A stretch of 64,000 nucleotides of DNA, taken from positions 672,001 through 736,000 of the forward strand of contig CAVSIV010000006.1 of NCBI GenBank assembly GCA_963728205.1, read 5' to 3'. This document shows, one piece after another, positions 1-64,000 of this stretch; the stretch's first letter is position 1; the number at the start of each line of letters is the position of its first letter. A program made the position numbers and the translations under genes. Below the pieces are notes generated by a model. The model was not told the DNA's origin, made no database searches, and saw only the letters and a program-made list of their open reading frames with translations. The stretch comes from an uncultured Chloroflexia bacterium (GTDB lineage: Bacteria; Chloroflexota; Dehalococcoidia; UBA2979).

Positions 1-300
1 GCGGACCGCTCGACGCGAGACCGCGTCGAGCCGGGAGAGTGCCGACCGGAGCGCAGCGTGTGCATGGGGTTCGGAGGCCTCGGGCCACAGCGCCCCTGCC
101 GCCGCGGTGCGAGTCACGGTCCGATTCTGGAAGGCGAGAAACGCGAGCAACCGCTGCGAGCCTGCTGGCAGGACGCGCGCCTCATCCCCGTCCAGCAGCC
201 GAAACGCTCCGAGCATGAGCAGCCGCAACTCACGGTCGCAGGGCGCGGCCGTGGATGGACCGTGCCGGTTGTCAACGCTGGCGACGCGCAGAGCGCTCAC
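1..300 (-). CDS. SARP/AfsR-like (wHTH-BTAD) transcriptional regulator, N-terminal part, runs off the window
   Basis: Hand translation from GTG at 300: MSALRVAS...LRLLMLGAFRLLDG...LPAGSQRLLAFLAF...VTRTAAAGALWPE...AHAALRSALSRL, the typical SARP winged-helix pattern. Absent from the ORF track because there is no stop in the window. Confidence 0.8.
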   Translation of the reverse strand, partial: MSALRVASVDNRHGPSTAAPCDRELRLLMLGAFRLLDGDEARVLPAGSQRLLAFLAFQNRTVTRTAAAGALWPEASEPHAHAALRSALSRLDAVSRRAVR

Positions 301-623
301 TGCTCAATCCTGTCGCTGCGCGCAGAGCGCGAGAGCCGCGCCCTGATCGCGAATCCGTTTCGCGCGTCCGGCAGCAAAGCCTAGAGCGCGTGCGCAGCGA
401 CGCGAGAGGCGAAAGTACTGTCTCAGGCGGGGCCATCGGGGCGAGACTCAGAGCGGACGCCGGGGCTGCTCCGACTCACCGGCCGCCGGCGGCGTCCGCG
501 CCGCCGCACCACCAACGTGCCGTGGAGCATGTTCATGCCGCAGGCGAAGCCGACCCCCACTTGCGGTGTGGGTCACAACGTGCGGCTTGGGGCAGCGTCG
601 TTCGGGCGGGCAAGTGCGCAGGT

Positions 624-640
624 GTAACGCTCCCGTAACG
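624..640 (+). promoter_or_regulatory. GTAACG-N5-GTAACG direct repeat (11-bp period), candidate SARP/OmpR-type operator
   Basis: gtaacg at 624-629 and 635-640, between the divergent SARP gene and the surface-protein genes. Confidence 0.5.
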
Positions 641-713
641 GTGCTTGAAAGAGCCTCCGGAAGCCCGGAACGGCACGGTACCGTGGCGAGCGGGTGAGTC
701 CGGGAGAAGCTGC

Positions 714-2363
714 GTGAATGCCTTGCAGAAGGACGCGTGGTACGCGTTCGCCGTTCTAGGGGCCGCCGCATTCGCCATAGCGTTGCTGTTCGCCGGTCCT
801 GCCGGCACCGCATCCGCGGTGGCGTTGAGCAACAACCTCGAAACGTCGATCTCGCTGGGTACGAACGTGGCGACGGGATCGAATACCTTCACGACCCTTC
901 CGGCGATCACACTCACGTGCAACGGTGCGGTCGACGTCACGGCGGGTGCCGCGGACGGGGTTTCCGGCATCACGCTGACCCTCGGCGCCGGGTGGACGTT
1001 TGCCGGTGGTGCCGCGCCGGCGATCACGTATGCGGCCTGGCCAGCCCCCGACGGGCAGGCGACGGGCACGATCGCATCCGCCTCGACGATCACCGACAAC
1101 ATCACCACCAGCTGCAGTCCCGGTAGCGTTGTGACGTTCACCGGTGTCCAGGTCAAACCGCTCACGGCCGGCTCGGGCAGCGCGACGATCATCGCGGACA
1201 TCAGCACCGCGGACGTGACGGTGGCCAGGCTCACGGCGGTCACCGCGCCCGCGACGCAGGTGAACGTGGAGACGGCCGCCGACGGCTCCGGCACCGTCGT
1301 CGCCACCCAGTCGATCGCGCCCGGCGCCACCGTCACCGGCTACGCGATCAGCCGCGATGCTTCCAACGTGTTCGTCGCGAACGTCGCGGCGACCGCCTGG
1401 TCGCTCACCGCCAAGACCGGCGGCGTCGTCGACGGCGACCTCGTCCCCGCCGGCGACGCGAAGAGCGCCGTCTTCACCGGCAACCTGGCCGGCAGCGCGG
1501 TGATCCACGTCACCAGCGGCGCCCTGACCCCCGGTGACTCCGGCACGATCACCGTGACGGCCGCGCCCGCGACGCACGTCAACGTGGAGACGGCCGCCGA
1601 CGGCTCCGGCACCATCGTCGCCACCCACTCGATCGCGCCCGGCGCCACCGTCACCGGCTACGCCGTCAGCCGCGACGCCGGCAACGCGTTCGTCGCGAAC
1701 GTCGCGGCGACGACCTGGTCGCTCACCGCCAAGACCGGCGGCGTCGTCGACGGCGACCTCGTCCCCGCCGGCGACGCGAAGAGCGCCGTGTTCACCGGCA
1801 GCCTGCCCGGCAGCGCGGTGATCCACGTCACCAGCGGCGCCCTGATCCCCGGTGACTCCGGCACGATCACCGTGACGACGCCACCACCGCCGCCACCGCC
1901 GCCGCCACCACCACCTGCGCCGGCACCGGCGCCGGCACCGGCGCCGGCCCCGAAGAAAGTGCTCGTGTTTCTCCCGCTCGTACCGCTGGCACCCGCCGCG
2001 CCCCTGATCGTGGCCGTACCCGATGTTGCGGAGTGCCCGCCGGGCTCCGTGGCCGTACCCCCGGTGGTCATCCCGCCGGGAGTCGACGAGGTGGCCGTGC
2101 CGCCGGTCGAGCTGGCGCCGGGCACCGCGCTGGTATGCGTGCCGGTGATCGCGCCGCCGGGGATCGTGCCGGCGGTCATCGCAGGGCCGCCGCCGGTGGC
2201 GCCGCCCGCTGCCGTGCCGACTCCGGCGGCGACGGGCAACGGTGGGCTGGTTGAGGACGGACGCTCGAGCGTGCCGCGCGGGGCGGCGGGCCTCCTCCTC
2301 GTCGGAGCGGCGATCCTCGCCGTGGCTGCGCGGAGCATCGTTGGTCGTCGAGCGGAGCAGTAG
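714..2363 (+). CDS. Secreted surface protein with two 106-aa Ig-like repeats, Pro-rich stalk and C-terminal sorting-type tail
   Basis: GTG 714 after GGAGAAG; hydrophobic signal peptide; ends PTPAATGNGGL...GAAGLLLVGAAILAVAARSIVGRRAEQ. Confidence 0.8.
   Translation: MNALQKDAWYAFAVLGAAAFAIALLFAGPAGTASAVALSNNLETSISLGTNVATGSNTFTTLPAITLTCNGAVDVTAGAADGVSGITLTLGAGWTFAGGAAPAITYAAWPAPDGQATGTIASASTITDNITTSCSPGSVVTFTGVQVKPLTAGSGSATIIADISTADVTVARLTAVTAPATQVNVETAADGSGTVVATQSIAPGATVTGYAISRDASNVFVANVAATAWSLTAKTGGVVDGDLVPAGDAKSAVFTGNLAGSAVIHVTSGALTPGDSGTITVTAAPATHVNVETAADGSGTIVATHSIAPGATVTGYAVSRDAGNAFVANVAATTWSLTAKTGGVVDGDLVPAGDAKSAVFTGSLPGSAVIHVTSGALIPGDSGTITVTTPPPPPPPPPPPPAPAPAPAPAPAPKKVLVFLPLVPLAPAAPLIVAVPDVAECPPGSVAVPPVVIPPGVDEVAVPPVELAPGTALVCVPVIAPPGIVPAVIAGPPPVAPPAAVPTPAATGNGGLVEDGRSSVPRGAAGLLLVGAAILAVAARSIVGRRAEQ
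1245..1878 (+). repeat. Two near-identical 318-bp intragenic tandem units
   Basis: gcgcccgcgacgca... starts at 1245 and 1563; APAT(Q/H)VNVETAADGSG...GDSGTITVT twice. Confidence 0.9.
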
Positions 2364-2432
2364 GCGGCACGTCCGCAATCCCCGGGGCACGCGGCCGATG
2401 CCGGCGTCCGGGACAACGAAAGCCGAGGCACC

Positions 2433-3533
2433 ATGAATTCACTCCGCGTCTTGCTCGGAATGCACCGACCGCGGTGGCTGCCGATCGGGGCGGCCGCGGC
2501 GGTCCTGGCGATCGGAATCGTGGCGGTCAGCCTGCTCGTTTCGACGCCGACACGGGCCAGCGCTGCGACGGCCGCGCAGTGCAACGGTGAGATGAACGGC
2601 GGCGGGACCGAGGTGGCGTGCACCATCACGGTGATCAACTACGTCACCGAGACCGGCGCGCTTTCGGCAACGCCGCCCTCGACGATCACCACGACGAGGT
2701 GCGTCGGCGCGTCCGGCCCGCTCTCCTCGCTGACCTGCACCACCGCGACGACCACGCTGACGGCGCCGGTCCTGACCGTCCAGCAGTGCAACGGGTCGGG
2801 TAACGGCGGTGGCGGGACCGTGAACTGCACGGTCACGATCACGAACCACTTCACGGGCAGCCGGGATGCCATCACGGCCGCAACGCTGTACGCGACGGTG
2901 TACCAGTGCGTCGGTTCGGAAATCACCGGACCCGGCGCGCCGGCGATCTGCACCCCCGTCAATACCCCCGGCATCACGTCCGTCACGGCGGCCACCGTCG
3001 GCCAGTGCAACGGCTCCGGTAACGGTGGAACGAGCGTCGGGTTCGTCTGCACCGTGACCGGCGGATCCACGATGACCTCGCTCCTGCCGGTGAACGTCGA
3101 CCAGTGCAACGACTCGGGCAACGGCGGCGGCGCTCTCGTCACCTGTCAGGCCACGGTCGTGAACGATGTCATCGCGGTGGCAGCCGCGGCGACGCCGACT
3201 GCTGCCGCAACCGCAGCACCGACGGCCGCCGCAACCGCAGCACCGACGGCCGCCGCAACCGCAGCACCGACAGCGGCCCCAACCGCAGCACCGACGGCCG
3301 CCGCAACCGCAGCACCGACAGCGGCCCCAACCACAGCACCGACGGCTGCCGCAACCGCAGCACCGACGGCGGCACCAACCGCAGCACCGACGCCGGCTGC
3401 GACCGGTAACGGTGGACTCATCGGCGGACGAAACACGGGCCTGCCGATCTGGGCGGCGGCGCTCCTCGTCCTCGGAGTGGCCGGTCTCGCGGTAGCTGCG
3501 CGCCGCGTTGTTCCCGCTCGAGCGGAACGGTAG
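2433..3533 (+). CDS. Secreted Cys-rich QCNGxGNGG-repeat protein with Ala/Pro/Thr stalk and sorting-type tail
   Basis: Signal peptide, 12 Cys, four QCN(G/D)xxNGG..C motifs, (AAPT/AAAT)n, PTPAATGNGGL + TM + RR. Confidence 0.85.
   Translation: MNSLRVLLGMHRPRWLPIGAAAAVLAIGIVAVSLLVSTPTRASAATAAQCNGEMNGGGTEVACTITVINYVTETGALSATPPSTITTTRCVGASGPLSSLTCTTATTTLTAPVLTVQQCNGSGNGGGGTVNCTVTITNHFTGSRDAITAATLYATVYQCVGSEITGPGAPAICTPVNTPGITSVTAATVGQCNGSGNGGTSVGFVCTVTGGSTMTSLLPVNVDQCNDSGNGGGALVTCQATVVNDVIAVAAAATPTAAATAAPTAAATAAPTAAATAAPTAAPTAAPTAAATAAPTAAPTTAPTAAATAAPTAAPTAAPTPAATGNGGLIGGRNTGLPIWAAALLVLGVAGLAVAARRVVPARAER
3180..3400 (+). repeat. 12/24-bp tandem repeats encoding AAPT/AAAT linker
   Basis: accgcagcaccgac repeated many times. 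Confidence 0.85.
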
Positions 3534-3541
3534 ATGGCGGA

Positions 3542-3578
3542 TTCACCGCGCAGGCTGAGTGCCGGCCTGCGTGGTGAA
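3542..3578 (+). terminator. Stem-loop after the surface-protein pair
   Basis: ttcaccgcgcaggc...gcctgcgtggtgaa; no U-tract. Confidence 0.45.
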
Positions 3579-3694
3579 CCTCTGGCCGCGGTGGCGAACG
3601 GGCCATGCTCCGCTTCGGCGAGCTCACGGTTGAGACTCGCTCGAAGACGCGCGAGTCCTGTGGCAGCGATGACCTCATCGCCGAAGCACGGACG

Positions 3695-4342
3695 ATGACG
3701 AAACCGGTGGCGGTCACCTGCCTGTTTCTGGACATCGGCGGTGTCCTGCTCACCAACGGGTGGGATCGTCATGCCCGCGCACGGGCGACGACGCACTTCG
3801 CGCTCGACCTGGCTGAGCTGGAGGAGCGACACCACCTGATGTTCGAAACCTACGAGGTGGGGAAGTTCACGCTGGAGGAGTATCTGGCGCGGGTCGTCTT
3901 CTACCAGCGGCGAACGTTCACACCGGACCAGTTTCGCCGTTTCATGTTCGCCCAGTCGAAACCGTATCCCGAGATGATCGACCTGGTGGCCCGGCTCAAG
4001 GTTCGGCACGGGCTGAAGATCGCCGTGGTCAGCAACGAGGCTCGCGAGCTCAACCTCTATCGAATACGCAAGTTCAAACTTGCCGGTCTTGTCGATGCCT
4101 TTATTTCCTCCAGCTTCGTCCACCTCCGCAAGCCCGACGCGGACATCTTCCGGCTTGCGCTGGACGTCACCCAGGTATCACCACGCCACGTGGTCTTTGT
4201 CGACAACACGCCGATGTTCGTCGCGCTCGCCGAGGACATGGGGATTCGTGGCGTGATTCACACGGATCATCGCTCCACGCGCGCGAAACTGGCTGTGCTG
4301 GGATTGCCGAGTGATGAAGGAGTCATCCATGACACCAGCTAA
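3695..4342 (+). CDS. HAD-family phosphatase
   Basis: FLDIGGVL, VSN, RKPD, VFVDN motifs; ATG 3695 preferred over 3605. Confidence 0.85.
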   Translation: MTKPVAVTCLFLDIGGVLLTNGWDRHARARATTHFALDLAELEERHHLMFETYEVGKFTLEEYLARVVFYQRRTFTPDQFRRFMFAQSKPYPEMIDLVARLKVRHGLKIAVVSNEARELNLYRIRKFKLAGLVDAFISSSFVHLRKPDADIFRLALDVTQVSPRHVVFVDNTPMFVALAEDMGIRGVIHTDHRSTRAKLAVLGLPSDEGVIHDTS

Positions 4343-4372
4343 TCCGCGCGTTCCGACGTTCGGTGGCGAATC

Positions 4373-6757
4373 GTGAACACGCCCGCAACCATGACACCGA
4401 CTCTTGCCCCGGACCTCCTCCACAAGATCGATGCTTACTGGCGCGCCGCAAACTACCTCTCGGTCGGGCAGATCTATCTCTACGACAATCCGCTGCTGAA
4501 GCGGCCGCTCACGCTCTCGGACGTCAAGCCCTCGGTGGTCGGCCACTGGGGCACGACGCCGGGTCAGAACTTCATCTATGTGCACCTGAACCGGGTCATC
4601 AAGAAATACGACCTGGACATGTTCTACATCGCCGGTCCCGGTCACGGCGGACCGGCGGTGGTGGCCAACACGTACCTCGAGGGCACCTACAGCGAGATCT
4701 ATCCGGACGTCAGCCGGGACGAGGCGGGCTTGAAGAAGCTGTTCAAGCAGTTCTCGTTCCCCGGCGGGATCTCCAGCCACGCGGCGCCGACGACGCCGGG
4801 ATCGATTCACGAGGGCGGCGAGCTGGGCTACTCGCTCAGCCACGCCTTCGGGGCCGCGTTCGACAACCCGGATCTGATCGTCGCCTGCGTGATCGGCGAT
4901 GGCGAAGCGGAGACGGGGCCACTGGCGACGGCGTGGCAGTCCAACAAGTTCCTCGACCCGGTCACCGACGGCGCGGTGCTGCCGATCCTGCACCTCAACG
5001 GCTACAAGATCAGCAACCCGACTGTCCTGGCCCGCGTCGAGCACGAGGAGTTGGAGCAGTTCCTCCGGGGCTGCGGCTGGATCCCCTACTTCGTGGAGGG
5101 CGACGAGCCGAACGCGATGCATGAACTCATGGCCGCTGCGGTGGAAGAGGCCGTCCAGGCGATTCGGGAGATCCAGCGCAACGCTCGGAGCAACAACGAC
5201 CCGGCGCGCCCGCGCTGGCCGGTGATCGTCCTCAAGTCACCCAAGGGCTGGACCGGACCGAAGGTCGTCGACGGTCTGCAGATCGAAGGTACGTTCCGCG
5301 CGCACCAGGTACCGCTCCTGGTCGATGCCGATCATCCCGATCACGTCGAGCAGCTCGAACACTGGATGAAGAGCTACCAGGCCGAGGAGCTGTTCGATGA
5401 ACAGGGCCGCCTCCTGCCGGAGCTGGCCGAGCTGGCGCCGGAGGGCGACCGGCGGATGGGCGCGAACCCGCACACGAACGGCGGCGTGCTGCTGCGCGAC
5501 CTGCGCATGCCGGACTTCCGCGCGCACGCGGTGACTGTGCCTTCGCCCGGCGCCGTCGACGGCCAGGACACGCTCGTCCTGGGCGGTTTCCTGCGTGACG
5601 TCGCCAGGCTGAACCAGGAGCAGCGCAACTTCCGCGTCTTCGGGCCCGATGAAACGCTGTCGAATCTGCTGGGAGCGGTCTTCGAGTCCACCGACCGCCA
5701 GTGGGACGCCCGGGAAGTCGCGAACGACGAGTTCCTCTCGCCCAGCGGACGCGTGCTGGACTCGATGCTGAGCGAGCACCAGTGCGAGGGCTGGCTAGAG
5801 GGATATTTGTTGACCGGGCGCCACGGACTGTTCAACAGCTACGAAGCATTCGTGCGCATCGTCGATTCGATGTTCAGCCAGCACGCCAAGTGGCTGAAGG
5901 TCACGTTGGAGCTGCCCTGGCGCCGCAAGATCGCGTCGCTGAACTACCTCCTCGCCTCGCACGTCTGGCAGCAGGATCACAACGGCTTCACGCACCAGGA
6001 CCCCGGCTTCCTCGACCACGTCATCAACAAGAAGGCCGATATCGTGCGGGTGTATTTGCCGCCCGATGCCAACTGCCTGCTCTCGGTCTTCGATCACTGC
6101 CTGCGCAGCCGCCACTACGTCAACGTGGTGGTCGCCGGCAAGCACGCCCTGCCGCAATGGCTGTCGATGGACGAAGCGGTCGTGCACTGCACCGAAGGCG
6201 TCGGTATCTGGCAGTGGGCCAGCAACGACCAGGGCGCCGATCCGGACGTCGTGATGGCCTGCTGCGGCGACACGCCGACGCTGGAGATCCTCGCGGCGGT
6301 CTCCATCCTGCGTCAGCATCTTCCCGATCTGAAGATCCGGGTCGTCAACGTCGTCGATCTGATGCGGCTGCAGCCGAGCGCGGAGCATCCTCATGGGTTG
6401 AGCGACCAGGATTACGACGCACTCTTCACCACAGACAAACCGATCGTCTTCGGCTTCCATGGCTACCCCTGGCTCGTCCACCGGCTGACCTACCGCCGCA
6501 CCAACCGCAACCTGCACGTCCGTGGCTACAAGGAAGAGGGCACGATCACGACGGCGTTCGACATGAGGGTGCAGAACGAACTCGATCGGTTTCATCTCGT
6601 GCAGGACGTCGTCGATCGGCTGCCGCACCTGGGCGCTCGCGGGGCATACCTGAAGCAGTCGATGCAGGACAAGCTCATCGAGCACAAGCAGTACATCGAC
6701 GCGCACGGCGAGGATCTGCCGGAAATCCGCAACTGGAAGTGGGGCAACCCCACATGA
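4373..6757 (+). CDS. xfp: Phosphoketolase (XFP)
   Basis: [42 protein letters not shown]. Confidence 0.97.
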
Positions 6758-7821
6758 ACGAGCAGAGACTCATCGCCACCGCGCAAGCGCTGGTCGCCGG
6801 CGACAAGGGCCTGCTGGCCATCGACGAAAGCGATCACACCTGCAACGAGCGCTTCGCCGGCCTGGGGATTCCCCAGACCGTGGAGGCGCGGCGCGCGTAC
6901 CGGGAGTTGCTGGTGACCACGCCCGGCCTGGGTGAGTGCATCAGTGGCGTGATCCTCTACGACGAGACGATCCGCCAGCAGACGCGAGGCGGCACGCCGT
7001 TCCTGACCGTCCTCACCGATGCGGGAATCATTCCCGGGATCAAGGTGGACACGGGCGCCGACGCCATGGCAGGTCACCCAGGGGAACACGTCACCGAGGG
7101 ACTGGATGGACTGCGCGCGCGCCTGGCGGGATACGCCCGGATGGGGGCGCGCTTCGCCAAGTGGCGCGCGGTCATCGCGGTGGGCCCCGGCATTCCCAGT
7201 CGCGGCTGTCTCGAGGCCAACGCGCACGCGCTCGCTCGCTACGCCGCGTTGTGCCAGGAGGCCGGGCTGGTTCCCATGGTCGAACCGGAAGTCCTGATGG
7301 ACGGCAACCATGACATCCACCGCAGCGGCGAGGTCACGGAGGAGGCCCTGCGCGCGGTCTTCGGCCAGCTGTCCACGCAGGGGGTGATGCTCGAGGGGGT
7401 GATCCTGAAGCCCAACATGGTGCTCCCCGGGTTGACGTGCCCCAGGCAGGCATCGGCAGACGACGTCGCCGATGCGACGCTGACGAGCCTCTCACGAACC
7501 GTCCCCGCTGCCGTTGCGGGGATCGCGTTGCTGTCGGGCGGCCAGTCCGCTGAGCTGGCCTCGGCCCGTTTGAACGCCATGCACGTCAGGTATCGGTCCC
7601 GACTGCCGTGGCCGCTGACGTTCTCGTTTGGACGCGCCATCCAGGAACCGGCTCTCGACATCTGGCGGGGCAGCGACGATGCCGTGGTGGCGGCACAGCG
7701 GGCGCTGTCCCATCGAGCGAACTGCGACCGGGCCGCGCGGCGTGGTGAGTACACGCCGGCGATGGAGGCCGCGGAGCCCGTGACCACGGATATCCCACCG
7801 GCCGCTACACCTGCGGCCTAG
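6754..7821 (+). CDS. Class I fructose-bisphosphate aldolase
   Basis: [43 protein letters not shown]; ATGA overlap with the xfp stop. Confidence 0.95.
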
Positions 7822-7845
7822 CCGAGACGGAGGGGGAGACCCGCC

Positions 7846-10800
7846 ATGGCGCCCGATGCCGACCCGCACAAGGCTCCCGAGTCGAAGCCGGCACCGAACG
7901 CCGGTCCGGCGGACGATCTGAAGTCCCTGCCTCTGTCCGAGGTGGAAAAGCAGCTGGGGTCGTCTCCGGACGGTCTCACCCAGGCTGAGGCAGAGAAGCG
8001 ACTGACCCACTACGGGCCGAACGAGATTGCAGAGAAGAAGCCCAATCCGTTCCTGAAGTTCCTCACGTACTTCTGGGGTCCGATTCCGTGGATGATCGAG
8101 GCGGCCGTCATCCTCTCGGCGGCCGCCCGGCACTGGGAGGACTTCGGCATCATCCTCGTGCTGCTCCTCGCCAATGCCGTGGTGGGGTTCTGGGAAGAGC
8201 ACCAGGCGGGCAACGCCATCGACGCGCTGAAGGCCGGGCTGGCGATCAGGGCCCGGGTGAGACGCGACGGCAAGTGGATCACCCCGGCGGCGCGTGAGCT
8301 GGTGCCGGGCGACGTCATCCGCATGCGCCTCGGTGACATCGTGCCAGCGGACGCGCGCCTGCTGGAGGGCGATCCGGTCGAGGTCGACGAGTCCGCGCTG
8401 ACGGGTGAGTCGTTGCCCGCGACGCGCAAGACCGGCGAGGCGGTGTTCTCCGGATCGATCATCCGGCAGGGTGAAGTCAGCGCGCTGGTCTACGCCACGG
8501 GTACGAACACCTTCTTCGGTGAGACAGCGCAGCTCGTGCAGGGCGCGCAGACCGTCAGCCACTTCCAGCAGGCGGTGCTGAAGATTGGCAACTTCCTCAT
8601 CATCTTCGCGATCTCCCTGGTCGCGGTGATCATTGCCGTCTCGATCATCCGCGGCGACGAGATCTTGACCACCCTGCAGTTCGCCCTGGTGCTGACGGTG
8701 GCCTCGATTCCCGTGGCGATGCCAACGGTGCTGTCGGTGACGATGGCGGTCGGCGCGCGCCTGCTCGCCAAGAAGCAGGCGATCGTGAGCCGGCTGGTCG
8801 CCATCGAGGAGCTGGCGGGGGTCGACGTGCTGTGCACGGACAAGACGGGCACGCTCACCCAGAACAAGCTGACGCTGGGCGACCCGTTCGGCGTGAACGG
8901 GCTCCCGCCCGAGCAGGTCGTCCTGGCTGCCGCCCTAGCGTCCCGCGCGGACGACAACGACACCATCGACCTCGCCGTCCTCTCCGGCCTGAAGGACGAC
9001 CAGGTCTTGACCGGCTACCAGGTCGTCCAATTCGAGCCATTCAACCCGGTGGACAAGCGCACCGAGGCGACCGTGACGGGCGCGGACGGCGCGGCGTTCA
9101 GGGTCACGAAGGGCGCGCCGCAGGTGATCCTGGAGCTGTCGTCCGATGTCGCGCAGGTGACGCCCGCGGTCGACCAGGCCGTCAACGAGTTCGCGACGCG
9201 GGGCTTCCGCTCGCTCGGCGTGGCGCGGGCCGACGGTGACGGCCCCTGGAAGTTCGTGGGCGTGCTGCCCCTGTTCGATCCGCCGCGCGACGACGCGAAG
9301 GCGACCATCGCGGCCGCGCGACAGATGGGCGTGACGGTCAAGATGGTGACCGGCGACCAGATGGCGATCGCGAAGGAGACGGCCAAGAAGGTCGGACTGG
9401 GCACGAACATTCTCGACGCCACCGGACTGGGCGACGACAAGCACGAAGCGACGGCGGCGGCATCCGACTCGATCGAGGGCGCCGACGGGTTCGCCCAGGT
9501 GTTCCCCGAGCACAAGTTCCACATCGTGGACGTCCTGCAGCAGCGCGGCCACATCGTCGGCATGACAGGCGACGGGGTGAACGACGCCCCCGCGCTGAAG
9601 AAGGCCGACTGCGGCATTGCCGTCTCGGGCGCGACGGACGCGGCTCGCGCTGCGGCATCCATCGTCCTGCTGACACCCGGACTCTCGGTGATCATCGACG
9701 CCATCCGGGAGAGCCGACGCATCTTCCAGCGCATGAACAGCTACGCGATCTACCGCATCGCGGAGACGCTGCGCGTCCTGTTGTTCATGACGCTTGCGAT
9801 CCTGATCTTCAACTTCTACCCGGTCACCGCGGTCATGATCGTGATGCTGGCGTTGCTGAACGACGGCGCGATCCTGTCGATCGCCTACGACAACGTGCAC
9901 TACAAAGACGAGCCTGAAGCCTGGAACATGCGCCTGGTGCTGGGGATCTCCACGGTGCTGGGCGTCATCGGTGTCGTGGCGGCGTTCGGCCTGTTCCTGC
10001 TCGGGGAGCGCGTCTTCCACCTCGACCACGCGCATATCCAGACGCTGATGTATCTCAAGCTCTCGGTGGCCGGACATCTGACGATCTTCCTGACGCGCAC
10101 GCGCGGCCCGTTCTGGTCCATCCGCCCGGCGCGGGTGCTCCTCGTTGCCGTGTTCGGCACGCAGGCCATCGCGACACTGATCGCGGTGTACGGGCTGTTC
10201 ATGACACCCCTCGGCTGGGGCGGGGCGTTGTTCGTGTGGGGCTATGCGCTGACCTGGTTCCTCTTCAACGACCGGGTGAAACTGCTCGCCTATCGGGTAC
10301 TCGACCATCCACGAGCGCCCGCGTTGGCCGGGGGTCCGCCGGCGGATCCGACAGCCCAGATCGCCGCACGGGCCTACGCGCTCTACGAGCAGCGCGGTCA
10401 CCGCGAGGGCCACGCGGACGAGGACTGGATCGACGCCGAGCGAACCGCCCGCAAGGACGCGCCGCAGCCGGCGGCTGGGACCGATGTCCAACCCGCTGCG
10501 GCAGCTCCTCACGAGCCTGCGACGACCACCGACGTGCAGCCGGATGTGAAGCCCGAACCACAAGCTGAGGCGGCGCCCGACGCTCAGCCGGACACCAAGG
10601 CCGAACCACCGGCGGCGGCGGCCCGCGTTCAGCCGGATGCCGAGGCCAAACCACCGGCTGCTGCGGCGCCCGACGTTCAGCCGGCCGCCGGCCCCGAGCC
10701 CGATGCGAGCGACAGCATGACGACGCTGCTCAACACGTCGCTCGGCGAACTGCTCGTCGCCGGCATCGTCAAAGACCCGGAGGATGCCGGGCGCGTCATC

Positions 10801-10941
10801 GCGGCGGCCATCAACGAGGCTGGGGCCAAGGTCCCGGCCACGAAGACGCCTGGCCCTCCCACCACGCCCCCACCCGGGACCGATGCCGAGCCACAGCCTG
10901 AGCCCAGGGCGTCGCCGGACGGGCCGGCACCACCCGCGTGA
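7846..10941 (+). CDS. P3A plasma-membrane-type H+-exporting P-type ATPase with C-terminal DUF2934-like motif and low-complexity tail
   Basis: FWGPIPWMIE, LTGES, IPVAMP, DKTGTLT, GDGVNDAP, ALLND; tail IAARAYALYEQRG..GHADEDW..AE. Confidence 0.93.
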   Translation: MAPDADPHKAPESKPAPNAGPADDLKSLPLSEVEKQLGSSPDGLTQAEAEKRLTHYGPNEIAEKKPNPFLKFLTYFWGPIPWMIEAAVILSAAARHWEDFGIILVLLLANAVVGFWEEHQAGNAIDALKAGLAIRARVRRDGKWITPAARELVPGDVIRMRLGDIVPADARLLEGDPVEVDESALTGESLPATRKTGEAVFSGSIIRQGEVSALVYATGTNTFFGETAQLVQGAQTVSHFQQAVLKIGNFLIIFAISLVAVIIAVSIIRGDEILTTLQFALVLTVASIPVAMPTVLSVTMAVGARLLAKKQAIVSRLVAIEELAGVDVLCTDKTGTLTQNKLTLGDPFGVNGLPPEQVVLAAALASRADDNDTIDLAVLSGLKDDQVLTGYQVVQFEPFNPVDKRTEATVTGADGAAFRVTKGAPQVILELSSDVAQVTPAVDQAVNEFATRGFRSLGVARADGDGPWKFVGVLPLFDPPRDDAKATIAAARQMGVTVKMVTGDQMAIAKETAKKVGLGTNILDATGLGDDKHEATAAASDSIEGADGFAQVFPEHKFHIVDVLQQRGHIVGMTGDGVNDAPALKKADCGIAVSGATDAARAAASIVLLTPGLSVIIDAIRESRRIFQRMNSYAIYRIAETLRVLLFMTLAILIFNFYPVTAVMIVMLALLNDGAILSIAYDNVHYKDEPEAWNMRLVLGISTVLGVIGVVAAFGLFLLGERVFHLDHAHIQTLMYLKLSVAGHLTIFLTRTRGPFWSIRPARVLLVAVFGTQAIATLIAVYGLFMTPLGWGGALFVWGYALTWFLFNDRVKLLAYRVLDHPRAPALAGGPPADPTAQIAARAYALYEQRGHREGHADEDWIDAERTARKDAPQPAAGTDVQPAAAAPHEPATTTDVQPDVKPEPQAEAAPDAQPDTKAEPPAAAARVQPDAEAKPPAAAAPDVQPAAGPEPDASDSMTTLLNTSLGELLVAGIVKDPEDAGRVIAAAINEAGAKVPATKTPGPPTTPPPGTDAEPQPEPRASPDGPAPPA

Positions 10942-11229
10942 CGTTGCCCCGCGGGGCCCCGAGGCCGCGTGCTGGAGCGACGCGCTCGGCGACCGCCGAT
11001 CACACCGCATCATGTTGATGGCGGTGTGCGCGTCGCCGGGACGCACGCGCCCCGCGTCGTCGCGCGGTGCCCGGACGGCGGAGACGAGCTGATGGTGGGA
11101 CGGCGGTTCGTTGGGGCGCTTCGAGCCGCTCGTACGCGAACGGCTGCGCGGCCGCCGGGCGCGGTGCGCCCGGTGGCCGCCAGCGTTCCTGCGCTTCGAG
11201 CACCCTCGCGTCGGGGCCGCCCTGGCGCG

Positions 11230-11261
11230 GTGACGGCCCGGTGATGGCCGCGGACTAGCCT
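11230..11261 (+). promoter_or_regulatory. GTGACG-N5-GTGATG repeat followed 9 nt later by TAGCCT (-10-like)
   Basis: Seen upstream of the CsbD-like gene. Confidence 0.45.
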
Positions 11262-11357
11262 GTCCATGTGCGGTTGCGGCGGCGGACGGGTTCAGCGCAG
11301 CCGCACGGCAGGCGGACACGAGCGGCGCCGGGCGTCGCAGGGACTGGAGCACCTCGG

Positions 11358-11702
11358 ATGGCAGGAACGAAGGATCAGATCAAGGGCAAGGCGAACGAGG
11401 CGGTCGGCGCCGCGCGCAAGAAGGCCGGTCAGCTGGTCGGCAACCCGAAGCTGACGGCGAAGGGCACCGGCCAGCAGCGCAAGGGGAAGGCGCAGGGCAT
11501 CGTCGGGAAGGCCAGGGAGAAGCTGTCGGCGGCGGGCGCGGAGGGCCAGATCAAGGGCAAGGCGAACGAGGCGGTCGGCGCCGCGCGCAAGAAGGCCGGT
11601 CAGCTGGTCGGCAACCCGAAGCTGACGGCGAAGGGCACCGGCCAGCAGCGCAAAGGGAAGGTGCAGGGCATCGTCGGGAAGGCCAGGGGGAAGCTGTCCT
11701 GA
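11358..11702 (+). CDS. CsbD-like stress protein, internally duplicated
   Basis: QIKGKANEAVG...GNPKLTAKGTGQQRKGK twice, 171-bp period (11376 and 11547); GGAG RBS. Confidence 0.85.
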   Translation: MAGTKDQIKGKANEAVGAARKKAGQLVGNPKLTAKGTGQQRKGKAQGIVGKAREKLSAAGAEGQIKGKANEAVGAARKKAGQLVGNPKLTAKGTGQQRKGKVQGIVGKARGKLS

Positions 11703-11839
11703 CGGCGATCGCCACGCGCACGGCGCACGCGACGCGAAGGGTCGTCTGACCGCCTTCGTTCCCCTTGCCCTCCATCGTCCCGTGCCGTCCCGGCGGGACG
11801 ACACGCACCACATTCCCCGGGCAGCTCACGCCGGGGGCT

Positions 11840-12331
11840 TCAGTTCGCGCCCATCGCGGACATCTCCGCGGTCACGAATTGGTCGCCGATTCCACGGATC
11901 GCCGACACCGGCACGACCGTGCTCGTCCCGCCGAGACCAAGGACTCCCCCTTCGTGCGCCTCCACCTCGGTGAGCGCACCCGTCTCGTCGTCGATCGTCA
12001 ACGCTCGCACGTCACCCAGGTACTTGGCCTCGCTATTCAGGACTCGAAGACCGACCAGGTCGCTGAGGGCTCGCATGCGATTCAGGCTGCCCTCGGGCGG
12101 CTCTGTCTGGCCGAAGTCAACGTCCGTGACGGTGAGCGCCTCTGCGCCGATGTGCTGAACCGCTCCGAACGGGAGGATGAGACGGGTTCCATCATGCCGG
12201 AGGACGAGTGAGGCGACGCGCAACTGATCGATATCGAACAGCACATCGTCCACGGTCCCGAGCGACGCTCCGCCGCTCATGCTCACCACGGTCCGGTTCT
12301 TCAGCTGGCTGGCGTCCATAGGTATCCCCAT
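11840..12331 (-). CDS. Tandem PRC-barrel domain protein
   Basis: Two copies of 'L.g..V....G..LG.V.D..iD' ending 'vP..AI..IG'; start may be 12319. Confidence 0.85.
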   Translation of the reverse strand: MGIPMDASQLKNRTVVSMSGGASLGTVDDVLFDIDQLRVASLVLRHDGTRLILPFGAVQHIGAEALTVTDVDFGQTEPPEGSLNRMRALSDLVGLRVLNSEAKYLGDVRALTIDDETGALTEVEAHEGGVLGLGGTSTVVPVSAIRGIGDQFVTAEMSAMGAN

Positions 12332-12506
12332 TTCGAGATGATGAGGGCGGGCGATTCTTCCGAGGAATCAACTGCGAAGCGTTGGCGCTTCGCAAGCGAG
12401 GACAGATGGGCTCGATCGATCCCTCAGGCTCACGCTGCGTCGTCGCGGATCGGGCGGCGCTTCGAACGCCGGCCAAGCGCCGCTCCCTGTCGATCGACGT
12501 GTCGTG

Positions 12507-12538
12507 AATGTAGGCGGAGTGTGTCACAGGGCCGTTAC
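12507..12538 (-). promoter_or_regulatory. GTAACG-N5-GTGACA repeat followed 9 nt later by TACATT (-10-like)
   Basis: Minus strand, upstream of the PRC-barrel gene. Confidence 0.5.
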
Positions 12539-12650
12539 CGTGTTCGGACCCCACGCCCTCCGCCGTGCTGATCGACCGGCCGCACCCTGAACGACCGGCT
12601 CCCTGATGGTCCGAGCCGGTCACTCGGCATGCGCACGGCCGCGCCGCGAT

Positions 12651-13712
12651 TCAGGGAAGCGCGACGAGTCCGATCATCCCGATCACGAACAGGACGAGGA
12701 CCGCGAGCGAGTCGACGCCCATGCGCAGGATCTGGCGCCGCGGACGGAACACGAGGCCCGCGACGTAGACGAGCGTGAGCAGCGCACCGAGTGCGGTGAG
12801 GTAGATGTCGGTGGGCTCCGCCGCCGGCAGCACGGCCTTGCCGCTGATCACCGTGACGAGCAGGAACAGCACGGGCAAGAACGCGTTGCCGCCGAAGACG
12901 TCACCCATCGCCAGCTTGTAGTCGCCGGCGCGCGCGGCCGTCAGCCCGGTGGACAGCTCGGGGAGCGACGTGGCGGCCGCCAGCACGGTCGCGCCGAACA
13001 AGACGCCCGACAGCCCCAGGTTCCCGAAGAACACTTCGCCGCTCCTCTCGACGGCGAAGCCGGCGATCAGCGTGAGCAACGCGGCGACGCCGAAGACGCT
13101 GACCGCACGGACGGTGCTGACGTGTCGCCGGGTCGCCTGTTGCTCGTGCGCGGCGCGGTGGTGTCCACGCGGCCGGTCCTGACCGCCGGGCGCCTCACCA
13201 CCCTCAGTCCACGGCAGCCGGCCGCCCGGGCCGCCAATCAGGCCCAAACCGATGAGCCACACGATCGCGATCAGCACGGGTGCCGGCGTGAGCCGGAACG
13301 CGATCAAGTTCGCCGGCAGTTGCGAGCCGGCGATGACCACCATCAGCACGCCCACGACGAGGCACGCTTCCAACACCAGCGTCAGGCTGCCCGCCATGAA
13401 GGTCAGCGGGTTCCGCGTCCGCACGCCAAACGCGTCGACGGCCACGAGCACCAGCGTCTGCATGGCGATGCCGCCAAGCAGGTTCCCGACCGCGATCTCG
13501 ACGTGTCCGGTCACTGCCGCGGTGGTCGTGATCGCGATCTCGGGCAGGTTGGTCGCCAGCGCGAGCAGGATCATCCCACCGAGCGCCGCGCCGAGATGCA
13601 GGCGCTCGGCCAGGACGTCTGTGTAGTTCGACAGCTGGACCCCGGCGCCCCAGATCGCGGCCGCGGATGCGATGAAGACTGCGAGGAGGACCGCGGACGG
13701 CAGGGAAGACAC
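12651..13712 (-). CDS. Na+/Ca2+ exchanger-family (YrbG-like) antiporter
   Basis: Alpha repeats ATNLPE...GNLLGG and ATSLPE...GDVFGGN; about 10 TM segments. Confidence 0.9.
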   Translation of the reverse strand: MSSLPSAVLLAVFIASAAAIWGAGVQLSNYTDVLAERLHLGAALGGMILLALATNLPEIAITTTAAVTGHVEIAVGNLLGGIAMQTLVLVAVDAFGVRTRNPLTFMAGSLTLVLEACLVVGVLMVVIAGSQLPANLIAFRLTPAPVLIAIVWLIGLGLIGGPGGRLPWTEGGEAPGGQDRPRGHHRAAHEQQATRRHVSTVRAVSVFGVAALLTLIAGFAVERSGEVFFGNLGLSGVLFGATVLAAATSLPELSTGLTAARAGDYKLAMGDVFGGNAFLPVLFLLVTVISGKAVLPAAEPTDIYLTALGALLTLVYVAGLVFRPRRQILRMGVDSLAVLVLFVIGMIGLVALP

Positions 13713-13842
13713 GGCGGCCTCTCAGGCGCGCGACACGGGCCGAGCAAGCGCGGCGGCGGCTCCGGCCTGCCGACGCGTGGAGAGACCACGACCTCGTATT
13801 CCCGTCGGCGATCGGGACGCCGTGGTGGTCACGGTGATCCTG

Positions 13843-14106
13843 TTAGATCGTCGGCGGGGCGGATGGGACGCGATCCCTGCGGATCGCGCCGTGCGCCAGC
13901 CCGGCGGTGAACTGCGCCACGTCGTATTCGTAGCCGCAGAGGATGCAGAGGAGGTTCGCGTCGTCACGCATCAGCCTCCCACCACAGCGCGGGCACTCGA
14001 GCCGGCCGGCGCGCGTGCGCGGCATCCCCACCTGCTCGACCTTGCGCGCGACCGCTTCGACCCGCTGGAACAGCGGGGGCGCGTGCTTCGTTGCCGTCGC
14101 GGACAT
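13843..14106 (-). CDS. Small zinc-ribbon protein
   Basis: CPRCGG...CILCGY; AAAGGG RBS before ATG 14106. Confidence 0.6.
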   Translation of the reverse strand: MSATATKHAPPLFQRVEAVARKVEQVGMPRTRAGRLECPRCGGRLMRDDANLLCILCGYEYDVAQFTAGLAHGAIRRDRVPSAPPTI

Positions 14107-14175
14107 GTGTGCCGCCCTTTCGGGAGCCACGGGGACCATGGGGTGGGAGCGGTCGGAGGAGGTTCGCTGTCGCGG

Positions 14176-14192
14176 CGTTACGGCGCCGTCAC
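14176..14192 (-). promoter_or_regulatory. GTGACG-N5-GTAACG direct repeat
   Basis: 70 bp upstream of the Zn-ribbon gene, same strand. Confidence 0.45.
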
Positions 14193-14446
14193 ACAGCCCG
14201 GACGGCAAGAGCATGTGGGTCTGACCGGTCTCGGCCATCATCGAGACGTGCGACGCGATCGGAGCGACGGTTGCCCATGGCGGGCGGTGCCCGCCTGATG
14301 CTGGGCACCCTCCGGGCCTTCGACGGCCCCGACGCGATTCGTTCGCGCGCGTCGGTTATCCACCCGCGGGTCCGTCGCACCGCGGCGCATGGGCAGGTCG
14401 GGCGGCACGAGCCGCGCGCGTACGACAGGTCGACCGGTCGAGGGGC

Positions 14447-14522
14447 TGGCGCGCCGGGCAGGATTCGAACCTGCGACCGGCAGTTCCGAAGACTGCTGCT
14501 CTATCCCCTGAGCTACCGGCGC
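14447..14522 (-). tRNA. tRNA-Arg, anticodon TCG
   Basis: GCGCCGG acceptor stem, D arm AGCTCAGGGGATAGAGC, anticodon arm GCAGT-CTTCGGA-ACTGC, GGTTCGAATCC, encoded CCA; 76 nt. Confidence 0.95.
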
Positions 14523-14581
14523 GCTGCGCTGATCTTGCCAGCAATCGCACCGCCGCGCACGCGCCACCGGACGGAGCCGCC

Positions 14582-14971
14582 ATGCCACGCCTGGTCGTCG
14601 ACGCGATGAACGTGATCGGGGCACGCCCGGACGGGTGGTGGCGCGACCGCGCCGGCGCTGCGCGACGCCTCGTGCGCAACCTCGAGCGGCTGGCCCGCGA
14701 CCGCGACGAGCGCGTCGTCGTCGTGCTCGACGGCCGCCCGCTGCCGGACCTCCCGGAAGGCGAGCGCGGCGACCTGCTCGTCCTCTACGCCGAGCGGCCC
14801 GGCCCGAACGCCGCAGACCGCCGCATCGAGGAGTACGTCGCCGCCGACCCCGACCCCGCGTCGCTGCTCGTCGTGACCTCCGACGCCGACCTCGCGCGCC
14901 GCGTGCGCGCCCTCGGCGCGCGCGTCGAGGGCGCGTCCGCCTGGCGTCGCCGCATCGATGAGGCCGGCTGA
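14582..14971 (+). CDS. NYN/PIN-like (YacP-like) domain protein
   Basis: LVVDAMNVIG..PDGWW, VVLDG, AD..I, VVTSD..L. Confidence 0.8.
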   Translation: MPRLVVDAMNVIGARPDGWWRDRAGAARRLVRNLERLARDRDERVVVVLDGRPLPDLPEGERGDLLVLYAERPGPNAADRRIEEYVAADPDPASLLVVTSDADLARRVRALGARVEGASAWRRRIDEAG

Positions 14972-15014
14972 GGCGAGCGGCGGGCCGACGCCGAGGCGCG
15001 CGGCAGGCCTCAGA

Positions 15015-15170
15015 CCTCGTCGGAAAGTCAAAGCGGCGGCAGAAATGCCGCCGACCGGACGCGGACGCAGTCCGCGGCTGGCGCCGCGCTTCTGTCGGCG
15101 GCATATCTGCCGCCGCTTTGGGTGACGTTCATGCGCGCACGGCGCCCCACCGGGGCATGTCGACTGCCGT
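15015..15170. repeat. REPIN-like element, long subtype
   Basis: GCGGCGGCAGAAATGCCGCCGAC + spacer + GTCGGCGGCATATCTGCCGCCGC with conserved flanks. Confidence 0.9.
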
Positions 15171-15241
15171 GTGCAGCAGCCGCCTCCCTCCCCCCGCGCC
15201 CCGGCGAGCCTGCGTCTCCCAGCGCGCCGTACCCTCATCGC

Positions 15242-15733
15242 ATGCCCGACGTCCGCGACGAAGACCGCGAGCACCTCCGCCGCGCCATGGCGCTCCACAC
15301 GCGCGGCGAGATCGACGCCGCACTCGCCGAGGCGGACGCGGCCGTGGCCGGCTCGCCGGCCTTCGGCGAGGCGCACGCCTACATCGGCAACACGCTCGTC
15401 ACGCGCAAGCGCCGCTTCGCCGACGGCCTCGCCGCGCTCGACCGTGCCGTCGCGACGCTGCCCGCCGACCCCGTCGTCCGCTACACGTCCGGGTGGTGCC
15501 GCGAGTTCGTCGCGAACGAGCTGGCCCGTCCCAAGCGACCGCACCAGCCCGTCGACGCCGACGCCCCCGCGCTCTACGCCGCCGCCCGCGCCGAGTTCCT
15601 CGCCGCGCTCGAGCTCGATCCCGACGACCAGGTCCGCGGCGACATCGAGGACATGCTCGACGTGATCGCCGCCGCCACCGGCGAGCCGTGGGACGAGTCG
15701 CTCGTCGCGCGCGCGAAGCCGCGCGAGCGGTAG
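15242..15733 (+). CDS. TPR-like helical protein
   Basis: A..Y.G / A.....P..P helical-repeat pattern. Confidence 0.65.
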   Translation: MPDVRDEDREHLRRAMALHTRGEIDAALAEADAAVAGSPAFGEAHAYIGNTLVTRKRRFADGLAALDRAVATLPADPVVRYTSGWCREFVANELARPKRPHQPVDADAPALYAAARAEFLAALELDPDDQVRGDIEDMLDVIAAATGEPWDESLVARAKPRER

Positions 15734-15753
15734 CCCCCGGGCGCGCGGCAGAG

Positions 15754-15908
15754 CCTCGTCGGAAAGTCACAGCGGCGGCAGATATGCCGCCGACAGGACG
15801 CGGACGCAGTCCGCGGCTGGCGCCGCGCTTCTGTCGGCGGCATGTCTGCCGCCGCTGTGGGTGACGTTCATGCGCGCACGGCGCCCCCCGGGGCATGCTG
15901 ACTGCCGT
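15754..15908. repeat. REPIN-like element, direct copy of 15015-15170
   Basis: Near-identical over about 155 bp. Confidence 0.9.
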
Positions 15909-15993
15909 CCGCAGTGAGCGCCTCCCGCGCCCACGCGAGCGCCGCGCCCACCGCGCCGCCCGTCGCGCCCGGCGGGCGCGCTATCCTCGCCCC

Positions 15994-16857
15994 ATGCCAC
16001 ACCTCGACCTCGACGACGGCTTCCGCCTCTACTACGAGGTCCACGGCCCCGCACACGGCCCTGCGCTCCTCCTCGCGCACGGCGCCGGCGGGAACGCGCT
16101 CTCGTGGTGGCAGCAGGTCCCCGCCTTCGCCGACCGCTATCGCGTCATCACCTTCGACCACCGCGCCTTCGGCCGCTCGCCTGACCTACACGACGGCCCG
16201 GGCCGCATCGCGTTCGGCACCGACGTGCGCGCGCTGCTCGTCCACCTCGGCATCGAGCGCGTCCACTTCGTCGCCCACTCCATGGGTGGGCGCACCGCCT
16301 TCGGCCTGTTCTCGCGCGCGCCGGAGTTGGTCGCGTCGCTCACCTACTCCGGGACGAACGGCGGCTGCGTCGACGACCGCTATCGCGCGCTGCGCCGGCA
16401 GCTCGAGGACGACGGCCACATGGCCGGCTCGCTGCTCTCGCGCGCCACGCACCACGACTACGCCGACGCCGCGCCCGACATGCACTTCCTCTACCGCCAG
16501 ATCCGCGGCATCAACCCGCGCCGGCCGCGCGACTTCCTCGCGCCGACCGGCCGCATGGTGAACTACCGCGGGTCGACGGCCGGCCGGCTGCGCGACAGCG
16601 GCATTCCCATCCTCTGGGTCGTCGGCGCGCACGACCGCGTGATCCCGCCGCCCCTGATCCGCATCTCGCACGACCTCACGCCGGGCTCGCGCTACGTCGA
16701 GGTCCCCGGCGCCGGCCACTCCGCGTACTTCGAGCGGCCCGATGCGTGGAACGCCGCCGTGCGCGACTTCCTCGACGCCGTCGAAGACGGCCGCGCAATC
16801 GCGCCTGCGGTCGAGCCGCGGGGGAGTGCCCGCGGCTCCGCGTCGCCCGCCCCGTGA
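15994..16857 (+). CDS. Alpha/beta hydrolase
   Basis: HGAGG, DHRAFGRS, AHSMGG, GAHD, GH catalytic triad. Confidence 0.9.
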   Translation: MPHLDLDDGFRLYYEVHGPAHGPALLLAHGAGGNALSWWQQVPAFADRYRVITFDHRAFGRSPDLHDGPGRIAFGTDVRALLVHLGIERVHFVAHSMGGRTAFGLFSRAPELVASLTYSGTNGGCVDDRYRALRRQLEDDGHMAGSLLSRATHHDYADAAPDMHFLYRQIRGINPRRPRDFLAPTGRMVNYRGSTAGRLRDSGIPILWVVGAHDRVIPPPLIRISHDLTPGSRYVEVPGAGHSAYFERPDAWNAAVRDFLDAVEDGRAIAPAVEPRGSARGSASPAP

Positions 16858-17441
16858 CCGCCCGCCCCGCCCTCGACGTCCGCCCCGTCAGGCCCGACCG
16901 CTGGGCCGATCTCGAGCGGCTGTTCGGCCCGAGCGGCGCGTACGGCGGCTGCTGGTGCATGTTCCCGCGCGTCACGGGCCGCGAGCACGCGGCGAACGGC
17001 AACGCCGGCAACCGTGCGGCGATGCGCGCGATCGTCGAGGCCGGCCGCGTGCCGGGCCTCCTCGGCTACCGCGGCGACGCGCCCGTGGGCTGGGTGTCGG
17101 TCGCCCCGCGGCCGGAGTTCGCGCGCGTGACGCGCTCGCCGCTGACGAAGCCGCCGCGCGACGCCGCCGCCGACGGCACGACCTTCGCCGTCGTCTGCTT
17201 CTTCATCGCGCGCGGCCACCGGCGCACCGGCGTCGGGCGCGCGCTGCTGAAGGCGGCGGTCGCGCACGCCGCCGCGCACGGCGCGACGGCGGTCGAGGGC
17301 TACCCCGTCGACGCCGCCGGCGGGCGCATCGCCGAGGCCGCGGGGTGGCACGGCACGCTCGCGATGTTCGAGGCCGCGGGCTTCACGGTCGTCGAACGGC
17401 GCGCCCCCGCGCGCCCGATCGTGCGCCGCGCGACCGGGTGA
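16854..17441 (+). CDS. GNAT acetyltransferase
   Basis: GCWC, CFFI..RRTGVGRALL, EGYP, FEAAGF; GTGA overlap with upstream stop. Confidence 0.88.
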   Translation: MTARPALDVRPVRPDRWADLERLFGPSGAYGGCWCMFPRVTGREHAANGNAGNRAAMRAIVEAGRVPGLLGYRGDAPVGWVSVAPRPEFARVTRSPLTKPPRDAAADGTTFAVVCFFIARGHRRTGVGRALLKAAVAHAAAHGATAVEGYPVDAAGGRIAEAAGWHGTLAMFEAAGFTVVERRAPARPIVRRATG

Positions 17442-17455
17442 CGCGCGCGACCTGC

Positions 17456-17542
17456 TGGCGGCGTGTCTGACGCCGCTACACCTGCCGGCCGCCGCTACGC
17501 TCGCGGACGGCAACCCACGGCGGCGGCAGACGCGCCGCCGAC
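17456..17542. repeat. Degenerate REP halves
   Basis: ggcggcgtgtctgacgccgc and gcggcggcagacgcgccgccgac between convergent genes. Confidence 0.55.
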
Positions 17543-17585
17543 GGCCGCCGCGCGACAGCGCGGAATCCCCGCTCCCCGCGCGTCG

Positions 17586-17867
17586 CTACGCCCGCGCGTT
17601 GATCTCCTTCGCCAGGTCGAAGTCCTGCTGCGTGATCCCGCCCGCGTCGTGCGTCGACAGCGCGATGCCGACCCTGTTGTAGACGTTCGACAGGTTCGGG
17701 TGATGGTTCGCCCGCTCGGCCAGCACGCCGACCTGCGCGATGAACCCCAGCGCCCCGACGAAGTCGTCGAACTCGAAGTCGCGCGCGATCGCGTCGCCGT
17801 CGCGCCGCCAGCCGGGCACGCCGTTGAGCGCGTCGCGGACCTGGTCGTCGGTCATCTTCTCGGCCAT
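17586..17867 (-). CDS. phhB: Pterin-4a-carbinolamine dehydratase
   Basis: AERANHHP, LSTHDAGGIT..DF.LA. Confidence 0.92.
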   Translation of the reverse strand: MAEKMTDDQVRDALNGVPGWRRDGDAIARDFEFDDFVGALGFIAQVGVLAERANHHPNLSNVYNRVGIALSTHDAGGITQQDFDLAKEINARA

Positions 17868-17915
17868 GGGTGTGTCCTCCTCGTGCACCTTCGAGGCTAC
17901 CGCCCGCTGGCGCGC

Positions 17916-17997
17916 GTCAAGCGGCGGCAGCATGCCGCCGATGCCAGCGCGGCCCCGGGGCCGCGGGAGTATCGGCGGCATGCTGCCGCCGCTTGAC
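17916..17997. repeat. REPIN-like element (CAGCATG subtype)
   Basis: gtcaagcggcggcagcatgccgccgat ... atcggcggcatgctgccgccgcttgac. Confidence 0.9.
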
Positions 17998-18097
17998 TCA
18001 CATCACCGGTTGCCACGCGCACTCCCCGCGGGCCCGCCGCGCGCTCAGACGGTAACCTCGTAAGCGAGCGGGACGCGACGCGGGAGGGACTGCGGCG

Positions 18098-19442
18098 ATG
18101 AGCACCATCCTCGAGACCTATGAGTCGATGCACGCAGGCTCGAAGCGGCTCGCCGCGCGCGCCCGCAACGTCTTCCCCTCCGGCGTCACGCACGACGCCC
18201 GCGCCTTCACCCCGTGGCCGATCTACGTCGACCGCGCGCGCGGGCCGCGCAAGTGGGACGTCGACGGCAACGAGTACGTCGACTACATCGGCGGCCACGG
18301 CGCGCTGCTGCTCGGCCACAACCGCCCGGAGGTGATGGACGCGATCCGCGCGGCGCTCGACCGCGGCACGCACTTCGGCTCCTCGCACGACACGGAGATC
18401 GAGTGGGGCGAGCAGGTGCTGAAGATGGTGCCGTGCGCCGAGCGCGTGCGCTTCACGTCGTCGGGCACCGAGGCCACGATGATGGCGCTGCGCCTCGCCC
18501 GCGCCTACACCGGCCGCGAGCGCGTCGTGAAGCTCGAGGACCACTTCCACGGCTGGCACGACCTCGTCGTCGGCCGGCTGCGCCTCGACGACCCGCACCC
18601 GCACTCCCCCGGCGTCCCCGAGGGCTTCTACGACGCGCTCACAATCGTCCCCGCCGGCGACACCGCCGCGATGGGCGAGGCCCTCGCGGCCCGCGACGTC
18701 GCCGCCGTGATCCTCGAGCCGACCGGCGCGCACTGGGGCACGCACCCAACCGACGCGGCCTACCTGCGCGAGCTCCGCAGGCTCACCGCCGAGACCGGGA
18801 CGCTGCTGATCATGGACGAGGTGATCACCGGCTTCCGCATGGCGCCGGGCGGCTGCTCGGAAGCGTGGGGCGTCGTGCCGGACCTCTCCACGCACGCCAA
18901 GATCCTCGCGGGCGGCATGCCCGGGGGGTGCGTCACCGGCCGCGCCGACGTGGTGTCGATGCTCGAGAATCCGCGAGGACACCGAGTGGAACCGCAAGGA
19001 GCGCATCAGCCACCAGGGCACGTACAACGCGAACCCCGTCGCGGCATCCGCCGGGCTCACCGCGCTCCGCATCATCGAGTCGCAGGGCGAATGCGCGAAG
19101 GCAGACGCGACGACGGCGACCCTGGTGCGCGGCCTCAACGCGTTGTTCCGCGAGCTGTCGGTGCCCGGGTCCGCGTGGGCGGTGTCGAGCATGTGGCACA
19201 CGAACCTCGGCTACGACGCGCCCGTGCCGGCCGACGTCGAGTGGGATGCCGCCGACCAGCCGCGCGGCGTCGACGACGGGCTGCTCCTGCACCTGCGCCG
19301 CGCCCTCTTCAACCACGGCGTGGACCTGATGAGCACCGGGGGCATGGTCTCGTCGTCCCATGGCGACGCCGAGATCGAGGCGACCGTCGCGGGCTTCCGC
19401 GCCGCGGTCGGCGACCTGCGCGCGGAGGGCCTGCTGGACTGA
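18098..19442 (+). pseudogene. Class III aminotransferase (GSA-aminomutase-like) with a +1 frameshift near 18968; real lesion or assembly error
   Basis: SGTEA, DEVITGFR and the PLP Lys (HAKILAGG) in the first frame; ISHQGTYNANP continues in another frame after 'ctcgagAatccgc'. Confidence 0.8.
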
Positions 19443-19467
19443 TCGGCGCGGGCCTCGCCCGCGGGAT

Positions 19468-19537
19468 GTCGGCGGCATATCTGCCGCCGCTGTGGCCGCC
19501 ACCCGCAACCCCGAAGCGGCGGCAGACATGCCGCCGA
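19468..19537. repeat. REP pair in the opposite (tail-to-tail) arrangement
   Basis: gtcggcggcatatctgccgccgc ... gcggcggcagacatgccgccgac. Confidence 0.85.
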
Positions 19538-19631
19538 CAGACCTCGCGCGACAGCGCGGGCCCCCGGCGCCCACCCGCGCCCCGGCGCCGCCCTCCACAA
19601 TTCGCCACGCAAACTGGGCATTTTCCCGGGT

Positions 19632-20372
19632 ATGCAGCCGGCCGGGGCTCTGACATACTCCCTCGCCGTGCGGCGGAGAATTCGCGGGACGCTCGCCCGG
19701 GCAGCCGGGTGGGCAGCGCTCGCGTCGCTATCGAGCCTCGCGCTCGCGCTCCTGGTGGGCGTGGGCGGCTTCCGGGCGCTCGATGCCGGCGCCCACGTCG
19801 CGGTCGTCCGCGTCACGCACTCCAGCCGCCCCGCCCTCGCGCTCATCGAGGCGATGCACCGCGTCGAGCACGCGCAGGCCGCCGAGGCCGCCGCGACCGA
19901 TCCCCTCGTCTCGATCGCCCCGGCCGCAGTGCACGCCCGGGCCGCGCAGGCGCGGTTCGCGGCGGAGCCCACGAGCGCGCCCACCACCGCCACCCTCGCC
20001 ATCCAGTCACGGCCCCAGGCGCTCAGCATCGCCACGCCCGACCTCGCACCCGGCGATCGCGTCGAGGTGCCCGTCACGTTCTATTACTGCCAGGACGGCT
20101 CCGGCGGTTACCCGCGCGGCGACGGCGGCGGCTTCTGCGGACTGATGCGCGACGGCACGCGCGTCTATCCCGGCGCGGCCGCCTGCGCCTACCGCTACCT
20201 CGGCCAGGTCTTCCGCATCGTCGGCGACCCCACGGGGCGCATCTACAGGTGCGCGGACACCGGCAGCGCCATCCATGGCCTGCACCGCGACATCTGGTTC
20301 AACAACAGCGACGACGGCTGGGTGTGGCAGCTCGCGGTCGGCCGCTCGGCCACCATCGAGATCCTGCCGTAG
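19632..20372 (+). CDS. Membrane-anchored protein with a C-terminal 3D/DPBB-like domain
   Basis: N-terminal hydrophobic segment; VTFY...DGTRVYPGAAAC...LG...CADTGSAIHG..RDIW resembles a 3D domain. Confidence 0.6.
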   Translation: MQPAGALTYSLAVRRRIRGTLARAAGWAALASLSSLALALLVGVGGFRALDAGAHVAVVRVTHSSRPALALIEAMHRVEHAQAAEAAATDPLVSIAPAAVHARAAQARFAAEPTSAPTTATLAIQSRPQALSIATPDLAPGDRVEVPVTFYYCQDGSGGYPRGDGGGFCGLMRDGTRVYPGAAACAYRYLGQVFRIVGDPTGRIYRCADTGSAIHGLHRDIWFNNSDDGWVWQLAVGRSATIEILP

Positions 20373-20644
20373 GCGTCGCGATCCGGGCGGGCGCCCGCTC
20401 CGATTTTCCTCGCGATTCAGCACAAATCGGCAGATAACGTGTCGTATCGACATGTCATCCGCCGTTTGCACAGCCCGCATTCCGCAGGATCGCGCATCGA
20501 CGCCTCTTCACGTTCATCATAGACTTGTGCCTTAGAGCACAAACTGATTACGTGAGTGCAGCGAGATTACAGCTGGCGCTGCCCCGTGGCAGCCCCGTTC
20601 GCACGGCGGGACAGCGATTTTGATCAGAGAGGTGAAGGACTTCG

Positions 20645-20977
20645 ATGACCCAGAACGGTGACCGGTTCGTCCAGCGTCGCGCCGTCGGCCAGCGCATTCG
20701 CGAGTGGCGGCTGAAGCGCGAACTGTCGCAGGCCGAGGTGGCGCGCCAGTCCGGCATCACGCAGGCCTCGCTGTCGAACTACGAGAACGGCAAGCGCGAC
20801 CTGCCCCTGTCGACGCTGCTCGGCGTGACGTCCGCGCTCAACGTGTCGCTCGGCGACCTGCTCGACATGCCCGAGGTGATCGTCATCCGCGACTCGACGC
20901 TCGGCCACGCGGTTGAGCAGCTGGTCCGCCGGCCGGACCTGGCCGCGCCGATGGTCGGAGCCGACGCCGCGCTCTAG
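20645..20977 (+). CDS. XRE-family HTH regulator
   Basis: IREWR..RELSQAEVA..SGITQASLSNYENGKR. Confidence 0.92.
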   Translation: MTQNGDRFVQRRAVGQRIREWRLKRELSQAEVARQSGITQASLSNYENGKRDLPLSTLLGVTSALNVSLGDLLDMPEVIVIRDSTLGHAVEQLVRRPDLAAPMVGADAAL

Positions 20978-21002
20978 CGCGTGTCGTCCGGAAGACTTCT
21001 GC

Positions 21003-21031
21003 GAGGCCCCGCGACGCGGGGCCTCTTCTTT
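21003..21031 (+). terminator. Intrinsic terminator
   Basis: GAGGCCCCGC-gac-GCGGGGCCTC-TTCTTT. Confidence 0.8.
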
Positions 21032-21188
21032 GGCGCTTATACTGGCCGTCGACACACCAATCGGGCCGTCCCCGCGATGACGCACCATGACGCTGTGCCG
21101 GGCCGGTCGGCGTCGCTCCCCTCTCATCGACGCGGCCACGATGCGCTACCGTGCTGGCAATGCGACCCCCTGCGTAAGGAGCCGAGCC

Positions 21189-22610
21189 ATGGTTAACCAG
21201 CGTGCACTGCCCGCCGAGCGTCCGATGACGGTCGGCCAGCTGCGGGCATCCGGCTACCAGGTGCGGCCCGTGCGCGAGGAGATGCGGAACAACCTCATCG
21301 CCCGCCTGCGCTCCGGGGAGTCGCTCTTCCCGGGCATCGTCGGCTACGAGGAGACCGTCATCCCGCAGCTGGAGAACGCGATCCTCTCGGGGCAGGACAT
21401 CATCCTGCTCGGCGAGCGCGGGCAGGCGAAGTCGCGCATCATTCGCAGCCTCACGAGCCTGCTCGACGAGTGGACGCCCGTCCTCGCCGGCTGCGAGATC
21501 CCGGAGAACCCGTTCGCGCCGATCAGCCGCCAGGGTCGCGAGCTGGTGGAGGAGCACGGCGAGGACGCGATGCTCGAGTGGGTCCACCGCGACGACCGCT
21601 ACGGCGAGAAGCTCGCGACGCCCGACATCACCATCGCCGACCTGATCGGCGAGGTGGACCCGATCAAGGTCGCCGAGGGCCGCTACCTCTCCGATGAGCT
21701 CACCATCCACTACGGCCTGATCCCGCACACCAACCGCGGCATCTTCGCCATCAACGAGCTGCCCGACCTCGCCGAGCGCATCCAGGTCGGCCTCCTCAAC
21801 GTGATGGAGGAGCGCGACGTCCAGATCCGCGGCCACAAGGTGCGCCTGCCGCTCGACGTGCTGATCGTCGCGACGGCGAACCCCGAGGACTACACGAACC
21901 GCGGCCGCATCATCACCCCGCTCAAGGACCGCTACGGCTCGCAGATCCGCACCCACTACCCGCGGACCATCGAGCACGAGATGCGGATCATGGAGCAGGA
22001 GGGCACGGTCTTCGAGAGCGACGACTTCGACGTCGCGGTGCCCGAGTACATGAAGGAGATCGTCGCGGAGATCACGCGGCTGGCCCGCCGCTCGCCCGAC
22101 GTCAACCAGCGCTCCGGCGTCTCGGTGCGCGCCTCGGTCGCAAACTACGAGGCGATGCTCGCGAACGCCCTGCGCCGCGCCATCCGGCTCGGCGAGACCG
22201 ACGTCGTGCCGCGCGTGTCGGACCTCCCGTTCGTCATGCCGGCGCTGCAGGGCAAGGTCGAGCTCGAGACCGTCGAAGAGGGCAAGGACGAGCAGATCAT
22301 CGAACGCCTGATCCACGGCGCGGTGGTCGCGGTGTTCAACCGCACGACCGCCGATGCGACGCTCGAGCCGGTGATCGAGGCCTTCAAGAGCGGCATCTCG
22401 GTGGAGACCGGCGAAGCGATGGCCTCGGGGCAGTACCAGCGGCTGCTCGGCCAGATCGACGGCCTCAAGCCGATCGTCGACTCCGTGACGCACGGCGACG
22501 CGCGCTCGGCGGTGCAGGCGTCGGCCATCGAGTTCGTGCTCGAAGGCCTGCACCTGAACAAGCGACTGAACAAGGACACGCTCCCGGGCCAGGCCCGCTA
22601 CCGCGGGTAG
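21189..22610 (+). CDS. Mg-chelatase ChlI-like AAA+ ATPase (Rv0958-type)
   Basis: GERGQAKS, DLIGEVDPIK, INELPDL, ANPEDYTNRGRI. Confidence 0.9.
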   Translation: MVNQRALPAERPMTVGQLRASGYQVRPVREEMRNNLIARLRSGESLFPGIVGYEETVIPQLENAILSGQDIILLGERGQAKSRIIRSLTSLLDEWTPVLAGCEIPENPFAPISRQGRELVEEHGEDAMLEWVHRDDRYGEKLATPDITIADLIGEVDPIKVAEGRYLSDELTIHYGLIPHTNRGIFAINELPDLAERIQVGLLNVMEERDVQIRGHKVRLPLDVLIVATANPEDYTNRGRIITPLKDRYGSQIRTHYPRTIEHEMRIMEQEGTVFESDDFDVAVPEYMKEIVAEITRLARRSPDVNQRSGVSVRASVANYEAMLANALRRAIRLGETDVVPRVSDLPFVMPALQGKVELETVEEGKDEQIIERLIHGAVVAVFNRTTADATLEPVIEAFKSGISVETGEAMASGQYQRLLGQIDGLKPIVDSVTHGDARSAVQASAIEFVLEGLHLNKRLNKDTLPGQARYRG

Positions 22611-22641
22611 GCCCGACCGGCACGTCCCGGACGGGGGAATC

Positions 22642-24990
22642 ATGGCCATCCGCTACCGCTACAGCGAGTGGGACGGCACGCAGGACATCCCGGGGCTCGA
22701 CGCGGAAGAGGTGCTCGAGGCCCTCTCCGACGACCTGATGAACTTCGGCGACCTCCAGCACGCGCTGCGCAACCTGATGCAGCGCGGGATGCGCACGCCG
22801 CAGGGCGGACGCATGCAGGGCCTGCGCGACCTGCTCCAGCAGCTGCGCCAGCAGCGCCGGCAGCGGCTCGACCAGTTCGACCTCGGCGGTGTGATGGAGA
22901 ACCTCCGCCAGCAGCTCGACGAGATCCTCGGCCTCGAGCGCGACGCCATCCAGGAACGGCTCGACCAGGCCGGTCCGCAGGGCGAGCCCCGCGCCGAAGG
23001 CCCGGAGGGCGGTGAGGGCGAGCGGGGCGACGGCCAGGACGGCGAGAGCGGCGACCAGTCCGGCCAGGATGGCCAACAGGGCCAGGACGGCCAGCAGGGT
23101 CCCCCCCGCGCCGGAGGTGCGCCGAACCAGCACGGCCAACAGGGCCACCGCGGCCAGCAGGCGCAGCGCGGCCAGCACGGACAGGGCCAGCGCGGCCAGC
23201 GACAGCGCGGCACGCCGCAGGCCGGCCAACAGGGCCAGTCGAGCGAGTCCGGCGACGAGGGCGCGGAGCGCGCCGACGGCCAGCCCGGCGGCCAGCAGTC
23301 CGGCGGCGCCGGCGACGAGCAGCAGCAGTTCCAGGACATGCTGCGCCGCATCGCCGAGCGCAAGCAGGAGGCCCTCGACCAGCTCCCCGAGGACCCCGCC
23401 GGCCAGGTCCGCGCACTGCAGGAGTACGAGTTCCTCGACCCCGACGCCCGCGACAAGTTCCAGCAGCTGCTCCAGCAGCTGAAGGAGTCGATGGCCCAGT
23501 CGTTCTTCAACGACGTCCAGAAGATGGTCGAGCAGATGTCCGAGGGCGACATGCAGCGCATGAAGGACATGGTCCGCGCGCTGAACGACATGCTCGCCCA
23601 GAAGATGCGCGGCGCGGAGCCCGACTTCGACTCCTTCATGGAGCAGTTCGGCGACATGTTCGGCGACAACCCGCCGCAGTCCCTCGACGAGCTCCTCCAG
23701 CAGATGCAGGCGCAGATGTCGGCGATGCAGTCGCTCATGGAGTCGCTGCCCTCCGACCAGCGCCAGCAACTGCAGGGCTTGCTCTCCGACAAGCTCGGCG
23801 ACCCCGAGCTGGAGTCCGAGCTCTCCGAGCTCGCGCAGAACCTCGACTTCCTCAACCCCTCGCGCGACCGCCCCTCGTCGTATCCGTTCCGCGGCGACGA
23901 GGAGATCGACCTCCAGCAGGCGATGAGCCTGATGCAGGAGATGCAGCAGCTCGATCAGCTCGAGCGCGACGTCGAACGCGCCCAGTACACGGGCGAGCTC
24001 GACCAGGTCGACGTCGACCAGCTCCGCGAGCTGCTCGGCGACGACGCGGTGAACACGTTCGAGGAGCTGAAGGACCTGCTCGAGACGCTCGAGCAGGCCG
24101 GCTACATCCGCAAGCAGGGCGACGAGTGGGAGCTGACCCCGCGCGGCACGCGCATGATCGGCCAGAAGGCGCTCGCCGAGATCTACCGCCAGCTGAAGAG
24201 CCAGGGCATCGGGAACCACAACGTCCCGGAGTCCGGCCGGCACGGCGAGCGCATCGACGAGTCGAAGCCGTACGAGTTCGGCGACCCGTTCCACCTGCAC
24301 ATGCAGAAGACGATCATGAACGCGCTCGAGCGCGAGGGCCCCGCGCGCCTCCCGATCCCGCTCACGCCCGACGACTTCGAGATCTACCGCTCGGAGCTCG
24401 TCACCCAGACGACGACCGTGCTGATGGTCGACCTCTCGTGGTCGATGGCGCTGCGCGGCTCGTTCCAGGCGGCGAAGAAGGTCGCGCTCGCGCTGCAGAA
24501 CCTGATCAAGGCGCAATACCCGCGCGACAGCCTCTACATCATCGGGTTCTCGGCCTACGCCCGGGAGCTGAAGGCGCACGAGCTGCCGTACGTGCGATGG
24601 GACGAGTCCGTCCTCGGCACGAACATGCACCACGCGCTGCTGCTCGCCGAGAAGCTGCTCTCGCGGCATCGCGGCGGCACGCGCCAGATCCTGATGATCT
24701 CGGACGGCGAGCCGACGGCGCACCTCGAGCGGGGCCGCTCGCAGTTCGCCTACCCGCCGAGCCCGATCACGATCCGCGAGACGCTGAAGGCCGTGAAGCG
24801 GGTCACCCAGCAGGAGATCACGATCAACACCTTCATGCTGGATCGGAACTACTACCTCAAGGAGTTCGTGAACCAGCTGGCGAAGATCAACGGCGGCCGC
24901 GTCTTCTACACCACGCCGGACAAGCTCGGCGAGTACATCCTCGTCGACTACGTCCAGCACAAGCGGAAGCGCCTCTCAGCGCGCACGTAG
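22642..24990 (+). CDS. VWA-domain partner protein (Rv0959-type) with Gln/Gly-rich insert
   Basis: YRYSEWDGTQ N-terminus; DLSWSM MIDAS, GTN, SDGEPT. Confidence 0.88.
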   Translation: MAIRYRYSEWDGTQDIPGLDAEEVLEALSDDLMNFGDLQHALRNLMQRGMRTPQGGRMQGLRDLLQQLRQQRRQRLDQFDLGGVMENLRQQLDEILGLERDAIQERLDQAGPQGEPRAEGPEGGEGERGDGQDGESGDQSGQDGQQGQDGQQGPPRAGGAPNQHGQQGHRGQQAQRGQHGQGQRGQRQRGTPQAGQQGQSSESGDEGAERADGQPGGQQSGGAGDEQQQFQDMLRRIAERKQEALDQLPEDPAGQVRALQEYEFLDPDARDKFQQLLQQLKESMAQSFFNDVQKMVEQMSEGDMQRMKDMVRALNDMLAQKMRGAEPDFDSFMEQFGDMFGDNPPQSLDELLQQMQAQMSAMQSLMESLPSDQRQQLQGLLSDKLGDPELESELSELAQNLDFLNPSRDRPSSYPFRGDEEIDLQQAMSLMQEMQQLDQLERDVERAQYTGELDQVDVDQLRELLGDDAVNTFEELKDLLETLEQAGYIRKQGDEWELTPRGTRMIGQKALAEIYRQLKSQGIGNHNVPESGRHGERIDESKPYEFGDPFHLHMQKTIMNALEREGPARLPIPLTPDDFEIYRSELVTQTTTVLMVDLSWSMALRGSFQAAKKVALALQNLIKAQYPRDSLYIIGFSAYARELKAHELPYVRWDESVLGTNMHHALLLAEKLLSRHRGGTRQILMISDGEPTAHLERGRSQFAYPPSPITIRETLKAVKRVTQQEITINTFMLDRNYYLKEFVNQLAKINGGRVFYTTPDKLGEYILVDYVQHKRKRLSART

Positions 24991-24996
24991 GTGAGT

Positions 24997-25054
24997 GGAG
25001 TGCGGAGGGAAGTCCGGCGGGCCTCCGGCCCGGCCGGACTTCCCTCCGCACTCC
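24997..25054. terminator. Perfect 22-bp inverted repeat after the VWA gene
   Basis: GGAGTGCGGAGGGAAGTCCGGC / GCCGGACTTCCCTCCGCACTCC. Confidence 0.6.
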
Positions 25055-25102
25055 GGCCAGACGCCACTACCGCGCCCGGCCGCCACCGGCCATGCTTGAC
25101 GC

Positions 25103-26095
25103 ATGCGTCGACTGACGGTCTTGCTGGTGCTGCTGCTCGCCATCGTCGTGACCGGCACGACGTGGTTCGCCGTCTTCGAGCACTTCGACCTCGTCGACGC
25201 CTTCTACCAGGTCATCCTCACGCTCTCGACGGTCGGCTTCGAGGAGGTGCACCCGCTCGACCCGAGCGGACGCATCTTCACGATCTTCCTCATCCTCGGC
25301 GGCATCGGCGTCATGGCGACCGCCGCCACCCAGGTGGTCGAGCTCGTCGTCGTCGGCGAGCTGCAGGAGCGACTCGGGCTTGTGCGCTCGGGTCGAAAGG
25401 TGCGACGAATGGCGGACCACTACATCGTGTGCGGGTTCGGACGCGTCGGCGAGGAGATCGCGCGCGAGCTGCGCAATCGCCACGCCGAGGTCGTCGTCGT
25501 CGAGATGCAGCCCGACCGGCTGGCGCTGGCGCGCGAGCTCGGCTGCGGCACCGTGCAGGGCGACGCCACGGAGGAACCGCAGCTCGTCGAGGCCGGCGTG
25601 CAGCGCGCCCGGGTGCTGATCGCCGCCGCCGACTCCGACGTCGGCAACACCTACATCGCGCTCACCGCGCGCTCGCTCAACCCGCGCATCTTCATCGTCG
25701 CGCGCGCCGGCTCCGACGCCGCCGAGGCGCGCCTGCGCACCGCCGGCGCCGACCGCGTGATCTCGCCGTACCGCATCAGTGGGCGGCGCATGGCGCTCGC
25801 CGCCGTCCAGCCGATGATCCTCGACTTCGTCGACTTCCTCGCGACGCAGCGCGACGGCAACGCTGGCGTGCTCGCCGAGATCGTGGTGGACGAAACCCTC
25901 GCCGGTCGCACCATCGCCGACGCCTTCGCCGACGACGCGATCCGCGTGCTGGGCCTCGCGCGCTCGGGCGACCCGATCGTCGTCGGCCCGGGCGGCTCGG
26001 TGCGGCTGCAGTCCGGCGACCAGCTCATGATCTACGGCACGCAGGCGGCCATCGAGGCGCTGTCGGCGCGCAGCGCGGCGAACGGCCCGGCCTGA
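25103..26095 (+). CDS. 2-TM potassium channel protein with RCK (TrkA-N/C) domains
   Basis: Pore TLSTVGFEE; HYIVCGFGRVG; GDAT. Confidence 0.9.
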   Translation: MRRLTVLLVLLLAIVVTGTTWFAVFEHFDLVDAFYQVILTLSTVGFEEVHPLDPSGRIFTIFLILGGIGVMATAATQVVELVVVGELQERLGLVRSGRKVRRMADHYIVCGFGRVGEEIARELRNRHAEVVVVEMQPDRLALARELGCGTVQGDATEEPQLVEAGVQRARVLIAAADSDVGNTYIALTARSLNPRIFIVARAGSDAAEARLRTAGADRVISPYRISGRRMALAAVQPMILDFVDFLATQRDGNAGVLAEIVVDETLAGRTIADAFADDAIRVLGLARSGDPIVVGPGGSVRLQSGDQLMIYGTQAAIEALSARSAANGPA

Positions 26096-26215
26096 GCCGG
26101 CTGAGGAGCCACGCGGTCCCCGTGCTGACGAGCCGCTCACTCCGAGCCGCCGACGAGCCGCTCACTCCGAGGCGCTTCTCAGCCCGCTGATGCGGGGCCG
26201 TTCGCCGAGAGACGA

Positions 26216-27310
26216 CTAAATCCACACTCCGGGCTCGGCCTGCCAGAAGAACTGCACGAGCATGCCGCCGGTGTCACGCGGGTGGATGAACGCCTCGCGC
26301 CACGGCACGTCGTTCGTCTCGCCCGCACGCTCGCCGAACACGTGCACGCCGTGGTGCGTGCATGCCGCGAGCGCCCGCTCCCAGTCGCCCACCTCGAACG
26401 TCACGTGGTGCATCGACGGGCCACGCTCCTCCAGGAAGCGCTGGATGAACGAATCCGGGCCGGCCGGTGCGATGACCTCGAAGCGCAGCTGTCGCGTCGT
26501 CGTCTCCAGCACGACCGTGCGAAAGCCCGAGCCGGCGTCCCCGTCGTCGGGCGTGCGGAAGACCTCGTGCATGCCGAAGACGCGCGTGTACCAGTCGGCG
26601 AGCTCGTCGCGGTCGGCGTGCGCATGGGCGAGATGGTTCACGGCGATGATGCCGAGCGTGTGCTCCGACTCGTCCTCGAACGGCTCCCCCGTGTGCCACG
26701 GCTCGCCGGCATAGAGCTGGTAGAGAAAGCCCTGGCCGCCCTGCCGTGGATGGACGTAGGTCACCCCGTGCGGGTCGGACGCGCGGTCGCCGCCCTCGCT
26801 CGCAGTGCCCCCGCCGGCCGGCTCGGCGGCGATGGCGCTCGCCCACGGCGCGCTCGCCTCGGGCGCACGCGGGGTCATGCCCGCCGGCATCGGCGCGTCG
26901 CCCACCTCCACCTCGCCGGGAGCGGCGCCCGCACCGTCATCGCCCCCACCGTCCGCTCCGTCTCCATCGGCGTCGTCGCCGTCGCGCCGCGATCCCCACG
27001 GCGTGATGCCCACCACGCGCAGCCCCGCCTCCGCCGCGCCGATGTCCGGCACGCGCAGCGCGACGTGGTGCAGCCCGGGCCCGTGCGCCCCGCGCAGGAA
27101 GCGGTGGAGGTAGGAGTCGGGCCCGTTCGGCGCGAGCACCTCCCAGCCGAGCCCCGAGTGGCCGGGAATGTCGAGGTTCGCGCCGAAGAAGCCTGGCTCC
27201 TCGAAGCGGCCCGCGTACCGGAAGCCGAACAACGACTGCAGCAATTCGATCTGCGGGTCGAGCTCCGCGACGGCCATGCTGATGTGGTCGAACCGGGAGA
27301 TCTCGATCAC
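26216..27310 (-). CDS. Tandem VOC protein (methylmalonyl-CoA epimerase-like)
   Basis: DHISMAV...GPGLHHVA and NHLAHA...GPSMHHVT..AFIHPRDTGG. Confidence 0.82.
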   Translation of the reverse strand: MIEISRFDHISMAVAELDPQIELLQSLFGFRYAGRFEEPGFFGANLDIPGHSGLGWEVLAPNGPDSYLHRFLRGAHGPGLHHVALRVPDIGAAEAGLRVVGITPWGSRRDGDDADGDGADGGGDDGAGAAPGEVEVGDAPMPAGMTPRAPEASAPWASAIAAEPAGGGTASEGGDRASDPHGVTYVHPRQGGQGFLYQLYAGEPWHTGEPFEDESEHTLGIIAVNHLAHAHADRDELADWYTRVFGMHEVFRTPDDGDAGSGFRTVVLETTTRQLRFEVIAPAGPDSFIQRFLEERGPSMHHVTFEVGDWERALAACTHHGVHVFGERAGETNDVPWREAFIHPRDTGGMLVQFFWQAEPGVWI

Positions 27311-27429
27311 GGGGCCTCCTCACCGGGCAGGAGTCGCCATTCTAGCGAAGCGCCCCGTAGGCGCCCCCCGCAGCAGCACCTGCGCGAGACGCGCTGTGTC
27401 TCACGCGGACCCGACGCTAGCATCGCCCG

Positions 27430-28431
27430 GTGACCGAAGCCGCCCGCCCGACCGCGCGCCTCGCCGTCATCGTGCGCAACCCACGCGCTCGCGGCGCCGT
27501 CGACGCCGCGCCGCTCCGCGACGCCGCGGCCGGCCTGCGCGCCGCCGGCTGGCGGGTCGAGCTCGTCGACACCAACGCCCGCGCCCACGCCACCGCGCTC
27601 GCGCGCGACGCCGCCGCCGCCGGCGCAGAGGTCGTCGTCGCCTGCGGCGGCGACGGCACGATCGGTGAGGCCGCGCATGCGCTCGTCGGCACCGACACCG
27701 CGCTCGCCACGATCCCCGCCGGCACCGCCAACGTCTGGGCGCGCGAGGCCCGCATCCCGCGCGGCGACCCGGCGCGCGCGCTCGCGCTCCTCGAAGGCGG
27801 ACGACGAGCGCTGATCGACATCGGCGAGGCGACGCTCGCCGACGCTCCGCCGCGCCGCTTCTTCCTCGTCTGCAGCACCGGCGTCGACGCGGCGGTGGTC
27901 GAGAGCGTGGAGGCGCATCCCCGGCTCAAGCGACTGCTCGGCCGGGCATCGTTCGTCGCGATCGGCGCGGCGAAGGTCGCGACGCTGCGTCCGTCGGATG
28001 CGGAGATCGCGCTCGACGGCGGCCCCCCGCGCCGCGCCGCGCTCCTCATGGCCGTGCTCAGCAACACGCGGCTCTACGGCGGCACCGTGCCGCTCACCCA
28101 CGCGGCGCGCGCCAACGACGGCCGGCTCGACGTCGTGACCTTCGAGGACCGCGGCCCGCGTCTTCTCCGCCCCGCGCGCTACGTCGCGCTCGCCACGCGC
28201 GTGCTGCTGCGGCGCATCGGCAATCCCTCGGCCGCGCCGCCGCGCGGCGGCATCGCGTACCGCCAGGCCGAGCGCATCGAAATCCGCCCGTCGCGGCGCC
28301 TCGCCGTCGAGACGGACGGCGAGGCGATCGGCCACTGCACCCCCGACGCCCCGCTCTCGGTACGCGTCCTCCCCCGCGCGCTGACGATGGTGGTGGGCCC
28401 CGGCCCGAACCGCGTGCTCGGCGATACGTAG
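27430..28431 (+). CDS. Diacylglycerol/lipid kinase family (YegS/DagK)
   Basis: NP, GGDGT, PAGTAN, DGE. Confidence 0.9.
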   Translation: MTEAARPTARLAVIVRNPRARGAVDAAPLRDAAAGLRAAGWRVELVDTNARAHATALARDAAAAGAEVVVACGGDGTIGEAAHALVGTDTALATIPAGTANVWAREARIPRGDPARALALLEGGRRALIDIGEATLADAPPRRFFLVCSTGVDAAVVESVEAHPRLKRLLGRASFVAIGAAKVATLRPSDAEIALDGGPPRRAALLMAVLSNTRLYGGTVPLTHAARANDGRLDVVTFEDRGPRLLRPARYVALATRVLLRRIGNPSAAPPRGGIAYRQAERIEIRPSRRLAVETDGEAIGHCTPDAPLSVRVLPRALTMVVGPGPNRVLGDT

Positions 28432-28450
28432 CGGCTCGCGATCGTCCCCA

Positions 28451-28527
28451 CAGCGGCGGCAGACATGCCGCCGACCGGTCGCGGCCCGAGGGCCGCGTTG
28501 GCGTCGGCGGCATGTCTGCCGCCGCTT
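28451..28527. repeat. REPIN-like element abutting the recF stop
   Basis: Two inverted REPs; the terminal GCCGCTTA overlaps the TAA. Confidence 0.88.
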
Positions 28528-29695
28528 AGGTTCGCGTCACCGACCCCTCCGCCAGCCGGTACCGCGTCGCGCCGGGGAGTTCCGATGCCGACGGGCGGTC
28601 CTCGTCGGGCGTCGTGATGATCACCTGGTCGACCCCGTACGCCACGCCGAGCACCCGCTCGCGGCGGCGCGCGTCGAGCTCCGACAGGATGTCGTCGAGC
28701 AGCAGCACCGGCGGGTCGCCGGTGCGGTCCACCGACAGCGCCACCTCGGCCAGCCGCAGCGCGAGCGCCACGGTGCGCTGCTGCCCGCGCGACGCGAACG
28801 CCGCCGCCTCGCGGTCGTCGATCGCGAACGACACGTCGTCGCGGTGCGGGCCGATGCGCGTCATGCCGCGATCGATGTCGGCGCCGCGGCCGGCCTCGAA
28901 CGCCGCGCGCAGCCGCTCCGCGAGATCGTGCTCGGCCAGCGCCGCCGAGACGTCGTCGGGGACGGCCGGCCGGTAGCAGATCGCCAGCCGCTCGCCGGGC
29001 GGGCCGAGCTCCGCGTAGCGCTCGGCGGCATCGCGCCCCAGCCGGTGCAGCGCCGACGCGCGCCCGGCCAGCAGCACCGCGCCCGCCGCGGCCAGCTCCT
29101 CGTCCCAGAACTCGAGCTGGTCGGCGCCGCGCGACCGCCGCTCCTGCAGCCGCCGCAGCAGGCTGTTGCGCTGCTGCAGCACGCGCGCGTAGCGCTGCGA
29201 TGCCCGCACGTACGCCGGGTCGATCTGCGCCAGCGTGATGTCGAGATAGCGGCGCCGCAGCGCCGGCGGGCCCTCGACGATGCGCATGTCCTCCGCCGAG
29301 AACATCACCACGCGCAGGTGGCCGATCAGGTCGGACGCGCGCCGGGCGATGCCGTTCACCCGGAAGCGTCGCGACGCCCGCAGCCCCGCCGCACCGGTCG
29401 CGTGCTCGCCGCCGATCACCGCGACCTCGAGCGTCGTCCGGCCGGCCGCCGTCGTCACCTCGGCCTCCAGGCGCGCCGCCGGCAGCGGGTCCTCTGCGAC
29501 CGATTGCCAGGAGATGAGGTCGGCGTCGGTGCCCGGTCGCGCGCTGCGCGTCGTCGCGAGCAGCGCGATCGACTCCAGCAGGTTCGTCTTGCCGCTCGCG
29601 TTCGCGCCCACGACGAGGTGCGCGCCGCGCGTCAGCTCGAGCTCGAGCCGGCGGAAGGTGCGCACGTTGGTGAGTTCGAGGCGCGCGAGGTGCAT
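28526..29695 (-). CDS. recF: DNA replication/repair protein RecF
   Basis: GANASGKTNLLE, GPHRDD, SRGQQR, LLLDDILSELD. Confidence 0.95.
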   Translation of the reverse strand: MHLARLELTNVRTFRRLELELTRGAHLVVGANASGKTNLLESIALLATTRSARPGTDADLISWQSVAEDPLPAARLEAEVTTAAGRTTLEVAVIGGEHATGAAGLRASRRFRVNGIARRASDLIGHLRVVMFSAEDMRIVEGPPALRRRYLDITLAQIDPAYVRASQRYARVLQQRNSLLRRLQERRSRGADQLEFWDEELAAAGAVLLAGRASALHRLGRDAAERYAELGPPGERLAICYRPAVPDDVSAALAEHDLAERLRAAFEAGRGADIDRGMTRIGPHRDDVSFAIDDREAAAFASRGQQRTVALALRLAEVALSVDRTGDPPVLLLDDILSELDARRRERVLGVAYGVDQVIITTPDEDRPSASELPGATRYRLAEGSVTRT

Positions 29696-29749
29696 GCCCG
29701 TCGATTATGCACGACGTCGCCGTTCGCCGCGGGCCTCGGGGTGGCCGGC

Positions 29750-31168
29750 TCAGCCCGCTGACGCGGGGCCGTTCGCCGCGGCGCGGAGGGCCACGCAGAA
29801 CCGCGCGCCGCCGCCGGGCACGTCCTCGACCCAGATGCGTCCGCCCTGCAGCTGCGTCAGCCGTCGCGCGACGGCGAGCCCCAGCCCGGAGCCGGGCACC
29901 TCCGCCGCGCCCGCGCGGCGCACGCGGTAGTACGACTCGAAGATGCGCTTGCGATCCGCGGGGTCGACGCCGGGTCCCGAGTCGTCGACCTCGATGCGCA
30001 CCTCGCCGCTGGCCGGCATCGCCGTGCGCACGACGATCTCGCCGCCCATCGGCGTGTGCCGGTTCGCGTTCGAGAGGAGGTTCAGCATCACCTGCTCGAG
30101 GTGACGGCGGTCCGCGGTCGCGTAGACCGCGTGCTCCGGCAGCTCCAGGCGCAGCGATTGCTCGCGCAGCATGAACGCCGGCCGCAGCACCGTCTCCGCG
30201 ACGCGCAGCGCCTCGCAGACGTCGACCGGCGCGGGGTCGAAGCGAAGGATGTCGGCGTCCGGGCGGCCGAGCTCGAGCAGGTCGTTGATGAGCGAAGTGA
30301 GCCAATCGACGCCGCGCGTGAGCGACGTCATCAGCTCGCCATGGCCACCCGCCGCGTCGTCGGCGCCCTCGGCCGTGATCAAATCCGCGAACGCGTGGAT
30401 CGAGGTGAGGGGCGTGCGCACCTCGTGGGCGATCGCGGCGAGGAATTCGCGGTGGCGCTGTGCCTGGTCCTCGAGCTCGCGCTCGCGCGCGTACGCCGCT
30501 TCGTAGAGCTCGGCCTGGTGCAGGATCGCGGCGAGCGGGCGGCTCGTCAGTTCGAGCAGCGCGGGATCGCGCAACGCACCGGCACGCGTCGCCGCGAGGG
30601 CCAGCACGCCGATCACCTCCTCGCCGCCGAGCAGGGGGACCGTCGCCAGCCACGGCCGGCGACCGAGGGCCGGCAGCAGCGGGTCGACCCAGGGATGCGC
30701 CTCGCGCACGCGTCGGAGCGTCGGCACCGGCGAGTCGTCGCCGAGCGGGACGTCCGGCGCGCCGTCGACCCACCCCGCGGGGTAGCCGGACGCGACGAGC
30801 GGGCGCAGCTCCGGCCCGCCGGCGTCGACGAGGGCGATCAGGCCGGCGTCGGCGAGCCCGGCCGCGACGAGCGCCGTCAGCGCGACGGCGGCGGCCTCCC
30901 GGATGCGTCGCGGCTCGCTGGCGAGATCAAGCAGCAGCGTCGCGAGCGCCAGCCGGCGGCGCTCGCGCATCAGCGAATGGAGGTGCGCGTAGACCGCCGC
31001 GAGCAGCAGCACGGCGAGCGCGACGTCGACCGCGGCCACCGGGGCGTCGAGCGCCTCGCGTCGGCCGAGCGTGATCGCGAAGTGCGCCGCGAGCACCACG
31101 AGGGCGACGACGAGCGCGACGAGCCGCAGACGCGCGCCCTGCCGCGTGATCGCCGCGAAGGCGCTCAT
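29750..31168 (-). CDS. Sensor histidine kinase (2 TM, GAF, HisKA, HATPase)
   Basis: HEVRTPLT, NLLSNA, DSGPG, GSGLGL. Confidence 0.92.
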   Translation of the reverse strand: MSAFAAITRQGARLRLVALVVALVVLAAHFAITLGRREALDAPVAAVDVALAVLLLAAVYAHLHSLMRERRRLALATLLLDLASEPRRIREAAAVALTALVAAGLADAGLIALVDAGGPELRPLVASGYPAGWVDGAPDVPLGDDSPVPTLRRVREAHPWVDPLLPALGRRPWLATVPLLGGEEVIGVLALAATRAGALRDPALLELTSRPLAAILHQAELYEAAYARERELEDQAQRHREFLAAIAHEVRTPLTSIHAFADLITAEGADDAAGGHGELMTSLTRGVDWLTSLINDLLELGRPDADILRFDPAPVDVCEALRVAETVLRPAFMLREQSLRLELPEHAVYATADRRHLEQVMLNLLSNANRHTPMGGEIVVRTAMPASGEVRIEVDDSGPGVDPADRKRIFESYYRVRRAGAAEVPGSGLGLAVARRLTQLQGGRIWVEDVPGGGARFCVALRAAANGPASAG

Positions 31169-31276
31169 CGCGTCGGCCCCGAGCGCGACCGCCGTCCGGG
31201 CGCGCCGCCCGCCGGTCCGTGGTTCACGAGATGCCCGTCCACCCCCGCCGCGGGGGCCCCCGGGGTTGGCGGCAGC

Positions 31277-32662
31277 TTAACCGAGCGCGACGCGCAGGGT
31301 GCGTTCCGCCGCCGAGCTGCCTTCGACGTGCGCGCGCTGTCCGAGTCGCCCGGCGAGTCCCGCCGCGATCTCGGTCGACGTCACGGGTTCGCGCAGCTGC
31401 AGGCGCAGTCGCGCCTCGCCCTGCGAGTACGCCTCGACGGTGGCCTCGCGCACGGCGCCCAGGTGGGCGAGTGCGTCCTGCACCCGCATCAGGCCCTGGA
31501 AGCCGGCCACCGGGGAGACGCGCAGCGTGACCGAGCCCGCGTCCGGGGAGAAGCGGTCGCCGGCGGCTTCGGTCTCGGGCTGCGGCGACTCCGCGCGGGG
31601 CGGCGGGGCGCCGGCGGGCGGCTCGGCCGGGCGGTACGACGACCCGGCAGGGGGCGCGGCGGGGGGCACATTCTGGCCGACGGCCTCGCGCAGCGGCTCG
31701 CCGCGGCCGGGCTCGAAGGGCGTCGGCGGGGGCGGCGCGGACGGCCTGGGCGCGGGCTCGACGGGAGCGGCCTCACGCGGCGCCGCGGGCGGGGGCGGCC
31801 GCGCGGCGGAGCCGGCGGAACGACGGAGAGCGTGCGCGCGGGCGGCGGCTCGACGGCGGCCGCGGGCGGCTCCGCGCGATACGGCGGCGCGGCGGGCGGC
31901 TCCGCGCGATACGGCGGCGCGGCGGGCGGCGGCGCGGCCGACGCGGCGGGCTCGTAGGCGAGGCGCTCGAGCGGCGGCGGAACCGCGGGACGCGGCGGGT
32001 AGGCGGGCTCGAAGTCGGCGCGCGACGTCTCCGGCGCGTAGGCGGGACGCCGCGGCGGCGGCGGCGGGCGGCGGCGGCATCGGCGCGGCGGGCGGCGCGA
32101 CGGTGGGCGCCGGCCGTGCCGCCGCCGGCGCGGACGCGCCCCCCGCGCCCGCTCCGCGCAGCAGCGACTCGATGCGCTCGAGGCGCGCGCGGATGTCGCG
32201 CACCTCGCCGGTCAGCACCGTCAGCGACTGCTGCACCGCGGCGATCGCCGGGTCGGCCCCACGGCCGAGCAGCTCGCGCGCCTGCGCGACGGAGTCGTCG
32301 ATGATGCGGTGGGCGCGCTCGCGGGCATCCTCGAGGATCAGCTCGACGTCGGCGGCGGCGGCGGCGGTCGACGGCACGTCCGTGGCGGGCACGCCGTGCG
32401 CGCCCGGCGGGCGCGGCGCGCTGCCGGCGCGCGGCGACTGCGGCAGCGGCGTGCGCGCGGGAGGCGGCGCCGCCGCCGGCGGGTGCGCCGACGCGCGCTC
32501 GGCGCCGTCGCCGCCGCGCGGCCCGTCGCCCCCAATCGTCACGAGCAGCAATCCCAGCGCGCGCAGCACGGCGCCGAAGCGCTCCTCGGCCGACTGCGCC
32601 AGCCGGCCGGCGCCGCTCTCCGCACCACGAAGCTCGCGCAGGAGTTCGTCGTCATAGGGCAT
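31277..32662 (-). CDS. Coiled-coil + Pro-rich + small C-terminal alpha/beta domain protein; probable compensating frameshifts in the middle
   Basis: ILEDARERAHRIIDDS coiled coil; C-terminal VTLRVSPVAGFQGLMRVQDAL. Confidence 0.65.
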   Translation of the reverse strand: MPYDDELLRELRGAESGAGRLAQSAEERFGAVLRALGLLLVTIGGDGPRGGDGAERASAHPPAAAPPPARTPLPQSPRAGSAPRPPGAHGVPATDVPSTAAAAADVELILEDARERAHRIIDDSVAQARELLGRGADPAIAAVQQSLTVLTGEVRDIRARLERIESLLRGAGAGGASAPAAARPAPTVAPPAAPMPPPPAAAAAASRLRAGDVARRLRARLPAASRGSAAARAPRLRARRVGRAAARRAAVSRGAARRAAVSRGAARGRRRAAARAHALRRSAGSAARPPPPAAPREAAPVEPAPRPSAPPPPTPFEPGRGEPLREAVGQNVPPAAPPAGSSYRPAEPPAGAPPPRAESPQPETEAAGDRFSPDAGSVTLRVSPVAGFQGLMRVQDALAHLGAVREATVEAYSQGEARLRLQLREPVTSTEIAAGLAGRLGQRAHVEGSSAAERTLRVALG

Positions 32663-32684
32663 CGCTGAACCGTTCGTCCCGTCG

Positions 32685-33395
<711 letters not shown>

Positions 33396-33601
33396 TGTGC
33401 GCAGTGTAGCGATCCATATCGGGCGCGTGTACCCCGGGAGGGACCGCGCGGGCGCCGGCGAGCGCGCGATGTTGCTGCGCCGACGGCGCTTCCCGCTGGG
33501 GGGATTTCGTGTAGACTGCGCGCGTCTCAGAGCCCCCAACCCAGCCACCGCAGCGCATAGCACCATGCGTGGTTTCGCGACGCGGCCCACATGGAGGTCG
33601 A

Positions 33602-34555
33602 ATGCAGAAGTACATCATCCGACGCCTTGTCCTGATGATCCCGACGCTCTTCGGGCTGACGTTCCTGGTGTTCACGATGGTGCGGCTGATGCCCGGCGAC
33701 ATCGTCGCGCTGATTGCCGGCGACTACGGGGCAACGAGTCAGGCGACGCGACAGGCGATCCTGAAGGACTTCCAGCTCGACAAGAACATTCCCGAGCAAT
33801 ACGTGATCTGGCTCGGCCAGGTGAGCCGGCTGAACATCGGCCGCTCGCTCATCAGTGGCCGCAGCGTCCAGAGCGAGCTCGGGTCGCGGCTGCCGGTCAC
33901 GCTCGAGCTCGGCGTGCTGGCGCTGCTGTTCTCCGTGGCGATGGGCATCCCGATCGGGATCCTGTCCGCGGTCAAACAGGACAGTGTGGCGGACTATACG
34001 GGCCGGAGCTTAGCCATCGGCCTGCTGGCCGCGCCCAACTTCTGGATCGCGCTCGTGCTGATCGCGCTCGCGGGCAGATATTTCAGATGGGGCGTCCCAC
34101 CAACAACCTATGTCGGGTTGACCGAGAACCCGATCGCCAACCTCAAGCTGATGGCCATCCCGGCGATGCTGCTGGGAGCGGCCTCGTCCGGCGGCGTGAT
34201 GCGGTTCACACGCACCGCCATGCTCGAGGTGCTGCGCCAGGACTACATCCGGACGGCGCGCTCCAAGGGCCTCGCCGACCGCGTCGTGATCATCCGGCAC
34301 GCGCTGAAGAACGCGCTGATCCCGGTGATCACGGTCATCGGACTGAGCGTGCCGACGCTCGTCGGCGGCTCGGTCATCATCGAGAGCGTGTACTCGATCC
34401 CCGGCATGGGGCGGTACTACATCTCCGCGATTAACCAGCTCGACTTCCCGGTCGTGCAGGCCATCAACCTCGTGACCGCGATGGCGGTGATCATGGCCAA
34501 CCTCGGCGTGGACATCACCTACTCGTGGCTGAACCCGCGGATCAGGTACTCCTAA
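33602..34555 (+). CDS. Peptide/nickel ABC transporter permease (DppB-like)
   Basis: PGD, RLPVTLEL, DYIRTARSKGL, RHALKNA. Confidence 0.93.
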   Translation: MQKYIIRRLVLMIPTLFGLTFLVFTMVRLMPGDIVALIAGDYGATSQATRQAILKDFQLDKNIPEQYVIWLGQVSRLNIGRSLISGRSVQSELGSRLPVTLELGVLALLFSVAMGIPIGILSAVKQDSVADYTGRSLAIGLLAAPNFWIALVLIALAGRYFRWGVPPTTYVGLTENPIANLKLMAIPAMLLGAASSGGVMRFTRTAMLEVLRQDYIRTARSKGLADRVVIIRHALKNALIPVITVIGLSVPTLVGGSVIIESVYSIPGMGRYYISAINQLDFPVVQAINLVTAMAVIMANLGVDITYSWLNPRIRYS

Positions 34556-35475
34556 TGGCGACCAACGCGCTCGACACCGGCGCCTTCTTCGCGGCCCCGG
34601 CACCGTTCTACCGCCGCTACCCGTCGACCACCTGGCGGTTCATCCGGCAGTACCCGCTCGGCGCCTTCGGCGCGCTGATCGTGATCATCCTGCTGGCGAT
34701 GGCCGCCGTGCCGGCGGTGTTCACGCCGCTCTCCGCACAGGACCCGCTGAAGCAGGCGATCATCGATCGCCTGCAGGGTCCGTCGCTCGCCCACTGGTTC
34801 GGCACCGACGAGCTCGGGCGTGACATGTACTCGCGCATCGTCTACGGCGCGCGCACGTCGATCATCATCGGGTTCGGCGTCGTGTTCCTCAGCCAGATCC
34901 TCGCGATGACGTTCGGCACCGTGTCGGGTTACCGCGGCGGCGCGTTCGACACCGTCTTCCAGCGCTTCATCGACATCGGGCAGGCCATGCCCGGCCTGGT
35001 CTTCGTCATCCTCGTGCTCGTCACGCTGCGCAGCCGCATCGGCGACATCGGCGCCATCGTCCTCTCGGTCGGCCTGCTCATCGCGACGGGTTCGTCACGC
35101 ACGATCAGAGGTGTCGCGCTCTCGATTGCGACCGAGCAATACGTCGAAGCGGCACGCGCGCTGGGCGCACGTGACATCCGCATCATGTTCCGGCACGTCA
35201 TACCGAACCTGTTCTCCATCGTGCTGGTGAGCGCGTCGATCCTGGTGGGCAGCGCGGTGCTGATCGAGGCGGCGCTGTCGTTCCTGGGCTACGGCGTGCA
35301 GCCGCCGACCCCGAGCTGGGGCCGCATGCTGAACGACGCGCGCCAGAACCTCGTGCGCGCGCCGCACCTCGCGATCTTCCCGGGCCTCGTGATCTTCTTC
35401 ACGGTCTACAGCTTCAACATGCTGGGCGACGCCCTGCGCGACAAGCTGGACCCGCGCCTGCGGGGCTCGAAGTAG
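34555..35475 (+). CDS. Peptide/nickel ABC transporter permease (DppC-like)
   Basis: FGTDELGRD, YVEAARALGA, GDALRDKLDPR. Confidence 0.93.
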   Translation: MATNALDTGAFFAAPAPFYRRYPSTTWRFIRQYPLGAFGALIVIILLAMAAVPAVFTPLSAQDPLKQAIIDRLQGPSLAHWFGTDELGRDMYSRIVYGARTSIIIGFGVVFLSQILAMTFGTVSGYRGGAFDTVFQRFIDIGQAMPGLVFVILVLVTLRSRIGDIGAIVLSVGLLIATGSSRTIRGVALSIATEQYVEAARALGARDIRIMFRHVIPNLFSIVLVSASILVGSAVLIEAALSFLGYGVQPPTPSWGRMLNDARQNLVRAPHLAIFPGLVIFFTVYSFNMLGDALRDKLDPRLRGSK

Positions 35476-35505
35476 CGGGCATCGCTCGCACGGTTCCGTC
35501 CACGC

Positions 35506-35538
35506 GAAGAGCGGCGCAGATGCGCCGCTCTTCTCTTT
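35506..35538 (+). terminator. Intrinsic terminator
   Basis: GAAGAGCGGCGCA-ga-TGCGCCGCTCTTC-TCTTT. Confidence 0.8.
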
Positions 35539-35651
35539 GGCGCGCGGCAGCCTTCAGGCCTGCCGTGTGCAGTGGCCACCTCTCGCTGCCTGCGGTGGCC
35601 ACCTCAGCGGCGAGAGGTCGCCGCCTCCTGTCGAGGGAGGCACTCGCGATC

Positions 35652-35791
35652 CACGGCAGTGGCGCCGTGCGCGCATGAACGTCACCCAAAGCGGCGGCAG
35701 ATATGCCGCCGACAGAAGCGCGGCGCCAGCCGCGGACTGCGTCCGCGTCCTGTCGGCGGCATGTCTGCCGCCGCTTTGACATTCCGACGAG
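35652..35791. repeat. REPIN-like element, long subtype, inverted relative to the 15015 copy
   Basis: Includes reverse-complemented flanks gcgcatgaacgtcaccc and ttccgacgag. Confidence 0.9.
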
Positions 35792-35876
35792 CCCCCAAAC
35801 CCGCCGCGCGCCGGAGGGCGATCGTGTATCGTCCTCCGCCGGACTCGACTCCCGACCCGATCCGAAGGAGCGCGCG

Positions 35877-37541
35877 ATGCAGATGACCGGCGGCCAGGCC
35901 CTGGCGCAGTCGCTCAAGCTCGAGGGCATCGAGACGATCTTCGCGCTCCCCGGCATCCAGCTCGACTACGCCGTCGACGCGCTGTGGGAGGAGCGGGACC
36001 ACTTCAAGATCGTGCACACGCGCCACGAGCAGGCCACCGCGTACATGGCCGACGGCTTCGCGCGCACGACCGGCGAGATCGGCACGTCGCTCGTCGTGCC
36101 CGGCCCGGGGCTGCTGAACGCCGCCGCCGGGCTGTCGACCGCATACGCCTGCAGCTCGCCGGTGCTCTGCGTCTCCGGCCAGATCCAGTCGGACCAGATC
36201 GGCCTCGGCCGCGGCGCGCTGCATGAGATCAACAACCAGCTCGAGACGATCTCGTCCGTCGTGAAGCACGCCGAGCGCGCGATGACGCCGCAGGAGATCC
36301 CGGGCATGGTGCACCGCGCGATCCGCGAGCTGCAGACGGGCCGCCCGCGCCCGGTCGAGATCGAGGTCCCGCCCGACGTGCTGGGCGCCGTCGCCGACGT
36401 GACGCTGATGGAGCCGGAGGCGTACGACCGCTCGCGCGAGCACCCGGCCGACGAGGACGCGCTCGAGCGCGCGGCGCAGGTGCTCGGTCGCGCCGAGCGC
36501 CCGCTCATCTGCAGCGGCGGCGGCGTGCTCTCCGCCGGCGCGTGGGAGGAGCTGCGCGAGCTCTCGCGCATCCTCGAGGCGCCCGTGCTGATGACGAGCA
36601 ACGGCCGCGGCGCCGTCTCCGACCGCGACTACCACGCGCTCTCCGGCCAGGTCGCGACGCGTGCGCTGCTCGGCCAGGCCGACGCGATCCTCGCCGTCGG
36701 CACGCGCTTCATGGTCTCGATCAGCCCGCAGCTGGGCGGCACGATCGCCGACGGCGCGCAGGTGATCCAGGTCGACGTCGACCCCGAGGAGGTCGGCCGC
36801 AACCGCACGCCCGACATCGGCATCGTCGCCGACGCGAAGGCCGCGCTCTCCGGGCTCGTGGCCCGCGTGCCGGCGCGCAACCGCAAGCGCGAGTCACGCG
36901 AGGCCGAGCTGACCGCCGTGCGCGACGAGGCCCGACGGCGCTGGTCGGAAGCCGAGCTGCAGTCGGCATACGGGATGGTCCTGCGCGAAGAGCTGCCCGA
37001 CGACGGCATCGTGGTGAGCGAGAGCACGCAGGTCGGCTACTGGTGCAACGGCGGCGCGTTCCCCGTCTACGAGCCGCGCACGTTCCTGACGTCGGGCTAC
37101 CAGGGCACGCTCGGCTACGGCTTTGCCACGGCGCTCGGCGCGCAGGTCGGCAACCCCGACCGCAGGGTCGTCTCGATCAACGGCGACGGCGGCTTCATGT
37201 ACAACGTGCAGGAGCTGTCGACGATGGCGCAGCAGCACATCCCGCTGGTCACGGTCGTCTTCAACGACAACGCGTTCGGCAACGTCCGCCGCATCCAGAC
37301 GCTGCGCTACAACAACCACACGCTCGCGACCGAGCTGCACAACCCCGACTTCGTCACGCTCGCCGGCGCGTTCGGCATCGCCGGCTACCGCGCCGAGGGC
37401 CCCGACGCGTTCCGCAAAACGTTGCGCGAAGCGCTCGCGAACGGCCGGCCGGCGCTGATCGAGGTGCCGATGCCGCCCGCCGCCGGCCTGAGCGGCGCGT
37501 TCGCGATGGAGCCGCTGCCGCCGCGGCCGGTGCTGCATTAG
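35877..37541 (+). CDS. Thiamine-diphosphate-dependent enzyme (acetolactate synthase-like)
   Basis: RHEQ, PGPG, GDGGF...NDN ThDP motif. Confidence 0.93.
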   Translation: MQMTGGQALAQSLKLEGIETIFALPGIQLDYAVDALWEERDHFKIVHTRHEQATAYMADGFARTTGEIGTSLVVPGPGLLNAAAGLSTAYACSSPVLCVSGQIQSDQIGLGRGALHEINNQLETISSVVKHAERAMTPQEIPGMVHRAIRELQTGRPRPVEIEVPPDVLGAVADVTLMEPEAYDRSREHPADEDALERAAQVLGRAERPLICSGGGVLSAGAWEELRELSRILEAPVLMTSNGRGAVSDRDYHALSGQVATRALLGQADAILAVGTRFMVSISPQLGGTIADGAQVIQVDVDPEEVGRNRTPDIGIVADAKAALSGLVARVPARNRKRESREAELTAVRDEARRRWSEAELQSAYGMVLREELPDDGIVVSESTQVGYWCNGGAFPVYEPRTFLTSGYQGTLGYGFATALGAQVGNPDRRVVSINGDGGFMYNVQELSTMAQQHIPLVTVVFNDNAFGNVRRIQTLRYNNHTLATELHNPDFVTLAGAFGIAGYRAEGPDAFRKTLREALANGRPALIEVPMPPAAGLSGAFAMEPLPPRPVLH

Positions 37542-37661
37542 GCGCGCGGCAGAGCCCGTCCTGAGCCTCCCGAAGGGCTTCAGGCCTGGCGTGTCAGTGG
37601 CTGCACTCGCAAGGTCACGGCAGGCCCGAAGCCGGCCGCGCGCCATCGAAAGGACCACCCC

Positions 37662-38699
37662 GTGCCCGACCCGCTCCGCATCGGCCTGATCGGCGCCGGC
37701 GCCAACACCCGCCTGCGACACATCCCCGGCTTCCGCGCCATCGACGGCGTCGAGGTCGTCGCCGTGTGCAACCGCAGCGAGGAGAGCGGCCGCCGCATCG
37801 CCGACGAGTTCGGCATCGCGCGCGTCGAAACCGACCCGGCAGCGATCTTCGCCGCGGGCGACGTCGACGCCGTCTGCATCGGCACCTGGCCGTACATGCA
37901 CCGCGAGTACACCGTGCGCGCGCTCGAGGCCGGCAAGCACGTGCTCTGCGAGGCGCGCATGGCAATGGACGCGACCGAGGCCCGCACGATGCTCACCGCC
38001 GCGCAGGCGCACCCCGACCTCGTCGCGCAGATCGTGCCGGCGCCGTTCGACTTCAAGTCGTGGCCCACCATCCGACGCGCGGTCAACGACGGCACGCTCG
38101 GCGACATCCGCGAGGTGCACGTCACGCTGCTCAGCGGCCAGTCGCTGAACCTCGCCGCGCCCCCGCACTGGCGCGAGCAGACGGCGCTATCGGGCATGAA
38201 CACGATGATGTTCGGGATCCTCGTCGAGGTCGTGACCCGCTGGCTCGGCCCGACGCGGCGGGTGATGGCCGACGGCGCCACGTTCATCACCGAGCGCCGC
38301 GCGCCGGACGGCCGCACGGTCGCGCTCGACGTCCCCGACAGCCTCGGCGTGCTCGCAAACTTGGAGCGCGGCGCACGCGTCACCTACCGCGTGAGCACCG
38401 TGTTGAACGCGCCGCGCGACGTGAACGGCATCTCGATCTACGGGACGAAGGCGACGCTGCACTGGGAGATGGGCGACCGCATGAGCTTCGCCGCGCTCGG
38501 CGAGCAGCCGGCGCCGCTGGAGCCCGACGCCGGGACCGCCGGGGAATGGCGCGTCGAGCAGGACTTCGTCGACTCGATCCGCGACGGCAAGCCGGTCGAG
38601 CTGACGAACTTCGAGGACGGCGTCCACTACATGCGCGTCACCGAGGCCGTCGCGCGCAGCCGCGCCGAGGGCCGCTCCGTCGCGCTCGACGAGGTGTAG
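37662..38699 (+). CDS. Gfo/Idh/MocA oxidoreductase
   Basis: IGLIGAG, ALEAGKHVLCEARMA. Confidence 0.9.
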   Translation: MPDPLRIGLIGAGANTRLRHIPGFRAIDGVEVVAVCNRSEESGRRIADEFGIARVETDPAAIFAAGDVDAVCIGTWPYMHREYTVRALEAGKHVLCEARMAMDATEARTMLTAAQAHPDLVAQIVPAPFDFKSWPTIRRAVNDGTLGDIREVHVTLLSGQSLNLAAPPHWREQTALSGMNTMMFGILVEVVTRWLGPTRRVMADGATFITERRAPDGRTVALDVPDSLGVLANLERGARVTYRVSTVLNAPRDVNGISIYGTKATLHWEMGDRMSFAALGEQPAPLEPDAGTAGEWRVEQDFVDSIRDGKPVELTNFEDGVHYMRVTEAVARSRAEGRSVALDEV

Positions 38700-38707
38700 G
38701 CCGCGCA

Positions 38708-38811
38708 GGCGGCGGCCGAGATGCCGCCCGTGCCGGCCTCGCCCGGCGGGCCGCACTTCATGGCGTCCGACCGCCGACCGGGATCTGTCGGCGGCATGTC
38801 TGCCGCCGCTT
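38708..38811. repeat. REPIN-like element with a degenerate left arm, abutting the EEP gene stop
   Basis: gtcggcggcatgtctgccgccgctta. Confidence 0.75.
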
Positions 38812-39745
38812 AGCCGATCAGCAGCGTCGCCACGACGCCGGCATGATCCGACGCGAAGACCTCGCCGGCAGGTGCCGCGCCCACGACCGCCGCGGACACC
38901 GGCTGCACGCCGCTGCCGAGCAGCACGTGATCGATCCGGCGGCTGTACGGACCCGCCGCGGCGCGGCCGTCCTCGCAGCACGTGAGGCCGTCGCCCGTTC
39001 CGGCCGCCGCCCAGGCGTCGGCCAGCTGGCCCGTCAGCAGCGCGAACGCGGCGTCGGGCGACGGGGGACCGCAATTCAGGTCCCCGAGCAGCACGGTCGC
39101 CGGCCCGGACATCGGGCCGGCCAGCAGCTCCGCCGCCTGCGCGCGCCGAGCCTCGTCCGCGCCGGCCGTGCCCTCGAGGTGCGTGTTCACGACCCGGACC
39201 GCGCGGCCGCCGACCTCCACGTCGACTGCCGTCCAGCCCCGCGTGAGCGGGCCAATCACCGGGATCGGCAGCGACGTCGCGAAGTGCGCAGCCTCCGTCT
39301 CGAGCACGCGCGGCGGCGATGCCCCGCCCGACCGCACCAGCGTCACGTTGCGGTCGGTGAGGCGCACGCGCATCGGCTGCGGCCCCGCGAGCGGGAGCTC
39401 CGCCGCAAACGCGTCGACGCTCGCCGCCACCGCGTAGCTCAGCCCACGCAGCGTGAGTGCGTCGAGCAGCAGCTGGAGGAAGTCGAGCGCCACGTCCGTC
39501 GCCGGCCCGGGCGCGTCGAGCGGCGCCGTCTGGAAGAGGGCGACCTCCTGCAGCCCGACCACGTCCGGCTGCGCGCCGGCGATCTCGTCGGCCCACGCCT
39601 CCGCGCGCGCCGGCGGCCGGGAGGCCGCGACGTGCCCCCACGCATCCGCCGGCGAGACGCGGCCGGACATCAGCGCGTCGGGGTCGAAGCCGAACGAGAC
39701 GTTGCGCGTCGCGACCGTGAGCCGCGCGCCGGAGTTCGTCACCAC
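38810..39745 (-). CDS. Endonuclease/exonuclease/phosphatase family protein
   Basis: ATRN, GLQEV, NTHL, GDLN, RIDHV, SDH. Confidence 0.9.
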   Translation of the reverse strand: MVTNSGARLTVATRNVSFGFDPDALMSGRVSPADAWGHVAASRPPARAEAWADEIAGAQPDVVGLQEVALFQTAPLDAPGPATDVALDFLQLLLDALTLRGLSYAVAASVDAFAAELPLAGPQPMRVRLTDRNVTLVRSGGASPPRVLETEAAHFATSLPIPVIGPLTRGWTAVDVEVGGRAVRVVNTHLEGTAGADEARRAQAAELLAGPMSGPATVLLGDLNCGPPSPDAAFALLTGQLADAWAAAGTGDGLTCCEDGRAAAGPYSRRIDHVLLGSGVQPVSAAVVGAAPAGEVFASDHAGVVATLLIG

Positions 39746-39747
39746 GC

Positions 39748-40533
39748 CTAGAGCCCGCTCCAGCGCGGCGCGCGCTTCTCGGAGAACGCCACCGGGCCCT
39801 CGACGCGGTCCGGGCTCGCGTTGTGGCGCTGCAGCCAGTGGTAGTTGCGGTTGATCGCCGACTCCAGCGGCAGGTCGAGGCCGCGCAGCGCGCCCTCCTT
39901 CGTGCCGCGCACGGACAGCGGCGCGCACTCCAGGATCTCGCGCGCCCACCGCTCGGCCGTCGGCATCAGCTGGTCGTGCGGGACGACCTCGTTCACCAGG
40001 CCGTAGCGCTCGGCGGTGTGCGCATCGATGTTCTTCGCCGTCAGCATCATGCCCATCGCGAGCTTGAGCGGGATCTGGCGCGGCAGCCGGTGGATGCCGC
40101 CGGCGCCGGCGTAGAGCCCGACGCGAGGCTCGGGCAGCCCGAAGCGCGCCTGGTCGGAGGCGACGATGATGTCGCACGCCAGCGCGATCTCGCAGCCGCC
40201 GCCCATCGCCCACCCGTTCACCGCCGCGATCACCGGCTTGAACAGGTCCCAGCGGTCGGTGATGCCGCCGAACCCGCCGCGGCGCGGCGTGACCCCCTGC
40301 GGCAGCCGCCCGGTGCCCGACGCCGTCGCCTTCAGGTCGTTCCCGGCGGAGAACGCGCGACCGGCGCCCGTGAGGATCGCAACCCACACGTCGTCGTCCG
40401 CCGCGAAGTCGTCCCAGATGCCGGCGAGCTCGTGGTTCGCCTGCGCATGCAGGGCGTTCAGGACCTCGGGGCGATTGAGGGTGACGTACGCGACGCGGTC
40501 GCGCTTCTCGTACGTGGCGAAGTCGTAGGCCAT
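39748..40533 (-). CDS. Enoyl-CoA hydratase (crotonase family)
   Basis: LNRPEVLNA, FSAGNDLK, AMGGGCE, LPE. Confidence 0.93.
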   Translation of the reverse strand: MAYDFATYEKRDRVAYVTLNRPEVLNALHAQANHELAGIWDDFAADDDVWVAILTGAGRAFSAGNDLKATASGTGRLPQGVTPRRGGFGGITDRWDLFKPVIAAVNGWAMGGGCEIALACDIIVASDQARFGLPEPRVGLYAGAGGIHRLPRQIPLKLAMGMMLTAKNIDAHTAERYGLVNEVVPHDQLMPTAERWAREILECAPLSVRGTKEGALRGLDLPLESAINRNYHWLQRHNASPDRVEGPVAFSEKRAPRWSGL

Positions 40534-40679
40534 GCATCGGCTCCTATCGCGGCCCCGGCGCGGCCCGCCGCGCCCCCGGGGCGCGCGCATTCTAGACGAT
40601 GCTTCGCGTCGCGCCCGGCGCGCCGGGTAGACTCGGGCGGCTCGCGGCGCGGCGCCGCGACGGGGGACACGGAGCGAGG

Positions 40680-41102
40680 ATGTCGCGAGGCGTCTGGGTG
40701 CGGATCGACGGCGGGGGTCCCGAGTGGGCGCTCGAGAGCATGCTGCTCCGCCTGGCGATCAACGCCGCCGGCCTGCTGCTCGCCGCGGCGCTGGTCCCCG
40801 GGATCACGATCGGCGACTGGCAGTCGTTCGTCGCCGCGATCGCCATCTTCGGCATCGTGAACATGCTGCTGCGGCCGATCGCGATGCTCCTCTCGTGCTG
40901 CCTGATCGTGTTCACCTTCGGGTTCTTCGTGCTCGTCGTGAACGCGATCCTGCTCGCGGCGACCGCATGGACGGCCGGCCGGCTCGGTCTCAACTTCACG
41001 GTCGACGGCTTCTGGTCCGCGTTCTTCGGCGCGCTGATCATCTCGGTCGTGTCGGTGCTCGCGAGCATCTTCGTCCGCCGCCCGGTCCGCCGGGTGATGT
41101 AG
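40680..41102 (+). CDS. YvlD-like 4-TM membrane protein ('phage holin family 4')
   Basis: FGIVN.LLRP...TFGFF.LVVNA...V.GFWSAF.GA. Confidence 0.85.
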   Translation: MSRGVWVRIDGGGPEWALESMLLRLAINAAGLLLAAALVPGITIGDWQSFVAAIAIFGIVNMLLRPIAMLLSCCLIVFTFGFFVLVVNAILLAATAWTAGRLGLNFTVDGFWSAFFGALIISVVSVLASIFVRRPVRRVM

Positions 41103-41201
41103 CGCCGCGCACTCCTTCTCCACGCGCACTCCGTGCTCGCGTGAGCACACTCCCTTCGGGCCGTACCATCAGGTGAACCGCTCGGAAGGGCACGGACGTC
41201 C

Positions 41202-41831
41202 TTGGACCCGATCGATCGCGGACTCGAGGGCCTGGTCAACGGGCTCGCCGGCCACAACGCGCTCATCGACTCCCTCGCGCGCTTCGCGGCGAGCGACCTC
41301 GTCTTCTTCGTCGTGCCGGTGGTGCTCCTGCTCTGGTTCTGGCCGTCGCCGAGCCAGGCGACACGCCAGCGGTACGTCGGCGCCATCGTGGTGGGCGGGG
41401 TGCTCGCGCTCGCCATCGGCACGTTCGCCGGCGCGCTGCGCACGGAGTCGCGCCCGTTCGCCGTCGACGCGACGGTCACGAAGCTGATCCCGCACGCCGC
41501 CGACAACAGCTTCCCGAGCGATCACGCACTGCTCGCGTTCAGCGTCTCCTGGGTGATCCTCTGGTGGCGCCGGGCGGCCGGTGCCGTCGCGCTGGCGCTG
41601 GCGTGCCTGGTCGCGCTGGGTCGCGTGGTCGTCGGCGTGCACTGGCCGATCGACGTCGTCGGCAGCGCGCTGATCGCGCTCCTGGCCGCGTGGATCGCCG
41701 TCTTCAGCGTGCCGCTGTGGGCGTACCCGCAGCGCGTCGCGAGCCGCGTGCTGCCGGAGTGGCTCGTGGCGAGCCCGGAGAGCGACGCGGACGATCCGAC
41801 CCGCGCGGCCGAGGAGCGCGCCCCCGCCTGA
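41202..41831 (+). CDS. PAP2-family phosphatase (BcrC-like)
   Basis: RPF, SFPSDH, RVVVGVHWPIDV. Confidence 0.9.
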   Translation: MDPIDRGLEGLVNGLAGHNALIDSLARFAASDLVFFVVPVVLLLWFWPSPSQATRQRYVGAIVVGGVLALAIGTFAGALRTESRPFAVDATVTKLIPHAADNSFPSDHALLAFSVSWVILWWRRAAGAVALALACLVALGRVVVGVHWPIDVVGSALIALLAAWIAVFSVPLWAYPQRVASRVLPEWLVASPESDADDPTRAAEERAPA

Positions 41832-41844
41832 TCGGCGCGGGACC

Positions 41845-41936
41845 GTCAAGCGGCGGCAGCATGCCGCCGATAGAAGCGCGGCGACAGCCGCGGACGGTGT
41901 CCGCGCCCGGTCGGCGGCATGCTGCCGCCGCTTGAC
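41845..41936. repeat. REPIN-like element (CAGCATG subtype)
   Basis: Inverted REP pair between convergent genes. Confidence 0.9.
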
Positions 41937-41951
41937 GTTCATGCCGCGCGC

Positions 41952-44756
41952 CTACTGGCCGACCGGCGCCCTGCCCTTGCGCAGCATCCGCGGGCCGCGG
42001 CCGGCGCGCGACGGCGTGCCGGGCGGCTCGACGCGCACTGCGCACGCCTTGTACTCCGGAATCCCCGACGCCACGTCGAGCACGTGGTTCGTGAGGAAGT
42101 TCGCGGCCATGCCCTCGAGCTGCACGAACGGGACGAACAGCTCGCCCCGTCGCATGCGGTCGACGACGTGCACCTCCGCGACAATCTCGCCGCGCCGCGA
42201 CGCCAGCTGCACGGCGTCGCCCTCTGCCACGCCCAGCCGGTCGGCGTCCGCCGGGTGCATGTCGACGGCGACGACCGGCACGAGCTCGAGCAGGCCCGGC
42301 ACGCGACGCGTGATCGTGCCGGTGTGCCAGTGGTAGAGCGAGCGCCCGGTGATCAGCGTGTACGGGAAGCGCTTCGACGGCAGCTCCGCCGCGGGCGGTC
42401 CCTGCTCCACCGCCACGAACTTGCCGAGCCCGCGCGGGAAGTCGTCCTGGAACAGCCGCGGCGTGCCGGGGTGGTCCGGCGTCGGGCACGGCCACTGGAT
42501 GCCGCCCTCGCGCTCGAGCCGCGCGTGCGACAGCCCGGCGATGATCGGCATCAGCGACGCCATCTCGTCAAAGATCTCCGCCGCCGACCGGTGCTCGTAG
42601 GCGCGCGTCGGTCGCTCGAGGATGCGGCACACGCGCCGCGCGATGTCCTCCGTGATCGCCCAGTCGTCCCGCGCCTCGCCGGGCGGCGGCAGGATCGGCC
42701 GCACGAGCTGCACGCGCCGCTCGCTGTTCGTGAACGTGCCGTGCTTCTCCGCGAACGACGTCGCCGGCAGGATCACGTCGGCGATCTCGGCCGTCTCGTG
42801 CATGAAGATGTCCTGCACGACGAGGAAGTCGAGGTGCTCGAACGCCTCGCGCGCGTGTGCCAGGTAGGGGTCCGAGATCAGCGGGTTCTCGCCGACGACG
42901 TACATCGTGCGCAGCCGGCCCTCGAGCATCTCGTCGATCATCGCCGTCGACTGCAGCCCGGCGGCACGGTCGATGTCGGACTCCCACGCCGCCGAGTACT
43001 TGTCGTGCGCGGGGCCGTCGAGCGGCTCGTAGCCGGGGAAGACGTTCGGGAGACAGCCGGAGTCCGAGCAGCCCTGCACGTTGTTCTGCCCGCGTAGCGG
43101 GGAGATGCCGTTGCCCGGCCTGCCGACCTGCCCGGTGAGCAGCGCGAGGTTGATCAGCGACCGCGCGTTGTCCGAGCCGTTCGTGTGCTGGGTGATCCCC
43201 ATGCCCCAGATCATGCAGGAGCCGCGCTCGTGGCCGTCGCGGTCCGGCCGCGGCCGCGCGTAGAGCCGCGCGGCGCGACGGATGTCGTCGGCGGGCACGC
43301 CGGTCACGCGCTCGGCATCCTCCGGCGTGACCTGCTCCGCGGCCGCGCGCCAGGCGTCGAAGTTCTCGGTACGCCGCGCGACGAAGTCGCGATCCCAGAG
43401 CTCCTCCTCGAGGATGACGTGCGCCATCGCGTTGAACAGCGCCACGTCGGTGCCCGGCCGCGGCTGCAGGTGGATCTCCGCGACGTCGCAGATGTCGACG
43501 CGGATCGGGTTCACGACGATCAGCGCGGCCCCCCGCGCCTCGACGGCGCGGCGGATGCGCGACGCGACCACCGGGTGGTTCTGCCCGGTGTCGCTGCCGA
43601 CGACGAGCAGCGTGCCGGCGTTGTCGTAGTCCTCGTACGAGTTGCTCGTCGCGCCGGTGCCGACCTGCTCCTGCAGCGCGACGACCGACGGCGCGTGGCA
43701 CAGCCGGGAGCAGTGGTCGATCGAATTCGTGCCCATCACGGCGCGCACGAACTTCTGCAGGACGTAGCCGTCCTCGTTCGTGGCCTTCGCCGAGGCGATG
43801 CCGGCGAACGAACCCAGCGAGTCCGCGAAGCGCCCGGCGACGAGGTCGAGCGCCTCGTCCCATGTCGCCCGCTCGAACTTGCCGTCGCGCTTGATCAGCG
43901 GGTGCGTGAGCCGCTCCTCGGATGTGACGAACGGCAGGCCGAAGCGGCCCTTCACGCAGGTCATGCCCTGGGACGAGCCGTTGTCGGGCTCGCCGTCGAC
44001 CCACGCGATCTCGCCGTCGCGCTCGTGGACGGCGAGGCCGCAGCCGACGCCGCAGTACGGGCACGTCGTGTGGACGGTCGTCGTCGCGCCCTGGCGGCCG
44101 CTCGCCGTCGCCGGGGCGCCGGCCTTCGGGAAGAGCGCGCCGGTGGGGCATTGCGAGATGCACTGGCCGCACGAGGTGCAGGTCGAGTCCTCCCAGAGCG
44201 AGTCGAAGGCAGCGCCGATGTGCGCGGTCTCGCCGCGGCCGTTGATGCCGATCGCGCCGATGTGCTGTGTGCGCTGGCAGGCGTCCACGCAGCGGCCGCA
44301 GAGGATGCAGTCGGCCATGTTCAGGGTGAAGAAGACGTTGGAGTCGTCCTGCGGCGCCCGGACGCGCGGCGCGAACGACGAGGCGTCGAGGCCGTGCGCC
44401 TGCGCGTGGTGCGTGGCCATGCCCTTGCCGCGGCCGTCGGCGGACATGCCGACGGTGAGGTCGAGGACGCCGCGGCGCACGCGCACCGCGCGCTCCGACT
44501 GCGTGCGGACGACGGCGCCGGCGGCGGCGGCCGGCGTGTGGCAGGCGGCGGCGAGGCGCGGCGCGCCGTCGACCTCGACGAGGCACGTGCGGCACGCGGC
44601 GAGCGGACCGCGCGCGTCCGGCTTGCAGAGGTGGGGAAGGTCGACGCCGGCGGCGAGCACCGCGTCGAGCAGCGTCGCGCCGCGGGGGACCTGGACGGTG
44701 ATGCCATCGACGGTGACGTCAATCGGCGGAGCCATGACGGGCATGTCCAGGGGCAT
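41952..44756 (-). CDS. fdhF: Formate dehydrogenase alpha subunit (Mo/W-bisPGD, Cys ligand)
   Basis: [2Fe-2S] ACRTC, two CxxCxxCxxxC, CPYCGVGC, DHCSRLCHAPS, LRGQNNVQG. Confidence 0.92.
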   Translation of the reverse strand: MPLDMPVMAPPIDVTVDGITVQVPRGATLLDAVLAAGVDLPHLCKPDARGPLAACRTCLVEVDGAPRLAAACHTPAAAAGAVVRTQSERAVRVRRGVLDLTVGMSADGRGKGMATHHAQAHGLDASSFAPRVRAPQDDSNVFFTLNMADCILCGRCVDACQRTQHIGAIGINGRGETAHIGAAFDSLWEDSTCTSCGQCISQCPTGALFPKAGAPATASGRQGATTTVHTTCPYCGVGCGLAVHERDGEIAWVDGEPDNGSSQGMTCVKGRFGLPFVTSEERLTHPLIKRDGKFERATWDEALDLVAGRFADSLGSFAGIASAKATNEDGYVLQKFVRAVMGTNSIDHCSRLCHAPSVVALQEQVGTGATSNSYEDYDNAGTLLVVGSDTGQNHPVVASRIRRAVEARGAALIVVNPIRVDICDVAEIHLQPRPGTDVALFNAMAHVILEEELWDRDFVARRTENFDAWRAAAEQVTPEDAERVTGVPADDIRRAARLYARPRPDRDGHERGSCMIWGMGITQHTNGSDNARSLINLALLTGQVGRPGNGISPLRGQNNVQGCSDSGCLPNVFPGYEPLDGPAHDKYSAAWESDIDRAAGLQSTAMIDEMLEGRLRTMYVVGENPLISDPYLAHAREAFEHLDFLVVQDIFMHETAEIADVILPATSFAEKHGTFTNSERRVQLVRPILPPPGEARDDWAITEDIARRVCRILERPTRAYEHRSAAEIFDEMASLMPIIAGLSHARLEREGGIQWPCPTPDHPGTPRLFQDDFPRGLGKFVAVEQGPPAAELPSKRFPYTLITGRSLYHWHTGTITRRVPGLLELVPVVAVDMHPADADRLGVAEGDAVQLASRRGEIVAEVHVVDRMRRGELFVPFVQLEGMAANFLTNHVLDVASGIPEYKACAVRVEPPGTPSRAGRGPRMLRKGRAPVGQ

Positions 44757-44801
44757 TGGAAGGCCTCCGTGTGGTTGGCGCGGGCCGTGGCCCGCTCTCA
44801 C

Positions 44802-44828
44802 ATCGGCGGCATGCTGCCGCCGCTTGAC
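44802..44828. repeat. Single REP inside the fdh operon
   Basis: atcggcggcatgctgccgccgcttgac. Confidence 0.8.
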
Positions 44829-44845
44829 GTGAACCGGTCGAGCGC

Positions 44846-46318
44846 TCAGTCGAACGCGGCCGGGAACGTCTCCAGCGCGGACGCCACCGGGCGACCGGCC
44901 ATGCCGCCGAGCTGGCACAGCGACGCCTCGGTCAGCACCTCGATCACCTCGGCGATGCGCGCGCGGTCCGGCGTGGGCGCCTCGAGCAGGCCGAGCAGCC
45001 GCGCGGTGCCCTCGCGGCACGGCGTGCACTCGCCGCACGACTCGCGCATGTTGTACGCGGTCAGCGAGCGCGTGATCGCCGCGATGTCGGCGTCCGGCGG
45101 CAGCACCACCGCGCCGCCCGCGCCCAGGCCGCGCATCTCCAGCGGCCGGTCGAACTCGGCGGGCGGCACGAACCGGCCCGACGGCCCGCCGAGCAGCACC
45201 GCGCTCACCCGGCCCGGCATCGCCCCGGCCATCGCCAGCACGCCCGCCCACGTCATCGCGCCGTCGACCGGCACCTCGTACAGCCCCGGCCGCGGCACGG
45301 CGCCGGAGAGCGGCAGCAGCTTCGTCGGCGGTGGCGGGTCGTCGAACACCGTCGTCACGGCGGCGAGCGTCTCGGCGTTGTTGATCACGGTCGGGCGGCC
45401 GAACACGCCCTGGTCGGTCGCGTACGGCGGCTTGAAGCGCGGCACCGGCCGCTCGCCCTCGACGCTGTTCATGATCACCGACTCTTCGCCGCAGACGTAC
45501 CCGCCCGCGCCGGAGCGGACCTCAATCTCGGCGGCCACGCGCGCACCGAGCGCGTCCCCGCCCACGATGCCGGCGGCGCGAGCGTCGGCCAGCGCGGCCT
45601 CGAAGGCGGCGCGGGCCTTGCGCGCCTGGCCGTTCACGTAGACGAAGACGCGGGTCACGCCGGTCGCGTGGCAGCACATCAGGATGCCCTCGAGCAGGCG
45701 GTGCGGGTCGCCCTCGAGCAGGTGGCGGTCCTTGAACACGCCGGGCTCGCCCTCCTCGGCGTTGACGAGCAGCACCTTCTCGCCGCCGTGCGCCGCGACG
45801 AGCTTCCATTTCGTCGGCACCGCGAAGTGCGCGCCGCCGCGGCCCGTCAGGCCGGCGCGCTCGACGGCTGCGATCGTCTCCTCGGGCGGCCGGCTGAGGG
45901 CGTACGCGAGCGCCGCGTAGGCGCCGCGGCCGAGCACGTCGGCGAGCGAGCCGTCGTTGCGTCCCAGGCGCGCCGCGAGCCCGCGCTCGCCGGTGCCGGC
46001 ATAGCCCTCGGCGTCGCAGCGGCCCTCGAGGCAGTCGACGACGGACTGCGGGCCGGCCTGGTCCAGCCTCGCGTGGCGGTGGACGTGGCCCTCGCGGACG
46101 ACGGTGGCGGCCGGCGCGGCCCAGCACGCGCCGTCGCACGCGGCCTCCGCGAGCACGCCGGCGCGCGGGCCGAGCGCTTCGCGCAGCGCGTCGAGCGCCA
46201 GCGCGGCGCCGACGGCGTCGCCGCAGGTGCCGCGGTGCATTAGCACGCGCGGGGCGGCCGGCGCGGGGTGCGCGGTGCGCAGCGCGGCGTAGGCGTCGGG
46301 GAGGCGCGCGGTGGTCAT
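44846..46318 (-). CDS. NuoF/FdsB-like diaphorase subunit
   Basis: GRGGA, NAEEGEPG, YVCGEES, CGECTPCREG...C. Confidence 0.9.
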   Translation of the reverse strand: MTTARLPDAYAALRTAHPAPAAPRVLMHRGTCGDAVGAALALDALREALGPRAGVLAEAACDGACWAAPAATVVREGHVHRHARLDQAGPQSVVDCLEGRCDAEGYAGTGERGLAARLGRNDGSLADVLGRGAYAALAYALSRPPEETIAAVERAGLTGRGGAHFAVPTKWKLVAAHGGEKVLLVNAEEGEPGVFKDRHLLEGDPHRLLEGILMCCHATGVTRVFVYVNGQARKARAAFEAALADARAAGIVGGDALGARVAAEIEVRSGAGGYVCGEESVIMNSVEGERPVPRFKPPYATDQGVFGRPTVINNAETLAAVTTVFDDPPPPTKLLPLSGAVPRPGLYEVPVDGAMTWAGVLAMAGAMPGRVSAVLLGGPSGRFVPPAEFDRPLEMRGLGAGGAVVLPPDADIAAITRSLTAYNMRESCGECTPCREGTARLLGLLEAPTPDRARIAEVIEVLTEASLCQLGGMAGRPVASALETFPAAFD

Positions 46319-46818
46319 CGCTTCGCTCGCGTTCGGCCCGCGGGGCGGGCCGTTGCGGCGCGCTCCACCGGGGCGTCGGCGAGCCGCGCCCGGAGCTCGT
46401 CGGGCGTGAGGCGGCCGTGCAGGCGCTCGTGCTCGTCGACGACGACCGGCGCGAGCGCGCACAGGAACTGGCAGTCGACGCCCGCCGTCCGCTCCGGCGC
46501 GGCCGCGAGGAGCGCGGCGGCGCCGGCGAGGTCGCACGCGACGCCGGTGCACACGTGCCACCGGCCGGGAACCGGCGGCGCGAGGCGCAGCTCCGAATAG
46601 GCGGTCGCGGTCGCGTACACCTCGGACGCCGGCACGCGCGTGTGCCGGTGGACGTGCTCGATCGCCTCGCGCGGCAGCCAGCCCAGCGCGTCCTGCGCCG
46701 CGTGCAGCGCCGGCAGCAGCTGGTCCTTGCGACGCGGCAGCGCGTCGATCGCGGCGGCGGCGGCCGCGAGCGCGGCCGGGTCGGCGGCCTGCAGGTTCGC
46801 GTTCGAGTCGAGCGTCAT
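46315..46818 (-). CDS. NuoE/FdsG-like [2Fe-2S] subunit
   Basis: LH.AQ...GW, CTGVAC, CQFLC..AP. Confidence 0.88.
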   Translation of the reverse strand: MTLDSNANLQAADPAALAAAAAAIDALPRRKDQLLPALHAAQDALGWLPREAIEHVHRHTRVPASEVYATATAYSELRLAPPVPGRWHVCTGVACDLAGAAALLAAAPERTAGVDCQFLCALAPVVVDEHERLHGRLTPDELRARLADAPVERAATARPAGRTRAKR

Positions 46819-46923
46819 GGCGGCATTGTAGAGCGCGCGTCGCGGGGGATCAGGCGAGGCGCGGCACGCTTCGTATGCGCCGCGCAGCGACCTGTTCGCG
46901 GACGTCGCGCTCGGGGACGCCGC

Positions 46924-47715
46924 CTAGTCTTCGAGCAGGCTCTCCGCGATCGCGTTGAGCTGCGCGTCGGTCACCCCTGCCGCCGCGAGGTAGCCGACGG
47001 CGGACCCGTGCCGCTCGTCGACCCCGGCCAGCGCGAGCGCCATCACGTCCGGGTTCGCGATCGCGGGCCCGGTGCGCGCGGTGCCGTAGAAGGCGGCGAG
47101 GCGCGCGGCCCCGGCGTCGTCGAAGACGAGGTGGCGCGCGGTGAGGGCGTAGTCCTCGACGATCGTGTCGCGATCGACGCCGAGCGCCGATAGCAGCAGC
47201 GCCGCGAGCAGCCCGGTGCGGTCCTTCCCGGCGGTGCAATGGAAGACGGTGGCACCCTCGGGCGAATCCGCGAGGTGGCCGAAGATGCGGGCGACGGTGG
47301 GTCGGCCCTCGTCGAGCATGCTGAGGTAACCCGCGGCGACCGGCCGCGGGTCGTCCCGGTCGGCGGCCGGGGCCGGCACGGCGGCGCGGTGCGCCGCGGT
47401 CTCGACCTCTGCGATCAGCGGCACGTGGTGGTGCCGCACGCCGCGCGCGCCGAGCGGGCCCGCGCCGAAATGGCTGCGCTCGGCGAGCGTGCGCAGGTCG
47501 AAGACGTCGGTGACCGCGAGCGATGCGATCGTGTCGACGTCGCGCGGCGTGACCAGCTCGAGCGCGGCGGAGCGAAAGACGCGCCGCCAGCGGACGCGAT
47601 GACCGTCGGCCGTCGCGTACCCGCCGAGGTCGCGGAAGTTCTGTGCGCCGTCGAGGGCGATCAGTCGCTCGAGGTCGTCTTCGGCGCGGTGGACAAGCGT
47701 GCTGTGGTGCTGCAT
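46924..47715 (-). CDS. Protein tyrosine/serine phosphatase (IphP/PtpB-like)
   Basis: NFRDLGGY, DLR, HCTAGKDRTG. Confidence 0.93.
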   Translation of the reverse strand: MQHHSTLVHRAEDDLERLIALDGAQNFRDLGGYATADGHRVRWRRVFRSAALELVTPRDVDTIASLAVTDVFDLRTLAERSHFGAGPLGARGVRHHHVPLIAEVETAAHRAAVPAPAADRDDPRPVAAGYLSMLDEGRPTVARIFGHLADSPEGATVFHCTAGKDRTGLLAALLLSALGVDRDTIVEDYALTARHLVFDDAGAARLAAFYGTARTGPAIANPDVMALALAGVDERHGSAVGYLAAAGVTDAQLNAIAESLLED

Positions 47716-47785
47716 GAATTCATTCTGCCGCGATCGCGCCGGCGGCGTGTTGTCGCCGCGTAAACGGCGAACGCCGCGTCGCCGG

Positions 47786-48592
47786 CTACCCCGCGGTCGC
47801 CGCGTCGCCGACCGTCAGCTCGCCCCCGGAGCGCGGGACCGCGAGCACGCCCATCGTCGGCTCGTCCTGGCCCATGCCGCGCGTCAGCGTCGTCATCACC
47901 TGCAGGTCCCGCTCGCCCGTCACCGGGTTCGCGTGCGTTGCGAGACAGCGGATCACCGGGCCGGTGACCTCGAACTCGAGCGCACCGACGCGCACCGAGC
48001 GCCCGATCCACTCGAGCTCCTCCCACGGACGCAGGCCGTCGAGCACGACGTTCATGCGAAAGCGCCGCTCGTCGACCTCCGCGCCGATCACCTCGGCCAG
48101 CGCAGCGACGCTCGCCGACGCCATGAGCGTGACATGCCGCGGTCCGCGGTCGTGGAAGCGCGGCGTCGCGCCGTCGCCGACGAGGTGGAGCGCGTCGCCG
48201 GGTTTCAGCGACGAGTCGTCGAGGCCGCGCACGTACGCGGTCACCGCGTCGGCGAGGCGACGGCGGTCGGCAGGGTCCGCAACGTCGCCGACCGCGAGCG
48301 TCCTGCCGTCGAGGCGCACTTCGAGGCGACGGGTGTCGGCGTCGAATGCGGCGGCGAGCCGCGCGAGGCCGGGGGTGTTCATCAGCACCGTGAAGCGTTC
48401 TTTGCGCCACCAGTCGGCGCCGGCCATCTCGCGATCGGGGGCGGCGAGCGCGCTCTGGAGCAGGAAGCCGAGCACGCGGTCGCCCTCGGGTGCGCCGGAG
48501 GCGAGGACCCGGAGCCGGTCGCACGGCTCGGCCGACATGCCCTTCACGGGGTAGCGGTAGAGGCGGGCGACGGTGGCGGTCATGCGCCGCAT
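47786..48592 (-). CDS. MOSC-domain protein
   Basis: YPVKG, GDR, RRFRMN, RCLAT; start may be 48583. Confidence 0.9.
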   Translation of the reverse strand: MRRMTATVARLYRYPVKGMSAEPCDRLRVLASGAPEGDRVLGFLLQSALAAPDREMAGADWWRKERFTVLMNTPGLARLAAAFDADTRRLEVRLDGRTLAVGDVADPADRRRLADAVTAYVRGLDDSSLKPGDALHLVGDGATPRFHDRGPRHVTLMASASVAALAEVIGAEVDERRFRMNVVLDGLRPWEELEWIGRSVRVGALEFEVTGPVIRCLATHANPVTGERDLQVMTTLTRGMGQDEPTMGVLAVPRSGGELTVGDAATAG

Positions 48593-48733
48593 GATAGGCG
48601 AGCGGAAGGCGTGCCGCCTTCCGACTCAGCGACGCCGCGACACCGTCGACCGCCGGGCCGGACGCTGGCCGACGGTTGATTCGCGTGCCGAGTCGGAGGG
48701 CGGCGCGCCCTCCGCTCGCCGAGTCTCGCGTCG

Positions 48734-51700
48734 CTACCGCACGGTGCTCGACTGCGCCTGCTTCACGACCTCGATGCGGTCGGGGAGGCGTTCCGCCAGC
48801 TCCGGCACGTGGGAGATCACGCCGATCACGCGCGTGCCGCCGGCGAGGGTCTCGAGGCCCTGCACGGCGAGGTCCAGCGACTCCGCATCCAGCGAGCCGA
48901 AACCCTCGTCGAGGAAGAGCGACTCCAGCGCGACGGCGCCGCCGGCGCCCGACAGCTGGGGGAGGTGCTCGGAGAGCGACAGCGCGAGCGCGAGGCTCGC
49001 GAGGAACGTCTCGCCGCCGGAGAGCGTCTTCACCGAGCGGCGCTCGTCCCCGTTGAGACGGTCGACCACGAGAAACTCGTCGTCCTCCGCGATCAGCTCG
49101 TAGCGCCCGCTCGTGAACTGTCCCAGGTGCTGCGAGGCGTCGGCGGCGAGCAGCTGCATCGCCTCCTGCTGCACGTAGGCGATGAAGCGGTTGCCGCGCA
49201 GCTCCTGCTCGAGCGCGCCGGCGAGCGCGGCCGACGCCTCGTGTGAGCGGATCTCGTCGCGCATGCGCTGCGACTCCGCGACGGCACCGTGCGCGTGCTT
49301 GAGCCGCTCGCCCAGCGCGCCGAGCTGACCGGAGACGCCGCGCTCCTCCGCCTCGTGCGCGAGCATGATCCCGCGCAGCGGCTCGATGCCGGGCTCGCCG
49401 TCCGCGACCGCCTCGCGCCAGGCGCCGGCGAACGCCGCGCGCGCCGCCGCGGCGGCGTCCTCCGCCTCCCGACACGCGGCTGCCGCCGCCGTCGACTCCG
49501 CACCCGCCTGCGCGCGCGCCGCCTCCCGCGCCTCGCGCTGGCCCTGGGCCGCGGCGAGCGCCGCGGCCAGCTCCCCCAGCAACGCGTCGAGCGCGCGCGC
49601 CCGCGTCGCGCGTTGCTCCGCCGCTGCGAGCTGCGCCCGCAGCTCGACGGGCGGCGCGTCGTCGTCCCCGCGCCGGGCGGCGAGCCGCTCTTCCGCCACC
49701 GCGCGCGCCGCGTCCGCCTGCTCGCGCGCCTGCGCCGCCCGCTCGAGCGCGACCGCCGCCTCGCGGTCGGCGCGCTCGGCGTCGCGGGCGACGGCGCCGG
49801 CATCCGCAGCCGTCCGCGCGGCCTGCAGGTACGCCTCGACGTCCGCGATCAGCGCCGCCGGCGCCGCGTCGTCCTCGGCGCGCGGCCCGTCGGCCGGCAC
49901 GACCTCCTGCGGCACCCGCGCCAGCGCCAGCCGCAGCGCGCTCGCCGCCTCGCGGTGCGCGGCCGCCGCCCGGCGCGCGGTGACGGCCCGCTCGCGCGCT
50001 GCGCCCACCGCGGCCATCGCGGCCTCGAAGGCCGCGGGCAGTCCGTCCTCCGCGGCGAAGCCGAGGCGCGCGTCGACGTCGGCGCGGCGCTGCTGAAGGT
50101 CGGCGAGCATGCGCGTCGCGGCCTCGGCGCGCGCGGTCGACGCGGCGACGGCGGCGGAGCGCTCCTCGGCGAGCGCACGCGCCTCCTGCAGCACGTGCTC
50201 CGCCTCGCGCACCGCCGCTGCGGCCGCGTCGAGGTTCGGCGCCTCCTCCGGGTGGATCTCGGTGATCGTCTCGCCGCACACCGGGCAGCGATCGCCGGGC
50301 TTGAGCGCCCGCTGCAGCCGCGCCGCGGCGTGGCGAACGCGCAACGACTCCAGCAGCTCGCGACGCGTCTCCACGGCGGCGACCGCCCGGTCGCGCGCCT
50401 TCACCGCCGACGCGCTCGCGGCCTTCGCCTGCTTCAGATCGTCGCGCGCCAGCGCGCCAATCTCGCGCGCCTCCCGCAGCTCGTCGCGCAGCTGCTCGTA
50501 CGTCGCGCAAATCGCCTCGAGCTGGCGCGCGTGCTCCGCCCGTTCCGCCTCCTGCCGTTCGGCCGCGCCCTGCTCCGCGTCGGCCTCCGCCGCCGCGCCC
50601 TCGCGCTGCTCCGCCGCGCGCATCGCCCGCCCGGCGGCGGACGCCAGCACCGCGGCGGCCGCGCCGCGCGCGGCTTCGGCGTGCGCGCTCTCCTGCAGCG
50701 CCTTCGCGTGGGCCACGGCCGCGCGCTGCGCCCCCGCCCGCGCCTCCTGCAGCGCGCGCTCCGCCGCGGCAAGCGCAGCGGCCGCCTGTGCGACGTCGCG
50801 CTCGGCCTCCTCGCGCAGCGCGATCAGCGACACACGGCGCTCCACCTCGCGGTGCGCGTCGGCGTCGTAGCCCAGCCGCGCGCGCTCCGCTTCCGCGGCC
50901 GCGCGCTCCTTGGTCGCCTGCGCGATGCGCGTGCTCGACGCGGTCAGCTCCTGCTCCGCGCGCGCCAGCGCGTCGGCCGCGCTGCGGGCCCGCTGCCCGG
51001 CCTGCGCCGCCGCCTTCGCCGCGTCGCGGTCGGCGCGCGCGAGCTCGGCGAGCGCGGCCAGCCGCTCGCGGCGCTCCGCGAGCACGCCCGCCCGCGTCTC
51101 GAGCGTCGCGCGCTCCGCCTCGAGCGCCGCGATCGACTCCGGCGTGGCGACGTCGAGCCGCGCGAGCTGCGTCTGCAGCGTCTCGGCCCGCGTGCGCGAC
51201 TGGCCGGCCCGCCGCGCGGCGATGCCGCGCGCCTCGGCGTAGATGCCGAGGCCGAGCAGCCGCGTCATGATGTCGCGCCGCTCGCGCTGGTCGCCCTTGA
51301 GGAACGAGTCGAACGCGCCCTGCGGCAGGAGGACGGTGCGGATGAACGTCTGGTAGTCGAGGCCGAGCACCTTCGTCACCTGTTCCGTGACGTCGCGCGA
51401 GCGGTCCGCGATCGGCTCCCACTCGCCGTCCTCCGTCTGGCGCTCGAACCGCGTCGCGGTCGTGCCGGGCGCGCGCCGGCTCACGCGGTAGTGGCGGCCG
51501 CGCGTCGAGAACTCGAAGTGCACGGACATCGCGTTCGCACCGTGAGAGATCAGCTGGCGCGTCGACGCGCCCACGCGCGGCACCTGGCCGTACAGCGCCC
51601 ACGTGATCGCGTCGAGCAGCGACGACTTCCCGGCGCCGGTCGGACCCGTGATGACGAACAGCCGCCGCCCCTCGAAGTCGACGCTGGTCGATTCGCGAAA

Positions 51701-51739
51701 GGCGGTGAACCCCTTGAGCTCGAGGCGCAGCGGCTTCAC
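48734..51739 (-). CDS. sbcC: SbcC/Rad50 SMC-like ATPase
   Basis: GPTGAGKS, coiled coil, CPVC Zn hook, LSGGE, LDEGFGSLD. Confidence 0.95.
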   Translation of the reverse strand: MKPLRLELKGFTAFRESTSVDFEGRRLFVITGPTGAGKSSLLDAITWALYGQVPRVGASTRQLISHGANAMSVHFEFSTRGRHYRVSRRAPGTTATRFERQTEDGEWEPIADRSRDVTEQVTKVLGLDYQTFIRTVLLPQGAFDSFLKGDQRERRDIMTRLLGLGIYAEARGIAARRAGQSRTRAETLQTQLARLDVATPESIAALEAERATLETRAGVLAERRERLAALAELARADRDAAKAAAQAGQRARSAADALARAEQELTASSTRIAQATKERAAAEAERARLGYDADAHREVERRVSLIALREEAERDVAQAAAALAAAERALQEARAGAQRAAVAHAKALQESAHAEAARGAAAAVLASAAGRAMRAAEQREGAAAEADAEQGAAERQEAERAEHARQLEAICATYEQLRDELREAREIGALARDDLKQAKAASASAVKARDRAVAAVETRRELLESLRVRHAAARLQRALKPGDRCPVCGETITEIHPEEAPNLDAAAAAVREAEHVLQEARALAEERSAAVAASTARAEAATRMLADLQQRRADVDARLGFAAEDGLPAAFEAAMAAVGAARERAVTARRAAAAHREAASALRLALARVPQEVVPADGPRAEDDAAPAALIADVEAYLQAARTAADAGAVARDAERADREAAVALERAAQAREQADAARAVAEERLAARRGDDDAPPVELRAQLAAAEQRATRARALDALLGELAAALAAAQGQREAREAARAQAGAESTAAAAACREAEDAAAAARAAFAGAWREAVADGEPGIEPLRGIMLAHEAEERGVSGQLGALGERLKHAHGAVAESQRMRDEIRSHEASAALAGALEQELRGNRFIAYVQQEAMQLLAADASQHLGQFTSGRYELIAEDDEFLVVDRLNGDERRSVKTLSGGETFLASLALALSLSEHLPQLSGAGGAVALESLFLDEGFGSLDAESLDLAVQGLETLAGGTRVIGVISHVPELAERLPDRIEVVKQAQSSTVR

Positions 51740-52929
51740 GACAGCACCACCGCCTCTTCCATCAACTCCCGGAAGAGGGCGAGCAGCTCGAGCCTGGGCT
51801 CGGCGCCGTGCTCGGCGCGGTAGTAGCGGACGAACAGCTGCTCGGGGGAGAGCGTCGCGAACTCCGACTCGGGACTCGCCGCGTCGTCGCGCTGGTAGTC
51901 GAGCCGCACGTCGACGGCCTGCGGGATCGCCTCGCGCAGCCGCTGCGCCAGCCCCGGCTCGGGCGCGTCGACCTCGAGCACGGCCCGGACGTAGGCGTCG
52001 CCGGCCCCGGCAGCCGCCGCGATCACCGCGTCAGGTGTCCCGCGCAGCTCCATGAGCTGGCGGCCGCGCGCGAGCGGGATCGCCCGCTGCTCGACCGGCC
52101 GCCCGGGCCGCGCGTCGATCACGCGCACGACCTTCTGCTGGCCGCGCTCGCCGAAGTCGAGCTGAAGGGGCGAGCCCGCGTAGGCGGTCGGCGCCGGCGC
52201 GTCGGCGATCACCTGCGGCTGATGGATGTGGCCGAGCGCGAGGTACTGCGGCTCCGCCGGCAGCGCCTGCGGCGAGACGCCGTAGGTCTTGTCGATGTGC
52301 AGCCGGCGCTCCGAGCCGTCGACCGCCGCGAGCAGCGCGCCGTCGACGAAGAGGTGCCCGGCCAGGAGGTGGATGCGGCCCGGCATGAAGCCCTCGACCA
52401 TCCGCGCGTACACGTTTGCCACGCGGTCGTGGTACGTCTTGCGCGACTCCGCCTCGTCCTGCACGACCTCGAGCGCGTCGAGCACCTTGCCGTCCGGCAC
52501 CCACGGGATCGCCGCCACCTCTGCGACCTCGGCTTCCTGCATGCCGGGATGCCCGGCGGGGCCCCGCGTGAAGGTCACGATCCCGCCGGCGCTCGCGGGC
52601 AGGATCACGTTCGACTGCACGCGCACGCCGACCAGCTCCGACAGCCGCCCCATCGCCTCGAGGCGGCGCGGTGAGTCGTGGTTGCCGGCAAGCAGCAGCA
52701 CCTCGACGCCGGCGCCGACGAACTCGCGCAGCGAGTCGAACAGGAGCCGCTCGGAGCCGGGGCCCGGCGAGGCGCTGTCGAAGATGTCGCCGGCGACGAT
52801 CAGGACGTCGACACGCTCGTGCGTGGCGACGTCGAGGATCTCGGCGAGGACGTCGTGCATCTCCTCCGCGCGCGAGCGGCCGCGCAGCGTGCGGCCGAGG
52901 TGCCAGTCGGCGGTGTGGAGGAAGCGCAT
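51736..52929 (-). CDS. sbcD: SbcD/Mre11 nuclease
   Basis: HTADWHLG, AGDIFD, GNHD, LGHIH. Confidence 0.95.
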   Translation of the reverse strand: MRFLHTADWHLGRTLRGRSRAEEMHDVLAEILDVATHERVDVLIVAGDIFDSASPGPGSERLLFDSLREFVGAGVEVLLLAGNHDSPRRLEAMGRLSELVGVRVQSNVILPASAGGIVTFTRGPAGHPGMQEAEVAEVAAIPWVPDGKVLDALEVVQDEAESRKTYHDRVANVYARMVEGFMPGRIHLLAGHLFVDGALLAAVDGSERRLHIDKTYGVSPQALPAEPQYLALGHIHQPQVIADAPAPTAYAGSPLQLDFGERGQQKVVRVIDARPGRPVEQRAIPLARGRQLMELRGTPDAVIAAAAGAGDAYVRAVLEVDAPEPGLAQRLREAIPQAVDVRLDYQRDDAASPESEFATLSPEQLFVRYYRAEHGAEPRLELLALFRELMEEAVVLS

Positions 52930-53002
52930 CAGGCGCCACCTTGTGCTCGCGCGGGCTTCCGCCCGCGTCGGCTGTCCGGGCGCGCGGCCCGTCGGCAAGT
53001 CA

Positions 53003-53090
53003 CAGCGGCGGCAGATCTGCCGCCGACACGACGCGGACGCAGTCCGCGGCTGTCGCCGCGCTCCTGTCGGCGGCATATCTGCCGCCGCTT
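53003..53090. repeat. REPIN-like element between herA and sbcD
   Basis: Inverted REP pair with the conserved gcggacgcagtccgc spacer hairpin. Confidence 0.9.
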
Positions 53091-53134
53091 CACGATCATG
53101 CTCATGCCCGCCGCGCGCCCGGACTTCGCTGCCA

Positions 53135-54894
<1,760 letters not shown>

Positions 54895-54898
<4 letters not shown>

Positions 54899-55962
54899 CC
54901 GAACACCTCCTCGCGCGCCGGGCGCGCGACCGATGCGGTGACCAGGCGCCGGATGAAGAGCCGGTCGCCGAGCAGGTGCGTGAGGCGGGCCTCGAGCGCC
55001 GCGACCGGCGTGAGGTTCTGCGGCGCGCGCGGGTCGCGCACGGGCGACGACGCAAGACGCGGCATCAGCACGGCGGTCTCGTCGGCGAGCCGGACGGCCT
55101 CGGCGAGCGGCAGCGTGCCCGACGTCTCGAGCCGCATGACGCCGCCGAGCGGGTGGTACTGCACCCCGAGGTCGGCGAGCCGCAGGAACCAGGAGTAGCG
55201 GCCGTCGGTCTGCGCGCCGCCGTTCACGGCCTGCGCGTCGGCGGGCGGGATGTGGAACACGGGCGTGCGCTCGCCGGCGCGCAGCGTCGGCAGCAGGTCC
55301 ATCTCCGCACGGCCGATGTACCACTGCTGGATGCGCTTGATGTAGCCGACGACGTGTCGCCCCGGCGAGCGGAGCGAGCGCAGCGGGCCGTCGACCAGCG
55401 TGAGCGCCGACTCGTCCCGCGACAGCTCCTCGGCGAGCTTCGATTCCTCGTCGAGCATCACCTGGTTCAGCCGCGCGACCAGCGCGTTCGCGGTCGACGC
55501 GCGCCGCACCGGCTCGGCGCGAAAGACGAGCCGCGCGCGGCCGGCGGTCATCTCGATGTCGGGGGCCGCACCGTCGTCGACGAGCCCGGCGGCGTCTCCG
55601 GTGTAGAAGTACCGGCGCTCGATGCGCATGCGGTCGTCGAGCAGCCGCGCGGGGACGCCCTGGCGGCGGCGCGGGGCGGCGCCGTCGAACGGCCCGCAGC
55701 GCACGGCGCCGACGCCGAACGACCCGAACAGCCCGAAGATCGGGGTGCCGTCCGGCGCGTCGTCCATCGCGTGCGCCTCGGCGCGACGCACGCCATCCAC
55801 CACCTGCACGGCCGGGAGCGAGGCCGGCGCGGGGGTGACCGGCTGCCATACGTGCCGCTCCACGGTGACGTCGGGCGGCCCGGCCGCGGCCTCGTCGGCC
55901 TCGGCGTCGAACTGCATCGAGGTGCCGTACTCGGGCTGCCAGGGCAGGAGTCGGACGGACAT
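54895..55962 (-). CDS. nurA: NurA 5'-3' nuclease
   Basis: VDGVRR, VDGPL, GYIK, GERTP, RAPQNL.P...LE; ATGA overlap with herA. Confidence 0.82.
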
Positions 55963-56091
55963 CGGATCGCCTGGGAGTCGGGGAGACACCGCGGTCTGGA
56001 AGGGACCCGCGCAGTATAGCGCATCGAACACCAGTTCGGGTCAGGTGCTTCAGCGATTACGGGGTTTCCGGCCGCACGGCTTCCGTCCTCG

Positions 56092-56183
56092 AAGCGGCGG
56101 GAGACATGCCGCCGACAGGACGCGGACGCAGTCCGCGGCTGGCGCCGCGCTTCTGTCGGCGGCATGTCTGCCGCCGCTTTGAC
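56092..56183. repeat. REPIN-like element
   Basis: Inverted REP pair, same spacer as the 15754 copy. Confidence 0.9.
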
Positions 56184-56289
56184 TCCAGGGGACCCGACGC
56201 CTGCCCCGTGGCCCCGGTGGCACCCGTCAGCGGCGGGCGTTACGCCCGGCGTTCGCCGTCGGCGCCTTCGCCGCTTACGCTCGCTTCCC

Positions 56290-57054
56290 ATGACAGAGCA
56301 CCGCCCCGAGCGCGTCTTCGAGCCCGGTGTCGACCGTGCGCGCTACGTGCAGCGCATGTTCGGCGAGATCTCCGACCGCTACGACCTCCTCAACCGGGTG
56401 ATGACGCTCGGGCAGGACCAGTCGTGGCGGCGCGAGGCCGCGCGCGAGCTGGTCCGGCCCGGCGACTGCGTCGTCGACGTCGGCTGCGGCACGGGCGACC
56501 TGACGTTCGCGTGCCTCGAGGCCGGCGCGGACAACGTCGCGGCCGTCGACTTCGCCCGGCCGATGCTCGGCCGCGCGCGGGCGAAGGCCATCCACATGGG
56601 CCTGCGCGACCGCGTGTGCTGGGTGCACGGCGACGCCACGCGGCTGCCGCTCGGCGACGCCAGCGTCGACGGCTGGTGCTCCGCGTTCGTCGTCCGCAAC
56701 ATCCCCGACCTCGACGCCGCGCTGGCCGAGGCCTTCCGCGTGCTGCGCCCCGGCGGCCGGCTGGCGACGCTCGAGATCCCGCGCATGGATCGGGGCTGGC
56801 TGCGCCCCCTGGCGCGCGTGCACTTCCAGCGTGTCGTGCCGCTCCTCGGTCGCGCCATCGCCGGACACGCCGAGGCGTACCGCTACCTGCCGGTGTCGGT
56901 GGACCACTTCCTCACGCCGCCGGAGTTCACGCGCCGCCTGATCGCGGCCGGCTTCCGCATGCGCCGCGTCGACCTGCTGATGCTGAACACGGTGGCGCTG
57001 CACGTCGCCGAGAAGCCGGCGGTCCCGGCGGACGGCTCCGCGTTGGCGGGCTGA
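56290..57054 (+). CDS. ubiE: Demethylmenaquinone/ubiquinone methyltransferase
   Basis: MFGEIS.RYDLLNR...G.D..WR, DVGCGTG, AY.YL..S. Confidence 0.9.
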   Translation: MTEHRPERVFEPGVDRARYVQRMFGEISDRYDLLNRVMTLGQDQSWRREAARELVRPGDCVVDVGCGTGDLTFACLEAGADNVAAVDFARPMLGRARAKAIHMGLRDRVCWVHGDATRLPLGDASVDGWCSAFVVRNIPDLDAALAEAFRVLRPGGRLATLEIPRMDRGWLRPLARVHFQRVVPLLGRAIAGHAEAYRYLPVSVDHFLTPPEFTRRLIAAGFRMRRVDLLMLNTVALHVAEKPAVPADGSALAG

Positions 57055-57114
57055 GCAGCCGTCGGCCCCCGTGACATGCTCGATGAGCGCGGGCCGAGCG
57101 GCCCGCGGCGCGCG

Positions 57115-57594
57115 CTACCTCAGGAACGCATCACCCAGGGGCGAACGCGGCACGTCATCGCCGGCGTTCACCATGTGGTGCGCGAGCGGGCCCAGGCCGG
57201 ACAGCACCTCCGCGATCTCCTGCTCGCCGACACCCGCCTCGCGCATCGCCGTCGTGAACAGGCGCAGCCAGCGGCCGGCGGCGCGCTCGTCGATCACGAA
57301 CGGGAAGTGGCGCATCCGCAGCCGCGGGTGGCCGTAGCGCTCGCTGTAGCGCGGCTCGCCGCCGAGCCACTGCTCGACGAACAGCTTCTGCTTCTCGCGC
57401 CCGGGGCCCAGGTCGTCGGGGAAGAGCGGGCGCAGCACCTCGTCGCGCTCCACGTGGTCGTAGAAGGCGTCGACGATGCGCTCGACGGCGGCGCGCCCGC
57501 CGACGCGCTCGAACAGCGGCGCGGCGCCCTCGGGCGCGCGGGCCGGCCGCCGCGACGGCGGTGGCGACGCGGGGAGGTCGCGGGGGGAGGTCAT
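57115..57594 (-). CDS. Group II truncated hemoglobin (trHbO)
   Basis: GG...VDAFY, LGGEPRYS..YGHPRLRMRH.PF. Confidence 0.92.
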   Translation of the reverse strand: MTSPRDLPASPPPSRRPARAPEGAAPLFERVGGRAAVERIVDAFYDHVERDEVLRPLFPDDLGPGREKQKLFVEQWLGGEPRYSERYGHPRLRMRHFPFVIDERAAGRWLRLFTTAMREAGVGEQEIAEVLSGLGPLAHHMVNAGDDVPRSPLGDAFLR

Positions 57595-57815
57595 GGGCTC
57601 GTCTCGTCTCCGGGGCGTCGCGCCTCGCGCCGCACGTCCGCCGTGTCGTCGCGTCGCTCGTACCCGGAGCAGGCGCGCACCGGCAGCGGCGGGTACTTCG
57701 GAAAGCGCGGGTCCGCTTCCGACCGGCCGCAGCGCAGGAACACGGAGCCGCGCGCGCTCTCGACGCGTCGCGACCACGCGCAGGTGTCGCACAGGCCGGC
57801 CGGGACGAGGGTCAC
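57591..57815 (-). CDS. Small four-Cys hypothetical protein
   Basis: GLCDTC...RGSVFLRC...DPRFPKYPPLPVRACSGY; ATGA overlap with the globin start. Confidence 0.7.
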   Translation of the reverse strand: MTLVPAGLCDTCAWSRRVESARGSVFLRCGRSEADPRFPKYPPLPVRACSGYERRDDTADVRREARRPGDETSP

Positions 57816-57958
57816 GCACTCAGTGTAGGCGACGCGGGCTGGAGGCGTGCTTCGCGCGGCGCTCGGTCGAGGCGCCGGTCGCCGCCGGTCGCCGGGCGGT
57901 GCGCCGGCCACTGGTAGGATCGTCGTCCACGACGACGCGACGCCCGGCAAGGAACACG

Positions 57959-58171
57959 ATGCACGCCCACCTCCAGGCCGTGATGCCCTACGAGCTCCAT
58001 GGCACCCGCTACTACCAGCTCGTCTTCGTCCCCGAGGGGCAGCAGCGCCCGCAGCAGGCGCGCCTCTCGCACGACATGATCTACGCGGACCCGCGGCCGG
58101 GCGATCAGATCGAGGTGCACGCCATCCTGGGCGTCGTCGACCGCGTCGAGCGCGCCGCCGCCGCCGACTGA
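57959..58171 (+). CDS. Small beta-rich (OB-fold-like) hypothetical protein
   Basis: AAGGA RBS, ATG 57959, GC3-biased codons, PRPGDQIEV. Confidence 0.65.
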   Translation: MHAHLQAVMPYELHGTRYYQLVFVPEGQQRPQQARLSHDMIYADPRPGDQIEVHAILGVVDRVERAAAAD

Positions 58172-58200
58172 GCGGACCGAGCACCAGGCGAGGAGCACAC

Positions 58201-59214
58201 GTGACGAACCAGCCGGCCGACGGCGAGACGCCGCCGGGCCTCCGCTTTCCCGACAGCGACGACTTCCCGACGGGCCCCGCCGTCGGCGAACCGCTCCCGG
58301 ACTTCACGCTCCCAGACCAGTCCGGCGCGCCGGTCACGTTCTCCGCGGCGCGCGGCGACCGGCGGGCGGCCGTCGTCTTTCTGCGCTCGTCGCGCTGGTG
58401 ACCGTACTGCCGCACGCAGCTGGTTCAGCTGCAGCAGCACCTGGCGGACTTCGAGGCCGAGGGCGTCGCCGTCTTCGCGATCCTGCCGGACGCGCCCGAG
58501 GCGCTGGCCGCGTTCGCGACCGAGTACGGCATCACCTACCCGTTGCTGAGCGACGCCGACTCCGCGGCGATCCGCCGCTTCGGCATCCTCAACACGCTGA
58601 TCCGGCCGGACGAGGCAATCTACGGCATTCCCTATCCCGGCACGTACATCACCGACGCGCAGGGCGTCGTCGTGGAGAAGCGCTTCTACCGCCGCTACCA
58701 GGTGCGCGACGACGTCGAGTCGCTGCTGCACGCGCGCTTCGGCGCCGCGCTGCACGCCGAGCAGGACGCGGCGGTCGCGGCCGAGTCGCCGGGCGTGCGG
58801 GTGAGCGCGGTCCTCGGCGGCAGCGAGTTCGTGTTCCAGCGGCGCGCGACGCTGTTCGTGCGGCTCGACCTCGACGCCGGTCTGCACGTCTACGGCCCGC
58901 CGGTGCCGGAGGGCTACATCGGCACCGAGGTCACCGTCGCCGGCCCGGACGGCCTGATCGTCGAGCCGGCGGCCTACCCGCCGACGCACCCCGTGCGCTT
59001 CGAGGCGCTGAACGAGACGCTGCACGTGATCGAGAGCCCCGTCGAGATCGCCGTCCCGCTCACGGCGAACATCCGCGAGGGCGACGCGGTCCCGCTGGAG
59101 ATCACGGTCCAGTACCAGGCGTGCGACGACCGCCAGTGCTTCCTTCCGCAGCGCCAGGTGCTGCAGCTCGACGTCCCGCTGGCGCCGCTGAACCGCCCGC
59201 CGCGCCGGGGCTAG
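58201..59214 (+). CDS. Selenoprotein: AhpC/TSA-like redoxin (UPYC) fused to a DsbD N-terminal-like domain, 337 aa
   Basis: AGGAG RBS; in-frame TGA 58399-58401 in RW-U-PYC; frame stays open to TAG 59214; C-terminal YQACDDRQCF.P. Confidence 0.88.
58407..58437 (+). promoter_or_regulatory. Candidate bacterial SECIS element
   Basis: GCAGCTG-GTT-CAGCTGC (58416-58432), G-led loop 21 nt after the UGA, lower CTGC/GCAG stem. Confidence 0.72.
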
Positions 59215-59220
59215 CCGTCG

Positions 59221-59468
59221 CGACGCCATCCGCCGCCGCGAGCGCCATCCGCCGCCGCGACGCCATCCGCCGCCGCGACGCCATCCGCCGGCGGGACGCC
59301 ATCCGCCGCCGCGACGCCATCCGCCGGCGGGACGCCATCCGCCGCCGCGAGCGCCATCCGCCGCCGCGACGCCATCCGCCGCCGCGACGCCATCCGCCGC
59401 ACGCCATCCGCCGCAGCGACGCCATCCGCCGGCGCGACGCCATCCGCCGGCGGGACGCCATCCGCCGC
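59221..59468. repeat. About 14 tandem copies of an ~18-bp unit GCCATCCGCCGCCGCGAC
   Basis: GCCATCCG counted 14 times; no unique spacers. Confidence 0.92.
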
Positions 59469-59564
59469 CACAGCGGCGGCAGATATGCCGCCGACAGGGC
59501 GCGGACGCAGTCCGCGGCTGACACCGCCCATCCGTCGGCGGCATGTCTGCCGCCGCTGTGGCGG
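59466..59564. repeat. REPIN-like element
   Basis: gccacagcggcggcagatatgccgccgac ... gtcggcggcatgtctgccgccgctgtggcgg. Confidence 0.9.
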
Positions 59565-59712
59565 ACCGCCCGCGCCACCTCGACTCATCCCGGCATGGAA
59601 CGCACCGATCGGGAGGGATCGGCACCCTGCCTGGTGCCGCTCGACCCCACTGGCGCTCGGCACCCTGCCTGGTGCCGCTCGACGCCACGGGCGGTGCCCC
59701 TACGATCGCGAC

Positions 59713-60594
59713 ATGACGAACGCCCCCGCCGCCGCGCCCGACACCGCCCGCCTGCTCGTCCAGTGTCCCGACCAGCCCGGCATCGTCGCGGCCGTATCGA
59801 GCTTCCTCTTCGCCCACGGCGCGAACATCGTCCAGGCCGACCAGTTCTCGTCGCTCGGCGGGCACGGCCGCTTCTTCATGCGCACGGAGTTCGAGCTCGG
59901 CGGGCTTGACCGGCCGATCGGCGACGTGGAGCGCGCGTTCGCTGCCGAGATCGCGCCGCGCTTCGAGATGGAGTGGCGCGTCTCGCTCGCCGCGCGCCGG
60001 CCGCGCGTCGCGATCCTCGTGTCGCGCTTCGATCACTGCCTGCTCGAGCTGCTCTGGCGCTGGGGCCGCGGCGAGCTCGCGATCGACATCGCCGTCGTGA
60101 TCTCGAACCACGACCGCCTGCGCGAGGCCGTCGAGCGCTTCGGCATCCCGTTCCGCCACCTGCCGGTGACGCGCGAGACGAAGGCGGCGCAGGAGGCGGA
60201 GATCCTCGACCTCGTCGACGCGGAGCGCGTCGACCTGATCGTGCTCGCGCGCTACATGCAGATCCTGTCGAGCGACTTCGTCGCACGGCACCCGGCGCGC
60301 GTGATCAACATCCACCACTCGTTCCTGCCCGCGTTCGCCGGCGCCGACCCGTACGGCCAGGCGTTCGACCGCGGCGTCAAGATCATCGGCGCGACGGCGC
60401 ACTACGCGACGCAGGACCTCGACGAGGGGCCGATCATCGAGCAGGACGTGGTGCGGGTGTCGCACCGTGACACGCGCGACGACCTGGTGCGGCTGGGGCG
60501 CGAGGTGGAGCGGTCGGTGCTGGCGCGCGCGGTGCAGTGGCACATCGAGGACCGGGTGTTCGTGCACGGCAACAAGACGGTGGTGTTCCGATAA
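59713..60594 (+). CDS. purU: Formyltetrahydrofolate deformylase
   Basis: ACT domain [34 protein letters not shown]. Confidence 0.96.
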
Positions 60595-60713
60595 ACCGTC
60601 ATCCTTGCTAACATCGTTGCAATGACTCACCACCCCGCGCTGCGATGGCGCGGACACCGCACCCCTGGTTCGCCTCACCTGGTCTGCCCGGCCACACTGC
60701 GCGGAGACGTGCT

Positions 60714-63236
60714 GTGACCCCGCTGCGCGGCATCATCGGCCGCATCTCCGGGCGCCGCCCGGCCGACGCGAACACGACCGGCGGCGGCGCCGCGACCCCT
60801 TCCGCGCCCGCCCGCACCCCCAGCACCCAGCCCCGCGCCGAGGCAGGCTCCGACCGCTCCGGCTCATCAGCACGACAGGGACCCGACACGAATTCGAACA
60901 CGCAGGAACGCCCGGCCGCTTCGCGCAGCCGTGGCTCGCGCGGCGGCCGCGGACGCGGCGGCCGCGGCAAGAACACGTCCACCGAGAACACGACCACGAC
61001 GACGCAGGCGCCGCAGGCCGCGCCTGAGCCGAAGGCCGCCGCCGCGAAGCCGGCCGCGTACTCGTGGGGCAAGAAGGCCAGCGACGACGAGTCGGCCCGG
61101 CAGGTGCTCGAGGAGCGCCGCCGCGACCGCAATCGCCGTCGCGGCCGCTACCGCCCGCCCGGGAAGCTCGAGGCGCCGCTCCCCGAGGACGTAGCGTTCC
61201 GGTCGGCCGACGAGGGCGGCGACCGCTCGATCCTCCCCGCCCGCCGCCGCCGCCCCAAGGGGCTGCGCACGACCGAGCGCGTGCTCGTCGGCGGCGCGCG
61301 CATGCTGACCGGATTCGTCAGTCGGCCCTTCAACACCGGCGACCTCACGCCGCACCCGCTCGAGGCCGGCGCGCACGCCGCCGACCGCTCGACACCCCCC
61401 GGGGCCGGGGCTGCGGTTGACGCGGAGGCCGACGTCGACGCGACGCTCGAGGCGGACGTCGATACGACGATTGCCGGCGAGCCGGACATGGACGCGAAGG
61501 CCGTCGCGGCGCGCGAGCTCGCGGCCGCGTCGTCCGCGGACACCGGCGACGGCGCGGCGGCGACGCGCAAGCGTCGTCGCGGTCGGCGCGGCGGACGCGG
61601 GCGGCGACGCCCGGAGCAGAACGGCGCCACGGCCGCCGGCGCGCACGACGAGCACGACGAGCACGACGAGCGCGTCGCGGAGGCCGACGTCGCGGCCCAG
61701 ACCGAGGTGGCCGAACCGGCCCAGACCGAGGTGGTGGCCGCGTCGGCCCAGGCCGAGCCCGAGCCGACGCGGACCCCGCGCAGCGCCGAGACCACCCTCG
61801 TGCAGCCGACCCCCGCCGAGGAGACCACCGTCGAGGAGACCCCGGCGCCGGCGCGTCGCACGCGGCGTCGCCCCGCCGCGACCGATGATCGCGCGACGAG
61901 CGACCGCTCGACCGACACGGCGGCCGCGGCAGACGCGGATGCCGGAGCCGCCGCCTCCGCGGCGGAGGCGAACGCCAACGCCAACGCCGACGCCAATCGC
62001 GCGTCCGCAGCCGACGCCGGTACGGCGGTCGCGGAGCCGACCACGTCCCGCGGCACGCGCCGCTCGTCGTCGTCGGGCAGGCGCACCGCCCCCGCGGCGG
62101 CGATCGCGGACGCCGACCTGCCGGCCGCCTTCTCGGCGCTCGGCCTCGCCCGGCCGACGCTCGAGCTGCTCGCCGGCTACGGCTTCGGCGTGCCGACGCC
62201 GATCCAGGAGCGCGCCGTCCCCGAGCTGCTCAACGGCCGCGACGTCGTCGGCATCGCCCAGACCGGCAGCGGCAAGACGATCGCGTTCGGCGCGCCGATG
62301 GTCGAGCGGCTCGACCCGGACCTGCGCGCCGTGCAGGCGATCGTGCTCGTGCCGACGCGCGAGCTGGCGCAGCAGGTGCTCGAGGTGATCGCCAACCTCG
62401 GCGCGCCGTACGGCCTCGAGGCAGTCGGCCTGCTCGGCGGGCGCTCCCTCGATCGCGACTTCAAGGCGCTGGAGCGCAACCCGCACATCGTCGTCGGCAC
62501 GCCCGGCCGCATCATCGACCACCTCGGCCGGCGCACGCTGTCGCTCCGGCAGGTGCGCTACGCGGTGCTCGACGAGGCAGACCAGATGCTCGACATCGGC
62601 TTCATGCCCGACATCCGCCGCATCCTCGGCCGCACCCCGCGCGCCCGGCAGACGGCGCTGTTCTCGGCGACGATGCCGACGTCGATTCAGCGGCTCGTCT
62701 ACCAGTTCATGCACGACCCGGTCACCTGCTCGGTCGACCCCGAGCTCAGCACCGTCGAGTCGGTTCAGCAGATCTATTACGAGGTCGCGTCGCGCGACAA
62801 GGTGCGCGGCCTCAAGGAGCTGGTGGAGCGCGAGCTCAAGGGGCGCACGCTCGTCTTCTGCAAGATGAAGCGCGGCGTCGACCGCGTGGCGCAGCGGCTC
62901 GACGACGCCGGCGTGCGCGTCGGCGCCCTGCACGGCGACATGGACCAGTCGCGCCGCGACCACGTCGTGCGGGATTTCCGCGAGGGCAAGCTCGACATCC
63001 TGATCGCGACGAACGTCGCCGCGCGCGGCCTCGACATCCCCGAGATCACGCACGTCGTGAATTTCGACTTCCCGCAGAACCTCGAGGAGTACGTGCACCG
63101 CATCGGCCGCACCGGCCGCGCCGGTCGCGACGGCAAGGCGATCACGTTCGTCTGCGAGGACGACCTCGATGCGCTCGTGGAGCTGCAGTCCGAGTTCGGC
63201 GACCGACTCACCACCGAGCGACTCGAGCTGTACTAA
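60714..63236 (+). CDS. DEAD-box RNA helicase with a very long disordered N-terminus
   Basis: PTPIQ, AQTGSGKT, PTREL, DEAD, SAT, HRIGRTGR; GTG 60714 after GGAGA (ATG 60645 is the alternative). Confidence 0.92.
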   Translation: MTPLRGIIGRISGRRPADANTTGGGAATPSAPARTPSTQPRAEAGSDRSGSSARQGPDTNSNTQERPAASRSRGSRGGRGRGGRGKNTSTENTTTTTQAPQAAPEPKAAAAKPAAYSWGKKASDDESARQVLEERRRDRNRRRGRYRPPGKLEAPLPEDVAFRSADEGGDRSILPARRRRPKGLRTTERVLVGGARMLTGFVSRPFNTGDLTPHPLEAGAHAADRSTPPGAGAAVDAEADVDATLEADVDTTIAGEPDMDAKAVAARELAAASSADTGDGAAATRKRRRGRRGGRGRRRPEQNGATAAGAHDEHDEHDERVAEADVAAQTEVAEPAQTEVVAASAQAEPEPTRTPRSAETTLVQPTPAEETTVEETPAPARRTRRRPAATDDRATSDRSTDTAAAADADAGAAASAAEANANANADANRASAADAGTAVAEPTTSRGTRRSSSSGRRTAPAAAIADADLPAAFSALGLARPTLELLAGYGFGVPTPIQERAVPELLNGRDVVGIAQTGSGKTIAFGAPMVERLDPDLRAVQAIVLVPTRELAQQVLEVIANLGAPYGLEAVGLLGGRSLDRDFKALERNPHIVVGTPGRIIDHLGRRTLSLRQVRYAVLDEADQMLDIGFMPDIRRILGRTPRARQTALFSATMPTSIQRLVYQFMHDPVTCSVDPELSTVESVQQIYYEVASRDKVRGLKELVERELKGRTLVFCKMKRGVDRVAQRLDDAGVRVGALHGDMDQSRRDHVVRDFREGKLDILIATNVAARGLDIPEITHVVNFDFPQNLEEYVHRIGRTGRAGRDGKAITFVCEDDLDALVELQSEFGDRLTTERLELY

Positions 63237-63335
63237 GCGGCGGCAGACACGCCGCCGATATCACCGCGGCCCACGGGCCGCGTCCCGCGGCGGGCACGGC
63301 CCGCCGCTACATCGGCGGCGTGTCTGCCGCCGCTT
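63234..63335. repeat. REPIN-like element starting at the helicase stop codon
   Basis: TAAgcggcggcagacacgccgccgat ... atcggcggcgtgtctgccgccgctt. Confidence 0.88.
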
Positions 63336-63396
63336 GCCGCTTGCCGCTTGCCGCTTGCCGCTTGCCGCTTGCCGCTTGCCGCTTGCCGCTTGCCGC
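63329..63396. repeat. (GCCGCTT)9 perfect heptamer array
   Basis: Nine full units plus a partial one. Confidence 0.95.
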
Positions 63397-63419
63397 GTGT
63401 CGCGCATCGCCGCGCCCGG

Positions 63420-64000
63420 CTAGTCGCCCGCCGGCACCCCCGCCGACACCGCGGCGCGGATGAACGCGTTCGCCCGCGCGTTCGCCTCGCGGGCGATCGT
63501 GAGCGGCATGCCGACGAACCCGTGGATGCCGCCGGGGTACACCGCCAGCTCCGCCTCGTTTCCCGTCGCACGCCACCGCTCGTACATGAACAGCGTGTCG
63601 TCGAGCAGCGGGTCCTCGGTGCCGACCGTGAACAGCGCCGGTGGCATGTCGTGCAGGCGCGCGAACAGCGGCGAGACGTCGGGGTCGCGCCGGTCGCGGT
63701 CGGGGCCGAGGTAGTGGTCGTAGAACCACGCCATCGTCGCGGTCGGGATCAGCAGGCCGTCGGTGCGGAAGCGCTGGCTCGGCGTCATCGACAGGTCGTA
63801 GACGCCGAAGACGAGGTTCGCGGCGGCGAAGCCGGTGAAGGCGTGGCGGTCGCGCATGCGCAGCAGCGTCGCGGCGGCGAGGTGCCCGCCGGCGGAGCCG
63901 CCGCCGATCACGAGCCGGTCGGTGCCGAACTCCGCGCTCGCGTGCTCCACGAGCCAGGTCGCCGCGGCCTCGCAATCGTCGTTGCCGGCCGGATACGCGT
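63420..64000 (-). CDS. HSL-family alpha/beta hydrolase (esterase), C-terminal part
   Basis: GGSAGG, SPL, DPL.DD, HGF; the start lies beyond the window. Confidence 0.9.

Follow-up and report, generated by a model that had tools for sequence, protein, structure and literature searches.

DsbD-alpha domains are normally periplasmic or exported, and a complex of such a domain (nDsbD) with a CcmG-type redoxin has been solved (PDB entry 1z5y), where the two are separate proteins. A redoxin of related type is also found among bacterial selenoproteins: in the available parts of PMC1088965 and PMC13188914, the peroxiredoxin-like (Prx-like) UxxC selenoproteins of Pfam family PF00578 are treated as a known predicted family. 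Prx-like thiol:disulfide oxidoreductase selenoproteins were predicted by Kryukov, Zhang and Gladyshev in about 2004 to 2005 (available parts of PMC1088965; entry 'Prx-like 1' in a table of PMC2398784), and the fusions listed in PMC2398784 involve other domains.

A locus in the window (the whole stretch of 64,000 nucleotides analysed here) combines elements of both systems. Under translation Table 11, one frame is split into two ORFs, at 57847..58401 and 58543..59214. Reading the TGA at 58399-58401 as selenocysteine (Sec) produces a single frame of 337 codons, from GTG 58201 to the TAG at 59212-59214, in which the TGA lies within a W66-U67-P-Y-C70 motif and is followed by 270 codons. These properties (the split ORFs, the TGA in a W-x-PYC motif and the 270 further codons) had been reported in an earlier sequence-only reading of this DNA and were all correct on re-reading. 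An ordinary TGA stop is in use nearby, at 58169-58171, so genome-wide recoding of TGA is no explanation. Our analysis indicates, with high confidence for the explanation as a whole, that 58201-59214 is a genuine, mis-annotated selenoprotein gene, which from sequence comparison is predicted to encode a two-domain product of 337 residues. The features of the locus are as follows.

58190-58195, plus strand: Shine-Dalgarno-like GAGGAG, 5 nt 5' of the GTG start (read from the sequence itself)
58201-59214, plus strand: predicted selenoprotein coding sequence, 337 codons and TAG stop (read-through translation; full-length alignment to 39 homologues)
58282-58677, plus strand: Prx-like (AhpC/TSA-fold) redoxin domain, residues 28-159 (Pfam PF00578, E = 1e-31)
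58399-58401, plus strand: UGA codon, read as selenocysteine U67 at position 1 of UxxC (conservation across related loci)
58408-58410, plus strand: TGC codon of the resolving UxxC Cys, C70 (invariant in 40/40 sequences; HMMER alignment to AhpE)
58416-58432, plus strand: SECIS-type hairpin GCAGCTG/GTT/CAGCTGC (fold, alignment, pair counts and frozen synonymous sites)
58543-59214, plus strand: truncated 223-aa gene-caller product with a TTG start inside the real gene (ORF list; protein P0002 is 100% identical)
58837-59169, plus strand: Ig-fold domain like DsbD-alpha (DsbD_N), covering residues 213-323 (28.8 bits for Pfam PF11412, whose cut-off is 25)
59122-59139, plus strand: CX4C pair, C308 (TGC 59122-59124) and C313 (TGC 59137-59139) (invariant in 40/40 sequences; nDsbD alignment)

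Conservation of the recoded codon was examined in 80 related loci, which were kept from 211 relatives found and bear six or more phylum- or class-level labels in their record titles. The column of codon 67 contained TGA in 76 of the 80 loci and TGC or TGT in the other 4, and thus showed the Cys/TGA pairing at residue 67; Cys was present at both motif positions in all 22 full-length database homologues. An in-frame UGA that aligns with Cys in homologues is the pattern of a selenoprotein gene. Conservation at the protein level extended over both flanks of the TGA in a 40-sequence alignment, with C70, C308 and C313 each invariant (40/40). The selA gene scored above its cut-off in all six TGA-form genomes tested and was absent from the three Cys-form genomes without the hairpin.

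The 17-nt hairpin begins 14 nt 3' of the UGA, and its sequence and position, with the loop 21 nt past the TGA, were confirmed as the sequence-only reading had described them. A SECIS element is defined in the available text of PMC1088965 as a stem-loop immediately 3' of the UGA whose small apical loop includes a G, and the element here has a 6-bp stem and a G-containing loop. The conserved core consists of the stem GCAGCU/AGCUGC and a 5-nt loop containing GU; the window copy has a seventh pair, which reduces the loop to GUU. Each of the 58 distinct aligned sequences had the 6-bp stem at an identical offset. Three sequences carried compensatory pair changes (two of G-C to A-U and one of C-G to U-A) and one had a broken pair; the stem varies so little that covariation is sparse. 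Third codon positions within the stem were frozen, with ACG in 72/72 sequences and G at the Leu codon in 73/73, while four-fold sites flanking the stem had an entropy of 1.1 to 1.85 bits. The folding energy of the hairpin region, a GC-rich sequence, showed no extra stability over shuffled sequence (z = 0.08), and support for the hairpin hence comes from conservation and not from folding energy. A percent-paired shuffle control was uninformative, as 499 of 500 shuffles reached the observed value. An Rfam scan of 58300-58560 at E values up to 10 detected no family, with two chance microRNA matches only (E of ∼9).

All four components sought for Sec decoding were found above their cut-offs in the genome that contains the window: selA (408 bits), selB (310 bits), selD (364 bits) and tRNA-Sec (73.8 bits, anticodon TCA). 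Two further in-frame Sec codons were detected there, one in selD itself and one in a peroxiredoxin gene with a T-G-G-U motif. Together, the TGA/Cys column, the conserved hairpin and the Sec machinery bear out the proposal of a hidden UxxC selenoprotein with a SECIS element.

The closest solved structure to the N-terminal redoxin domain is AhpE of Mycobacterium tuberculosis (1xvw, 4x1u), with 33% identity over ∼139 residues and a TMt of 0.75 to 0.79, and by sequence the domain resembles AhpE/BCP more than CcmG; ResA, DsbE and TlpA are also among the matches. In the HMMER alignment, U67 is paired with the Thr of the AhpE TxxC motif and C70 with its peroxidatic Cys. The invariant P146 aligns with AhpE R116, the position substituted in entry 4xih (R116A) compared with 1xvw. 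Compared with the peroxiredoxin motif PxxxTxxC/U, as worded in the available text of PMC13188914, and the catalytic Arg, the domain has Arg62/Ser63 at the Pro position, U67 at the Thr position and P146 at the Arg position. The features of a Prx-like selenoprotein are present, with an AhpC/TSA domain and UxxC, in the form W-U-P-Y-C, replacing TxxU. None of the NCBIfam models scored above its cut-off, the selenoprotein models included: NF040769 (SelL-related; 42.8 against 120 bits) and NF041054 (WAxxUGC; 21.2 against 300).

The C-terminal half had been described as resembling the DsbD alpha domain, and this was upheld by Pfam, by a profile search of the PDB and by the fold. PF11412 is annotated on nearly all of the database homologues listed. 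A PDB search with the single C-terminal sequence gave no match at E values up to 10, and a profile of the domain matched only nDsbD chains, with E values of ∼1e-3. C308 and C313, in Y-Q-A-C-D-D-R-Q-C-F-L-P, align with the YQGC...C.PP pair of Escherichia coli nDsbD, the catalytic residues Cys103 and Cys109. When folded separately, the domain gave a model with a pLDDT of 92.7, and Foldseek placed nDsbD or ScsB N-terminal domains at ranks 1 to 8 (E of 4e-5 to 1e-4, TM of 0.47 to 0.64; top entries 6dps, 1l6p and 6c29). The fold alone is not specific for nDsbD, since adaptin-ear Ig domains score nearly as well, and the assignment combines a profile score over the cut-off with the Cys pair in a Y-Q-x-C...C-x-P hairpin and the Ig-like fold. 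The protein does not have the form of a membrane DsbD: its 337 residues contain no hydrophobic segment, only two domains and, by a hydrophobicity heuristic, no signal peptide.

Two alternatives would deny the production of a selenoprotein. That the TGA arose by nonsense mutation or through a sequencing error, leaving a pseudogene or two separate genes, can hardly be credited: Table 11 does split the frame, the assembly does contain indel errors and gene callers do record a 223-aa product, but the TGA recurs at exactly the same codon in distant phyla, with Cys in the column at the remaining loci, and both protein flanks and the hairpin 3' of the TGA are conserved. The other alternative accepts a selenoprotein gene by descent and supposes that a real frameshift in selA has deprived this strain of Sec synthesis, so that translation stops at the UGA and yields only fragments. 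A single frame change is indeed present in the assembled selA, at about G000:C2:333,05x. However, the same assembly scatters the essential rpoB gene across three or more frames and also breaks up a gyrA-like gene, which indicates indel noise, and because rpoB is broken in this way the selA break is probably an assembly artefact as well. An environmental contig from run X1, of 96 to 97% identity, carries a single additional base at precisely the position of the selA break, an observation of weak weight given one contig at a depth of 2.5. Reads from four sequencing runs were mostly fragments of relatives, and none of the runs searched with the selA locus contained more than 0.11 of its words. 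In-frame TGA codons have moreover been kept at catalytic positions in selD, the peroxiredoxin and the window gene, and we regard loss of Sec synthesis as very unlikely.

Two further alternatives concern the function and location of the product. The N-terminal domain could be a peroxidase whose Sec or C70 attacks hydroperoxides in the manner of Sec-peroxiredoxins or GPx, with the DsbD-like domain serving only for recycling. Peroxiredoxins head the matches in Pfam and the PDB (AhpC-TSA at 1e-31; AhpE/BCP), C70 aligns with the peroxidatic Cys of AhpE, and selenols react fast with peroxides. The absence of PxxxTxxC/U, the invariant P146 in place of the catalytic Arg, the combination of UxxC with cis-Pro (a signature of thiol-disulfide oxidoreductases) and the additional matches to ResA, DsbE and TlpA all argue against this role, and a peroxidase appears unlikely. 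As for location, the sequence-only reading had proposed a cytoplasmic protein with no signal peptide. For the family this does not hold, as signal-peptide-like or lipobox N termini were counted by eye, using a hydrophobicity heuristic, in 56 of the 80 homologous loci, and the AhpC/TSA-DsbD_N family is accordingly mostly exported. The proposal stands at best for the Chloroflexota-type subgroup, including the window gene, which looks cytoplasmic from its N-terminal sequences. The predominance of export signals among homologues and the usual periplasmic location of DsbD-alpha would favour an extracytoplasmic Chloroflexota form as well, through non-classical export or a wrongly assigned start codon, and there would then be no cytoplasmic DsbD-alpha-like domain. 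Against this, the frame 5' of GTG 58201 overlaps another gene and encodes Arg-rich sequence that lacks a hydrophobic segment close to the domain; there is a good ribosome-binding site ahead of 58201; the heuristic detected no signal peptide in the window copy; and, on the same heuristic reading, all 15 other Chloroflexota-type loci and 5 W-U-P-P-C loci start right at the conserved domain. Export of the Chloroflexota form is thus considered quite improbable. The one exported-form locus whose neighbours were examined (L034, Vicinamibacterales) is flanked by genes for an AsnC-type regulator, an FdhE-like protein, a DNA methylase and a PIN protein, and no DsbD/CcdA-type membrane partner was found among them.

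The preferred reading, a Sec-containing thiol-disulfide oxidoreductase with a DsbD-alpha-like partner domain, was examined with structure models. A full-length AF2 model had a pLDDT of 92 and a pTM of 0.87, and a Foldseek search with it matched the redoxin domain alone. Docking was performed with the two halves of a Cys orthologue, P0013, rather than with the window protein, and gave a score of 0.81, compared to 0.01 for the best of three controls. Scores at this mark were obtained for 58 of 80 solved complexes and for 2 of 110 mismatched pairs, counts that are only rough because our own alignment was used. The runs shared at least 95% of contacts, with a partner pLDDT of at least 89. Passing this mark may reflect likeness, since solved complexes of nDsbD with Trx-fold proteins exist and the halves share one chain. 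In the model the two domains are packed tightly, with an interface that covers the CxxC face and lists residues around the CxxC against C-terminal residues 204-217, 285-289 and 330-335. The CX4C pair of the orthologue (C309/C314) is absent from the interface list, on which an unlisted residue is uncertain rather than excluded, and the model hence lends no support to a direct intrachain contact of the two redox centres. The claim of a self-contained Sec-to-dithiol relay is consequently not supported, as the docking model of the Cys orthologue does not appear to join these centres.

The recoding signals, the identities of the two domains and the conservation of all four redox residues were observed directly, and a mechanism can be proposed around them. 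SelB and tRNA-Sec, recruited by the 17-nt hairpin, would decode the UGA at 58399-58401 as selenocysteine. U67 would be the attacking nucleophile, with C70 closing a selenenylsulfide, and the redoxin should work like ResA, TlpA and CcmG because W-U-P-Y-C and the cis-Pro replace the Pro/Thr/Arg catalytic set. The UxxC centre probably has its electron-relay partner in the C308/C313 pair, so that electrons may flow from a reductant to CX4C, then to U/C and on to the substrate. This exchange would probably need a second subunit or a domain movement. The Chloroflexota form would act in the cytoplasm and most of its relatives outside it.

The expectation that standard pipelines would call the gene a pseudogene was wrong; N-terminally truncated proteins of 223 to 263 aa, starting past the UGA, are recorded instead. 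In the database homologue search, P0002 had 100% identity and covered 66% of the query. Public records of the family are truncated 'redoxin domain-containing' or 'hypothetical' proteins beginning just after the catalytic residue, and the active site is therefore invisible from protein calls. No NCBIfam model was found for a family of DsbD_N-fused Sec redoxins, and a Sec-flagged model of the family would allow many records to be corrected together. Full-text literature searches turned up no description of a DsbD_N-fused Sec redoxin, although the supplementary tables or figures of the selenoproteome surveys may list the family.

Some copies of the Sec-redoxin/DsbD-alpha module have an export signal and others do not, and Sec forms are found in selA-positive genomes and Cys forms in selA-negative genomes. 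These contrasts between Sec and Cys and between exported and non-exported forms provide a natural experiment on the preference for Sec at the attacking position and on the choice of partner by DsbD-alpha. As a tentative proposal, doubtful when all of its parts are taken jointly, the AhpC/TSA-DsbD_N fusion would constitute a distinct, undescribed selenoprotein family spread over several phyla, with Sec in ∼95% of species-level genomes and with Sec and Cys forms switching as selA is gained or lost. A normally periplasmic DsbD-alpha relay module would have become cytoplasmic in Chloroflexota when the signal peptide was lost, representing the first cytoplasmic DsbD-alpha-type redox domain, and the module would probably work between subunits. 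The known picture of bacterial Sec decoding is unchanged. Prx-like UxxC enzymes have been predicted for twenty years, and this kind of enzyme is not new; only the DsbD_N fusion may be.

Compared by description with the Prx-like UxxC selenoproteins, as far as the available text of the surveys extends, the window family shares the AhpC/TSA fold, UxxC in place of TxxU and a SECIS element directly after the UGA, and adds a C-terminal DsbD_N domain with an invariant CX4C. Sec-peroxiredoxins (PxxxTxxU) have the same fold and belong to the same Pfam family, but in the window protein the Sec lies three residues earlier, at the Thr position, and neither the Pro nor the Arg of the peroxidase site is present. 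AhpE, a 1-Cys peroxiredoxin, consists of one domain and carries T-x-x-C and R116, whereas the window protein has U-x-x-C, P146 and a second domain. With the N-terminal domains of DsbD and ScsB, the C-terminal domain shares an Ig-like beta-sandwich (TM of 0.5 to 0.6), a Cys pair and a G-x-H/Y-x-Y strand near the pair; the loop is CX4C here and, by alignment, one residue longer in E. coli nDsbD. Unlike DsbD, the window protein lacks transmembrane and gamma domains and a signal peptide and is fused to a Trx-fold partner. The pairing of CcmG, ResA or TlpA redoxins with nDsbD has in common with it a Trx-fold redoxin, a CxxC or UxxC motif, a cis-Pro and a DsbD-alpha partner, which are here united in a single polypeptide; relative to CcmG-nDsbD, Sec replaces the attacking Cys and the modelled interface does not list the CX4C pair.

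Annotation with table 11 cut one frame into two ORFs (57847..58401 and 58543..59214), as the sequence-only reading had described. When the TGA at 58399-58401 is translated as a residue, a single open frame of 337 codons extends from GTG 58201 to TAG 59212-59214, with a GAGGAG sequence (58190-58195) located 5 nt upstream of the GTG; the upstream gene ends in an ordinary TGA (58169-58171). The internal TGA lies within W66-U67-P68-Y69-C70, at the first position of the W-x-PYC motif, and is followed by 270 codons and by a hairpin, GCAGCTG/GTT/CAGCTGC, at 58416-58432, again as that reading had it; all of its statements about the sequence were correct. The following domains were matched in the product.

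Residues 28-159, AhpC-TSA (Pfam, E 1e-31)
Redoxin (Pfam match, E 4e-17)
Residues 213-323, DsbD_N (Pfam, E 1.4e-6, 28.8 bits versus a cut-off of 25)

A protein database search detected 611 relatives at E ≤0.001 from 7,998 scored candidates. Of the 120 relatives listed, 22 had at least 90% query coverage and the remaining 98 covered 66 to 79% (our count). In an aligned sample, the shorter relatives started right after the redox motif, as expected when a gene caller meets an in-frame stop; NCBI-named members of the fusion family are a truncated 263-aa "redoxin domain-containing protein," and no NCBIfam model exceeded its cut-off for the selenoprotein. Cys was present at both motif positions in all 22 long relatives. 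A DNA-level scan of species-representative genomes yielded 211 relatives, and the best 80 of these consisted of 71 loci with W-TGA-P-Y/F-C, 5 with W-TGA-P-P-C, and 4 with TGC or TGT (the Cys forms L028, L031, L032, and L098). The pairing of Cys and TGA at residue 67 that had been proposed as a check was therefore observed, with TGA in 76 of the best 80 loci. These loci were labelled Chloroflexota/Dehalococcoidia, Acidobacteriota (Vicinamibacterales and Thermoanaerobaculia), Hydrogenedentota, Deltaproteobacteria, Acidimicrobiales, Gammaproteobacteria, and "Candidatus Multivorans," and protein conservation was present both upstream and downstream of the TGA. Neither a nonsense mutation nor a miscalled base can account for this distribution of TGA and the conserved flanks. 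The gene is a real feature and very probably encodes a functional selenoprotein.

The genome containing the window (G000; 4.1 Mb, contigs C2, C4, and C6 among its 6) was found to possess each of the Sec components named for checking in the sequence-only reading: selA (408 bits; cut-off, 268), selB (310 bits; cut-off, 242), selD (364 bits; cut-off, 125), which has one in-frame TGA, and tRNA-Sec (73.8 bits; ARAGORN anticodon TCA). At least three predicted Sec genes are present, namely, the selenoprotein gene and the following two.

G000:C4:155115-156053, minus strand, selD (L012), TGA in S-C-A-G-U-A-G-K
G000:C6:984401-984703, minus strand, peroxiredoxin (L108), Sec motif T-G-G-U

One frame change was detected in selA, at about 333,05x of G000:C2 (place 2457 of the selA locus, L001). 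The rpoB gene (G000:C6:1072371-1075962) was broken into pieces in three or more frames, one piece containing two TGA codons, and a gyrA-like paralogue (G000:C6:1776272-1778529) was split over four frames, indicating that the assembly carries indel errors; these errors may account for its 89% completeness estimate. A single 235-nt contig from sequencing run X1 (96 to 97% alike; depth of 2.5) carried a single additional base at the precise position of the selA break and weakly supports an assembly error at this site. Due to the indel errors and this extra base, the frame change was not read as a real loss. Among the relatives, selA was over the cut-off in six of six TGA-form genomes tested (L023, L024, L034, L089, L092, and L100) and was present in the L098 genome; it was absent from the genomes of the Cys forms without an intact hairpin (L028, L031, and L032). 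All of these genomes are MAGs, so that absence is not proof.

The hairpin was examined in 58 distinct TGA-bearing sequences. A GCAGCU/AGCUGC stem occupied columns 18 to 23 and 29 to 34 from the T of the TGA, and the 5-nt loop contained GU in every sequence. Four of the six pairs were invariant; one other pair was G-C in 55 sequences, A-U in 2, and unpaired in 1, and another was C-G in 57 and U-A in 1. The extra seventh pair of the window copy was paired in only 9 sequences. Covariation was consequently thin: the shuffle control for the percentage of pairing did not discriminate in this nearly invariant stem, as 499 of 500 shuffles attained the observed value, and 3 pairs were changed on both sides, a value attained by 2 of 500 shuffles (shuffled mean, 1.1). 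The proposed structure had 88% of cells paired versus only 4 to 47% for slid controls. Synonymous sites, analyzed in the 73 distinct members of a set of 77 sequences, argue more strongly for the hairpin than does covariation. Within the stem, the Thr codon was ACG in 72/72, the second Leu codon ended in G in 73/73, the Gln codon was CAG in 70/73, and the Glu codon was GAG in 63/64, while four-fold sites immediately outside the stem had third-position entropies of 1.1 to 1.85 bits and two loop codons were variable (0.8 to 0.9 bits). The Cys forms agreed with this argument, as the hairpin was missing in L028, degraded in L031 and L032, and intact in L098. Folding energy was unexceptional for a GC-rich sequence (z = 0.08), and Rfam gave no useful match at the hairpin region. 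bSECISearch requires the loop to lie 16 to 37 nt from the UGA; the distance in the selenoprotein gene is 20 to 21 nt. In L098, a Vicinamibacterales homologue, the TGT at 538-540 (W-C-S-Y-C) seems to have replaced a Sec codon recently, the genome itself still using Sec.

The neighbourhood was conserved in the Chloroflexota relatives, in the order ubiE-type methyltransferase, truncated globin (opposite strand), 70-codon ORF, selenoprotein, and purU. The window contained the following features.

57959-58171, plus strand, 70-codon ORF lacking both Cys and any Pfam match, ending 30 nt before the selenoprotein start
57115-57558, minus strand, truncated globin (PF01152, E 1e-28) adjoining the selenoprotein operon
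59214-59469, 18-nt unit (consensus GCCGCCGCGACGCCATCC) repeated 14.3 times in tandem, starting at the last base of the stop codon
59465-59564 and 56068-56182, ~100-nt element present twice (the copies being 84% alike), with 30- to 31-nt inverted arms separated by 34 to 38 nt

Eight of the 80 loci, all Chloroflexota TGA forms (L023 to L027, L029, L030, and L089), have the 70-codon ORF (63 to 85% identity) immediately upstream of the selenoprotein gene, and this ORF may be an operon partner. The globin-selenoprotein arrangement was conserved in 10 Chloroflexota loci and may reflect a shared role in oxidative or nitrosative stress. The ubiE-globin-selenoprotein block lies between the two copies of the ~100-nt element, which resembles a REP/MITE-type intergenic repeat. 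At the one exported-form locus examined (L034), there was no DsbD/CcdA neighbour.

The N-terminal domain was nearest to Mycobacterium tuberculosis AhpE and BCP-type peroxiredoxins and then to ResA, DsbE, and TlpA-type redoxins. Peroxiredoxins have a PxxxTxxC motif (PMC13188914), whereas the Pro position is Arg or Ser in the selenoprotein. An HMMER alignment to AhpE placed U67 opposite the Thr and C70 opposite the Cys of T-x-x-C, and AhpE R116, the residue differing between the wild type (1xvw) and the R116A entry (4xih), aligned with P146, which was invariant in 40 of 40 sequences. As the Pro, Thr, and Arg positions are all replaced, the peroxidase triad is missing. The redoxin site reads as a CxxC-type centre accompanied by a cis-Pro, the hallmark of thiol-disulfide oxidoreductases.

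The likeness of the C-terminal half to DsbD-alpha, proposed from the sequence, was supported by the Pfam match and by two further comparisons. Below an E value of 0.1, a 33-sequence profile matched only nDsbD chains in the PDB (3pfu, 5nhi, 1jpe, 1l6p, 1jzd, and 1vrs; best E, about 1e-3), aligning Y-Q-A-C-D-D-R-x-C-x-x-P with the Y-Q-G-C...C-Y-P-P pair of Escherichia coli nDsbD. Modelled alone, the domain was confident (pLDDT 92.7), and its top Foldseek matches were Neisseria meningitidis and E. coli nDsbD and the ScsB N-terminal domain (TM, 0.47 to 0.64), with adaptin-ear Ig domains nearly as close. C308, C313, H229, Q306, and P316 were invariant.

Location was judged from N termini read directly and from a score for any hydrophobic stretch of 12 residues in the open frame preceding the conserved F-P-T-G-P segment (our counts). 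A signal-peptide-like segment or lipobox, 56 to 79 residues before the domain, was present at 56 of the 80 loci (Acidobacteriota, Gammaproteobacteria, and "Multivorans"), 20 had no such segment (15 Chloroflexota-type and 5 W-U-P-P-C), and 4 were truncated at a contig end or ambiguous (L061, L063, L073, and L094). Hence, among the best 80 of 211 relatives, the fusion family appears to be mostly exported, in keeping with a DsbD-alpha-type module. The cytoplasmic location suggested by the sequence-only reading consequently holds at best for the subgroup of the window copy, which has no signal-peptide-like segment and whose subgroup looks cytoplasmic, but not for most of the family. The W-U-P-P-C subgroup (L092, L096, L097, L099, and L101; including Deltaproteobacteria and Acidimicrobiales) lacked a signal peptide and had a C-terminal extension of 30 to 60 residues beyond the DsbD-like domain.

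The CxxC-type site has Sec in the attacking position, and a second invariant Cys pair sits in the DsbD-alpha-like domain. Domains of the latter type exchange electrons with Trx-fold proteins; the UxxC and CX4C centres would exchange with each other, and the selenoprotein would act as a reductase fed with electrons via the CX4C domain. We consider the chances of a relay between the two centres to be about even. The full-length model was confident (pLDDT 92; pTM 0.87). The two halves of P0013, a natural Cys orthologue with 55% identity, were docked using an own alignment of 22 Cys forms; the score was 0.81 versus 0.01 for the best of three controls, with contact agreement between runs of at least 95% and partner pLDDT of at least 89. 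Of 80 solved complexes, 58 attain the docking mark, as do 2 of 110 mismatched pairs, counts that are only rough for an own alignment; as the halves belong to one chain and are relatives of solved complexes, the pass mostly shows likeness. Contacts in P0013 numbering were 63-64, 66-67, and 69-74 (flanking both motif Cys residues), 106-107, and 161-175 in the redoxin and 204-217, 285-289, and the C-terminal tail (330-335) in the C domain. C309 and C314 were not named among these contacts; going by the secondary structure of the full-length model, the strands that reach the interface with their near ends probably carry this Cys pair at the other end. The self-contained relay within one chain that had been proposed was not supported by this result, as the two centres of one chain would not meet in the docked conformation; exchange between subunits, or after domain movement, would be a more likely route.

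The kind of protein, a Prx-like UxxC selenoprotein, is already known. Full-text literature searches, together with PMC13188914, PMC2398784, PMC1088965, and PMC1794560, gave no DsbD_N fusion family with Sec as the rule, although supplementary tables of the surveys may list it, and no account of a division between signal-peptide-bearing forms and forms lacking one or of a Sec/Cys switch tracking selA. Prx-like UxxC selenoproteins are entered as PF00578/UxxC in tables (PMC2398784 and PMC13188914) and are counted in eight genomes in another table (PMC1794560). The pairing of nDsbD with CcmG is known from solved complexes (1z5y was among the Foldseek matches) and would be reproduced within one chain by the selenoprotein.
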